DNA of 63,402 bases, filler included, from Lenisia limosa (lineage: Eukaryota; Protista; Breviatea): assembly GCA_001655205.1 (NCBI GenBank). It is 13 parts of 13 records of this genome, joined end to end, with 100 filler letters (N's around TTAATTAATTAA, not from the genome) between each part and the next. Parts side by side here need not be neighbours in the genome. Positions count along the whole stretch, not along the records: positions 1 to 18,266 come from LPNZ01000357.1; 12 more parts are not named here. One strand, given 5' to 3'. A program made the translations under genes and the position numbers. Positions 1 to 63,402 of the stretch are shown here, piece by piece (position 1 is the stretch's first letter; every line of letters starts with the position of its first letter). Under the pieces are notes generated by a model. That model worked only from the letters and a program-made list of their open reading frames with translations, had not been told where the DNA came from and did no database searches.

Positions 1-99
1 GGCTTTGTTTGTTTTATTGTTAGCAACCCTCGTGTGCTATCAGCCAACCGAGTTAATTTTGGGCTCTTTTTTTTTGTTTTATTTTACCCCCCCCCCCAG
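1..99 (+). repeat. Intron 3'-end repeat element (family A), ending at the acceptor AG
   Basis: GGCTTTGTTTGTTTTATTGTTAGCAACCCTCGTGTGCTATCAGCCAACCGAGTTAATTTTGGGCTC...TTTTACCCCCCCCCCCAG matches the reverse complement of 40216-40280 and partial copies elsewhere. Confidence 0.8.
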
Positions 100-516
100 A
101 ATGCGGTGGCCCTGGCGAAGAAACACCCCGAAGACCCGGCCCATCGCGAGGCCATCCAGACTCTCTCCAACCAGCTAAAGACCGAAAAGGCAAAGTGGGC
201 TTTGGGTATTATTGATGTAGTAAATGATTGGGTGAAATACCGGTACTCGTATAAACGTGATGGTGTGGAAGGCCGGTCAGGTGTTATGTTTAGTTGCTCT
301 ATGTAGTATTTATTTGGGCGGTTTTGCCTTTCTTATCCCTCAGCTAGCTAACAGAGTTGATTTTGGGCTTCTTTTTTTGTTTCGTATTTTCCTTTTACTC
401 CAAATAACAACGAATTTTGTTAATTTTTCAGGCATACTGCAGCAGCGTTCACCGCAAAATCAGCCTCACAAAAGGTCAAAAAGCTCTCCAAAGAAATCGA
501 GAACGCCCAGAAATGA
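100..516 (+). CDS. 3' end of a hypothetical helical protein (last two exons, 100-194 and 432-516)
   Basis: In-phase splicing gives NAVALAKKHPEDPAHREAIQTLSNQLKTEKAKHTAAAFTAKSASQKVKKLSKEIENAQK*. Exons are GC-richer than flanks, with C-run+AG and TTTTTCAG acceptors. Confidence 0.55.
343..431 (+). repeat. Intron 3'-end repeat element (family A), partial
   Basis: CTAACAGAGTTGATTTTGGGCTTCTTTTTT...GAATTTTGTTAATTTTTCAG lies in the sense orientation of the host intron. Confidence 0.7.
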
Positions 517-680
517 TGATCCCCCATGTATTTATTTAATAGCTTGTTTTTGCTCTAAGGTTGTGATGATTTTTGAAACCTGCCCTGTGTTTGAGGGATG
601 ATATTTATTGTTATTTTTATCCATGAGAAATTCAAAGTATTTAATGATATAATGTACTACTATATTGAAAAATAAATCAA

Positions 681-993
681 TATCACACCGTTCATTAATA
701 TGTGTTTTTTTAAAAAAAAGGAGGACGCAGAGGAGCAATCAAAATAGTCCGTTTCAGGATACAACTCTTGTGTGTAGTCTTTCTTGTAAAATATAATTAC
801 TCCTAAGCAATCACCAAGTTGGATTAAATATGTGTACATCTTGCAACTTGTGTATTTGTTACAAAACTAGGTTTACTTATTCATTTTGGGACTCCAAACA
901 CTGTTTTAGAACTCTCGAAAAAAAAAACACATTTAGTTAAAAAAAAAACACATTTAGATGAAAAAAAAACACATATTAATGAACGGTGTGATA
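681..993. mobile_element. MITE-like element with TCACACCG terminal inverted repeats (family D)
   Basis: TATCACACCGTTCATTAATATGTGTTTTTT at the left end and AAAAAACACATATTAATGAACGGTGTGATA at the right end form an inverted repeat of about 30 bp. TA flanks; no ORF; related ends at 20074 and 21857. Confidence 0.75.
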
Positions 994-1819
994 TGTACTT
1001 TCCAAACATTCCCATGTGTATATGATATATTATGAAGTAGTATCATATCATATCTAGAAATTAGAAGCAAAAAGGACTCTGGCCACCAAGCCTTCCACCA
1101 CACCAAAATAGTTCATAAGACAAGGATATCTAACAAGGGGGGGGGGGGGNNNNNNNNNNTTCTTCCTTCTCATAGAAACTCCGAAGCTCAAACTAAATCA
1201 TCAGGCGCAGGGGACGGGGTGTAGATAAAAAAACAAAACACAAAGAGTGGAGGGGTATTTCTTGCTTAAATAGCCCTCACCTTCGCCCCCTTAAACTCTG
1301 ACGCAAATGAGATGGTCACAATGCTATAAGCAGCAAGCATTATCAACTCCAGAATAGCACAGGCGTCTTTGTGTCGAGTGAACGAAAGGAAAAAAACTGA
1401 AATACGTAAGGGGAAGAAATGGAATTTGCTAAAGATAATAGTCCAATGACTTCCTTACATATAACGCCAAGGATCGAGCAAATTGATACGCAGATAATGC
1501 GGATATTGTGCTTCAAAGACCTGAAAGATCATAGAAGAGCCAAGTAGTACTTTTTCTATGAGTGAATGCATGGGACAAAAACAAAAATAGGCGTCTGGTT
1601 TATTGGGCTTGTACTGTTCAATACCCCCCCCCCCCNNNNNNNNNNNNNNNNNNNNNNNNNNNNNNNNNNNNNNNNNNNNNNNNNNNNNNNNNNNNNNNNN
1701 NNNNNNNNNNNNNNNNNNNNNNNNNNNNNNNCGTGAAGAGTGGCAAAAAAGAAGAACATTACCGTGAGGATGGCATGGACCTAGAACCAGATTAATTTGC
1801 CCTTTTTAAGAATGAACTA

Positions 1820-1877
1820 CAGTGACCTGGAGAAGTCTTGACCGATTTCCTATGTGATTTAGGTCAAGACTTATCCG
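1820..1877. mobile_element. Short hairpin MITE (family C, CAGTGACC ends), degenerate
   Basis: CAGTGACCTGGAGAAGTCTTGACC...GGTCAAGACTTATCC; the same family occurs at 39896, 44960 and 55980. Confidence 0.6.
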
Positions 1878-1950
1878 TATATTTTCATACCATGCAAAAA
1901 TCCATTTCGCATAATGTAGCTCATTTGATTGGTATAATATACCCCCCCAG

Positions 1951-2779
1951 CACGTGCCCATTCTGGCCACTTTGGTCGCGTGGGTCTTCTCTATTGTATC
2001 CCTGTTTTTGATGTACCGAAATCACCATGATGCCAGCCACATGCACATGAAACACGGACAGAAGCATAGTGTTCCCTACATCAGCGATGCGGGGTCTTAC
2101 AGTGGGGGATTTGGGGTTTTGTTGCTTCTCATGCTGACGTCCAGCCTATTCTGTGAAAATGACTTTTAACTCACAACAAAGGACCAGAGTCATCCGTCTT
2201 CACATTTGGCATGACAGTATACGCTGTTCTCCTCTTTATATCAGCCTTATTCCTCGACGTTCATCTGAGGTTTGCAAGAGATAATACATCTCATATAGCT
2301 ATATGTCGTTATAATATAATATATAGATATATATAGCTATATCATATATCATATCATATGTAGTATTTAGATACATATGTTTTGAACTTTACTGGTGTTG
2401 CAGCAAGCGAATGCAGTTGATGATATATTCGACCAAATTGTCACACATCCATCATATCATATATAATTTGATATAGATTTTCAAAGTGTTACAGTTCAGG
2501 TATAATATTCTTCCTCACACATTTTTGCCTCAGAAAGTGAGTGGTTTATTGATATCATTGAAATGTGGATATTTATGATACACGGGATCAAAATATCGTA
2601 ATAATCTTCATATGTCTGTAAATAATGTCAAATGTCAACTGTCAACTGTAACTACTCTAATATGAACTTTGTCAAAATCCATGAATGTGACCACCAAGGC
2701 ATTTGATAGACTTTCGCGTTTCTCGTTATGGAGTGCTGGAATATCAAGCCTTAGTCTTGTTGGAGTGGCCTCTGTGCAG
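1951..2779 (+). CDS. Frag1/DRAM/Sfk1 (DRAM/TMEM150-like) membrane protein, partial model
   Basis: Spliced exons read HVPILATLVAWVFSIVSLFLMY...VPYISDAGSYRPESSVFTFGMTVYAVLLFISALFLDVHLR and LSRFSLWSAGISSLSLVGVASVQ. PYISDxG..PES..F is the DRAM-family signature. Start and 3' exons are unresolved. Confidence 0.75.
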
Positions 2780-3723
2780 CTCAGTTTGAATATTGCTGTC
2801 TCTGAAGCAAAAAAAAGAGGGGGGGGGTTACCAATTAGTCTATTCAATGCGTATGTTTTACCATATTGTCTCAAAACGGCTTTAATTGTTACCAACCAAC
2901 CCAAGGCTTAAGTTGAGCTCCCATTGCAACAGCAGTGCATGTAGTAGTGAAAACACTTCTAAAGGAAATAATAAAATAAGAACAAATGTAAATGGAGAGC
3001 ATGTTTAAAGAATAAAAACACTCTGACAACACATGAGCATGTTGAAAATAATGTTCCTGTTGCATGGGTGGGGAAGTGAATCATTCAATATATTGTGCTC
3101 CTGGGCTTGTGATAGTGCTGGAGAAGACAGTTGCAGCAGGTTGCAGCTGATTTTACCTGTAAACAGGCTGGGAGAGGGAATGTCGGGAGTGTGGACAGGA
3201 GCACCAAATAGCATCCCAAACTACCTGAACTATGCTGGAGGAGGAAATACCACTATTTTGCGCTGTAAAAATTGTTAAGAAAGGCCTTAGAGCCTCATAA
3301 ATAGCACTTGGGAGTGGCGACAGCTACTTTCTTTACCCCCCTGTCACGCTATATTGTATTTTTTCACCTCCCCAGGGTTGTAGGTAGGAATGTTAAAAAG
3401 ATATTTATCGTGTCATATTTGTAGTATTGACGCAAAACAACCCAGTTAAATTTCCGCCGCCGCTGCATTTTTTTTTTTTTTTCATTTTTTCATTTTTTAT
3501 TTTGGGACACCTCTCCACAAAAACTGGACCCTTTGGAACCACTGTGTTACAATGTTTCAGTAGAATAAAAAAATTGAAACGGTACGAGAAAAGAACGTGA
3601 CTGTACTTGCAATAAAAGGTGAAAGAATACATAAGCAGAAAAGCACAGAAGATACAAACAGAAAAAAAACACAATAACTAAAGAGTGCACTACACTCACA
3701 CTATGCTGGCAGCAGTTGGGTGT

Positions 3724-5369
3724 CTACGCCATATTCATGTCCATTCCCATGCCCATCTGGCCTTGCTGTTGGTCCATGCCGGGTTGTTGTTGCATGCCCA
3801 TCTGGCCTTGTTGCATACCCATCTGGTTCTGATCCATTCCTCCGCCCATGCCCATCTGGCCTTGCTGCATTCCACCCATTCCCATCTGATTCTGATCCAT
3901 GCCGCCCATTCCCATACCCATTTGGCCACTTTGCATGTTAGCCATGCCCATGTTCTGGCCACTTTGCATGTTAGCCATGCCCATGTTCTGGCCACTCTGC
4001 ATGTTGCCCATTCCCATGTTCTGGCCTCCCATCATCATGCTGTTGTCCATCCCTCCCATGGACTGCATACCGCCGCCCATCTGGTTCTGGTCCATACCCA
4101 TTCCCATTCCCATGCCTCCTCCTTGCATGCCCATATTGTCCATTGGCTCCGGTCCTAAAGCGTAAAATCAGACAAAAAAACAAAGCCATTTTCAATCCCT
4201 CCTTCATGATTTGGTACCGAAGAGAGAAAAATTCCTGTCAACAAGATGGCATCATACCGGCAGTGAGATCACCAAGATCCATGTTTGCGAGTCCAACGTC
4301 AGTGTTAACTTGAAGGTCGTCCAAATCCATGTCCATGCCGTCAACTGTTGGGGTCAACAAATTTATTTCAATTTAATTGAGAAAAGAAGCGATAGCTAAT
4401 GTAGTAACACAGTGAAAAACCTGCTAAATGATCTCACCCGTCAATTGGCTCCGATTTGGTCAATTTTCCTTCTGAAGTATTGTTTTCCCAAAAATTTTAT
4501 TGTTGCAGAATACGATGTTTTTAATCAAACAAAAAGAAAATTTGCTGAATTTTACAAAAAAAAAAAGAATGATAAAATTGACAGGTGAGATCTTGCTTCA
4601 ATGAGGATGAAAGATGGTTTTTTTCATTTTCCCAAGTATCCAAACTCACCATCAGGGGCAGGAGCGCCACTAGCGAAATTGTTCATATCCTAAAATGATT
4701 AGTTGGGGATTACAAAAAGATAGTGTGAAAATAAACCTGACATTGCTTACCATTCCCATAGAATTCATGTTGTTCATTCCCATTGAGTTCATGTTGTTCA
4801 TGCCCATTGAGTTCATGTTCTGGTTCATTCCCATTGAGTTCATGTTGTTCATGCCCATGGAGTTCATGTTCTGGTTCATACCCATGGAATTCATGTTTTG
4901 GTTCATTCCCATGGAGTTCATGTTGTTCATACCCATGGAATTGTCCATACCCATGGAATTCATGCCGCCCATTCCTTGGTTCATGCCCATGGAATTCATG
5001 CCACCCATGCCTTGGTTCATGCCCATTCCCATTCCTCCCATCATTCCCATCTGGTTCTGATCCATACCACCCATCATGCCCATCTGGCCTTGCTGTTGGT
5101 CCATGCCGGGTTGTTGCTGCATTCCCATCTGGCCNNNNNNNNNNGTTCTGATCCATGCCACCCATTCCCATCTGCCCTTGTTGCATTCCACCCATGCCCA
5201 TCTGGCCTTGCTGCATTCCACCCATGCCCATCTGGCCTTGGTCCATGCCACCCATGCCCATCTGGCCTTGCTGCATGCCCATCTGGCCTTGTTGCATGCC
5301 CATTCCCATCTGCTGCTGTTGCATCATTTGCTGTTGATCCATCATCGGCTCTTCGGACATCACAGGCAC
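3724..5369 (-). repeat. Coding tandem repeats (GQMGMGGMQQ, MNSMGMNQN, QSGQNMGMANM units)
   Basis: Directly visible in ORFs 3724-4143 and 4670-5369; 21-33 nt units are repeated in frame. Confidence 0.9.
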
Positions 5370-7265
5370 TCCGGCGGGAGCTGAAGGAACTCCTGAAATG
5401 CCACCTTCGGTGCCAGACTACATCGTTAGCCACTAAAAAAAAAGGGGGGGAGTTTTATAATAAAAGCTGCAATAGTGGCTGAAACAGGGTTACAAAACAA
5501 AACCAATTTGGAAGTCATAAGGAAGATGGATGCCCTTATACCTCCTCAACGACTGCCATTTCAACTTCCTGCTGAGGCTCGCCACCCGCAGCTGGAGCGT
5601 TAATAATGAGAGAGTGAATAAAAATAACTGCATGACAAACTTGTAAGCAACAAGAAACTGTGGTAATACTGAAATTGACCAAACCAGGGTAAGTTAGCCC
5701 ACCTCCAATGTTACCAGCAACATTGACACCGACAATCGTCTTCTTTGCTTCTTGAGCTTGAAGGGCCTTCTTCTTAGCCTTCTTCTCCTTCTTCTTCTTT
5801 TCTTCTTCGTCATCATCAGAGGCGTTCATCATCTTTTCCGCCTCAAGCTGCTCCACAATGAAGCCTCGCTAGGGGGGAGGGTGAAATACTAGTTTCGATG
5901 ATGAAAAAACAAAACAAAATATAAAAATTGAATTTAAGAATTAAGAGAAAAAAAAAAAAAAGCAAGACTATTGAATCTCTTCACTAAACACAAAGCCCCA
6001 AAGTAAAGGAACATACCTGTTTCTCGAAATCGTGCAAAAGTGCGCCAATTAGGAACAGAATGCCGACATAGGGGAGAACAATACCGAAGACAAGACAGAG
6101 GATTTTGTCAATGGGGAAGTCCTTTACCATGACCACACGTTCTAGAAGTATTAGGACTGTTGCTAAAAAAGAAATAGGTTTAAAACAAGTTCCACAAAGC
6201 CCACCCTCTTCGTCAGGATTGTAGAAACACTTTGCAGTGGTATTGAGTGGATACTCGTCAAGAAAGTTTTCAGCGTTAGTGAAAGAGTAACAGCGGTTGG
6301 GGCACTTGTAGCTAGAGGGTGTAAGAAGGGTATAGATTGCGAAATAAATATTTGCACGCTTAGGAGCAACTCTACTGCTCCAAAGAAAATACGGAATAAA
6401 TATTCGGATAATAGAACACTTCAAAGCAAAAATGCACAAAAAGAGATAATTGATCCGAGAAAGATAGCATACCCGAAAGTGGAGACTACACGAAGGGATG
6501 GGTCTGTGAAGTTGAGGTAGGTGTTTCCTTCACGTCTCAGAGCAATCGGTACGTAGTCGGGTTTGTAGTAGACCTGTCAAAAATGAATACCACCCGACTT
6601 GTAAAATCTTGTTATTGATTTAATATTGCAGAACCCAGACGTAAATGAAACTCAGAAGCGGGGTAGCAAAAAAAGACTGATGCGTATTCCATCTTTACTC
6701 GATCCCACCTTAAATTCCGCACGATGCAGCTGTTCGTCGTACCACGTACTTGTCCAGCGTCCCTGAGGGAAGGTTAAAACTCTGAAACCGAATGTGATCA
6801 ATCAATGCTGAGAGGAGAGGGGAGACACTTCAACTCTCTTTTCTCACCTCGGCACTGTCTTCAACGTAGCAAAGGGTCTCTTTGTACCATCCAGCAATGT
6901 AGATAGTGGGAGAAACGTAAGAAACCATCATTAGACCAATCCAAAATGTAACCAATATCAGTAAAACATGCTTTTTGTTAAGAACGTAATCGTTTCGAAG
7001 GGGAATCTGGGTTAAGGTTCGAGATATAAAAAAACCTTTGCCTGTCTCACACAAACGAAAATTGAGAACATAAAGCAGATGATGTACAAGATAATTCCAC
7101 TGTAAACGGCCTATAATGTGAGATTGGAGGATTCTGTTGGGGAAAGGCCAGTTAATCCGTAACCAAACTTACCCAGAGTGGGAAACCGATCGCCTCTGTA
7201 GAGTTTGAAGACTCGTGAGAGCCCGGAAGACCCGCTTCCAGCTCCAAAGCCACAATTTCAGACAT
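3724..7265 (-). CDS. Multi-exon 3-TM membrane protein with a KCNMB/CaKB-like extracellular loop and a long M/G/Q/N low-complexity C-terminal tail
   Basis: About 13 in-phase exons: MSEIVALELE...FPLW|AVYSGIILYIICFMFSIFVCVRQAK|IPLRNDYVLNKKHVLLILVTFWIGLMMVSYV...|YKCPNRCYSF...TAKCFYNPDEE|RVVMVKDFPIDKILCLVFGIVLPYVGILFLIGALL|...then MGMQQGQ/MNSMGMN repeats ending MDMNMA*. The KCNMB similarity is by motif only. Confidence 0.78.
4430..4592. mobile_element. Intronic MITE-like element with 17-bp inverted ends
   Basis: GATCTCACCCGTCAATT ... AATTGACAGGTGAGATC (one mismatch), inside an intron of the 3724-7265 gene. Confidence 0.55.
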
Positions 7266-7653
7266 TACCTCTACGTACTCGGGAGCTTTGACTACTTTGC
7301 CGTCTGAATTAAACTATAGTAGGATAAAACTGCAACTCTCCCTTATTTTTATTGAAAATGAGCTGATAATTTTGAATAAAAAAAGTCAACTTAATTGCTC
7401 GATATTTATTTCGATATATTTCGAAAAAAACGGTTCCATTTCCTTCACTCCACAGCGAGATCCGTGGATGCGAGATCTGCAAGATCCAGGCGAGGTCCAC
7501 CTCTACAAAAAGAAAAAGAAACAAATAACGCGCATTAACGCTTCAACGCCTCCTATTATATAAGGCAAATAACATCAGGGCCAGTTCAGAAACTCACCCC
7601 CCCCCCTAACCCCCCCTAATTTCACTGAAACATCTGTGAAACCCTGGTTCAAG

Positions 7654-9922
7654 ATGCCTGGAGGCTTAGGCATGGCAAAGAGGGCAGCGCGAATGGGTGC
7701 TCGCCACGCTCCTGACCAGCACAGTTTGAGGGGTGAAGCTTTTGGGAATAATAAATCCATTAATTAGCACTAAAAAATACAAATAAATACAACGAATTGA
7801 GCTATTTGAAGTTCGTTGTCACATTCAATGTAACAATGTCTGATACATTTTATGCTCTTATCATAATTCAGGCCTAGATCCAGACAAGGAAAGGCCATGG
7901 GATACAGTTGTCAAAAAACCGGAGGTTTGCTCAAGAAGGAATTGGAGATATTTATAAAAAGTCTGTACTCTCTCTTTTGGTTTTCAATCTTATCTTTCTA
8001 GGAGCAGAATGAATGGCAAATTCCATTTATGAAGTCTTGTGTTGATTCACCAGGATCATGTATGTTGGTTCCAGCCTTTTAGTGAAGTAAATCAATTGCT
8101 TTTGTGACTTTTTTTTAGTTCTTATGTCATGCTTCTGTTCCCCTTGCTATGCGTTTGCCCAACGTCAACATGTGATGCAGCACAACTGGGATAGTCAGCT
8201 GGAGATAGACTTGAAAGAGATGATATTCACCAACATATTGATTTTTAATTGAGATTATACTCAATGGACGGATGAAAATAGTGTCTCAGATTGTCATCTA
8301 CATAAGCTCTATATTATATGAACTTCTTGACTCCAAAGGCCATATTATACTTGCATTTGCATTAGTCATCTTTGTTTAGACTTCATATGCTGTTCGGGTT
8401 ACTCTTTCGGATCAAAGGTAGGGGAAATTTGGATAAGAGAAGATGCATCTATTTTGCTCCAGCCTGTCCACAGCTCACAACACAGGTACCAATGCAAAGT
8501 AATATGCCATGCCTTTGCCTTGCATTGGAGGTAGGTGAGGACCTTATATAATACATCAATCAATTCGAATGCGTTTAATGTAGTAGTTGCTAGTCTGTTG
8601 AGATCCATTTTATTGTTTCCAACAGGGAACTTGCTTTGCTCCCTAATATGTTCTTAGGTGACTTGTTGTTTGGCCTGTAGCATCAGGGGAAGCAGGCACC
8701 TCATCGGTATGCAAAACAATCAGCGTTTAGAGCTATTTTTGGTTGTAGCAATTTCGCTTTTCTAATTAGACGATGGTTTCACTGTTTAGGGAAGAAATAT
8801 CACATTAAAAGCTCTCGAGTAGAAGATTGTATCATCCACTGTTGCGTAGGTAAGTTTTGCATACACAAGAGTATTCATTTGAAAAGCAGCAAGGAAAAAT
8901 ACAATAAATGGATTTCCACGATCATCCTGCTTCTTCAACACAAAGATTGACAATGTGGATCTTCATCTAACCCGGGTAGGACGTAGTCGTAGAGACCCCA
9001 TGGCCATTCCACGAAGAGCTGCAAGGGTAAATGGGCAGGTCCCTGATACATCCATACTAAAATACTTAACTGTACCCGCACATTTTTTGTGGTTCTTACC
9101 AGAATGTTGACTCCTACCTATCTTATTGTTTCGTTAGACTTTTTTAATCAAATAGGAATACAATCGACGCTGTGCCCTATGCTTCTTCCTTCCAGATAAT
9201 GTCACAAAATGTGATGTCCCTGAAAGTAAGCTTGGTTAACATGAAAGATCTCTATCGTAGAGGAGCCAAGATTGATTATGCTATGCATTCGGATGAATCC
9301 TTGATCATTTTGACACGAACATCACGTACAGTGATAACATGGTATCCATGACCACATCGCGGATAGGGAAACATAAAAGGGACCTGTTTCTGATAATATG
9401 TTACCCCCAGGTCGTGCATGCTTCTTCCCTTTCGACCCATGTGCTGGCTGCTTCTTAACCCAAATGGTGGGCGAGTCTGCACTGCCCCTCCTAAAACCTG
9501 TTCATCTTTCTTATCACAATTTTATATGTTCTATATATTGTAGAGAAAACAAGGTTAAATCTGGTCGAAGCCGTCCACCCCAATCATTTGCCTTACAACT
9601 CTTGTGTACACAGTTTTCTAGCTCCTTGGAGTAACACTTCAACGAATTGATAACCACATAGCAAGTTGAATTGGACTCCCGTAGTTATCCGGATGACACA
9701 ATCGGTAAAGCCATGGGAGAAACTTCCGACCCTAATCGAGTTGACTCTATCGAAGATGTTGCACCCTCGGTATGTTTGTCCAATTCTCCTTTGTTTCCAA
9801 TAACAAATAGTGATTTTCCTGATGCCCCTCTGGTATTAAATCCCTTACTTCCGCCCAACTTTCCCTTACTCTCAAAGGGAGGCGCTGTTATGACTCAAGG
9901 AGACGGTCAACATGGACTCTAG
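7654..9922 (+). CDS. PLAC8-family cysteine-rich protein, multi-exon
   Basis: MPGGLGMAKR...|GLDPDKERPWDTVVKKPE|EQNEWQIPFMKSCVDSPGS|FLMSCFCSPCYAFAQRQHVMQHNWD|FICCSGY|MPCLCLALE|VTCCLACSIRGSRHLI|KKYHIKSSRVEDCIIHCCV|...RACFFPFDPCAGCFLTQM|QVELDSR...|GGAVMTQGDGQHGL*. The CxCxPC and CC motifs are typical of PLAC8. Some middle exons are unresolved. Confidence 0.7.
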
Positions 9923-10146
9923 GATGGTATTGGCTATTTATTTAATCTAGGGGGGGGGGGGATAAATTGGAAAATTTAGTAATGTATTTTGTATTTCTTC
10001 ACATCAGCGATGTTTCAGTGCAGGTAACTACTGCTTAACATCTGCGTTACATTTAACCTTCCCTTTTGAAGCTACCCAATGAATTAGAAACAAATATACA
10101 TAAAGAAAGCAAAAAAAAAATAAAAAGAAACATCTGAAATTCACAT

Positions 10147-11679
10147 TTAGTACACACCACCCTCCTCAAGTTCGTCTTCCTGGTCATAATAATCATCAGA
10201 GCTCTTTGACTATGTCGTCAAAACAAAGAAGGGAGGTTATTTGAAGGAAAATAACATATTAAACAACGATAGGACAAAGAAAAAATATCTTAAAACTACC
10301 CGCTACAAACCTGAAGAGACGCCAAAGCGTTGAGCTTGGACATCAGGACGTCGTGAGACACCGGCTGGTTAGAAGCGTTGCCGGAAGGGCCCAGCGCCAC
10401 ATTGCGCAGCTTGCGCATTAAGTGATTGGATCGGATGGGCTTGGTGAGATAGCCTGGGAAGTAAATATTTGTCTCATGTCTCCTCAAAGGATGAGGAAAG
10501 GATGTTACCCCCCCCCCCCCNNNNNNNNNNNNNNNNNNNNNNNNNNNNNNNNNNNNNNNNNNNNNNNNNNNNNNNNNNNNNNNNNNNNNNNAAAGCCAAA
10601 ACCGAGCGCGTGATTTATATTTAGTGTTATAAAAGCATTTGTTTTGAAAGCAAAAGAGCAAATGTTGTGATTTTCATACTGGCCAAAATCTTCTTTTAAT
10701 TCAAGTAAAAAAAAAATAACGTTATCGAAACTTTTTGTTCGGATATCTGCGACAATTTCTGGATTGGCATTTTTTAATGGCACAAAACAAGAGAAGGTTG
10801 CGGTGCCCCTCACACCATCCATGCCGGCTTGTAAGCACTTGTCCTCGGTATCGCCAAAGGAACGCGCGGTGACCGCAAAAATGGGGACATGCTCATTGGC
10901 ATCTTCATTGGCTCGGATTTCAGCTGTAGCCTCGAATCCGTTCTAAATATGGGTTCGGGGAAATCAAGGAACGAAATAATAATAAACAAAAGGCAAACAT
11001 CTGTGCGTGTGTGGGGGGGGGNNNNNNNNNNNNNNNNNNNNNNNNNNNNNNNNNNNNNNNNNNNNNNNNNNNNNNNNNNNNNNNNNNNNNNNNNNNNNNN
11101 NNNNNNNNNNNNNNNNNNNNNNNNNNNNNNNAGCGAGGATGACAACAAGCTGAAGAAATAGTGGAAACTAAGCACAAAACTGCAGCTTGGGCTGTTAATA
11201 TCACCTTCAAATACATCTACTATTCATCTGAGCCAGAGGTGATCAGAAGAAGAACCCCTCCAACCATCTTGGGCATATCCAAATCCATCAGAATGCAGTC
11301 GTACTTGTCAGGATCTGCAAGATACTTCTCAGCTGCTTGTTTCCCATCACTGACAGGGAATGCCTTGTATCCCATCGTCCTATCGAGCATCAGAAAAACT
11401 CAAAAAAAGGGAAACAAACCTGAGGAGCCCTGAGGCAATATTAAGGGCAACGTTATTGTCATCAGCCACCAAAACACGAAGCTGAGCAGAAGGCTCAGGG
11501 GTATGAAGAAGAGTGGGGGCTGGAGCACGAGGAATCTGCCCTTGCTTGCCGACATCTACATCTAAGAGTATATTAATAACACGCCAATTCCAAAAAGTAA
11601 AGACGGTTGAGGTTCCCCTCAAACTCTCACTCAGCATTTGCTGGAGGAGGTTAACTGAAGCATCGCGGTCGTTTTCCAT
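10147..11679 (-). CDS. Stand-alone response-regulator receiver (CheY-like) protein
   Basis: Spliced: LRVLVADDNNVALNIASGLLR|TMGYKAFPVSDGKQAAEKYLADPDKYDCILMDLDMPKM|DGFEATAEIR...PIFAVTARSFGDTEDKCLQAGMD|GYLTKPIRSNHLMRKL...|SSDDYYDQEDELEEGGVY*. Acidic pocket, phospho-Asp, Thr and Lys-Pro are all present. Confidence 0.85.
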
Positions 11680-12238
11680 TTTCACAATCAAATTAAAGGC
11701 TCCACCTTTTGTTTAGTGGACTTACACACCGAAAAAGAACCAAAAATAAGGTGATTCAGACTTCTTGTTCCGTCTTAGTACAGCGTTTTATTTATAATGA
11801 TAATAAAACCTCTCAATTCCTTGCCTTAAGTTGAGGCCGTAAACGCAAAAAAAAACAATTTAAATATGTGCAGTTCATGGGGTGACGCTTGAGCCTTGGT
11901 TATAACTTACTGTATATGGAAGTTTGGTGAAGCTTTGAAACGGCTAAGTTCACCTCGGTTAGTTTCCCCTTCACTACATACACAGCTATATCACGATATT
12001 ATTTCGGGTTTTGTTTGGGCCAAATTTGGTCACACTTGGGAGGGATACCCATTCATCGATTTTGGAACTTGACAGGACTCATAATACAGGAAAGGTCTGT
12101 ATTGTGGTTTGTTCATATGGAAAGGTCAATATTATGATACAGAAGCGTTTAAGTTTCTCAAATTTCGTTGTACCGTATTGGTCATTGTTCTAAGATGACA
12201 CTTGTAACATTTTGATGACACCTGTAATTATTTCAGGA

Positions 12239-15200
12239 ATGCAGTTGAAACAGCTCTTTCTCCTGTTTTTCTGCGGCTTGGTGCTTGGTTTGCCAAGTGG
12301 TCATTATATTTCAATATTGAAATGAAAGCTTCTCACTGACGCTCTAGTTTCTTCTACGACTGCTGACTCATGTTCCCTCAGTGGCTTGCCTCTCAAGAAA
12401 CAAACCTGCAAAATCTGGTACGGGAAATCTCTTGTTTTTTATTACAATTTGCTGATTGAACAAAGGGAAGAATACACTGCAGTATTATTTTTGTTTTTGT
12501 TCTTGTTGTAACTTCTTACAGTTTGGAGCAAAGTGACTGTGGCTGGTGTACCGCAAATGGAGGGTTAGTGGGCTGCATCCATATTTCTACAATTTCAAAG
12601 TTCTTTCTTTTGGCTTTTATTAGCATCTTCTAATTTCTCAGTTCTTGTATTGAAAAGCTGACGGACTCATCAAACCCTGAAGAATGCCCTGCTGCAAATT
12701 GGTTTGACTCTCTTGGATGATATATTCGTTCTCTAATAACTACTTCTTAAAATTGTCTTTGTTTCAGTTGTCTTGAAAGACCATGATGTCCTCCCTCTCT
12801 GTATGTTGCATTAAATTTCAGGGTACTCCAAGAAAGTGCTATTACAAGTCTACCAGTTCCCTCAACCGAAGGCGTGTCCCCTAAAGAGGTGTGTCACGGG
12901 TTTTCTATCAATCAGCTGGAATGCCCCCAATACTATCTAAAATGAAGGATTTTATTCCATCTCATAAGGGCTAACCATATTCATTGTCAACCACTTCTTG
13001 TGATTTTTGTGACAGTTTTTTTGTGAAGACAGTGAAAACCACCCTTTTATTGTTTAGGTTTCCATTCGACTAAGAAGAGGTCAACCATTAGAGCTGACGT
13101 TTGAATTCAAGGCCATCAGAAAGAGCCTTGACTTATCAATTGTCGAAGATGTGTCGAACTCCTATAGGTAAGAAATTGATTTGCGGTTATACGTCTTAGA
13201 AATGACCTGGTTTATCTCAAGAGCGCTTTCACAAACGAAGATACTGGTATGTTACCCAATATTCTTCTAAATATTCGCCAGGAATTACAAACAAAATTGA
13301 AAGCGAGTTGCTGGACATTGAAAGCAACCCGCACCTTCAGCTTCGGATGGCTTTAGTTACGTTCAACCAAAAGGTGTGGTTAGTTGTTTTCATTTTATCC
13401 TATTACCAACCACCTTACACCCAGCCGTACGCTCCTTTTGGCTATCTTCATGCCACGCCCGGGGAAGAAAACTTTGGATTCAAAGAGCATTGCAATTTTG
13501 GGGGTTAGCAACAATTTTCATTTATTTGTTCTGTCAGATTGTGCAATTTCAAAAGGAAAATAATAATCCACTATTTACTATTTCAGATATTACATCGACA
13601 TGTGACCAGACAGCTGACAAGCACTGCCTCTTTAGAGCAAAGCTGAACTCTGTCACAATCCATGGCACTATCATGCACCCTGAGGTGAATGCGTAGAACA
13701 TATCGCATCTGCAACTTTCATAATTGCAAACATCATACCTTTTCAAAATTGGTACACTAAATGAGAACCCAATACGATAATATATCCCACGCTCATGAAA
13801 TTCAGCTGGCCACTGATGCTCTAATACGATCCCTGTCATCCATGCATTGGGACGACACTCACCGTCACGTTGTCATTGTGTCCACTGACGCTTTGGTTGG
13901 ATTTGACTTGGTGCAATTGAGATACTCGTTTGATATGTACTCTTATACATTTTCAAAAGTAATGTTGGATGAATTGATTATCTCAATGCTCCGCATATTA
14001 TGTGCTTTGTTAAATGCAAGAAGACTACCTTGAAATAGTGTTACCTTTTCCATGTTTATCTTTACTAGCTTCTTGTATAATAGTGTAGTCAAGCCTTTCT
14101 GGAGAAGTCAGGGGACACTTTAATGTCAAGACAACACACGGTATGATGAATATAAATATTTGATATTGAAAAATGCAGTTCATGAGTTCAAAAATCTCAA
14201 CGAGTTATTGTTTAGAATCTTCGGATACAAACTATGTCTGGGATGGTTTCCTCCCAAACACTATGAAGTGGGAAGACACGGTTAGGAGACCTATTGAAGG
14301 TGGATTCATGGTTAATAGAGAAGAAGTTGCAGAAGATGTAAGGAATGTAAATAAATGTTATTTTTAGTTTCCTTCTTTCACGATGATTAAACGTCTTTTG
14401 ACTAAATACAATGTGGTAGGTCAAGTGAGATCGCTCTTATTGCCTGAATATTTTAGGTTCCAGTTTTTGCTATCAATGGAGGGACAACAGTTGACTATTT
14501 CTATCAAGGTATGCATATCTCTTGCTGAAAGAATGACTTTTCAGTTTTAATCAACGAGCTTGGTTTTGGAAATGTTCAGACGCTTTGTAAGTCCATTTTC
14601 CCGTTTGTTAACCCTACCAAGCGTCGGATTCCTCAAATCTATTTTCTGCTATTTCCGATGCATACGCTCTCCTCTCTTCTAAGATGGCTTTACATGTTTG
14701 CAATTGTTAAAAATTCTGATTCTTTAATAACACAATAGTAAATACTTGTAAAAACATGTACGCTTTATCAAAACCATCAATGCAAAATGAATCCTCTAAA
14801 TCAAAGGCTACAATCAGTATATTTATTCCAAGTCTTTCAGTTAGTGTTTACTTTCATATATTGTTGCTTTGAGCAACATTCTCTTGTAGCTAGTCACTTC
14901 GACAAACTTGATTCATTCAGACGGCATTAGATTACTACAGTCTTATTTCAGCTGAAGATGGAATTGTCCCTTCTGAATACGTTGACATCCCTTCTACTGA
15001 GTTGGTTTCATTTCAATGATGTCGTTTTCTATTTGTATATTGACTGTTTACAAATTGCAACTCTTTTCCTTTTCATCAAACCAAGTCCTCCCGAAACAAG
15101 GAACTTCACTGTAAAACTGGAGTACGCTTCATCCCGCCCTTGGCCCCCAAGTGAAGACTCAACACAGGTGGCCTTTCTTGGGATTGCAATTCGGTTCAGC

Positions 15201-18147
15201 AATTGCTGATACATCTTACAACACAACATTGTCCATTGTTCTTTTGTTTGGAGTGAAGCCTGTTTTACTCAGTTGATTTGACAGATTAACCTTTTCATCT
15301 TTATGTATAAAGTTTATTAAACATTAAAACTGTCAATGATTAAAAAAGAAATGTGACTCTTAAAAAACACAAATTTGTCTATGAATGTCTGGCAAATTGA
15401 GTGGTAACACAACAAATGACTTGATAGATTGTTATGAGTAGCATTGGATGGGAGTCTGTCAAAATCAACGTTGATTTCGTCAAGGTATGATCAATACACT
15501 CAATTCAGAACGATTTTACATGATAAAACTTTCTAATTTGTTTCACCCTAGGAGAGCATCATTTTACTTTAACTCCAGTGTTTTAAATATATTTATCTGA
15601 ATCAGCCAATGATATAATAATAGGAGTGTGATTGTGGTGGAAGCACGTGCCCCGAAGACTGCAATGGTGCAAATGGCGAATGCGATGTAAGTTATCTTGT
15701 CTGTTCAGAAAACAATGGGTTAATGAATGAAACATGAGTTTCATTTTCTGCAATTGAAACCTTGGTTATTTCCTTTTAATATCCTGCAAATATTGTATTT
15801 CAATTGGTCACATAGGCTTCATTTGACTTTAGTGTGGAAGATGCATTTGTAACAACCCTTATACCCATGGTGATGCCACTTTGACTTCTGAAATGACATG
15901 TGGTGGGTTTTATTTCTCTTTTTTGGGGTGTATTTTAATTCTTTTTGTTTCAATGTGAGAGTTTCGCTTATCCCTTAAAAATAGCTGAGATGAAAAACTT
16001 ACACTATTTACATTCCATTTTAGGTTGCAATCCCACTCTAGAATGTCCAAATGATGGTGCTTGCAATTCTCAAGGGGCATGTCAATGTGGAATCTGTGTC
16101 TGTTCAGACCCAACCCAATGGTACTGAAGGGAACAATTGATTTTCTCCTCAATAACAATGATTTGGAAAAATGAGAGAATACATGAAATTTATCCTTCAA
16201 CGTTCCAGGATTGGAGACGAATGTCAGTGTAAGGTGCTGGAAGAAGGTACTTGTGGACATGGTCAAGCCGTCTGCACGACACTTGGCACTCAATGCATTG
16301 TTGGTACAAAGCAGATTATTTACTTAGAATTGATAAGTAGCGCTTTGAAAGATCCCATCACAGCGTTGTTTATCGTTTTATTTGACTGATGTAGTGTGAC
16401 GAAGGCTATATTGATGGTGAAGATGGTCCATGTACCTGTTCTACAGATGTCTGTTCAAGCTGTCTAAATGGAGATTGTGTCTGTGGCTCATGTCAAGTAT
16501 GTCGGGGTTGATTATGAGAAATCAAATGATGACATTGACTTCAGGCTGTGTTAATTTTGGAATACATTCCATATGGATATGGATATGGATATCGAAGACC
16601 GTCTTCACACTTCAATTGGCATATTTCATTACACTACGTTCTTATTGGTACCATATTGAACTAACCATAACTTTATCTTTTTAGTGCCATGCCGGGTGGA
16701 AAGGAGACGCCTGTGACTGCTCCACCGACTGTCCCTCAGATAGTGTTTTCACAGAATGCAGTGGCAATGGAATATGTAATTGTGGTACTTGTGAGGTGGG
16801 AATGGTTTTAGTTGGTGTTATAATCTCTCAAAAATTTTCGTTGCAAGGTATTATTTTACAAAAAAACACGTTTCTGGTAGTCTTACAGTTTAGTGTGACG
16901 TAGGGTGGAGTGGACAACCTTTGTCAGTCCATGATTGCAGTTGTGACACCACCAAAGAATGTCCCTTGTTCAACGGACTTGAGTGTGGCGGAGCTAAATC
17001 AGGAGTAAGTCTTAGTATCGATTTATTTCAGCGGAGAACAAGACGAAAGTTTTGCCATATTCTTAAGGAATAAAGCACGTTTTTCGGACAGAAGTGAATC
17101 TCACGAAAAAATAACTATTACTTTTTAGGTATGTGAATGTGGCAAATGTAAATGCAAAGCTGGATACGGACCTGTTGAAGGCCAAACGGATGAGACAAAC
17201 GACTGTTCCTGTTTAGCCCTTCCCTGTCCCTCAGCTTGCTCAGGGAAGGGTGAATGCGTCTGTGGAACTGTGAGTTGGTTGCTGTTCGTGTCCATTTGAC
17301 CTTGAACAATATTATTACTCTTTCGTCAATATGTAAATTTTAGACCACACCACTTCATTACTATTTAGTGTGTCTGTGAAGAAGAGTGGAAAGGTGACAC
17401 GTGCTCCTGTCCCGCCACTAAATCCTGTCCCGGCCTTGTTCACGGCACTTGCGGAGAGTGCAGTGAGTACATCTGTGATCCTGGGTACTATGGCAATCAG
17501 TGTGAGGTAATTTGGGAATTTGGAAGCTCTTTGTATAATAATTTAAAGTTGCATGCTTTCTAACTTATTCAGTGTCCAATTTCGTGTGATGTACCTTGTT
17601 TAAACGGAGTATGTAGTTGTGGAGTTTGCGGGGGTGACTTAAGGTCTCAATACAATTGACAATATTTCCACTTCAGGTTTGTGAATGTGATGACGGATGG
17701 TCTGGTCCAACTTGTGCATGCAATGCCACTGCGGAAGCCCCTGAAAACTGCATGGAACCTTGGGGTATTGCTTTGTGTGACGGAACCTGCCAATGGTATG
17801 AGGTGAATTACTACAAAATCATGTGATAAACTATCAGAGTAACAACTTATCAGGTTCACAACACTGATACTTCTGACATTTTTCAGTGCTACTGAGTACG
17901 CTCATCCAGCAACAGGCCCTAAAGACTGCTCTTGCAGTCTACTTGGATGTCTTGGAGGATGGTAGGCTGGGATATAGTAGTTAACAATTTAATTGTTTTT
18001 AGTAACGAATTGAATTCTGGGGGCACATGCGTCTGTGGCCAATGTCAATGCAATGAAGGGTTCTCTGGCGAACAGTGCGGCTGCAAAGAGGGAAAGACAT
18101 GTGCACTGGATGATGACGGTTTTGTCTGTGGAGGTCCTGATAGAGGA
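12239..18147 (+). CDS. Integrin beta subunit with an expanded Cys-rich EGF stalk; 3' end (TM and tail) missing at an assembly join
   Basis: Signal peptide MQLKQLFLLFFCGLVLG; PSI domain (C..C...CGWC); SPKEVSIRLRRGQPLELTFEF; beta-I MIDAS LDLSIVEDVSNSY; LRMALVTFNQK; HWDDTHRHVVIVSTDA; VPVFAI; SDSSNLFSAISDAYALLSS; then repeated GxCxCGxCxC..GWxGxxCxC units over about 13 exons. Confidence 0.92.
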
Positions 18148-18266
18148 GTAAGCGCATCAAGATTTCTTTTCCTACAGCAAATTAGAATAATTCATTGTTT
18201 CTTCTTAATAATATAATGTGAAGACCATACATACACCGAAGCCAACATATCAATACATACTGAATA

Positions 18267-18366
18267 NNNNNNNNNNNNNNNNNNNNNNNNNNNNNNNNNN
18301 NNNNNNNNNNTTAATTAATTAANNNNNNNNNNNNNNNNNNNNNNNNNNNNNNNNNNNNNNNNNNNN
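18267..18366. other. Artificial scaffold join (44 N + TTAATTAATTAA + 44 N), representative of 12
   Basis: The identical six-frame-stop linker occurs at 18311, 36221, 38423, 40525, 43437, 45164, 46391, 48209, 55181, 56605, 59774 and 61177. Genes are truncated at these points. Confidence 0.95.
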
Positions 18367-19289
18367 CTGTATCGATTGGGGGGCGTCCAGCTTTAGCAGG
18401 TTCGTAAAGAATGCAACTAGGATTTGCAATAAACCGTTGATAGCCTCTACGAAACGCATTGTCAGGGATTAAGATGGAATATCTTGAATGGTAATCAATA
18501 ATAGAAAAACAATGGCGGGGAAGGCTTCCCAGGAGATAACGCTGGTCGTGATAAGCTTCACATGCTTTTCTGAGNNNNNNNNNNNNNNNNNNNNNNNNNN
18601 NNNNNNNNNNNNNNNNNNNNNNNNNNNNNNNNNNNNNNNNNNNGTAGAAACTCGAGGGCTCAAGCGGGAATTGCGGTTTAAGGCCCTGCTTCCTCCGTTT
18701 TAGGTCAAAAGGAACTTGTAAAACTGGATAAGGTCTATTTTCCATCTCAAACAGGGAAAATCAAAGAAGAAAATTAGTCAAAAGCGAAAAGTAATCAATG
18801 ATTACTTTCAGTTGGGCTTGTCTTCTGAATAAAAGCTGATGCTTTGTAAATATTTGATGTTTAAACATTAATATTGCATAAAATATAATGAATAAGGACA
18901 CAATGGGCAAAGAGAGAACTTTATTGTTTTTCGTGAACAAGATCTTTTTTTTTGGTGAAAGATGATCTTGTTCCAAAAACCCCCTTTTTCTATTTTGGCT
19001 CCCGGGTGTTGTATTTATGCATTTACAAATATGCACTTTGCTGCGTTTTATTAGATATCCCCCCCTTAATCATCCACAGTTCTGAAATATTGCTAGTGCT
19101 TCTTGCACATAGCTTTGTACCATTTTCCATTAAAAACTTAAAATGACATTAACTACTTTTGCGTGATGAAGGAGGCTAAAGGTAATCTTGGTAACAATGG
19201 GAGTAAAAGGTCTAAAAATAAAAAATAAAAAAAAATCGGATAAAATCGGATTTAGCGCCCGTAGCATATACTATATGACTTGCTCAACA

Positions 19290-22200
19290 AACCATATTTT
19301 TAATTTTGAACTGAACGCTATCCCTTTGCATGGCCTTGAACCTGACAGTGACTTCTTGTTCTATCCAGTCGTCAAAACCTTGTAAAGCTTCTTCTAAGGC
19401 AAATGCCTAAACACAAAATGAACACTCAATTAAGAACTAATCAATACCACAACCAGAACAAGCATTTCAAGATTAACCATAATCCTACCATTGTAAGCGG
19501 CTTCCAGATTGACCCCCATTCAGTGATAGTGGAGTAGGTCTTACGAATATGAGGGATAGGGGGGACGAAAGCAGCAAGTGGGCTCTAAAACGGATCACTG
19601 CAGTCAAACTGATTGAATTGCAGTTTAAATAGTTTTAACAACTGAAATTAGAGAACAGTGCAAATAAAGTAATGCGTCCAAAAGTCTAAAACATAACCAG
19701 TTACATACACAATTGTGTTCAAGGCAGTAGTCTTCCCCAATTTCACGTTTTAGTAATTGTGAAGAGGGTTGAGGATGGTTACGATTTCGATTATTCTTAG
19801 TGGTTAATTTGTTTGGTAAGAAGATTAAAAATGAAACAAGACCCAGCAATAAGAGTAAAGTGGCTGAAAAATTCTCACTAAAAGAGAAAAGAGATCAGCT
19901 GCTAATTATTTTTGATTCTACGAAACATTATTCGGTAAGTTTGGTAGAGAAGATAACCACTTACCGAAACAGCGAATTTTACCGAAAATATTTCCCCCAC
20001 AAGAGAGCTGGGATTTGTCTAAATAATCAAAATTGATTATTGGCTGTTATATATGATATAGCTACTAAGTATATATCACACCGTCAATATATGTATTATC
20101 TGTGAATTTCCTCTATCTGTGAATTTTTTTTGAAATAGTATACGAAAAATTTTGCTAAAAATATGGCTTATAACAGAGAATTGTCATAACACTCTTGTTG
20201 CTAACAAAAATGAACTTTTATTGTTGATGACAACATTTGTATTTTGGCGAGATTGCTGCNNNNNNNNNNNNNNNNNNNNNNNNNNNNNNNNNNNNNNNNN
20301 NNNNNNNNNNNNNNNNNNNNNNNNNNNNNNNNNNNNNNNNNNNNNNNNNNNNNNNNNNNNNNNNNNNNNNNNNNNNNNNNNNNNNNNNNNNNNNNNNNNN
20401 NNNNNNNNNNNNNNNNNNNNAGGACGGTGTGATATAGTACTAGTATATAACAAAAATATTTATCAGCATAAAAACAATAATATGAATTGACAAATACAAC
20501 ATACTGGCTATATATCAGTTTCCAAAGTAATAATATGAAAAATTGTGAATTTAGGATAGGAGCCTTTAAAAAGAGTCAGGGATAATTCCAAACGCACATG
20601 ATCATGAGATTCGAAGATGTGGAAATCTTGTGATGGTAGCGATAATGAATATGATGGATCAGCTGCACAAATTCCCTTAAAAATTAGGCAATACATGTTA
20701 CATTTTAAATTGAAATATGTAGAATATATATTATATATAATATGATAGAAGCACTTACTCAATTCTAAAACCAAAATAACTTTTACAGATCTGTAAAAGA
20801 AGAAATGTTAAACATATAAAAAACATAAAGTAATTATCACATTGATTTGAACATCAACAAACCTTTATCTCAACAGAATTTGAGGAAACAATTGTTATGG
20901 GAAGTACACAACTATCATTTGACAGCTCACGGCCACAAAGATCTAGCTTCAATTCTGACTCGGTCTTTTAATGTAAGCTTTGGTAAAAAGATTGCAACCT
21001 TTTCAAATATTTAGGCATAAATTTTGATAATCTGAAACAAATAATTGAATGACCTTAGTGTGAAATATTTTGCTGTTTAAGGGACATTAGGTTTGCGAAT
21101 TGGTTATATTTTGTTTGTTTTTATTTGACCCTACCTGACTGATGGCATAATTAGCACTGTTGGCTAGTGCAGCCATCATCATCATGTCGTCCATGTAGTC
21201 AAAGAAATCGTCATCAGGAATTGCATCCTTGCCATCCTGATTAATTGTCAGAAAACCCATGTTATTGATATTACTATGGTCTGTTGATGATCATTAATTT
21301 GTACATAATTATTGAATCTTGAAAACAAACTTAAGGAAATATCAATTATAACCCCATCATACCACAAATATAGTAAGCAGAATGAGCATATTGACAAAAT
21401 CAGGATAACTATCAAGTGGCGATGTCCATGATGCCATTGGCGACTTTCCCAATGAGGTACTGTACGTTTGCGGGGTGATACTGAATTGACTAGAAGGAAC
21501 ACCCTAAGGCATTGGGGTTGAACAGTGCTGCAATCGAGGTTGTTTTCAATTTGAATGAAAAACAAATTGGTGTTATAGCGAATCATGTGGCATTGTTATA
21601 TGTGTAAAATGAATACAAACACATATTAACTGAATGATGATGGTTTTATTATTTAAGAAGATAAAATATCTTACCTTTTGAGGTTTATTTTTAATAGAAA
21701 AGAGTCCGGCGATTTTGCCATTTTTGAATTGCCTTCCAGCAACCATATTGGCGTTTTTGATAAAGGTGTCAACAACTACTTGCGGAATTGACGTGTGTAC
21801 GTCGTTATGAATCTGTGATATTATTCCATATTTTTAAACAAGCAATCAAGAGAACATATCACACCGTCCATATATCTGTGAATTTTCCTCTATCTGTGAA
21901 TTTTTTTGAAATATAAGAAAAATTTTGCAAAAAATATGGCATATAACAAAGAGAATTGTCATAACACTCTTGTTGCTAACAAAAATGAACTTTTATTTGT
22001 TGATGACAGCATTTTTATTTTGGCGAGATTGCTGCTTACTTGTCTAGCGTATGTTTAATGTAAAATACATATAGGTTGGTGTTTAAAACCGCGAACATGA
22101 TTAAAACTGCGAACAAAAAAGGAGGCTTTTCTTTCATTTTTCNNNNNNNNNNGCTGAAGAAACTCGAATTGAAACTGACAAGAAGGAGGTTGAGTCGACG

Positions 22201-25041
22201 GCAAGACTAGTGAAGTCCGTGCAAAGCTTCCAGCTTGACCAGCAAAAGTACCCTTTTGGAAAATTAACTTCCACCTTATTTAACCTTATTTAAGAAGATC
22301 AGTCACTAAAAACCAAATTGAGCACAATAAACAAATATATTTGGTGTTTTAAATATTTTGTTTTCAAATAATAAACAAAAACATCCCTTTTTGGTCATCT
22401 CTTCACAAGCGTGCACTATCATTTTCGACAGTGATATGAATACCTCATTCCACTTGTTTGAACAAGTCTCAATGACACTCTGATACACTCGGAATGAACC
22501 TTTGTGATATCTCCGTTATCATTTCGACCCGTAGTCGGTCATATGATCATATAACTGGTGGATATGGGTCAGTATTTCTAAGAAATATTGTCTCTTGATC
22601 GGCGAAATAATTTGAACAACCCAATAAATAATTGGTTGAAAAATGTTGTGAAACATAGAATTAAAAGGCTCTTATATCTTATAGAGAGAAGAAAGTACCA
22701 TTATTGTCCAATATGGTCCATATAAACACCCCCAAACTTCAACAGGTTTTGAGAGAAAAAAATTTTCGGCAAAATTTTTTCTCTCAAAACCTGTTAAAAA
22801 ATGAGACAGTTGAATTAGAAACTCTGAGTCTATTGTTATTCAGAGCATATAATAAGATGAAATACAATTAGAAACAAACAAATTGAGACTTCATACAGAA
22901 AATCTTTTGAAGAGAACCGTTAATGTCCCAAATAGTCCTTCATATACCCCCAAACTTTTATTAATCGTGTTTCGTGACTCTTTTTTTTGCCTTCCGCCCC
23001 ATAAACTTGTTTATAGTTATACCCCTGGTTCGTACCTTTGCTGGAGAGTTGAGGACAATCTATAAAGTTAGCATTTGAAGCAAACTCAGACTTAAGATAC
23101 ATTCAATGGAAAGATGCCCGGAAGCCAACCGTTTTAGCCGTTGTGGTGTTTTCCTCAGCAGGTTGCGCGGGGAGTAGAGAAGGCAACATTCATGGTATCG
23201 GAAGTTAGCCGAACCACCCATCATTTACAAAAGCTCTAACAAATCTTCAACATTTTGATGATCAGCATCCAAAATCCTTTAATTCTCGTTTATGGCAGAG
23301 GTGCTTATTTTAAAGCTTCTAATAGCCAAAAACAGATGATGTCACCCAGTTTACTTTGTGGAACCAAGGTACCCCTATATTTATATATTTTTTTTTCGCT
23401 TTAAACAGCTTCAGCAACAGCAAACCTGAGCTTTTTGAAGAATATGAGCTATAATATATCAAAAGAGGCAAATCCCGGGAAATTGAAGAAGATCATGCAT
23501 GTTCTGATAAACTAGCTGGTGCATCATTCCGGATTACATCTTCTTTACAGTGGGGTGGGGGGATACAAGAAGATGTGTACATGTAGTGTCTAACCCACAA
23601 AGGTGATGATGGTTGGACACCAGTGACAAGAAGACTGTGAGGAAAGAAAGCCTTCACAGCATCCAACAGATTCCCAAGAGCCTCCATTGCTTCTGGCTTC
23701 TTGTTCACCAAAATTCGGTACAGAGCAGGGAAATGACCTGACACAGTCAACGATAAATATGGTGAAAGTCAGACGAAGGAAACAAGCAATCAACAAACTA
23801 TAGCCATGAAATCATCAATTAGGATGAATTTGGATACTAAAATAATATATAACAGAAAGAGAAGAGCAGAATATACACTTTTAAAGCCGCCAAGCTGCTC
23901 TTAGCCTTGGTTTGACACGTTGAGCAAACCTTCAACACAGATTCAAGACTGTGGGTGTCTACAGCCTTTCCGAAGACAACAATAAAACCTTTTGCCCAAG
24001 TGAAAAAACCTTGATGATCCCGTCTCAGTACGTATGAATTTCGCTTGGATGCAACTCTATAATCAACAGGCTACAGTATTAATACTAATACACCAACGAA
24101 TGATGAGTGAAAATTTGACCTGGTTTTACGTAAACATTGAAATACGGTTGACAACTTTACATACATGAACACAAGTGGTGAGGTTTGATAGCACATATAG
24201 GTAGAGACCGAACAGGCAAGAACATTGATTACAAATGATGAGAGCCTTGTTCTTAACCCATCTGTGTATCGAAGTAGTGAAGTGAACAAATATGTTCGGC
24301 AAACCTGTTGTCAACAATAAGGGGAAATGGGTACAAGGTAGCTTTGATGTTCCTTTAGATTTGTCCTTTTTGAGTTTGTTTGGTATGCTTACTCATTGCT
24401 ACATATAACAGGGCTCCCATAAACGAGTATGGAATCTGAATCGTCTTGGGAAACCATTTCACCACCAATTGCTAGCAACTTCCTTGGCCTTATCAGATGA
24501 TGTCTGGCGTTCAATATCTCGGACTTTTCCATTTTTCTTGATTTCTGAAAATTTTAACACCCAAAGTCCGCTTCCGTTTCAGGTTCGGATTTTCTACCTA
24601 ATCGATCATCCTCATCCTGAGTTAAGGGGGGAATTTCTGTTGTTAGGTCCCCTGAGCAGTGAGGGGTTCGTGATTTAGAAGATTTGCTGTGTTAATATGA
24701 GCAGTGAGGGGTTTGTCATGTGGAAGATTTGCTGTGCTAATATTAGTTCTTCAGCTGCCTTAGAAGGGTTTTTCTTTCTTTTAATCAATACAAGCTTGAA
24801 GCTAGTCTAGCGAAGCGCTGCAATTCAAGGTCAAGGAGAAGAAGAAAACCCCACCAAGCAGTCTTTACAAATTGTTTAAGCCCACCGACAAAAAGACGTC
24901 GGCCTGGAGACAGCACCGTCAGATTGTCTGTGCGGTGGAGAATGAGGGAGGTGTTGAGGAGACAACAGCAAGTTTTGGACTACGGCTACAAAAAGGTTAA
25001 AAAGTGTTGATTGCTTTGTAATGAGTTGACTTACGCATCAT
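19290..25041 (-). CDS. Long multi-exon hypothetical protein gene (could be more than one gene)
   Basis: Minus-strand exon-like blocks with GT/AG ends: ATGATGC|gtaagt at 25041; EKSEILNARHHLIRPRKLLAIGG; GFFTWAKGFIVVFGKAVDTHSLESV; GHFPALYRILVNKKPEAMEALGNLLDAVKAFF; IHNDVHTSIPQVVVDTFIKNANMV; DGKDAIPDDDFFDYMDDMMMM; AFALEEALQGFDDWIEQEVTVRFK. The full phase was not reconstructed. Confidence 0.4.
20074..20434. mobile_element. MITE family D copy (contains an internal N gap)
   Basis: TATCACACCGTC ... GACGGTGTGATA ends; the internal 180 bp is nearly identical to 21857-22035. Confidence 0.75.
21857..22035. mobile_element. MITE family D, partial copy
   Basis: Left TIR plus body nearly identical to 20074-20259; no right TIR seen. 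Confidence 0.7.
22741..22795. repeat. Near-perfect inverted repeat (about 25-bp arms, 4-nt loop)
   Basis: AACAGGTTTTGAGAGAAAAAAATTTT-CGGC-AAAATTTTTTCTCTCAAAACCTGTT, with a single A/T indel. Confidence 0.9.
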
Positions 25042-25949
25042 GTTTGTTTCCATGCCTGTGCAACCTTTTATCAACCATTTTGCAATCTTGCTTAATATTG
25101 TATCGTTCAAATTCATACTTAATTTTGGGGCACCAACAAACCAACAACACCTGCAACACAAAACTTCAATAGATGGTATGATAACCTTAACCTTAACCTT
25201 ACTACTTAGAAGATTTTTTTCTCATTATTTTTTTAAGCCTCTTCCTTTTTTCTATTAAAAAATGAAATACACCACGGTGTATTGTTTGCAAGCCTAACTT
25301 ATGGGAAAGGCTTCCAAGGATGGGCATCAAATCACACCTCACCCTCGGTCATTTGTTCCAAATAGTCCACCGCTTACCTCGAAGGAGTTACTTTGGGCAG
25401 ACTTGGCCTTCGCAGAATTGTTTTAATTCAGTTTTGCAAATAAACTGCGGGTCAGTAGAAACAGGAAGGCCTTTTAAAAATAAAATATAAGACAAAATTG
25501 GCGGGCGAGAAGGGCGAAAATGCGTGACTTCGGTGGTGTGACGCTCCTAGTGAGAAAAATCGGAGTTAGACCCGCTGGCGAACAGGAAAGATTTTGGGAT
25601 TGTGGCATGGGTAAGTAGATAGCTAAAATAGTTTTTTCCCTTTCTAGGTCACTCAGTTAACTCACAATATCAATGGAGAAGTATAAATAAGGTGATAAGG
25701 CCAGCCAACAGAGTCTCATTAAGCACTCGCTCTCGGACCACAGCTCATGGTAAGTACTGCTACCTGACTGTTATCCACCCAAAGAGATGCCAGTCGTACC
25801 AAGTAATGTTTTAGGAAACAGCCCAACCATTTGAACTTGTTTTGTATTTCGCGTTTTGAATTTTATTCGAATGCAAAATACGGAAAGATATATTGTAAAG
25901 AATGAACAATAATGCTAAGAATAACCATCGCTATACTCCTTCCTGTATC

Positions 25950-27330
25950 ACAGCTTCCTTAAAAATAATTGTCCTGCCGTTTCAAGTTTCACACTACCTG
26001 TTATTTCCTGCAACCCCTATTCATGATTTTACCCTGATTGAGTGTGCTGTTGTTATTATTAAGCAGCCAGTTCTTCAGAATTGCAACAGACACACAATAA
26101 CTTACCCCTCGTATATAGGATTCCATTTACTTGAAAGGTTCTTTGGTGTATTACATCAAAGCTTCTTTTTATGTTTCAGCACCCTGATAGTAGTGCACCA
26201 CTTCACAGTGTTGCTTTATTAGAAATATTTTAAAATTTTGAAAGGAAAGGGATAGAATGAATTGAGCCTGTACCACATGACAGATACTACAAGAGGGTGG
26301 CTTGGGCTCTTTTTTGCTTGTGAGGTTGCTGTCACCGCACCCTCTTCACAAAGTTTATTTTGTGTGGGTTGTGTGTAAGGAAAGAGCAAGCAAAGGGCAA
26401 GTGGGGGGGTGCGCAATTATAGTGCGCAAATATAATCGGCCACAAACATATCATACTCTACTTTACATTGACAACTGTTAATTACACAAAACCAAATACT
26501 TGAACTTGAACCTAAACACGACGGAGGCGTTTTCTTGTAGTTGGGGATTGTGGGATTGTGGGAGCATCGGGGAGGCTGAACGGCTTGGCTTGCTCAGTGG
26601 ATGGGAGAGGCTTTTGACGGTAAAGCAAATGACGAAAGTTAATATTCTTAATGGGCACCCAGAGAGACTTAAGAAAATGGCGAAGAGGGATGGGTGATCC
26701 ATCTGGCATTTTGATAGTATCTACTCACTTAGTTTTGTCGTCTCTGCTGTCTCTTTCAAATTATCAACTTCCGCAAACACTTCTTCTGCCTCATTATCAG
26801 ATTCATTTTCGTTGTCTTCTTCTGCAGTCTCAGCTTCCTAAACGCAAGAGAGGTGATGTCCGAAGGCTTAGTTTCTGGAACAAACCTGAAAATATGTTGA
26901 GATCCATAGATGTTTCTGTTTTTCTTTGGATGTATATATTTTATGTCTTTTATCATTAAGCAAGTCAAGAAGAATCAACTCTCTTATAATTTTCAAATTT
27001 TCTTACTTGAAATACTGAACGTTAATGTGACGCGAATTGACTCCCCTCAGTCATCAGGTGCTAGTGCCAGCCCTCTCCTGTTCAATTGTTTTTTTTAATG
27101 AGAAAGCTGTTAAAGTTTGATTCCACTGTACTTCTCTGTAGGCTGCTGTTTTCTATTGTTTGCTTTTCCAACAGCAAATATTGAATATACATTTATATTG
27201 AAGAAAGCGGGGTGAGGGCCGCTGGCAGAAAGTGCATAAGGGATGAAAGATTTTGAGGAGGTTATTATGGTAAAAAATGTCAATTTAAATTGTTTTTCTT
27301 GAGGAGATGTTGGAAGAGTAACCGCCATAT
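25950..27330 (-). CDS. Hypothetical multi-exon gene with an acidic stretch
   Basis: Exon-like blocks EAETAEEDNENESDNEAEEVFAEVDNLKETAETTKL|gtgagt, DGSPIPLRHFLKSLWVPIKNINFRHLLYRQKP and KEPKPPSCSICH; ends uncertain. Confidence 0.35.
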
Positions 27331-27449
27331 TAGAAAACGACGGCCTCGAACTTAAGTGAACTAAACGTACTCTATGTGATGATTTCTACCAGAAGATGAT
27401 TCAAAGGAGTTATGGGCAAAAGAAGAAAAAAAAATTCACGTTCGCTGGG

Positions 27450-27700
27450 GTTCTAATTTTTGATTTTCCAGAAATCGTATACAAAGTTGTTGGAGCACAT
27501 AGCTGGGAACCAGCAATGTTCAATTGGGTTATCCGGCGACTGAGAGGTCCACTCCAAAACTTTGTATTCAATGTTATCAAAATACTCACAGTCCAATACA
27601 CCATTTTAATCAATGAATACGTTTTTAGCGTTAATTCAAGGACTTTGCTTGTCTTTCTTGACTTGTTTACAGGATCGATGGTAGATGTGGGAACAACATA
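27450..27700 (-). mobile_element. Degenerate Tc1/mariner (Tc1-type) transposase remnant
   Basis: 27560-27510 reads VLEWTSQSPDNPIEHCW (Tc1 consensus VLEWPSQSPDLNPIEHLW). Upstream, in another frame, IDPVNKSRKTSKVLE resembles DNDPKHTSK..KWL. Frameshifts and stops are present. Confidence 0.7.
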
Positions 27701-29085
27701 CCACTTCTCGGTGAATCTGTATTACACTGTATTTGCAATGATACAATTGGAAAACACGTCCTCTGACTAATAAATCTCTAGATTAGTCATCATGCGATCA
27801 AAAAAGGAGATATAAATGGAATATTTTATAAAAAATTGAGGGGTGAAAGAAAAAGTAGAACACAGCTTTTAGAAAGAGCCTAATAAACGCTGCAAACAAT
27901 GACTAATCACAATCCTTCTCTTTCAGAACATGAAATACATTATATCAAACAAGAATCAACATAATACCCATGCAAAAATGGTTTAACAAATGCAGATTTC
28001 GACAAACCTGAAACTCGAGAATCTCCATGAAATAAAAATAAAACCTTCTTTAGATATAAAAGAATATGAACTTGAATTAACTTGAGTTGGGGAAAAAGAA
28101 TCTAAAAAGGAACACCATTTTGGAGCACAACCGAGTCGAGGAATATAATAGATACTCAAACAATTAATTCAAAAACAAAAAAAAACTGGGGATGAGCCAA
28201 TGTTTGTTGTAAAAATCATCCCTGAACTTTCATTAGTGAAAAAAAAAAACTCTTGATAAAAATCAAATGAAGCAAAATTTGTTTGGTCTTGAATCGTCAA
28301 ATATGGTATCATCTTAGAAAAAATAATCTAACTTCATCAACAAGATTCCAGAGTGAAAGAGATTTCTGATTTAAGAACAACACGGTATCATTGGCAAAAA
28401 ATGAAACTTGTGTGATAGGGAGTCTAGATTATAAAAAAAATAGAGACTTGTATTTGACAAAAAATGATGTAACAGGTTTACAAGAGCGGATATCAAATAT
28501 TGCCACTTCACCATTTTCTTTTCCCACACTTAGTTGTCTTTCATTCTGTGACAAACTCAAAGAAGTAACTGGAGAACTACTAAAAAAAGATTAAGAAATA
28601 AGACTTCGGGCTTTACGTGTCAACATCATAAATCGTAGTGGGGTCCCAGTGCACTTGAGTGAAAAAATAAAAATATATATAATAACTATATATAATATAT
28701 CATATATACCTTACATGTATATGTCAAGGTCCAAAATTATGTCCTTTATTCGAATTAAGGTCGTTAATTATTTACGGTCGCCAAATCAGCTATTCCCCTT
28801 CAACGCAGTAATATATTTCTGAGATATAATACACTTTATTTATTTATGAAAGAAAAAAAAAACATTTCAAAAATTTTCATTTTATTTTTGCAAGATCAGC
28901 AAATTTGATCGCGAAAATTGAATTTTAACGCCACCCTCACGCGATTTTTTTCAGTTTATGCTCGTATTTTTCTCATATAGTATGTCCTTTTTACGAGTTA
29001 AATTGTTGTGAACACGAAAAAGAGAGTCACAGAAAATTAGTACCTTGAGCATATCATATACATATCAATATATATGTATGCAACA

Positions 29086-29171
29086 GTAGGCTCAAGACAT
29101 TACGGTTGACATTTTGACTGAAATTACCATTCTCGCGGTCATTATATTAACCGTTATATCTCGAGCCTACT
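29086..29171. mobile_element. Short MITE-like hairpin with CAGTAGGCTC ends
   Basis: AGTAGGCTCAAGACATTACGGTTGA ... TTAACCGTTATATCTCGAGCCTACT form imperfect 25-bp inverted repeats. Confidence 0.6.
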
Positions 29172-30314
29172 AACGCTATTTTAAAATCGGATTCCCATTT
29201 TAAGGGTGTTGGGGGTCTGGTTTCTAACGTTTTAGAAGTTTTAAAGGGCCCTAAGATGAGAAACGACAGACTTTTTCGACTTTTTAAACACTGTTTTCTC
29301 AATTAGGTAAGTATCGAACTTTCTGGAATCTAAGAATATCGCAAAATCACAAAATAGCAATTCTCAGAAACTGCAACTTGTGTGAAATGTTGCTATTTCA
29401 TATTTAAATTGGTTTTTAATGATGTTCAAGATTTTAAGGTGGTTCCACCTTTCACAGCTCACCATTGCAGGAGAATCAATATAATATACAGTATATATAT
29501 ATATTTAATTCCCAAAAATGAAAAATAATAATAATAGCTGAGAATTGAAGGCAAGTAGAAAGAAGCTCTCAATTAAAAACCAGTCAGTTGATAACTGGTT
29601 AAATTCAATAATAACTGACGGAAAAGGACAGTAGAAGGGGCAAGAGGAAGAAAGCAACGGCTGAAACTGTAAAAAAAAAAAAAAAAAAANNNNNNNNNNN
29701 NNNNNNNNNNNNNNNNNNNNNNNNNNNNNNNNNNNNNNNNNNNNNNNNNNNNNNNNNNNNNNNNNNNNNNNNNNNNNNNNNCTAAAGCTCGAGATTAAAT
29801 CTGGAAAGAAGTGCATTCAGTTTGTTCAGACACAAAAGAAGTTTGGCGCGAACACATTTTGCCACGTCACTTTCTCATTTCTTCTGAAATTCCTTTCTGT
29901 TCCTCTTAAAATACAGTCATAGTATCACTTGAAGCTAGAGAGGCTGCGTTACCACTGGGATTCAGTGTTGACTTCGTATCTCTCAGAGATCTGAAGACTA
30001 ACTGCCGTTCTGAGATCAAATACCGTTTCGATGAGCTCTTCTTGGAGCTGGGTTGTACGAGAAGTGTTCAATCACCCTCTGGTAAGTTTTCTTTTATGGG
30101 TTCACTTCTCACTTTTCAGTTCCTTCCGCCCCCTATTGGTATTGCCAAGAACCAATGGCATACCTATGATTGAGCTAATGGACTTGGCCCAAAACCTCTC
30201 TTGATATGATCTGTTCTTATTTGCATTTTTTATAATAATAATTTATAAGAAGACTCAAAAAAATAAAAATATTAGCTCAAAACACTCTTATAAAATTGAT
30301 ACACCCATTACCAG

Positions 30315-30790
30315 AATCCCGGTGAGGATGTCATAACGTGCAAGGTTCTCAAAGACACGGGCTGGGCTGTTCCAACCGGGTCAACTCCCTTAGCAGAGAG
30401 ATCACTCAGCGTCACAAAGAGATCATGTTCTTTTCCTTCAAAAGTTAATTTTTACACTATTATTGGATAACCGTATATCATCATCCTGAACACTCAAAAT
30501 CAGACTATTCTTCTACCAGAGGGCTTCTCCCTGGAGTAGTCTCGGAGCCAATGACTTTTAGTTTAGCCATGGCAACAGTGACAGAGTCGAGTGAGTTGTA
30601 GCCTCGGCACACCCGGTTGTTAGACTACAGAAATATATATATATCCAGAAAGTTAGCACTTTTAACATACCAGTCAAAAGGGAATGCCTTGAGACAGCTT
30701 ACCAGAGGCAGTTTAACAAGCCTTAGTGCACTCTAACTCAAGAAAGACAAGAGTGGTTATATTGTGGAACCCTTTAGGGTCTACAGCCAA
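30315..30790 (-). CDS. Exon-like blocks of an unresolved hypothetical gene
   Basis: Three GC-richer blocks end in gtaagc, gtagaa and gtaatg donors, for example SALRLVKLPL|SNNRVCRGYNSLDSVTVAMAKLKVIG. Confidence 0.3.
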
Positions 30791-31349
30791 AATTGGCATA
30801 ATTTATGGGGAATTCCTACATAAATACATTTGTTTGGAAGAACTGTGACTTTGGAACCGCCACTTAAAAAAAAATAATAATAAAAAAAAAAAGAAACCCG
30901 AAAATGTCCAAAATTAGAACAACCTCGCGAGTCGGGAAAATTGACATTTTGATTTCCTCTACTCTGTCCCCCTTTTCCCGATAGGGTTCATGATGCTAGT
31001 TTCTAATAAGATATATTTTAAAAAAAGTTCGTTCTGAAAAAATATGATGAATTTCCCAACAGACACTTACATTTACAATTTCCTAAGGTATAATAAGTTA
31101 TGCCACATTCCCGAGGGTCTCTAAACATCTATTATCGACCTGGGTAACCATTATTATTGATGGTTACTCATTCACAAAGAGCCAGTTATGACCGAATTCT
31201 CTCACGATTGAAAGGGAAAACTTTATAATAGTCTCATTATTCTGTACTGATTTATGTTTTAGTAAAAAAAACTTGGAGTCAGGAATTTTTAAAAAACGAT
31301 TTGGGAAAAATGTAATAATAGTATGAGAGATTTTCAAGCAAAAAGATCT

Positions 31350-32845
31350 AAATTCGCCAAGAAAACATTGTCTGTTTCAAAAATCGACGAAGCAGATACA
31401 TATGTATATGATATGTATTTCCACAGAAGACTACCTTGAAAAAACGAGGCATTTGCTGACTTGATGAAAAACTATATATGATATAGTGATGCTGTTCTGT
31501 TTTTTCTAAAAAGAATAAGCCAGATTTTCCTTCGGTAATGTTCATCAGAATAAATTGGAGAAGCATAATAAAGTACATATGTTTCTCGTTTCAGAGTCTA
31601 TTTTCACCATTGCTTGCTGTTTCCTTTTTTAAAGGAATATATAATAGGAAATTTTAAATCCGTATTTTAGTAGTCCAAACAACAGGAATCCAAAGTCAAA
31701 ATCATCGAAATAGCTGTGTAAAGCTGCTGCAAATGAGGCTCAAGCTGTTAATAAGAAATTTTTTTTTTGCACTTTCCTAATATGCCAACATAAAAAAGGG
31801 AAAGGAAGGAAATAATAATAATGACAATAAAATGTGGGACTATAAGTACCACCTCAAGGTATGATGGGTGAAACTGTAACACTAAACTGAAAATGTACGA
31901 GATAAACATCCTTGGGCTTGTAGAAGTAACAAGATTAGGCACGGATAATAAGTCCTCAGTTTTAAAAGAAAAATTATGACCTGCATAACTTTTTTTGAAA
32001 ATTAGAGAGAGACCAAGCTTACATCACCGTTTTCATTAAAGTCATTCCACGAGAAAAAAACCCGGTCTTCAATGTAATAGAAGAAAATAATGAATCACCT
32101 AAGAAAAAAGACAATAATGAATCACACTAAGATGATGTCAGCTCTTCTCAAAAAGAGCCAAGTTTAGTGGTCCTTCAAAGAATTCTTACAAAACACTGGT
32201 CCTTTCACCCTTTGATCCAACATAAAACCCCACCACCTTTTTAAACTGCTCATTATTGTATCGCTTCTTAAATCAAACACTTCAACACCTGAAGAGCCAC
32301 CAGCAAATAGAATATCATAATTATGAGCCACAGAGAGAGCAAACAAAATTAGAAAACATATGCAACATTGTCTTGAAAAAACGAGCTCAGAAGAGGAGTC
32401 TTGAATTTTCCAGATAATAAATCAAGCCTAAATATTTGCTTGTCAGATCCAAAGTAAGATGATGCATTACATGAACTGTATGCTGACGCCATGACACTCT
32501 TTGTGAAAAATAAAGAAGCACTTTTGGAAGCTGTAATGTGTGAATTAAGCCATTTTCAGAAAGAAAGAAAATTTTCCTCTTTTCTGAAAGTGCCAATATT
32601 CTTTTCCAGTCATCTTGAAGAAACAGAATTAAAATATGACAAGCAACATGAAATTCAGATATCTGTTCAGGAATTTTGAAACTACATTTAACAGAAAGTT
32701 CATTCAGATCATATATACTCAAAAAAGGAGGGTATGCCCCAGAAAGTGCCATGTACTCTTGATTAGGGCATATTTTGAGAACAGAACTGGTGTCAGATGT
32801 CACAAGCCCGTTAATAATATTGTGCCCTGCATGTCTTACAAACAT
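31350..32845 (-). CDS. Divergent NOL10/Enp2-like WD40 ribosome-biogenesis protein (5' part clear, 3' part doubtful)
   Basis: SSVLKICPNQEYMALSGAYPPFLSIYDLNELSVKCSFKIPEQISEFH|DDWKRILALSEKRKIFFLSENGLIHTLQLPK aligns by eye with NOL10 CTTIKVSKDGQYILATGTYKPRVRCYDTYQLSLKFERCLDSEVVTFEILSDDYSKIVFLHNDRYIEFHSQSGFYYKTRIPK. Later block: ILFAGGSSGVEVFDLRS. Confidence 0.68.
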
Positions 32846-33361
32846 TTGTGAAAGCAATGTTAGTGGTTAGCAGTTATCAATTAGCAATCAAGTCAGGGGC
32901 CATGACGGTCAGTATATAAACACCCCAGGTTTGGGTATAACAGCTGTTTTTGACCTCTTATTTCATCGATTTTTAGTCTTACTGATTTGAAGGTAGCCCC
33001 GGTTTTTGATATATGTTATAAAATGTAATACAACTGCGTTAAACTGCGCTCTGACTGAAGAAAAAATATTTCATGACACATGACTTGGAATTCTTTCATT
33101 CTTGAAAATTGGAAAGAATGTTGCAAAACCGCGAAGGTTGGCATTATTAGTTTCAATCATGTATATTTACATCTGTTTTCAGAGTGAAAAGGGAAGAAGA
33201 AGACAGTTTGTTGTTCAAGAGCCTTGTTTCCAACAATGCCATTATGTTTAAATTTTCCATAAACCTTCATGTTATACTCTTGATTACACAATGCTTTCGG
33301 GTGCGCCATCTCTCCTCCGATTCTGATCTCAAAGAAGATCATCTGTTTCGATAGGTATACA

Positions 33362-33712
33362 GTGGCCGTCCGCTTCTATGTGGCAGCAGACACCTTCCGA
33401 CCTACCACGTCGCTTGAAGCCAGAAAACATCCTTACTGTTTAGAAGCAATACGGTGGGAGATTACTGCGGATTCTCTGAGCCGTTTATCCGCATATCGCA
33501 CATTGGAGGGACGGCCTGGCGAGGTTTTTCAGGCTTTTGTCAAAGGGACAGCATGTTCAAACAATCCCATCACGGTCACCATTGGCTCCAGGGAAGCCCC
33601 CAGTGACTATGTCAAAGGGTGGATGGGAGCTGTCGGTTTCCGGTCAAACCAATGTATCGGAGACTTTCCAGACTCCTGGTTCAGGTTGTTTGGTGCACTC
33701 GTTCTGCACTAG
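33362..33712 (+). CDS. GC-rich 116-codon ORF of unknown function (strand and splicing ambiguous)
   Basis: An open frame of about 50% GC in an AT-rich context; no recognisable motif; the minus strand is also exon-like. Confidence 0.3.
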   Translation: MAVRFYVAADTFRPTTSLEARKHPYCLEAIRWEITADSLSRLSAYRTLEGRPGEVFQAFVKGTACSNNPITVTIGSREAPSDYVKGWMGAVGFRSNQCIGDFPDSWFRLFGALVLH

Positions 33713-33759
33713 TGTAAGCCTTACATTTGTTGGGTGGCATGCACCATTCAACCATGGAT

Positions 33760-34880
33760 TCAGGAAAACGAATCGTAACCTATGTGACTGGTTGAATAAT
33801 ATTATTCTGATGGGAGGTGAATTAAATTAGGGGTTCTGATTTTAGAATCAGCGATCAAGAGGCCATTGTTTGTTTATTATTTCTCACTCACCCCTTCCTT
33901 TTGGTTTCCCAATTTTCCTATATTAATACACAATATCCAGTCGTTTTAACCCCCCCCCCCATACATACCTTCTTTGACCTTGGAATTGGGCTGGTGAAAA
34001 CTCTCAAATTGTCCGCCATATTCGCCGAGTACCAACGAATCAAGGTCTACATAAAGGTTTGATGTCAAACAAATAACAAGATGCTGGAATAAAAGTGGTA
34101 ATAATGTGCAGCTTACAGTTGAATTCTTCACGGTCTTCAGTCGGGCAGCTGTTGAAGATATTTCTTGTGTAGTCCAAAACTAAAAAGAATGATTATTTTA
34201 CAGGAAGAGGAATATACTGTTTCATCATAGCACCAGTAAGAGACAGCATATTACCATATCTGCAAAAGTCTGAAACCTTGTTAATTTACCGAAACACAAG
34301 AGTTTAAAAGCAAACATATATGATGTTGTCGTTCCTTTCACATATCAGAAGCGGGGTCGGCCGCAGGGTTGGTGAAGAAGCCGAAACCGGTATTGACACC
34401 TGAGGGGTCAAAAGAGAAATATACAAAACAGACCCCCCCTCCCTCAATAAAACCCCCAAAATAACAATAACTATTAGTTAACATTTGATAAATGAGGGTT
34501 TGAAAATAACATAACAAAAAAGCCCAGATCAGTCTGAGGGGAGGGGGGGGGGAAAGAAAAATTAGACAATTTTTGAAAGAAACTACAGTTATAATAGAAA
34601 CAAGCAATGTAAAACTACTGAATGAAAAGAGAATCCAATCAAATAGGTACGCTAATCTACTCATGAAAAACTTCTGTAGGGCAATTTCTCACCTGAAGTG
34701 ACGGCTGGAGTGGCTAAAATTGATAAAAAGCAGGTGTAAGGAACACGAATTAAATATATCCGCTCGAAAACTGTTTGTAATTATTTTAAAAAAACCGGGT
34801 GGCATCAGCTCACATCCAAATGGCAATTCACAAGCAAAAAGAGTAGTCGCGGAAGAGGATGCAGCAGAGTCTGAAAAGTG
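33760..34880 (-). CDS. Hypothetical multi-exon protein including an inferred 5-nt microexon
   Basis: DSAASSSATTLFACELPFG|STPAVTS|GVNTGFGFFTNPAADPASD|IY|VLDYTRNIFNSCPTEDREEFN|YLDSLVLGEYGGQFESFHQPNSKVKE|GYDSFS*. Third codon positions are C/T-rich. The 5' and 3' ends are uncertain. Confidence 0.5.
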
Positions 34881-36276
34881 AGATTTCGATAGCGCGATTT
34901 CGACACAAGAATCTTGGATAGGATGCTCATCAATTGTTAGCTGTTGGATTTTCTTCTTCTCCTTCTTCTCCTAATACCTTTCATTTAACTCTTTCAAATG
35001 TAATGAGCATTAGAACGGTAAATTGAAAACAAGAGTTTATTACAATTTACCCACTCACTCTAATTGTTATAACTGGTCAATGATGTCATTTGCCAGTGGA
35101 AGTAGTACCCCAATTGTTTGGCGGCACTGTTACTTATATTCTTTTTTGCCACTTGCGCTTTGCAGTTATTTGCTTTGCAATTATCTGCTTTGCAAATTTT
35201 TGGCATTGAAAAACGCAGCCACTGTTTGTGAAAAGTTATCAAAAGGAAGAAAAACGCCTGAAGAAGGAGGCAGGGAAGGGAACTTATATATCGCACTCAC
35301 CTTCAATATTTAGAATTATAATACTATTAGAGGACCCGGACACCAAGGGAGCAAGGGAGCGGCGTATGACTAGTAAGGGAAAGGAAGTACAAGGGAAACT
35401 GGCAGAAACACCTTAAATGGTAAATAAACTCAATCTATACAGTGAACTGTATCTAAATAAAGTCCAGATTAGCTATAAAAGAGAAAACCAATCAAAGATT
35501 CCCTCCCTTCTAATACCACTTATCTCACACCTGGATTTTGACAAGCTCATTTTGATAAATAGCTTAATTAAAGAGACTCCTTTGGGGAACTTACCGAAAT
35601 GCTTCCCCAGGTAAAAGATATCTACACCTTGTCTGCCCAGGTAAAAATACAAAGAATCAGTTTACTGCGTCTCGTATCCCCCAGAATTATAAGGTATATA
35701 TTTTACAAATTTTCAGGAAACACGTTTTTATTAAATAAGGTATGTAGCTGGGTATAATAAGGTCTAAAAGGAGGAGGTATAAGGAGAAATAAGAGTAATA
35801 AAAGTGAGAATTTGTTGGGGAGAATGGTGCAATCCAAGGAATTGTTTTCTACTGCTCTTCTGCTGTTGCATAGATGCTGTTCATCTCTCTCTTCTCATCA
35901 TATCTTAATTATTAGGGGTGTTGGGTGATCAGGCAGCGAGGGTGTGGTAAGGGGAGCCATGTAGGTGGGTCGCTTTAAAGGACTTTGTTCCTGGAATAAT
36001 AAATTAAAGCACACCACTCTAGGAAGGAGGAATTAACAATTCGAAATAGAAAGTATGCACCCACACTTGGATTATAAATATAAACAAGTTTATTTCCCAT
36101 AGACCCACAATAGCGTTGGAACGCTTTGCCTTTCGGTTGCTTTGGGGACGCCGTGCCTGTCTGTCTCTGATCTATANNNNNNNNNNNNNNNNNNNNNNNN
36201 NNNNNNNNNNNNNNNNNNNNTTAATTAATTAANNNNNNNNNNNNNNNNNNNNNNNNNNNNNNNNNNNNNNNNNNNN

Positions 36277-38218
36277 GACGTTCTCCTTTCTGTCACATTG
36301 CCCACGACTAGCCCTGTCCTAACTGCGATTACTCCCGCACCTCCCCTGCAGACTTCTGAGGCTTTCTTACCCCCCGATGGCAAGCTGAAGTTCCAAGTTT
36401 GAGGAGAGGTTGTTTTTTTGCTATTTATTGTGTTTTTTTTTCGGTTAAGACTTATACCAGTCACTATATAGTAGATAGAAGATACATAGTTTATGTTTGA
36501 TTTATCTCCTCAGGTGAGCTTCATGATTCCCCCTCAAATGGTAACGAGCCAACTGGCCATCCAAACCGAGGTAACTTCCCCTACGTTTGACGATGACATT
36601 GCAAACAACTACTATGGCGTTTCTCTGCCCATTGTGGCGGACAGCGCTTTTTTCGTTCAAATTACCGGACCTTCTACGGTGCGGGGGGGAGGGGTGTATT
36701 ATTTTTAATGTTGTTTATAATATACTCAGAAAGAATGGTAACATAAGTGACTGATCGGTTTTCCTTGGGAAATCATATAGCAAATCCGTCAAGACGTATC
36801 CCAGTCACTGTATATATACTTATGAAATAATCTTCCTTAACAAACGTCCTTGGCAAAATACGAACTAAGGTGGTATTCTTCCTTCACCTTCGCTCAGACC
36901 ACCATCGGAGAGCTCAGTAGCTTTGTTGCCACGATTGCCAATGACGGTCCCTCTGCCGCCACCAAACACTCTCTGGAATTGCTTGCGACTGGCTGCAGTA
37001 TCACGGCCTATTCGGGTTGGAGGGAGAATAAGGAACCAATGATGTTGGGAAGAGTGGTAAATGATTCCATGTTCACGGGATGGGATGCGATGCTGCAGAA
37101 GCGACTGTCCTGGGCTTCTTTATTTTAGTTTCACAAATTTTCCAATTTACCCCGCTCAAGGCCCCCTCACTTGCACGCGCACATCATCACGCGTCACGTG
37201 CGACTCTGTCAGCATGGCTCCCTCTGACGTTTCAAGCTTGGTGCTGACCATGGACCCAAGCCAGTCTAGTGCTGATGTGGGGGGTCATAATAGTCTAGTG
37301 CTGATGTGGTAGTCTAGTGCTGATGTGGGGGGTCATAATTGTATATCTACTAGCATGTATAAAAGTTTATATTTTTGAAATGGTGGATTGTCAAGTAGCT
37401 AGCTTCTGTATTTATTTTACTATTACTTTTAATGGATCTCTGAATTATCTTGTTCTTCCAATCAAAAGGGATTTTGCCTTCTTTAGAGCTTCACTTTCGG
37501 TTCCCAAAAAGACTGAATTCTCAAATAACTGGATAAATCCTCGATAAATTCCCAATAAATCCTCAATCCTTGATAAAATTCAATATTTTATCTGAACCGA
37601 AAGCCAAGCTCTTTGTTGTTCATATTTAGCTCTTTTCTTTCCTGCTATTTAGTTGTTAATTTCACGGTAGTGTACACTGGCGTTCGACACCTTGAATGAA
37701 GAGAGCGACGTTGTGGCGTCCACGTCTTTCACTGCTGAAAACACTATGGTAAGAGAATGGATGGCTTTAGAATCTCCTGAGGAAAATGCTAAATTATCAA
37801 AGAAAATGAGTGGACACATTTTAGGTTTTTGAGCATAATACCATGGGAGTCTAGGAGTCGGAAGTACCGCTGACAATTCACACCTCATATTGACATACAG
37901 CTCTCTTTTTTTTATTTATTTCATTATTTTTATTAATTTTTGTTGAATTTGTTCGGTCTTGTTCGAGGCTTTTTTTTCTTCATAAATTTTCCAATATACG
38001 TCACTATTTCGNNNNNNNNNNNNNNNNNNNNNNNNNNNNNNNNNNNNNNNNNNNNNNNNNNNNNNNNNNNNNNNNNNNNNNNNNNNNNNNNNNNNNNNNN
38101 NNNNNNNNNNNNNNNNNNNNNNNNNNNNNNNNNNNNNNNNNNNNNNNNNNNNNNNNNGTGCGGGCGAAGTGTTCACTTTCACCGCTGTCATCCCTCAGAC
38201 CGGTCCTTCGCCTGCAGG
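36277..38218 (+). CDS. DUF11-like Ig-fold repeat cell-surface protein, internal fragment
   Basis: Exons ...TEVTSPTFDDDIANNYYGVSLPIV, TTIGELSSFVATIANDGPSAATKHSLELL, GPLTCTRTSSRVTCDSVSMAPSDVSSLVLT and GAGEVFTFTAVIPQTGPSPA. The G..v.ft.ti.N.GPs.A and D....NN motifs are DUF11-like. Confidence 0.68.
37105..37160 (+). repeat. Family A element 3' half forming an intron acceptor
   Basis: GGGCTTCTTTATTTTAGTTTCACAAATTTTCCAATTTACCCCGCTCAAG, followed by the exon. Confidence 0.65.
37484..37610. mobile_element. MITE family B (TAGGGCTTCAC...GTGAAGCCCTA ends), degenerate
   Basis: TAGAGCTTCACTTTCGGTTCCCAAAAAGACTGAATTCTC...GATAAATCCTCGA...GAACCGAAAG; shares the AAGACTGAATTTCTCGATAAATCCTCGA core with other copies. 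Confidence 0.6.
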
Positions 38219-38499
38219 TAGGGGTATTTTGTTATACATGTAAAGTAGTAAACGGTAGGGATAGGCCTTTTTCACCCGATGCGGTGTTGAAGGCGACTGG
38301 CCTGAGCTTTCTTTTTTTTTTGTTGTTCTCAACCCTGTATTGTCAACCAAAAGTGACTTTTGCTTTTTTTTTTTTTTTNNNNNNNNNNNNNNNNNNNNNN
38401 NNNNNNNNNNNNNNNNNNNNNNTTAATTAATTAANNNNNNNNNNNNNNNNNNNNNNNNNNNNNNNNNNNNNNNNNNNNCCCCTCCCCCCATATTATAAT

Positions 38500-40480
38500 G
38501 TTCACCCAGCCCGGCTTCCTGCCCTAGGCTTTCCCACACTTATAGCATGTATTTCGGTCAACATTCGAGGTGGAGCCCCCAGGAGCCACTCGAGTACTGA
38601 GTGGAGTGGAGCACTTTCGATACTTTGGAAAAATATGAACATTTTTACAATGATCATTATACAATACCATATCATACCATTTCATAGTCCGATTCAGTGA
38701 CCTTCTTCAGCCCGAAAACAAAAACTGCTGCAGTGGTGCCCACAAACACCACTCTGGGGGGGGGGGTGAGTAAAACAAAAAAAAAAANNNNNNNNNNNNN
38801 NNNNNNNNNNNNNNNNNNNNNNNNNNNNNNNNNNNNNNNNNNNNNNNNNNNNNNNNNAAAGATACTCACCCAATGATATGATATACATGTAGAAGCCAAA
38901 TCTATTCAACATACATTGAGCATGTGATGTAGTATATCATATCATACAACCCCCCAATATAGTCATAAAAGTCTCTCCCCTAAAAGTCTCCCCCCCCCTC
39001 AGAATACAGTAAAAGGGCAACTAGATGCTGTATTTTCTGCTCCTTCACTTCCGCCCGTGCCGCATACGTCACAATTGGCGTGGTGCTTACAGGAACTATG
39101 GGGGAGGAGATGATAAGGGTTGGAGAGTTTTCGAGGGCTTATCTAAATGTATCGAGAAAAACAACCATTTATTGTAGAACTTTAAGAAAAAGAAATGAAG
39201 AAATATTGATTGTGTGTTGTACGTCATTTTGAACAGAAATTGAATCACTAAAATGAAAAAACCCATAAAAGCCTTACAAAGATCCCACTATCAATGGCTA
39301 TTTTGGCCAATGTAAAGTCCATCACTTTGTCTGTGTAAGAACCTGAGGAAACTCCGAACCTGTGGAACGTCAGATAGTTTCATGAATCCATACATAACAA
39401 GAATCATAGAAGTGCAGAGATCCCGACCTCAACCCACTCGTTATTAAGAGGCATTTTTGTCAGTTCATCAAGGAAGATCAAACTGTCACCCTAAAAAGGA
39501 AGCTTCCTCAAGTACTGACAAAAAAAGAAGCTTTCTAAAAGAGAAATGTGAAGTAGTAACCAAAAATGTCAGATTATTTCTTTTCTTTCATTGATCTCCT
39601 CCCCCCCCCCCCNNNNNNNNNNNNNNNNNNNNNNNNNNNNNNNNNNNNNNNNNNNNNNNNNNNNNNNNNNNNNNNNNNNNNNNNNNNNNNNNNNNNNAAC
39701 TTGTCCATTCTGAGGTGAGGAGTAGTAAATACGAATTACTAGACAAAAGAGAGGAACAGAAGCCTAAGATAACACAAAGTATCAAATAGTTACGAACCAT
39801 TGAGAAGGCCCATTCTTTTCTCCATGTTACGCCCGCCCCATTTTGGGCTTAATTATACATAACTATGATATAGGTATATGTACTACATGTATATACAGTG
39901 ACCCGGATAAGTCATGACCGATTTGCCGAATGATTTCCCCAAGGAAAATTGGTCAAAACTTAGACCGGTCACTGAATATTTTTCACGTGACCCCCCTCCC
40001 CTTACACGTGATAGAAGACCTGATTGACCCCCTCCCCCCCTTACACGTGATAGAAGACCTGATTGGGCAGGCTGTGGGAGTAGGTGAAGGCCCTAATAGT
40101 GTGGTCGGATGCCACGTCGTCAACATCTACCGCGTTCTTAAACAGTAAAAAACGTAGGATGTTGAAATTGGAGAGCAGAGGGAGTAAAATTGGAAAATTT
40201 CTGAAACAAGAAAACCCAAGTCAACGCTGTTGGCTGACAGCACACGAGGGTTGAGAACAACAAAACAAACAAAGCCCAGGCCAATCGCTTTTGCAGCACT
40301 GCTTTTTTTTCGAACAAGAGAAATAAAACACATAAGATATCTAGGGAAACAAATAAATACAGCATCCCATCACTAAACGAACTAAAGTCCCCCCCATACC
40401 CCGAGAGATGAATCGTCAAATTGGCTATCCGCGTGGAAACTGTACTCCTTTTCATACTTTGTGCCTACTGGCCTGCGGGG
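38500..40480 (-). CDS. Hypothetical multi-exon gene fragment
   Basis: Exon-like blocks RRPVGTKYEKEYSFHADSQFDDSSLG, NAVDVDDVASDHTIRAFTYSHSLPNQ, VTVLIFLDELTKMPLNNEWVE and VVFVGTTAAVFVFGLKKVTESDYEM, with GT/AG ends; bounded by joins. Confidence 0.45.
39896..39974. mobile_element. MITE family C, complete copy
   Basis: TA-CAGTGACCCGGATAAGTCATGACCGATTT...AAATTGGTCAAAACTTAGACCGGTCACTG. Confidence 0.75.
40170..40290 (-). repeat. Family A element, near full length, in the sense orientation of a minus-strand host gene
   Basis: The reverse complement reads CCTGGGCTTTGTTTGTTTTGTTGTTCTCAACCCTCGTGTGCTGTCAGCCAACAGCGTTGACTTGGGTTTTCTTGTTTCAGAAATTTTCCAATTTTACTCC. Confidence 0.8.
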
Positions 40481-40678
40481 NNNNNNNNNNNNNNNNNNNN
40501 NNNNNNNNNNNNNNNNNNNNNNNNTTAATTAATTAANNNNNNNNNNNNNNNNNNNNNNNNNNNNNNNNNNNNNNNNNNNNTCACATCAATATCTCAATAC
40601 AGCAATATGTGCGTGCCTCCCCCCCTCCTTTTTTTTTTTTCTCGGTCTTGCTTTCCATTGACTTCCCCCCCACTCCAG

Positions 40679-40904
40679 GTCAGATACGTTGCTACTGAGT
40701 TTGGTGTTGCTGAGCTTTACGGCAAATCCCTCCGCCTTCGCGCTAAGGCACTCATTGGTATGTATTGTTATTTTAGAATCAACGAGTACTGACTATTCTG
40801 GGGGAGGTCAACCTGATGATTGTACTAACACACCAGACATTGCCCACCCCAACCACCAGGAGGAGCTTTCCAAGCTTGCCTTCGAGCGTTTTGGAAAGTT
40901 CTAG
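40679..40904 (+). CDS. Acetyl-CoA hydrolase/CoA-transferase (4-hydroxybutyrate CoA-transferase/ASCT-like), C-terminal two exons
   Basis: VRYVATEFGVAELYGKSLRLRAKALI|DIAHPNHQEELSKLAFERFGKF* carries the classic VTEYGVAELRGKSLRERA..LI.IAHP.FREEL motif. Confidence 0.9.
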
Positions 40905-41161
40905 ATGATTACGGCCGCAGCTTGCATATACGTCTACGAATATACCTACTTTCTTTCTTCATTTGTGCGGAGTTGTTTAAGTGGAATAATGATTGGCCTT
41001 TTACACCAACACGAACTTAGAATTGCCACAATGTTGACTTCTTTTTATGTAATATAAGGTGGACCCCCTTTTTTAAAAATTCTAACAGTTGAACCCAGTT
41101 TACACCCAGGAAAATGGCTTTCAAAAACGAAGAGAATAAATAGTGAGACGTGACGAACATA

Positions 41162-43392
41162 TTAGGGTGTAGGCATAGCAAGCCAATTGAGTTGATTTCC
41201 GGCCTAGATGGTAATGGGTATCGAAATGAAATCTCCACGCTTTATTCCTTATTCTTCAAAACGTAAACATGCTAACCTTGAATGCCCCAGAACCAAAGAA
41301 CCGGAATGTAAACCGATCAGCATAGACGTTTTCAAGAGCTTAATAGTAAAAATGAAAGTGACAAATATTCTCTTAAAAACAGAGAACTCCGGATCATATC
41401 ATAGTATGATATGATAATTAACAACCTACTGCAGTAAACAGGGCCGTTGTTCTCCACAATTTGAAGCACAACAACAGGAGGGGTCGTATACGCAGTGGGG
41501 AAGAAAACCGTTGTCTAGGGGGGGGGGTAACCGAAGAAGGGTAGAAACCGAAAAAAACCAAAAAAACCCCAACCAAAACCAAATATTCAAATGTGAAAAT
41601 CAAAAACAACAGATCATTCTAGTCAAAATAGTGTGACCCCCCCTACTGCAGTTGCACCTCCGGCCGAATTATCAACATCGAGGCTTCCTACCTTACCAAC
41701 CTGCAGTGGTGAGATGGAATGAATATAGCAGATCCAAGAGTTCGATTTAAACAGCATCAAACCTGAACACCCTTTGCGAGGGTATGAGCAAACATCGGGT
41801 CAATTGCAAGCCAGTACATATTGCCAACCCTAAGAAGCGTGAAGTAGCGCTTGAAGTCAGCCGTCTGGTGATTATCAATCAACTAATAATTGAGGCTTTA
41901 TTCAACATTTTAAGGGCTGTAAAATTGTTAACGACGAGGGAATAAAACACAAATAATATCCTCAAGCAAAGGTGGGAACATACCCTGGTGATGAGGTAGA
42001 GTGGGTGTAGCACCGAGCGGTAATACCCACTAAAGAAAGGGTGGAAATCCGGCACTAAATACAAATAAAATCACATCCATACCTCGTAAGCAATCTTATC
42101 AGTTCTTGACATCAATAGTCTCTTCAAAAAAAAAAAAAAAAAAAAANNNNNNNNNNNNNNNNNNNNNNNNNNNNNNNNNNNNNNNNNNNNNNNNNNNNNN
42201 NNNNNNNNNNNNNNNNNNNNNNNNNNNNNNNNNNNNNNNNNNNNNNNNNNNNNNNNNNNNNNNNNNNNNNNNNNNNNNNNNNNNNNNNNNNNNNNNNNNN
42301 NNNNNNNNNNNNNNNNNNNNNNNNNNNNNNNNNNNNNNNNNNNNNNNNNAAGGAAGTAGTACGGCGTGTTATACATGTTGCTTGACAGGGATACCGTTCC
42401 AACGGCGGCTGAGGGTCAAAGTTATAAGAGGGTAGAAAGACAACGGGCTGATACACTTGAGCGTGACGATACCGACTTTTATAGGGATAGGGATGCGTTG
42501 TTAATGTCTAATTATCCTAAAGCTTACCGATAAAGTCGGATGTCAGAGCAGTTGTACCAGCTTCTACCCCCTTGATTGTTTGAGTGAAACATGTGAGGTT
42601 AAATCATTTTACACGTTCACGATCAAGAAAATAAACCAAGAAAAATGCCTCATGTAACATATCCACCAATTTTCCAGGGAATGAAACTTACTGGAATCTG
42701 GCTGTCAGCGCGAATGGGGAATGAAATTGCAGAGGCACGAGAGGGAGTGATGGCACCTTTCGAATGAACAATAATCAGTTATTTTTGCGTAGCAAGGATC
42801 AATTATTCGCTTCCAATTTCAAGAGAATTAAGCGACAAATCAGAAATATGGCTGGTCAAAACAAATGGGTTTATCTGAACAAAGCATTCCAAAACGCGAA
42901 AGCATCAATGTTTTAAAACAAAAAATATGTAACTCAGTTGAACAGTTTCTAGAACCTCATCATACCGGTGTAGTCACGCGAGTAAATATTCATTGTGCTG
43001 TTGCCAGTGGGATCTCCCAGAGTAGCGCTACATTGGTAAAACGATATCTTATAAGACTGAGGGTTTCCCCAACGATCATAAGCCAGTCACTGGAGTTTTG
43101 AACTCAAAATGAGCCCCCCCCCCCAAACATGCAGCCATATGATCCCGAAGATACGCACGATGGGAAAACAGCCTCATTGGGATTGAATTTCATAGAGCTT
43201 CGAATTGCGGGGGTCTGCTGAGTTGGAAGAGGAATCTCCATCAAACACATTTCAAGTTTGAGAATGGAACATTGTGTAAGATTTACACGCAAACTACTGA
43301 ATTTTCAAGTTTGAATAATCTCATCGTATACTCCTGTATCCCCCCCCCCCACAGCAGCCTCGTAGGCGGTGAACTTGTTAGGCTTGCGCATT
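41162..43392 (-). CDS. Multi-exon protein with a C-terminal H-type-lectin/gp53-like beta domain, 5'-truncated
   Basis: Final exons: VGKVGSLDVDNSAGGATAV|TTVFFPTAYTTPPVVVLQIVENNGPVYC|TLENVYADRFTFRFFGSGAFK|AGNQLNWLAMPTP*. Upstream exons include VTGYDRWGNPQSYKISFYQCSATLGDP. Middle phases are not fully resolved. Confidence 0.5.
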
Positions 43393-43492
43393 NNNNNNNN
43401 NNNNNNNNNNNNNNNNNNNNNNNNNNNNNNNNNNNNTTAATTAATTAANNNNNNNNNNNNNNNNNNNNNNNNNNNNNNNNNNNNNNNNNNNN

Positions 43493-43620
43493 GCCCAGAA
43501 TCAACTCTGCTGGCTTTATATTTGGGAAACACACAGAACAAAACAACAAAGCCCAGGCCAGTCGGTGAGGGGGGTTCAAAACAACAAAGCCCAGTCCAGT
43601 CGGTGAGGGGGGTTCAAGGA
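43493..43620 (-). repeat. Family A element with an internal tandem duplication
   Basis: GCCCAGAATCAACTCTGCTGG plus AAAACAACAAAGCCCAG(G/T)CCAGTCGGTGAGGGGGGTTCAA twice; downstream of a minus-strand ankyrin exon. Confidence 0.7.
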
Positions 43621-43667
43621 GGAAATTTTAGTGATTGATATTATTGGGCGCATATTGTTGAACCCAA

Positions 43668-43743
43668 AAAAGACTGAATGTCTCGATAAATCCTCGATAA
43701 ATATCGATATTTTACTGGTATTTTTCGGACCGTTGTGAAGCCC
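43668..43743. mobile_element. MITE family B copy
   Basis: AAAAGACTGAATGTCTCGATAAATCCTCGATAAATATCGAT...CGGACCGTTGTGAAGCCC. Confidence 0.65.
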
Positions 43744-43774
43744 AAGCACATACAGACGAGCCAGAGGAACATAC

Positions 43775-45119
43775 CTGATTTGTTGTGAAGAGAGAAGGTA
43801 GGCTTGTACTCCAGGATAGAATTGATCATTTCAAGGGACTTTTCCTTTGTTGCTGTTTTTGACACCAGAGTGTGGTGTAGAATGGTACGACCTTCAACAT
43901 CTGAAAAGTTATCAACTCAATGATAATTTTGAATTGAACTGAACTGAACTGGCCCCACCCTGATCGTCCACCACGGCGCCTGCAGCAAGGAGGCCTGCCA
44001 GGGACTTTGCGTCTGCCTTTGATGCGGCGTAGTGTCCAGCAGTCATGCCTTGTTTGTCCTGGGCAATGAAAAATGCAACTAATGGAATTTGTTGAAGACA
44101 AAACACAAGTACAACAGAAAAATAACTACCGGATCGGACATCACATTCTCCAGCAACAAAGCCAAGACCTGCAGACCTTTACAGTGGGGTCGGCCTTAGC
44201 CTCGAGCAGCAACGGAACCACGTCAGGTGCCATCATTTTGACGGCGAAATGCAGAGCGGTCTGGCCTTCCACATTCGGAACGTTGGTATCTACACGTGTA
44301 AAGGCCGAATGATATTCAGGTTTATCCCTCTAGACCTCCTCCTATTCCTCCCTTCCTTTCTCTTCCCCTCTCTCCTTGCTCCCACTCTCGCCTATCGTGA
44401 CATTTACGTTGCGTTTAACTCAGCTCTTCATTCAGAATCAACCCCATTGAAGGGTTTATTCCCCAAAGTGTTAGTTTTCACTCCGTGTACAAAGCTTTCA
44501 GGGCGCGTATCCACCAAGCACTGATATTGACCTTATATTAATTCCCCGCTGGCATCGCCATGATTCTGTTGGTAGCACTTCGGTTCAAAAAATACTGGTA
44601 AAATATCGATAATTTTCGAAGATTTATCGAGAAATTCAGTCTTTTTTTCGAACCGAAGTGAAACCCTATTTGTAGCCCAGGATCATCAACCCCCGCATAC
44701 TGACGCCCTCCTGAGCGAGCAAAATGGCGCAGACGTCGAGATCGTTCTTGGAGGCAGCCAGGAGGAGGGCAGTGTCACCGTCATGCGTTGTGACGTTGAC
44801 GTTGGACCCGCGTTCAAGGAGAAGTTTGACCAGCTCCGTGCGACCGAACATACACGCTACGTGCAGGGCAGCCTGGGGTGTTAGTACGTGCTTAATGCCA
44901 ATAACATCTCCTCTCCCCCTTATACGCCTCCCCAGGGCTTTTTTTACAGGTATAATATACACTGACCGGGAAAGTCTTGACCGATATCATATGGATCTCC
45001 TTCGTGAAAATCGGTCAAGACTTATCCCGGTCACCACTGTGGACTAACCCCCCTCCACCTTTCCACGCTTGTCCTTGGTATCCGGAGAGGCGTTGTGCTC
45101 AAGAACCGCGGCCGCAACC
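43775..45119 (-). CDS. Ankyrin-repeat protein, internal fragment
   Basis: DKRGK|AALHVACMFGRTELVKLLLERGSNVNVTTHDGDTALLLAASKNDLDVCAILL|NVEGQTALHFAVKMMAPDVVPLLLEAKADPTVK|DKQGMTAGHYAA|DVEGRTILHHTL. Confidence 0.9.
44573..44668. mobile_element. MITE family B copy
   Basis: CACTTCGGTTCAAAAAA...TTTATCGAGAAATTCAGTCTTTTTTTCGAACCGAAGTGAAACCCTA; intronic. Confidence 0.75.
44960..45034. mobile_element. MITE family C copy
   Basis: CACTGACCGGGAAAAGTCTTGACCGAT...ATCGGTCAAGACTTATCCCGGTCAC hairpin; intronic. Confidence 0.75.
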
Positions 45120-45264
45120 NNNNNNNNNNNNNNNNNNNNNNNNNNNNNNNNNNNNNNNNNNNNTTAATTAATTAANNNNNNNNNNNNNNNNNNNNNNNNN
45201 NNNNNNNNNNNNNNNNNNNAAGGAATCATATGGACTTAGCAGATGTTATGATATCTCCCAACCT

Positions 45265-46100
45265 GCTGTGGTGTCTCCTCTTCAACAACTTCCTCAGGAA
45301 CTTCATCAAAACCAGAAGCTATGATGGGTTAGAACGGCAAAATTGTATCAAGCTGTGGGCCACCTGTAGTCACGTTGTAGAATATGATCATCAAAGAAAA
45401 ATCCTGGATTGGTACTGTTTTACTATCAGAAGAGATTCCAATCCGGTATGAAGGAAAACGATATCAATATTAATATTACGACTACCAAGAAAAAAATCGG
45501 ATGGTATCGAGAATTTACCTCAAAAAAATAAAACTCAGTACATCTCCCCCCCCNNNNNNNNNNNNNNNNNNNNNNNNNNNNNNNNNNNNNNNNNNNNNNN
45601 NNNNNNNNNNNNNNNNNNNNNNNNNNNNNNNNNNNNNNNNNNNNGCGAGCAGAACGCCGACTTCGTGGCTGTTGTATTCTGGGAGGAGTGTAACAGAGAA
45701 AATTACGATGAAGAATATTGAGTAAAATTGGAAAATTTAAGAAACAACAAAAGCCCAAAATCAACTCTGTTGGTCACAAGAGGATGAGAACAACAAAACA
45801 AAGCACTCCATTACTCCAACGTAAGGGGATGGGGGAGTAAAACGAAGGAAATTTCGATAAAGAATATTGGCGTAGGTAAACGAAGAAAGTTTCGATGAAG
45901 GGGTGATTGTCTGATAGATTACTCCGAGAAATTCAGTCATTTTTTGAACCTAGGCGAAGCCCAGGGGTAGAGGGATATAAGCTTGCCATCCTCAACCGCG
46001 TACCCTGCAGCGGAAGGGACCGACGAGTGGCGTATCTCATTGAGAACTTGGTCAGGGATCCTGCAGAGTAGACGTTGGGGTCTGAGGTTCGGAACTGGTG
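45265..46100 (-). CDS. CFAP61: CFAP61 (cilia- and flagella-associated protein 61)-like fragment
   Basis: Exons 46100-46004 and 45678-45645 give HQFRTSDPNVYSAGSLTKFSMRYATRRSLPLQ|EYNSHEVGVLLA, matching CFAP61 NFHTNDIAIRAAGSLTKFSNRYY...NFSSKEIGFQLA as recalled. Confidence 0.72.
45715..45800 (-). repeat. Family A element in a CFAP61-like intron
   Basis: The reverse complement reads TTTGTTTTGTTGTTCTCATCCTCTTGTGACCAACAGAGTTGATTTTGGGCTTTTGTTGTTTCTTAAATTTTCCAATTTTACTC, about 40 nt from the acceptor. Confidence 0.8.
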
Positions 46101-46469
46101 CTGTTTAAACGGATTTATCCATTTGAGGTTGAATTTCTCTTTTTATTCAGAGTTACACCGTGTAAAGCGGGTTTTAGCTGGGGCTTGGTAAATATTACCC
46201 CAATAATCGTTGATGAAATCCCGCTGAAAAGAGTCTGCATACAAAGAGCTAAAATCCCGCTCAAAAAAAATGTAAATTGGCATAAAAAGAGCTAGCCCCA
46301 AATCCAGGGCTTTGGTCAAAAAGAGCAAAAGTTCCTGATAACAAAANNNNNNNNNNNNNNNNNNNNNNNNNNNNNNNNNNNNNNNNNNNNTTAATTAATT
46401 AANNNNNNNNNNNNNNNNNNNNNNNNNNNNNNNNNNNNNNNNNNNNAAAAGTTTGCCACCCCCCCCCCC

Positions 46470-48164
46470 ATACAGGAACGTCATTGAACGGGTCTGTTTT
46501 TGAACAGTCTTTTTCCTTGTCATTCTGCGATGTCAGCATTTCCAATTTAGTAGTTACATGATGGCGGGGGGGGAGTGTGAAATTGGAAAATAGAAACCAC
46601 AACACGTTCATAGAAATAATAAGCAAACGCACAATAAAAACAAAAACAAAACAAAAAACAAAAAAACAAAATAAGTTAAAGCAATACACCTTTCTTTCAT
46701 TACAGATTTGCGGGATAAATGTCCATCAACAAGCACCTACGTGCATTGCACTAGCCCCCTGCCATCCCATTTAGAATTTGTATCCATATTACACCTCAAC
46801 CAACAACAAGGAGGACCTGCGTAAAACATTGAGTGGGGAAACAAAAAGTGAAGATTGATAATGCCATCCCCTGCCCCTGACCCTCACACAGTGAGAGCTT
46901 CACACCCCCCTTCAATAAGCCGGTTGAAGCAAGTGGCCTGTTCTTATGTACACCTTTCAAGAGTGGCTCTCAATTTCCCACACTCAACCAATTTTCACGT
47001 TAATTATCCCTATGTATTTATTTGTTTCCCTAAATTTCTCATGTATGTACTTCTCTTGTTCAAAAATAACCCTACCTTCCCACACATTTATTTTCAAAGT
47101 ACCCCCCCCCCCCCNNNNNNNNNNNNNNNNNNNNNNNNNNNNNNNNNNNNNNNNNNNNNNNNNNNNNNNNNNNNNNNNNNNNNNNNNNNNNNNNNNNNNN
47201 NNNNNNNNNNNNNNNNNNNNNNNNNNNNNNNNNNNNNNNNNNNNNNACAATTTATGAAACAAAAAAAAAAGCAAGTAAATTATCGATAGTTTTCGAGGAT
47301 ATATTGTGAATTCAGTCTTTTATTCGAACAGAAGTGAAGCCCTAAACATTATATATGGGTATCATTGCAAGAGAAAGCTTTTAAATTTTCTGATAACTGC
47401 CTGGAAGAGGCTCGTATTCTGAGGGAAAAAGAAGAGCAGGAAGTTTCTATCGGTCACATAATAATCTGCAGCTCTAAACGCACAGGGACCACGGGTAGAA
47501 ATACCCATAATAATATAGTAAATTGATATCTGACACATATTCTTCTGGAATATGATACCATAATCCCCCCTCCCCCAACATCTTGCGGGACAAGCTTTGG
47601 GTCCCTCTCAGCCGCTATATTGACGAATTGCAGTGAAGTTTGCCACTGAGCAAGATAGGCATTGGCCAAGGCCGTTTTCGCGCCACACTGGGAGCGGTTA
47701 ATCATATGTTGAGATCTGTTCTTTGTGTACAGTCAACCGCTGGATCTCTATCGGCCAAAGCCTTCCACACTATTGTAGTATAAGGACAGAAGCCCTTTTA
47801 ACTTCTTTAAGTTCTTTCCTCCAATCGAAAAAAAACAAAAGTAAAAGCTATAATAATCCAGCTTTTCACAATAACTTTAGTGCGCTGGATTTATCACTTC
47901 TTAATAAATGGAATCAATGGATGTATTACATCCATTGATTCCATTTACGTAATTTTATAAAAGGTGAACTAAAAAACAAAACAAAACAGACAAATATTTT
48001 GATATTCGAATGAAAAAGAAAGCCAACTTTCCATAAAAGAGTTTGGTCACTTCGGACGCGACTGGCACGGGCGCTGCGATGACGCAACATACACGCACGC
48101 GCAAATGCCACAATTCTTGCGCCAGCGTCAGATTTGCGTGAATCTACCTGCGGGGTTGGGGACT
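46470..48164 (-). CDS. Fragment of a hypothetical protein with IQ-like and TPR-like segments
   Basis: AGARIVAFARACMLRHRSARA (IQ-like); CGAKTALANAYLAQWQTSLQFVNIAAERDPKLVPQD (TPR-like helix pair); NDKEKDCSKTDPFNDVP; G-run-marked donors. Confidence 0.4.
47280..47344. mobile_element. MITE family B, right half
   Basis: GTGAATTCAGTCTTTTATTCGAACAGAAGTGAAGCCCTA. Confidence 0.6.
47905..47947. repeat. Perfect 21-bp inverted repeat with a 1-nt spacer
   Basis: TAAATGGAATCAATGGATGTA-T-TACATCCATTGATTCCATTTA. Confidence 0.95.
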
Positions 48165-48519
48165 NNNNNNNNNNNNNNNNNNNNNNNNNNNNNNNNNNNN
48201 NNNNNNNNTTAATTAATTAANNNNNNNNNNNNNNNNNNNNNNNNNNNNNNNNNNNNNNNNNNNNGCATTTTGTCCACTGATCCGCATTTTGTCCACTGAT
48301 CCGCATTTTGACCTATCACATATACTATTTCGAGAGTGTAGCGATCTTTTTTTCCTATCAGAGCCTATATAACCTTATTTGGTATTTACTCCCACATTCA
48401 GCTACAGCATTTGGGGTTATTGTAATGTGAAAGGAAATGATGTTTCTGTGCAATTATAATCGCACCTGTCATAAAAAAATGGTGAATTCCCCGTTTTGTT
48501 ACATTTACAATTTAGTTCT

Positions 48520-51500
48520 GTATCTCTTCGTTGGCACCAGCATTTGGTGCGCAATTTCATCTTATCTCTTCCGTCTATGTCGCTACCAAGCCAAGAAATA
48601 CGCAAGCTACAATCGCCAATCATTTGCGTTTACTATCAGCCTTACCCATGTGTGTAGGGCTTTCTTTGAGATCAAGGAAGTACATGAATTAAAAAAAAAA
48701 AAAAGCTACATACCATGATCAACACAACTTTCGAAAGTGTTATGTTGGAGATTTATTAACTCTTTCAGACGTTCCTAGGGCTAAACATCCAACTCAGGCA
48801 TTTCCTCATGACTGTTGTTGATCCGCTTGTCATTCTCCTAACCATCGGGTTCATAAAGTGAGCAAGGGGTTTAGGTTATTTAATTCTTCACTTATTATCC
48901 TGAAGTGAGCAAGGTTCAAAGATGCTTTCTTTAATTACTATCTTACAACGATTTGAAATTCGGAAATGCAGAATATATCATATGAATCGAATTATCCTAT
49001 TAGGTTTGATTAGAAATACAAAATCCCCATAGTCAGTTACATTATACAGAAGTAAGGGTAATATATAAGAACGAAGGTGTGTCAATAATGTTGTAAATTA
49101 AAAAGTGTGTGTGGGGGAGGGGGGCAATTTGAAATCATTTGAGATGGGCAGTAATGGAGTGGAGCAGGGATGGGAGTCTATCATTTGTTTGTGTTTTTGC
49201 TTTTTTTTTCTTAACCTTGAGATATTTTACTTTTCAGCTGCTTGTCGGTGCTCTATTTCTTTGAAGGTGGAATTGAGTACATGGTTATGTCTGTTGTAGC
49301 TCCCGCGCCCCTTCTTCTTTTGTGAGATGTGATTGTTATTATTTGGACAATTTCTGCCCATATGTAATTTTTACTCCTATTTACATATCAATACGTTTAG
49401 AGTATTCAATATGAGATCCCAGTTTTCTTGATATTCGCAATCACTATTTGGTATGCTCTTATCGTATGCAACATAAAGTATTAACTCCCCCCCCCCCCTT
49501 TGTTTTTTNNNNNNNNNNNNNNNNNNNNNNNNNNNNNNNNNNNNNNNNNNNNNNNNNNNNNNNNNNNNNNNNNNNNNNNNNNNNNNNNTCTCGACAGCTG
49601 TCTTGTGAAGGGAAGTTGGTTTGTTTCAGACATGGAGTTTGCACGACGTTTCTTTGTTAAGACTATCCATCCCAGAGGTAAGGGGGTACTATTGATAGCC
49701 ATTATTGTAGTATTAGCACTTGAGTTAGAAAAACTTCCAAATCACATCCAGTACCATTATAATATATACATCATTTACTAATTGCAGCAGTATTCGTGCC
49801 CTTCTGAAAAGTCCTACATAAAAAAATATATCAGCTATGATAAGATATGTTATGGATACAATTATTATTTTGTGGATTGCTTCAGCCAAGTGTTACTCCT
49901 GGATCGGTTAATGTATTGTATATGTATACACTGTCCAAGGTCTTACCTTCTTCAGTACTATTATTCCTTTGAAACAATATATCGAGCTGTTCTCGTCCTT
50001 TGTATATCACATTTCTCCAATATCCCAAAAAAAGACTGAATTTCTCGATTAATCCTTATTAATAAAATCTATCTTGTTCGATACGTAGGGAAGCCTTAAT
50101 TTTAACGCATTGCAGCGTATCCCTGGAGGGCCGACCCCGAGTCCCCCTTCTTTGACAGGCATCGAGACTTGGTCCTCGTGAGTAGGGTGTATTTTAGGGG
50201 TTCAATTCAGTTCGAAATAAGAATTTTTCAATAAATCCTCGAATATCATCGAGAATTTACCTTCTTTTTTTTTTGAACCGAAGTGAAAGACAAGTATTTT
50301 GTCATCATTTTTGTTTTTTGTTTTGTTGTGCGTATCCTGTCCATTCTCACACTGTTCAGCAGCATACCATCCCTTCAACCCATACTCAACTCTCAATTTT
50401 CCTTTCTAGCTTTAACGTTCAATTCACCTCTCGTCCCCCTAGTCTCATGGCACGGACGTTTTGACCCTCTTCATCACGGTGGTATTCCGTCTTATCGCCC
50501 ACAACATCCTCGCTGTCGCAATCCCCTCATTGTTAGTGCTTTCGTTCGCTCAGACGGCGGGTATGACTCACGCCGTCAACTCTGTCTCCGCTGCAATCTT
50601 CGGGTTCTCGTATGTTGCTCCTGTGACCTCCTTTTTGATTGGTTGGTTTCGGTCTTCATGACACGAGACACTTTCAATATGATTTTTTACTGTCAGATTT
50701 TCGATCTACATTGAAACTCAAAGGAGGATTGTTTTTCTAGTGATAGCTAAGCTAATACCTTACATATTGATATTCATTGATCGTGATTTGACTGAAGATA
50801 AACTCATTATTCGTGTAAGTGCATATCGTCGTCACTGTATATTTTCATCTCATATGTCTGTCGATGGAAACGCTTAACTGCCCCCNNNNNNNNNNNNNNN
50901 NNNNNNNNNNNNNNNNNNNNNNTGGGATCCTCGTTTCGTTAAGGCGCTATTCCACCTGCTTTCATCTGGCCTAGCAGCCTATGTTGTTGTGGCCTGCATA
51001 TCGTGGCCTATCATGGTTTGATGGGATGCACGCTGGATTCTTTACCAATATGTACAGGTAGTTGTATTAGGGTATATTAATATAATGCGAATATCCCAAA
51101 GTGTCTTATTAGCATTATGGTGTGGAAGATGATGTATTCCTCATTGTTTAAGAGAGAGAAAAGCAACTTTTGAATTGATTTACCGAGCTTTATTTTTTAT
51201 TGTTGAAAACAATTATATCTCACATTTGTCACCGTATACACAAATATTGACTCATTCTCTTTTCCAGAAATTTGCTGTTCTTCCTCTGGGGAGGAAGGCG
51301 GGAGATTGGATTGCCAATCGAAGTTTCTTCATTTTTGCGAGTGCAGTTGGCATTGAGGAGCAAACGCGTTTTGAGGAGGGAGGTGAGCTCTGGCTAGGGC
51401 GTCACTTCACAATCCACAATAAATTTACGAATTTACCTGGAAATCCGCGAGAAATATTGAGATTGTCCATACCGGAGGAATCCTAAACTAGGTTCCATTT

Positions 51501-54196
51501 AGTATAGGTGCCAAGAAAACAGTTGTACCCTCCCTACTGCTGAAAAGACTGAAAGTCATATTCACAATTCCACTTTGAGTCACAGTTGTTCTTCTTTATA
51601 TCCTGCTTGTTCCCCTATCATTCACACATGTTCCCCTTTGAATCAGCCCTGCACATGTTCCCCTTTGAATCAGCCCTCACATAACCCCTCAGTGACAATT
51701 GACACATGGCATCATATTGATGACGCCAAAAACGACCCCATCAAAGTCCCAAGGTTGGATCTTGATTAAAGGCTTGCATAGATGTTGGTTTTTGGTGAAG
51801 AATTGGTGTATAAAAAAAACTAGAGATGCCATTAACAATTTTCCTTACACTGTTTTCCTCAAATTACTTTAGACGAACGTCAATACTGCTGTCAGTATTC
51901 CTTCACATCTTCTCCTTCCTCGCTTGTTTCAAAAACTTGATCAAACTAACTGTTTTTGGTAGGGACTGGGGCACAATGACTTTTATTGTTGTCGATGAAG
52001 AAAACCCCTAGCCAACATGCAAGCGAAACTAGCTTGGATGGTGCCTTTAATATCATTATATTGATGTAATTTGATTGAATCTTTCATAATAACCCCGCAT
52101 GGGGGGGTCTAATCCCCAATCTAGGGCTTCACCGATTCGAAAAAGACCGATAAAGTATCGAAAGTTTTTGAGGATTTCGAGAGAAATTCAGCATTTTTTC
52201 GAACCGAAGCTAAGCCCAACCCTTACACATACAGCGGTTGTATCTGCAGCCTTCTTGTACAGTGGCGTGTTTCAGCAGATGGAAAGCTTGGCTTTGGATA
52301 CGATACTAATGGAATCGGAGGTGAGGGGGGGGGGGNNNNNNNNNNNNNNNNNNNNNNNNNNNNNNNNNNNNNNNNNNNNNNNNNNNNNNNNNNNNNNNNN
52401 NNNNNNNNNNNNNNNNNNNNNNNNNNNNNNNNNNNNNNNNNNNNNNNNNNNNNNNNNNNNNNNNNNNNNNNNTTTCATAAATTTTCCAATTTTTACCCCC
52501 CCCCCCCTGTATTTTCACGAATCCTAGCTAACGTGTATTGCGACCGACTTGGAACCTGAGTCACGACGGAATATTATGGCTTATATATTGGCATTGGTAT
52601 GGGGGTGATTGGGTGAATGAATTTCACTTTAATCCAATATCCCTTGTAAGCGTGATGTGGACGGCTTTGATCTGACAAAACCGTATTTTATTCTCATATC
52701 TATACATTACATAGACATAGACATAGTGTACNNNNNNNNNNNNNNNNNNNNNNNNNNNNNNNNNNNNNNNNNNNNNNNNNNNNNNNNNNNNNNTCAACAG
52801 CAAATGATTTCTTCTGACTCTTTCTCCGCGTTTTTCGGTATTTTCGCAGCAGTGGCATCCCAGAACGACCTTTCATCATCAAGCTTTTATTATTCGTCAA
52901 GTGGTGAGGAGGGTGGTTTTGATAGGTTGAACGATGATATGTTTTTTTTTTTGTTGTTGTTGTTTAATAGGAATGTAAGCTGAATAAAGAACATCAGAAC
53001 CAAAGCGACCCCAATATCTTATACTCTTCTAACAGTACTTCAGGAGCTTGTGGTCTGAGAGACGGATATTCTTCACAATCCAAATACCCTCACACTTTTG
53101 TCTTCCCGTACCATTATAGCCTCCCCAATCACCAATCATATAATGGCACCACAGGTGTTTGCGTTGCGTTGGCCTTCTTGCTCAGTATTCTGAAGATTGT
53201 CATGAAGGTGGCCAAAGGGTGAACCTTTTGCTTATATTGTATTTTGAAATAGAAAAGGTATCCTTAATCTTCTTGATTTTCTATTTCAAATAAAACATCA
53301 TCATCACCATCATCATCATCACCACCACCACCACCATCATCATCATAATCATCACCAGCATTATCATCAGCATTATCATTACAATCATTATAATCATCAC
53401 TGCCACCACATCATCACCATCATCATCACCACCACCACCTCCACCATCATTATCAATCATCATCATTACAGAACTCTTCACCGCGTCGCACATTTTACGG
53501 AACATACTTGGCCTCGGTCCCGGCGGCCTTATGCGCAATTATGCCGTCTTTGAGGGATGAAGTAGGAAATTATGGGTTACTGAACCTATTTCATTTAATA
53601 TGGGGTTATTGCTCTTTTCAGTGTTCATATTGTGTTATTGAAGGTTGAAGTACTATTTCGTGCACATATACATGATATTGGGTTATTACTCTCTTCCGTA
53701 TTAATATGGGTTCTCGAAGATTGAAGTTAAAAAATTTTCGCGATTATCTGATGATTTAGGATGACTTTATTTGACTCTTTGATTGATGATTTAGGTTGAG
53801 ACCTTCTTCGGTGTGGAGACTGCCGACTACGTCCCGTACACAGTCATGACAATTGCATTGATAGCCTTGGTGAGGAGGGGGGGGGGGGGNNNNNNNNNNN
53901 NNNNNNNNNNNNNNNNNNNNNNNNNNNNNNNNNNNNNNNNNNNNNNNNNNNNNNNNNNNNNNNNNNNNNNNNNNNNNNNNNAATGACTAAATTTCTCAAT
54001 AAATCTACATGCGCCGTGATGCCCTGGTTTTCTTTTACTCTCTCAGGTGGTCTGCACAATCATCACGTTTCTCCAAGTTCATCGTAACATCCATCGTGAA
54101 ATCCACACCCCTGTCACGACCCTCCTTAATTTCGACTCCACCAGCACCCCCGTGATCTCGGTGGAGGAAGACGATATTGAGTCTTTCTTTGAGTAG
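48520..54196 (+). CDS. Polytopic membrane protein gene(s), multi-exon, family unknown
   Basis: Hydrophobic exons: VLYLFVGTSIWCAISSYLF; TFLGLNIQLRHFLMTVVDPLVILLTIGFI; LTLFITVVFRLIAHNILAVAIPSLLVLSF; LTCIATDLEPESRRNIMAYILAL; VCVALAFLLSILKIV; VETFFGVETADYVPYTVMTIALIAL|VVCTIITFLQVH...EEDDIESFFE*. May be two genes (possible stop at 50661). Confidence 0.5.
50195..50289. mobile_element. MITE family B copy (a second partial copy lies at about 50030-50099)
   Basis: TAGGGGTTCAATTCAGTTCGAAA...ATAAATCCTCGA...TTTTTGAACCGAAGTGAA. Confidence 0.6.
52122..52217. mobile_element. MITE family B copy
   Basis: TAGGGCTTCACCGATTCGAAAAAGAC...GAGAAATTCAGCATTTTTTCGAACCGAAGCTAAGCCC. Confidence 0.7.
53296..53466. repeat. 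Compound (CAT/CAC)n microsatellite in an intron
   Basis: A run of catcatcaccatcatcat...caccaccacc. Confidence 0.9.
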
Positions 54197-55254
54197 TTTA
54201 TGGTTCTCTGGTCCTGGTGGTTTTTTTTTTTTGTTATTTGTTTCTGATTTGAGGACTATATTACCTATTACTTTACCACAATCTTTACTTTGGTCCATAA
54301 ACGATTATTATTAATGTAAAACTGTAAGAATGGCGGATTTTATATAATTTATATTCTTATTTCACATTATATTTAGGTATTTACACATCTTCAGATCCCA
54401 ACCCACTGCATTATTTTCAACACATTTGCAACAAACAACAAATAAGCAAACGGTCATAGGGGCAAAAAAACGGGCCTCCCCCTGAGAACTGCAGAAAAAA
54501 GCGAACACTCCCCACCTTTTCAAGTTCTCGGTACACCCGCCACATGGTAGTGGGGGCTTGATGCAGGTTGGATGCACGGCAACTCCGAGAACTTTTCAAG
54601 GTATTTTTTCCCATCCTTCAGTTAAAAAAGGCAAAAAGTAACACGGGCCGGATCAACCCAGAGTTGCTGGGTAGGATTATTTTTCAAAACTTCCCCGAGC
54701 CGGGCCCTACTAGGGGCATTTCAAAACCATAACTTCTTTTGGACAGAGAAATCCAAAGGGTTCCAACGCCTTCCCCAACTGGACTTGATTTTGACAGTGT
54801 AGAGGTGAAATCATAGTGTTAAGGAAGCGCCACTACCAGTCCTCCTCGAGATCGCCTCTCTTCGTCCTTGTCAAAGGCTGAGCTTCACACATTCGCTACT
54901 TATAGGAGAACAAGCGGTATGGTTCCATGAACACAAAGCGCTTATCTATTCCTTATGTAAGAAGTTGTTTAACTTGTTAACGCATACTTAAGTACAATTT
55001 ATCCTTGTAAGAATGTTGAATTCATCATTGTTTATGCCAATTTATTTATACAAACATGTACATGCACTCTCATCCTAAACCCCTACCTGATAATGAATAT
55101 TTCGATTCCCCTTATGTCCAACTGAGTCCCCCCCCCNNNNNNNNNNNNNNNNNNNNNNNNNNNNNNNNNNNNNNNNNNNNTTAATTAATTAANNNNNNNN
55201 NNNNNNNNNNNNNNNNNNNNNNNNNNNNNNNNNNNNCTTACCTGTGGTCGCAAA

Positions 55255-55322
55255 TAGACTGTATTTCTCGATAAACCCTCGACATGTTTTGTCGGTCTTT
55301 TCGGGACCGTAGGGAAGCCTTA
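55255..55322. mobile_element. MITE family B, partial
   Basis: AGACTGTATTTCTCGATAAACCCTCGA...CGGGACCGTAGGGAAGCCTTA. Confidence 0.55.
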
Positions 55323-55979
55323 ATTAGAGGATATTAGAAAGAAGGGGGGTAGGCTCATTTAAGGAAATGAGTTTTTAAGTGGGTGGGTGGAGGCATTATA
55401 GTATTTAGTATAAAATTTGATATGATTTATATTACCTCTAGTGTAAAGCAGGGTTTCAAATGAGAAAGTTGTCCAAATAAATATTGAAGAATAGGCCTGG
55501 GGCGATTTTTGTTCCTTTTTGTATTGATAGGTCGATTTTGAGAAAATGTGAAAGGCCAACGAGGCGTAAATCATACTCAATATAACGCACAAAAACTGAG
55601 ACANNNNNNNNNNNNNNNNNNNNNNNNNNNNNNNNNNNNNNNNNNNNNNNNNNNNNNNNNNNNNNNNNNNNNNNNNNNNNNNNNNNNNNNNNNNNNNNNN
55701 NNNNNNNNNNNNNNNNNNNNNNNNNNNNNNNNNNNNNNNNNNNNNNNGCTGGTCAAGCGCACCGCAAACCGAAGGATGTTAAACAGCCGAATAGTCCAAC
55801 CCGCGGTGCTCACGGCGGCGGCGGTGATTCATATCGTCGTGTCTGTTTTTATGCTTGATGTCCGTCATGCACATGAGTGTAGGCGTCTTTGGTTTTGCTT
55901 GTGAAACTCCTACCACTCCCAAAACACCTTGAAATCACACAGATTTACATATCATATACTAGTTCGTCTGTTGTACATA

Positions 55980-56026
55980 CACTAACCGGGGAAAGTCTTG
56001 AAGGTCAAGACTTATCCTGGTCTGTG
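55980..56026. mobile_element. MITE family C, internally deleted
   Basis: CACTAACCGGGGAAAGTCTTGA-AG-GTCAAGACTTATCCTGGTC. Confidence 0.55.
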
Positions 56027-57248
56027 ATTTTTCTCGAATAAATATGTTAACACAAACACCCAACCCTAACAGCCACTAGATCACCTACTTACATAATTCT
56101 AAAAATTGACCTCACAGATACGATTATCGCTTTATTGCTCTGCCAGTTCGCTTGTCAGGTTGCGGTTATGACAGTTTGAGGCTGGGAATATAGTGTATAC
56201 TATATCTATCATATAATTACTTTAATATCATATGATAGTCTATGTTCATATATCATTCATATGATATAATAATGTATTTTACTTGTTTACAAAGTATAAT
56301 ATATCATATAATTTTTGATATGTAATATTAAATCGGTCCCCAAGATTATTTCTAAATTCAGATTAGTGGTTAAATCAAAAATCTGTTACTTATTCTTATC
56401 TTCAGATTCTGTGGGCACAAACGGGGTGGGCATGTCTTCGAGCCAGCATGGACGTGGTCAAAACCGGTGCGGGGAGGGAGGGGATATAAATATATTTAGA
56501 ATATGACTACTTAAAGCTTCTCACTTGCTGCTCATACAATATGACTACTTAAAGCTTCTNNNNNNNNNNNNNNNNNNNNNNNNNNNNNNNNNNNNNNNNN
56601 NNNTTAATTAATTAANNNNNNNNNNNNNNNNNNNNNNNNNNNNNNNNNNNNNNNNNNNNCAATTTCAAAAAACTGGGCCCCTTCATATGCACTGGGCCCC
56701 TTCATATTCCCTGACCTATATGTATTATTTTATCTGCATTGTTGGCTATTAGCTTGGTCATTTCTGCCGCTTTCTGTCAATTAAATATCTTCGGATACGA
56801 TAGGGATGCCATAAAAATAACGACCACTCTGAAGACAAGATATCTTTTTTACAATCTATCAATATCGCTGATAAGCGANNNNNNNNNNNNNNNNNNNNNN
56901 NNNNNNNNNNNNNNNNNNNNNNNNNNNNNNNNNNNNNNNNNNNNNNNNNNNNNNNNNNNNNNNNNNNNNNNNNNNNNNNNNNNNNNNNNNNNNNNNNNNN
57001 NNNNNNNNNNNNNNNNAAGCCTCTGAAGCCCTCTGGTAAACTATGGAAAACCCCATGTCTCACTTTTTATCAGCACCCTGTGATATACTATCAGGGCTTG
57101 TGTTCGCACTAGTGTTATATATATCTGTGTTACGCTCACGCAATGCGAACGAGGCTTCATTTCGCTCCAAAACACTGCAATTATCGAAATTAATTCCCTC
57201 CCCCCCTCATTGTACAACATATCTTCAACATTTATCCCTCCCTCCCAG

Positions 57249-58229
57249 GTGGCAGACCGCAGGAATCCTACGGTGGCGGATACGGTGACAGTCACAGTCA
57301 CGACAACAGAGGCCCTCCCCGTCAGAGCTATGTANNNNNNNNNNNNNNNNNNNNNNNNNNNNNNNNNNNNNNNNNNNNNNNNNNNNNNNNNNNNNNNNNN
57401 NNNNNNNNNNNNNNNNNNNNNNNNNNNNNNNNNNNNNNNNNNNNNNNNNNNNNNNNNNNNNNNNNNNNNNNNNNNNNNNNNNNNNNNNNNTTTAGTAATT
57501 ACTAAAACTGGGAACACTCGGTAATCCAATATTTTTAGGAGGGCTTCGGCCATTTCTCATCATGAGAGCTTCACTAATAAAAAGTGTTATGATTTAACGA
57601 AAAGTACAGATATTATCCGGCTCGGAGTGATACTCATCATTCTTTAGGAGAGCCGTGGCCCTCCCCCTCAAAGATACCCCGAATCCCAGAGCTACGACGG
57701 CGGATACCAGCAGGCTGACTCGCGCGGTGCTTCCTATGGCAATGAGCCTCGTGCGGCCTATGGAGGTTGGGGGATTTGTGACTTCTAGTTGATTAACCTT
57801 TTCACATATTCATTCATCCCCCCCCCCCCCCTTNNNNNNNNNNNNNNNNNNNNNNNNNNNNNNNNNNNNNNNNNNNNNNNNNNNNNNNNNNNNNNNNNNN
57901 NNNNNNNNNNNNNNNNNNNNNNNNNNNNNNNNNNNNNNNNNNNNNNNNNNNNNNNNNNNNNNNNNNNNNNNNNNNNNNNNNNNNNNNNNNNNNNNNNNNN
58001 NNNNNNNTTAGCCATGTTTTTGGAGGAGGGGGATGGGTTTACATTAGTGTGTGTGGAAGTGATGAGTTGTTATCCTTTCATTTATAGTTTTTAATCTTCT
58101 CAATCTCACCCCCCTCCATTTCCATTTTCCTTCCTTTTTTATTGTTATTTCTTCGATTTGCTGTCTGACGTTCCCAGAGGATACGGCGGCTCTCAGTCTC
58201 AGAGCTACGGGTCCGGAGGAAGATATTAG
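57249..58229 (+). CDS. 3' end of a protein with a G/Y/S/Q/R-rich low-complexity tail (RNA-binding-protein-like)
   Basis: GGRPQESYGGGYGDSHSHDNRGPPRQSY|ESRGPPPQRYPESQSYDGGYQQADSRGASYGNEPRAAYG|RGYGGSQSQSYGSGGRY*. Confidence 0.7.
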
Positions 58230-58312
58230 ACAAATAGAGAGCTTTGGTTGTGTAATGTATCATATAGTTTTATTATACTTCTATTGATTTCAAATTTGGT
58301 TTGGAGCTCAAC

Positions 58313-58590
58313 TCAAAACGGTTTGGAAATCCAGATTTTCTTCTCTTGCCCGTTAAATGGTGGTATGGCGTCAATCCCCACGTGCAAACGCTCTATATGT
58401 GCATATACAATATTGTTCGTTTACCCAAACCAGTACGTATCGACAAGGGGTTTTCACGAAACCTACATGTACAAAAGTTACATTAACAAATTACTCCACA
58501 ATTCCCCTCAAAACCATAAGAAATCATGCCACACGGCAAACATAGACCTTAAAAAACTTGTTACATTGCGTGGTAGAACTGTGGTTGTCA
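58313..58590 (-). CDS. Possible 3' end of a hypothetical gene
   Basis: In-phase exons LPRNVTSFLRSMFAVWHDFL|WFRENPLSIRTGL|ERLHVGIDAIPPFNGQEKKIWISKPF*. Confidence 0.35.
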
Positions 58591-59402
58591 GTTGATAAAA
58601 AAAAAAACAACAATTAGTAATTGCATCTTCACATTAGCTTGGGGTTATTATGGAAAGTTAGAAATACCCCTAGCAATGAGAAGTAAATAATAAGTATCTG
58701 GCAGAAGCCGTCATCACGCTAAGAGATATTGGATTGTAGTATAATATTAATTCACCCAATCATTCAGCTTTCTGCATAGGTGCGACTATGGGACTATGCG
58801 AATTGTCGGATGCGGGACCGCCCCCCCCCCCCCNNNNNNNNNNNNNNNNNNNNNNNNNNNNNNNNNNNNNNNNNNNNNNNNNNNNNNNNNNNNNNNNNNN
58901 NNNNNNNNNGTTTGCCCGGCAACACCTACGGTCAAGAAGGACCCCCTAAATATGTGACTTGGAGTTATTTTTAACAATAAGAATGATAAATGTTGCGCTT
59001 TGCGATAAAAGACAGTGATTGTATCCCTTTGTATCTATGGATGGATTATTTTTCAAGCAAGATGTGCATCAAAAAAATTTCAAATTCGAGTCTTGCACAA
59101 GTTTGTTCCAAAAAAAAAGGAAATGGTCTCTCCATTTTGGGTGATCTAAACAATTTAATTTATCCTTTGTTCTCTGAATTGATTGTTATTGAAAGGCACA
59201 ATCATCTGAAAAGAGAATGAGGTGCATTGAACATCGAGAAATCAGGAATCTGTCCCATTAAAAGAAAAAATAGCCAATCTTTCCAATCCTGGCTTTCTCT
59301 GAAACAGAGGGTCTTCGTGCTCTTTTGAGCCTTCCTTCACGGGAATGCAATATTTTATTTAATACAACAGTTTTAGGGGGTTCACGCTTCATGTTAGAAA
59401 AA

Positions 59403-59497
59403 GGACTTCACTTCGAATCGGGAAAAGACTGAATTTCTCGATAAATCCTCGAAAACTGATATTTTCCCGATTTTTTTCGAACCGAAGTGAAGCCCTA
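59403..59497. mobile_element. MITE family B, best-preserved copy
   Basis: GGACTTCACTTCGAATCGGGAAAAGACTGAATTTCTCGATAAATCCTCGAAAAC...TTTTTCGAACCGAAGTGAAGCCCTA. Confidence 0.75.
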
Positions 59498-59670
59498 ATT
59501 GAAAAGTATTGACCCCCCTCCCACTCCTCAGTAAACCGAAGAAACTTTGACGAGACCCCAGTTCTCCATGTCGAAATCACCTGGTAAGTGTTACGTCGAA
59601 AGCAGCGAGAATTAAATCAGCAATTGTAATAATAATACATGACTTATTTCAATTATCAGTCTCACCACTA

Positions 59671-59680
59671 TCATCATCAG

Positions 59681-59729
<49 letters not shown>
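59671..59729. repeat. (CAT)n microsatellite at a contig end
   Basis: A near-pure CAT run ending at the N gap. Confidence 0.9.
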
Positions 59730-59829
59730 NNNNNNNNNNNNNNNNNNNNNNNNNNNNNNNNNNNNNNNNNNNNTTAATTAATTAANNNNNNNNNNNNNNN
59801 NNNNNNNNNNNNNNNNNNNNNNNNNNNNN

Positions 59830-61132
59830 GACTCGGCAAAGGTCGACATGGATAGCTGGATCCTGGCCCCCGTGCCGCCGCCGCAGGTTCGCTTTCCCCT
59901 TTTTTAGGCCATGCTAAAACGTGCAAATAATGCCGCCTTTTTTCAGTATTTGATGCCACAGCACTAACCCCTCAACCCCTAAGGATCCAATATGATATCC
60001 CTGCTGTTTGTAGGACAACATCTCCCATTTGATCAAAACAATGTATCCCCCACACAAACAAAAGGAGCCAAGATCCTTCGCCTCCTGGAATCCCCTTATG
60101 GCACACTCCCAAATTATAAACAGTATTTAATGTACCTAGACACCAATATCCCTTCGTTTTACTGTCCTAGAGCAACATCCCCCACGGCCAGTCGCCGACG
60201 CCACTCTTTGCAAACTCGCGCTACAGCCCTTTTGCCCACCTCTCTTCTACACCATCTGCTCAGTTCCCTGCTAGTAAGCTGGCCACCCGACATTCTTATG
60301 GACCCCCCTTTCAGTTTCATTGCTACACTTGGAATAGTCATCCTCAATAATCCCCAATCATCCCCAATCATCCCCAATCATCCCCAATTAATCCTTGACC
60401 CAGCATAACCCCCTCTTACCCCTCTTACAGTCGGCGGCAACCCCGCGACACCCTTCATGCTCTCACCCACGACGCTGACGTCCATCATGAACGGCTCGGT
60501 CGCGGAGGTTGACAAGAGCGTTATCTCACCGGATATCGGCCATCTTGGCCAGCCCACACCGCGTGAACGGTGCGGGGGGGAGGGGGTATAGAGGAAACTG
60601 TGTGTGTGTGTGTGCGGATTGGGAGCTGGTTTTTGTGTCGTTTTCCCGTTTTCAACCCTCTTGTGCTTTTCAAATGATTTGTGTTTTTAAATAAAATTTC
60701 TAATTTTACTCCCCCCCCCCCCCNNNNNNNNNNNNNNNNNNNNNNNNNNNNNNNNNNNNNNNNNNNNNNNNNNNNNNNNNNNNNNNNNNNNNNNNNNNNN
60801 NNNNNNNNNNNNNNNNNNNNNNNNNNNNNNNNNNNNNNNNNNNNNNNNNNNNNNNNNNNNNNCGACTTCTCATTCTCGTCCTTCGACCTCATGGCCACCA
60901 CCACGCCGTCGCCGCTCGTTCCTCTGAACAGGGTTGGCGTGATGGTGGTGATAATGGTTGTGAAATATGTTGCAATATGTTGCAATATGGTGATGATAGA
61001 GGGTGGTGGGGGATGGTGATAATCGTTTTTTAACTGTCTCAAATATTTAGCTGACAGAGCTGCTGTTTCCTTCACTCCTCTAGACGAACCCTCAGGCCAA
61101 CATGCCAGCCAACAGCTCCACCCTCCGCGGCC
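59830..61132 (+). CDS. Ser/Pro/Thr-rich protein fragment, probably a disordered region
   Basis: In-phase exons DSAKVDMDSWILAPVPPPQ|SNIPHGQSPTPLFANSRYSPFAHLSSTPSAQFPA|IGGNPATPFMLSPTTLTSIMNGSV...|DFSFSSFDLMATTTPSPLVPLNR. Confidence 0.5.
60346..60389. repeat. 10-bp tandem repeat (AATCATCCCC, about 4 copies)
   Basis: Seen directly; intronic. Confidence 0.85.
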
Positions 61133-61548
61133 NNNNNNNNNNNNNNNNNNNNNNNNNNNNNNNNNNNNNNNNNNNNTTAATTAATTAANNNNNNNNNNNN
61201 NNNNNNNNNNNNNNNNNNNNNNNNNNNNNNNNGGGCATTAGCCGGTCCCTCCACAATCAACATCAAAACACAGCACCGCTCATTGAGTATAAAATACACT
61301 TGTTATGTTAAGGCTTCCCGATATTTAAACGATCTTTTTAGGACCGTGGGAATGCCCTAGTTATGATATGTTAATATCTACCAGTTACCACCAATGTTTC
61401 CCCTACCCACACTGAAGAGTAAGCCGGGCTTCCTTACGGTCCGAGTAAAATATCGATATTTTTCGAATTTTTTTGAGAGGCAAGTCTTTTTTGGGAGTAA
61501 AGAAGAAGCCCCATCCCCCACATTAGAATTAAGCCACCCCCCCCCAAC

Positions 61549-63090
61549 TGAGGAGTAAGCCATTGGAGGCCTGAAGCAGAAGGCGATGTGGAGTATCCGA
61601 TTTTCAAGTCAAAGGTCTCACCCTTCTTCATTTCTAAGTTTTTGATTGAGGGCGAAAAACAAAACAAAATCAGGGAGTGTTGATTATATAGTAATATATA
61701 TCATCTGGTAAAAAAAAAAAGTATTGGTATTAATGTGTAAAGATGAGAAACAAAAAAGGGAGTATCTGACCAAAACCGTTCACTCCATTACGCTTTTAAG
61801 AGATTATAGAGCAAGCCTATGACTCCGAACACATAACTTTCTGTGTGTCTTCCATTTTATTATATCACCAATGCCAAAGCCACATTTCAGGTGATGGAAC
61901 TGCTTCACACTCAAGGCATTCCCCCTTTTCCCACTCCTCCAAAAACAACAACAACAACAAAAAAAAAAAAAAAAAAAANNNNNNNNNNNNNNNNNNNNNN
62001 NNNNNNNNNNNNNNNNNNNCCCAGCCCAAAACACAATATAATAAGAAAACCCAACAATAAAAACCCAACAGAAAATAGAGAAACGCCAAAGAGAAAATTC
62101 AGACAATAGAGACAATTCAAAATCTCACTTTGAGGCAGCTGTACTGCAAGACGCGAGGCGAAAGTCTTGTTTTTCGTCATTTCAAACTGGGGAGGTAAAA
62201 ATGGAAATTTATGAAACGAAAAGCCCAAAATCAACTCTGCTGGTTAGCATTTGAGAAACTGCGGTGGGGGGAGCAAAATTGGAAAAACTATGAAACAAAA
62301 AATAAAAAACAGACAACAAAACAAAGCCCAAAATCAACTCTGCTGGCTAGTGAAGTAAAGATGGTAGAAATGATGGGAAGATTATAAAGATGAAGTTGAA
62401 GACGGTATTTCGAGGTTTTATCAAGGGATTCCAGTTTTGTTAAGACTGCAGTGGGAAAGCCCAAGTTCCCAAACCTTGCATTCGTCATCCTTCATTTGAG
62501 CATACTCAACATTCAGATTCTCAGCATCTAACACAACCTGAAATGTTAAGGAAATCTGGAGAAAGAAATAATAATAAAAAAAAGATAATTATAGTTGAAG
62601 CACACACATGTGTTTTTTCAAGAAATAAAAAAGGGTTTCCGAACGAAAACATCCATTGTGTTTATAATACTGATCTAGTGCTTATGGTATAGTCCATAAT
62701 ATTAATTCATTCAATCATTGCCATATAGCTCAAAATTAATTCACCCAATTATTATCTATTATATCAGTTGTGGCTAAAAAAATATAGTCAAAACAAACTT
62801 CAAATGATTATATCTATTCTAGATGGAAAATATGACTCTGGTATATACAAGCCCCGAGCAGCAATAAGTCCTAACACGGATATGAAGCTCTCAATCAATC
62901 AAATCGTGATTTATCGCGGTCAGTGTATGGACATATATTACATACATATCACAATAGTATGTCGAAAGAAGAAATGAAAAGAGTAGCCACAAATGCAATG
63001 CAATATGTATGTTTTATTGTTCTATAATGAACCCACCTGGGAAACGTCATTCTCAGCAATGAACGAGAGGATTACGCTTCCGACGACACT
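61549..63090 (-). CDS. LTA4H: Leukotriene A4 hydrolase-like M1 aminopeptidase, N-terminal fragment
   Basis: SVVGSVILSFIAENDVSQ|VVLDAENLNVEYAQMKDDECK|FEMTKNKTFASRLAVQLPQ|KMKKGETFDLKIGYSTSPSASGLQWLTPQ matches LTA4H LVLDTKDL...ISFETSPKSSALQWLTPEQT. Confidence 0.85.
62186..62350 (-). repeat. Two tandem family A elements, each ending in C-run+AG
   Basis: Sense reading: CCAGCAGAGTTGATTTTGGGCTTTG...TTTCATAGTTTTTCCAATTTTGCTCCCCCCACCGCAG, then CCAGCAGAGTTGATTTTGGGCTTTTCGTTTCATAAATTTCCATTTTTACCTCCCCAG followed by the exon. Confidence 0.85.
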
Positions 63091-63402
63091 CTGAAGAAAA
63101 TTAAACAGACAAATCACTCCACTCCAAAGGGAGTTAATCACCCAAAAGGGTTTAATCACTCAAAAGGGATTTCATCAAAGGGAATTAATCAGAAATGTTA
63201 TTGTTTACTGCTTCAGAAGGAAACCTAATTTGGTCTGTCAAAGGGTTGGTTAAATGTACAGAAAATCAAACAAAATATTGATATTGCTCAAGGATTTATC
63301 GAGACCCCCCCTCTCTAAGTAACCTCTCTCAATATATCATAGTTTACATATACATATATACATGTATATAAATACCCACACACACATACACACACTCACA
63401 AT

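Follow-up and report, generated by a model that had tools for sequence, protein, structure and literature searches.

Animal integrin betas carry four I-EGF modules. A gene of the breviate Lenisia limosa, an amoeboflagellate that adheres to surfaces and bears epibiotic bacteria, had been read from its DNA as an integrin beta with about three times this number, which raises the question of whether it is a genuine integrin beta of the protist and how far its stalk extends. The window, the whole stretch of DNA that was analysed, has a length of 63,402 nucleotides and consists of 13 joined parts of the assembly GCA_001655205.1. The gene is located in the first part, where positions 1 to 18,266 come from LPNZ01000357.1 (C357).

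A 33-exon gene at the end of a scaffold

The gene was reconstructed by manual splicing. It consists of 33 exons on the plus strand, running from the ATG at 12239 to 18147, and all 32 introns (32-317 nt) have GT-AG borders. The coding sequence of 2661 nt is free of stops and encodes 887 residues. Exon 1 (12239..12299) contains the start codon and, as read from the sequence, the signal peptide MQLKQLFLLFFCGLVLGLPS; an upstream in-frame ATG at 12215 is an alternative start. Exon 33 is followed by a phase-0 donor, GTAAGC, and the beginning of intron 33 (18148..18266) is then truncated by the scaffold end. A terminal exon QIRIIHCFFLII closing with a stop at the end of this stretch was rejected, because it would cut the EGF module after its fourth cysteine. 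The start, the end and the domain order given by the sequence-only reading all agree with this model, and the DNA gives no sign that the EGF exons belong to a separate transcript.

The DNA itself was compared with two other assemblies. The independent ENA contig ERZ3820729 NODE_1048 was identical to 12239-18260 over the 6022 bases compared, and a Logan contig of run X1 spanned 12200-18190 with zero differences. The study includes a single RNA run, and this stretch is absent from it. The spliced and joined models were assembled from coordinates and compared with retrieved reference proteins. Several exons of the head, and a few of the stalk on C9679 (see below), were placed by manual splice reading or by a self-trained exon finder, and their details may err; the least certain ones in the middle of the head are 14084-14140, 14179-14280, 14952-15121 and 15439-15484.

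The head has the domain order of an integrin beta

The reference protein P0086 is Pfam-verified for PSI_integrin, Integrin_beta (371 bits), I-EGF_1, EGF_integrin and Integrin_b_cyt. In blastp, residues 32-664 of the model were aligned with residues 33-644 of P0086 in a single collinear alignment (E 4e-19), which gives the order PSI, hybrid, beta-I, hybrid and I-EGF, with the beta-I domain inserted within the hybrid domain and PSI ahead of it. The PSI domain (residues 29-78, C..C..C..CGWC..C..C, exons 2-5, 12371..12822, plus strand like all following parts of the gene) aligns with P0086 33-84, its Pfam PSI_integrin domain. The N-terminal half of the hybrid domain (residues 79-122, ending VSIRLRRGQPLELTFEFKAIRK, 12823..13123) was assigned from the collinear alignment; its exon aligned to P0086 122-155 with an E of 0.23 when this single exon was compared with the reference. 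The beta-I (VWA) domain comprises residues 123-392 in 12 exons (13124..14665). With an Integrin_beta profile built from 8 Pfam-verified PF00362 segments, this region of the spliced model scored 63.0 bits (E 3e-18), whereas the best of 2000 shuffles reached 7.1 bits. Many PF00362 proteins were also matched when phmmer was run with the model, and the exon at 14624-14704 aligned to P0086 366-388 (E 3e-4). The C-terminal half of the hybrid domain (residues 393-449, 14666..15484) ends with IGWESVKINVDFVK and is the domain with the least certain exon choices.

The MIDAS residues were then located by alignment to P0086. D131-V-S133-N-S135 (13148..13162) corresponds to DLSYS, and E242 (13682-13684) and D270 (13887-13889) correspond to PEGG and TDD, so the ligand-coordinating MIDAS is intact. 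The ADMIDAS is partly altered, keeping S135 and having N138-D139 at 13201-13206. The SyMBS (13365..13684), aligned to FVDK and SGNLDSPEG, is degenerate: N181 stands for Asp, T237 for Asn and M239 for Asp, and P241-E242 are retained. The collinear head, the profile score and the DxSxS of the MIDAS support the proposed identity as an integrin beta.

When 20 single stop-free stretches of the gene were searched with Pfam, no head domain was matched and the EGF matches were all sub-threshold, some of them to teneurin/tenascin EGF models. The failure is explained by the exons being too short. These matches, together with the degenerate SyMBS and the missing RNA support, would suit another adhesion protein with VWA and EGF domains (Sib-like or teneurin/tenascin-like) or a decaying pseudogene copy. 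Such a protein would have to follow a canonical integrin beta in unbroken order over residues 32 to 664, including a beta-I domain inserted in the hybrid domain and a stalk of the integrin CxCxxCxC pattern, and we regard both options as very improbable.

Eleven complete modules precede the scaffold end

The cysteine-rich stalk (residues 450-887, exons 21-33, 15624..18147) follows the hybrid end at ...VDFVK (15484) and contains 86 cysteines in 438 residues. A repeat HMM and core counts delimited 11 complete core-first units, 8 with a strict CxCGxCxC core and 3 with variants of it. A 12th module is half begun, as exon 33 ends at 18147 with ...FVCGGPDRG; the sequence-only reading had given the same count. 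Single stalk exons gave weak Pfam matches to EGF_integrin, I-EGF_1 and EGF_2, and the stalk also matched the EGF region of P0086 in blastp. The modules follow the CxCxxCxC pattern described for obazoan integrin stalks (Kang et al., bioRxiv 10.1101/2020.04.29.069435).

The gene probably continues on a second contig

The assembly broke at the scaffold end because of a palindromic repeat in intron 33. The last 61 nt (18206..18266, unstranded) are one arm of a MITE-like element of about 146 nt, recognised from shared contig ends: an identical arm of 60-61 nt ends C357, C9679 and C11127, and both arms are present in C8309:155-299, a complete copy of the element with no target-site duplication visible. 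The ENA contig, which is that of the protein P0125, and the Logan contig also stop inside the arm. No read or contig spanned a junction of C357 with C9679, and the DNA-run and ENA contigs stop in the palindrome. Since three contig ends share the arm, the pairing of C357 with C9679 depends on two arguments, a repeat of 6 nt at the flanks and the logic of the gene. The hexamer CTTCTT directly abuts the palindrome on the C357 and on the C9679 side, and C11127 has no such flank. In the reverse complement of C9679, an AG acceptor is found 44 nt past the arm, and translation from it in phase 0 gives TCDCGVCDC, which is the core required after the ...CGGPDRG of exon 33. C9679 is without a head and C357 without a tail.

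The minus strand of C9679 encodes 23 more EGF modules, a tail-like Cys domain, the transmembrane helix SGTVLLGLGIVLLIAAVF and a cytoplasmic tail beginning with KAGRVAKDRAEYNKFKVSNRDKSWNKDENKLFEGRARINNQLNPLYDP (DRAEYNKF...W...NPLY), in about 35 further exons with an open frame and intact splice sites. The joined model has about 1907 residues and 34 modules. Its residues 1592-1875 aligned with P0086 462-761 (blastp, E 3e-33), pairing DRAEYNKF...W with DRREYARF...W, and the tail exon by itself gave an E of 4e-4. Integrin_b_cyt scored 15.9 bits, below its cut-off of 23.4. The tail contains the motif KAGRVAKD, and NKLF is found where the membrane-proximal NPxY would be expected. This loss of the proximal NPxY would again fit the decaying copy considered above, whereas the open frame and intact splice sites across the 33 exons in the window and about 35 on C9679 are evidence against decay.

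It is unlikely, but conceivable, that the gene is a real integrin beta and the tail on C9679 belongs to another paralog, in which case the true 3' end is missing and the count is at least 11.5 modules. Because three contig ends carry the same arm, the assembly must lack at least one partner; several integrin beta genes are found in pieces elsewhere in the genome, with heads on C4186 and C7904 and with tails on C8067, C11714 and C5727, and the complete element on C8309 without a visible target-site duplication points in the same direction. However, an EGF exon in the correct orientation, phase and module register 44 nt past the arm is found on C9679 alone, and the element is immediately bordered by CTTCTT on either side. 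In addition, the ITGB of Pygsuia, as published, has the same total of 34 modules and the same KAGx4(D/E) tail. We therefore prefer C9679 as the continuation. The transmembrane helix and the NPLY tail lie outside the window and would be assigned to the window gene by this predicted join. The stalk then likely has 34 modules, some 8.5 times as many as in animals, so that the proposed threefold expansion holds for the 11 complete modules in the window and is probably an underestimate for the gene.

Genome context, paralogs and partners

Next to the integrin gene, on the minus strand at 10802..11712, a second gene encodes a receiver (REC) domain that is split by an intron and is of the kind found in hybrid histidine kinases. 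This domain matched PF00072 positions 19-57 (E 1.2e-5; L045:3265-3441:-, i.e. 11223-11399 of the window) and positions 56-95 (E 0.011), and a histidine-kinase receiver in the PDB (E 8e-6). To our knowledge, receivers of this family do not occur in animals. An intron-containing neighbour of this type marks the contig as non-animal, as the sequence-only reading had supposed. Three observations led to the rejection of animal contamination: this neighbour, the presence of the repeat on other contigs of the same genome, and a paralog on C8929, of which DLSDSFEND, FINK, NEPS and RFNAAMKE are exactly the entries for Lenisia limosa ITGB in Suppl. Table 2 of Kang et al. We conclude that the window carries approximately the front two fifths of a genuine non-animal protist integrin beta gene.

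Further beta paralogs are present on C8929, C6972 and C7618. Six-frame genome scans with PF00362 and PF08725, which are insensitive to fragmented exons, listed paralogs and did not list C357 or C9679. A database search with the beta-I piece of C6972 returned mostly bacterial proteins with an Integrin_beta domain, and P0086 was the sole canonical integrin beta. Among possible adhesion partners, FG-GAP exons above the cut-off were found on the eukaryote-type contigs C2918, C8929, C10139, C7618 and C8811, and Integrin_A_Ig_1 (PF08441) and talin I_LWEQ (PF01608) gave no match in six-frame genome scans, which are insensitive for exon-fragmented genes. With genes split in this way, absence cannot be deduced from these negative scans. 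A Lenisia ITGA of 3346 residues has been listed (Kang et al., bioRxiv 10.1101/2020.04.29.069435).

C8929 and C7618 are candidates for a head-to-head arrangement of a beta gene and an FG-GAP alpha gene. A wider proposal, which we make tentatively and hold to be rather doubtful, is that the genome has at least 5-6 long-stalk integrin beta genes, that the window gene is truly orthologous to the Pygsuia ITGB and distinct from the described Lenisia ITGB, and that some beta and alpha genes are arranged head to head. If true, C8929 and C7618 would each carry a linked, possibly co-regulated alpha/beta pair, an arrangement for which we found no published report.

A probable long-legged integrin beta

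The reading that accounts best for these results, to which we give a probability of about 85%, is that the window contains the 5' portion of a breviate gene for an integrin beta, a type-I membrane protein, and that this gene continues on C9679 to a total of 34 modules. The polypeptide would start with a signal peptide, followed by PSI, a hybrid domain with the inserted beta-I domain and a stalk of disulfide-rich I-EGF modules, and its gene would extend onto the minus strand of C9679 across an intron carrying the palindrome that breaks the assembly. By analogy with other integrins, the head may pair with the beta-propeller of an integrin alpha and bind an acidic ligand residue via a divalent cation held by the MIDAS, and talin-type cytoskeletal adaptors would be the predicted partners of the cytoplasmic tail in the joined model. 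With 34 modules in the leg, the distance between head and membrane would be several times that of animal integrins, very roughly about 80-90 nm in the extended state. This would be in keeping with the integrin alpha subunits of about 3300 residues, with very long legs, that have been reported from breviates.

With this locus, a breviate genome has a second integrin beta paralog, apparently not described before, and the case illustrates how a full gene can be recovered from two contigs split by a palindromic repeat. In practice, comparative studies of the integrin adhesion complex gain a better annotation, and the gene is a candidate for probing the role of very long integrin legs in a surface-adhering amoeboflagellate.

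Comparison with known integrin betas

The closest counterpart is the ITGB of Pygsuia biforma, also a breviate, which has PSI and beta-I domains, 34 EGF modules in 1793 residues, a transmembrane segment, NPxY and KAGX(4)E (Brown et al. 2013, via Kang et al., Suppl. Table 2, bioRxiv 10.1101/2020.04.29.069435). Compared by this published description, the joined model has the same 34 modules in 1907 residues and KAGRVAKD in place of the membrane-proximal KAGX(4)E. The two differ in the ADMIDAS, S..DD in Pygsuia and S..ND in the window gene, and in the SyMBS, which is better conserved in Pygsuia and degenerate here. On the joined model, a stalk of 34 modules appears to be conserved between Pygsuia and Lenisia, which would suggest that it is functional and not accidental.

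The published Lenisia limosa ITGB, the paralog on C8929, is from the same or a very near genome and has a closely similar head (AVRKSLDLIFVEDLSDSFENDL in the window gene vs AIRKSLDLSIVEDVSNSYRNDL), sharing the S..ND ADMIDAS and the Asn at the first SyMBS position. In contrast, it has NEPS where the window gene has MHPE, a RFNAAMKE tail and "12 EGF + 4 EGF-like". The window gene and the Lenisia ITGB tabulated by Kang et al. are separate genes.

Animal integrin betas (e.g. P0086, 775 residues) share the domain order, the MIDAS DxSxS, PE, TDA, the DSSN..AY helix and the cysteine pattern of the I-EGF modules and, in the joined model, a transmembrane helix followed by DR.EY.KF...W and NPxY/F. They differ by their four I-EGF modules, compared to at least 11 in the window gene and an inferred 34. 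With respect to P0086, the head identity is about 24%, the SyMBS is degenerate, the C-terminal hybrid half is shorter and the proximal NPxY of the joined model is NKLF.

The betas of Capsaspora owczarzaki, Thecamonas trahens and Ministeria vibrans resemble the gene as unicellular obazoan integrins with tandem CxCxxCxC modules and expanded stalks, but belong to other lineages and, as far as the accessible parts of their descriptions go, have lower published module counts, e.g. 14 for paralog 2 of Ministeria. That non-animal integrin betas with lengthened stalks are known had been noted correctly, although the breviates, the actual lineage, were missing from the lineages named. The expectation that the gene would inform integrin origins is not borne out: integrins with expanded stalks that predate animals were already published and the picture is unchanged. 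Because the long stalk had been published for breviates, the novelty is lower than initially implied. Expanded stalks are a known phenomenon in breviates, Capsaspora and apusomonads, to which the window gene apparently adds an undescribed paralog.

Gene model and head domains

The gene lies on contig C357 of a eukaryotic 49.0-Mb assembly of 11,727 contigs; the G+C content of C357 is about 39% and short introns are numerous. Positions 12150-18266 were read on the plus strand, and the resulting model has 33 exons between the ATG at 12239 and 18147 (+). Each of the 32 introns is of the GT-AG kind, with lengths of 32-317 nt, and the coding sequence of 2661 nt is translated without a stop into 887 amino acids. 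Across all 6022 bases compared (12239-18260) the sequence is identical to that of an independently assembled ENA contig (ERZ3820729 NODE_1048), and a Logan contig from the DNA run X1 spans 12200-18190 with zero differences. A small exon finder trained on the gene model recovered 28 of the 33 exons, among them all stalk exons except the last, which differs only by an appended stop; since the training set was the same model, this is a consistency check and not independent proof. This model and the joined model described below were scripted from coordinates and compared with fetched proteins. Pfam was run on single exons only, and those of the present gene are too short for it.

The model starts with a signal peptide (MQLKQLFLLFFCGLVLGLPS), followed by a PSI-type cysteine pattern (..C..CKIC...CGWC..C..C), the N-terminal half of the hybrid domain (VSIRLRRGQPLELTFEFK), the beta-I domain (residues 123-392), the C-terminal half of the hybrid domain, which terminates in IGWESVKINVDFVK, and the stalk. 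For comparison we used the canonical integrin beta P0086 (775 aa), whose Pfam domains are PSI_integrin, Integrin_beta (371 bits), I-EGF_1, EGF_integrin and Integrin_b_cyt. In blastp, residues 32-664 of the model were collinear with P0086 33-644 (E 4e-19). Against a profile built from eight Integrin_beta segments verified by Pfam, residues 123-392 scored 63.0 bits, and the top score among 2000 shuffles of the head was 7.1 bits. The exon at 14624-14704 matched P0086 366-388 (E 3e-4) and the exon at 13058-13165 was aligned at the DLS.S site (E 0.23). When aligned to P0086, the MIDAS is intact (D131, S133, S135, E242, D270) and the ADMIDAS positions are S135, N138 and D139. The SyMBS is degenerate (N181, T237, M239), with P241 and E242 retained.

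The stalk and the genomic surroundings

The stalk (15624-18147) has 438 residues with 86 cysteines. A repeat HMM found 11 core-first units, eight with the strict CxCGxCxC core and three variants, and exon 33 stops after four cysteines of module 12 (...CGCKEGKTCALDDDGFVCGGPDRG). The sequence-only reading, which had described the integrin beta domain order with at least 11 repeats and a 12th begun at 12239-18147, was therefore correct in every particular. Its interpretation as an integrin beta in a non-animal genome is supported by the collinear head and by the neighbouring gene. This neighbour on the minus strand (10802-11712) encodes a receiver domain of the kind seen in hybrid histidine kinases, with its coding sequence split by an intron. 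The two exons, which lie side by side, match successive stretches of PF00072 (positions 19-57, E 1.2e-5; positions 56-95, E 0.011), and the best solved relatives are histidine kinase receiver domains (E 8e-6). Animals are not known to have two-component systems. The receiver gene lies partly within a scaffold N gap that is filled by the ENA contig, and it is gap-free at L045:2844-3754, a sequence holding the same region.

Elsewhere on C357, long open frames with a high content of Met, Gly, Gln and Asn (GMDQNQMGM..., NSMGMNNM...) were seen at 3680-5420 (-). They consist of 15-51-nt tandem repeats broken by a small N gap, and Pfam found zero family matches in these frames. Poly-G and poly-C runs lie alongside the N gaps at about 1640-1700, 5100-5110, 10590-10670 and 10950-11150 and look like sequencing or scaffolding artefacts, not biology.

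Probable continuation across a palindromic element

C357 ends, within intron 33, in one 61-nt arm (18206-18266) of a MITE-like palindrome that is about 146 nt long. A complete copy is found at C8309:155-299 and a diverged copy at C754:894-1043. The perfect 61-nt arm ends three contigs, C357, C9679 and C11127, and the ENA and Logan contigs likewise terminate within it. A palindrome with identical arms folds the assembly graph onto itself, so both flanks become contigs finishing in the same arm.

CTTCTT directly abuts the element on the C357 and C9679 sides, whereas C11127 has no such repeat. In the reverse-complemented C9679, an AG acceptor 44 nt past the arm is followed in phase 0 by TCDCGVCDC, which reads as the core required by the half-finished 12th module. 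The joined intron of about 250 nt would be inside the local range. On C9679 there is a stalk with a tail but no head, and on C357 a head but no tail. We conclude that the two contigs most probably carry one gene, joined across the palindrome (probability about 0.85).

On its minus strand, C9679 would add 23 modules, a tail-like domain rich in Cys (CQCASGWTGKDCESC...DCVWCEDIC...), a transmembrane helix (SGTVLLGLGIVLLIAAVF) and a cytoplasmic tail (KAGRVAKDRAEYNKFKVSNRDKSWNKDENKLFEGRARINNQLNPLYDPDSSLSPKTPLSPNAHAI), whose stop codon lies at C9679:6482-6484. The tail exon matched P0086 (E 4e-4), and Integrin_b_cyt scored 15.9 bits on one C9679 exon, under the Pfam cut-off. With the inferred join, the model has 1907 aa, 288 cysteines and 34 modules; its residues 1592-1875, with the transmembrane and cytoplasmic part, matched P0086 462-761 (E 3e-33).

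Paralogs in the genome

Several additional integrin beta genes are present, which puts the size of the family at five or six members or more. For the Lenisia limosa ITGB, 130D 132S 134S, 137N 138D, 182N, 215N 216E 217P 218S and "RFNAAMKE present" were tabulated (Kang et al., bioRxiv 10.1101/2020.04.29.069435). The paralog on C8929 (30683-31549 and about 37767) has DLSDSFEND, FINK, NEPS and, in the tail, RFNAAMKE, by sequence exactly the tabulated residues and motif. From this match the assembly is most probably that of L. limosa or of a very close relative, and the run metadata, from a 2016 study with a polyA "metatranscriptomic" library, agree with it. The present gene has MHPE where the tabulated gene has NEPS, and thus reads as a different gene, a paralog. 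Long CxCGxCxC stalks also mark further integrin beta genes or gene fragments at C6972:4198-10170 (+) and on C5666, C9083, C8067 and C4186; on C6972, head and cytoplasmic tail lie about 6 kb apart on the one contig. On C8929 (26251-27983 (-) and about 30.7-38 kb (+)) and on C7618 (13133-13258 (-) and 21276-25534 (+)), exons of the FG-GAP (integrin alpha) type and integrin beta genes are arranged head-to-head, a layout that suggests divergent pairs of alpha and beta genes with a common upstream region.

Proposed function and comparison with known integrins

The gene has the integrin domain order, an intact MIDAS and a stalk of disulphide modules. From established integrin biology, the head would pair with an alpha beta-propeller, FG-GAP exons being present in the genome, and would bind its ligand via the MIDAS cation, with the reach set by the stalk. 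Because a module measures about 2.5 nm in animal integrins, the extended 34-module leg might, as a rough guess, reach 80-90 nm. The tail (DR.EY.KF, W, NPLY) would recruit PTB-domain adaptors such as talin. Since NKLF stands at the membrane-proximal NPxY position of the joined model, the distal NPLY may carry adaptor binding. Because FAK/Src, parvin and vinculin were all reported absent in breviates (Kang et al.), the coupling downstream would be less complex than that of animals.

The long-stalk phenomenon is already published, and the novelty here lies in one further gene of the integrin beta family and its reconstruction from two contigs. The obazoan stalk motif was given as CXCXXCXC, and the breviate alpha subunits have 3312 and 3346 aa (Table S1); the authors suggested that alpha and beta legs, both long and similar in size, make a long heterodimer (Kang et al.). 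The Pygsuia biforma ITGB was listed with 1793 aa, "EGF present 34 times", TM, NPXY and "KAGX(4)E" (Table S2, Kang et al.), compared with 1907 aa, 34 modules and KAGRVAKD in the joined model. From the equal module count, the comparable length and the KAG tail motif, the joined model is likely the counterpart of the Pygsuia protein.
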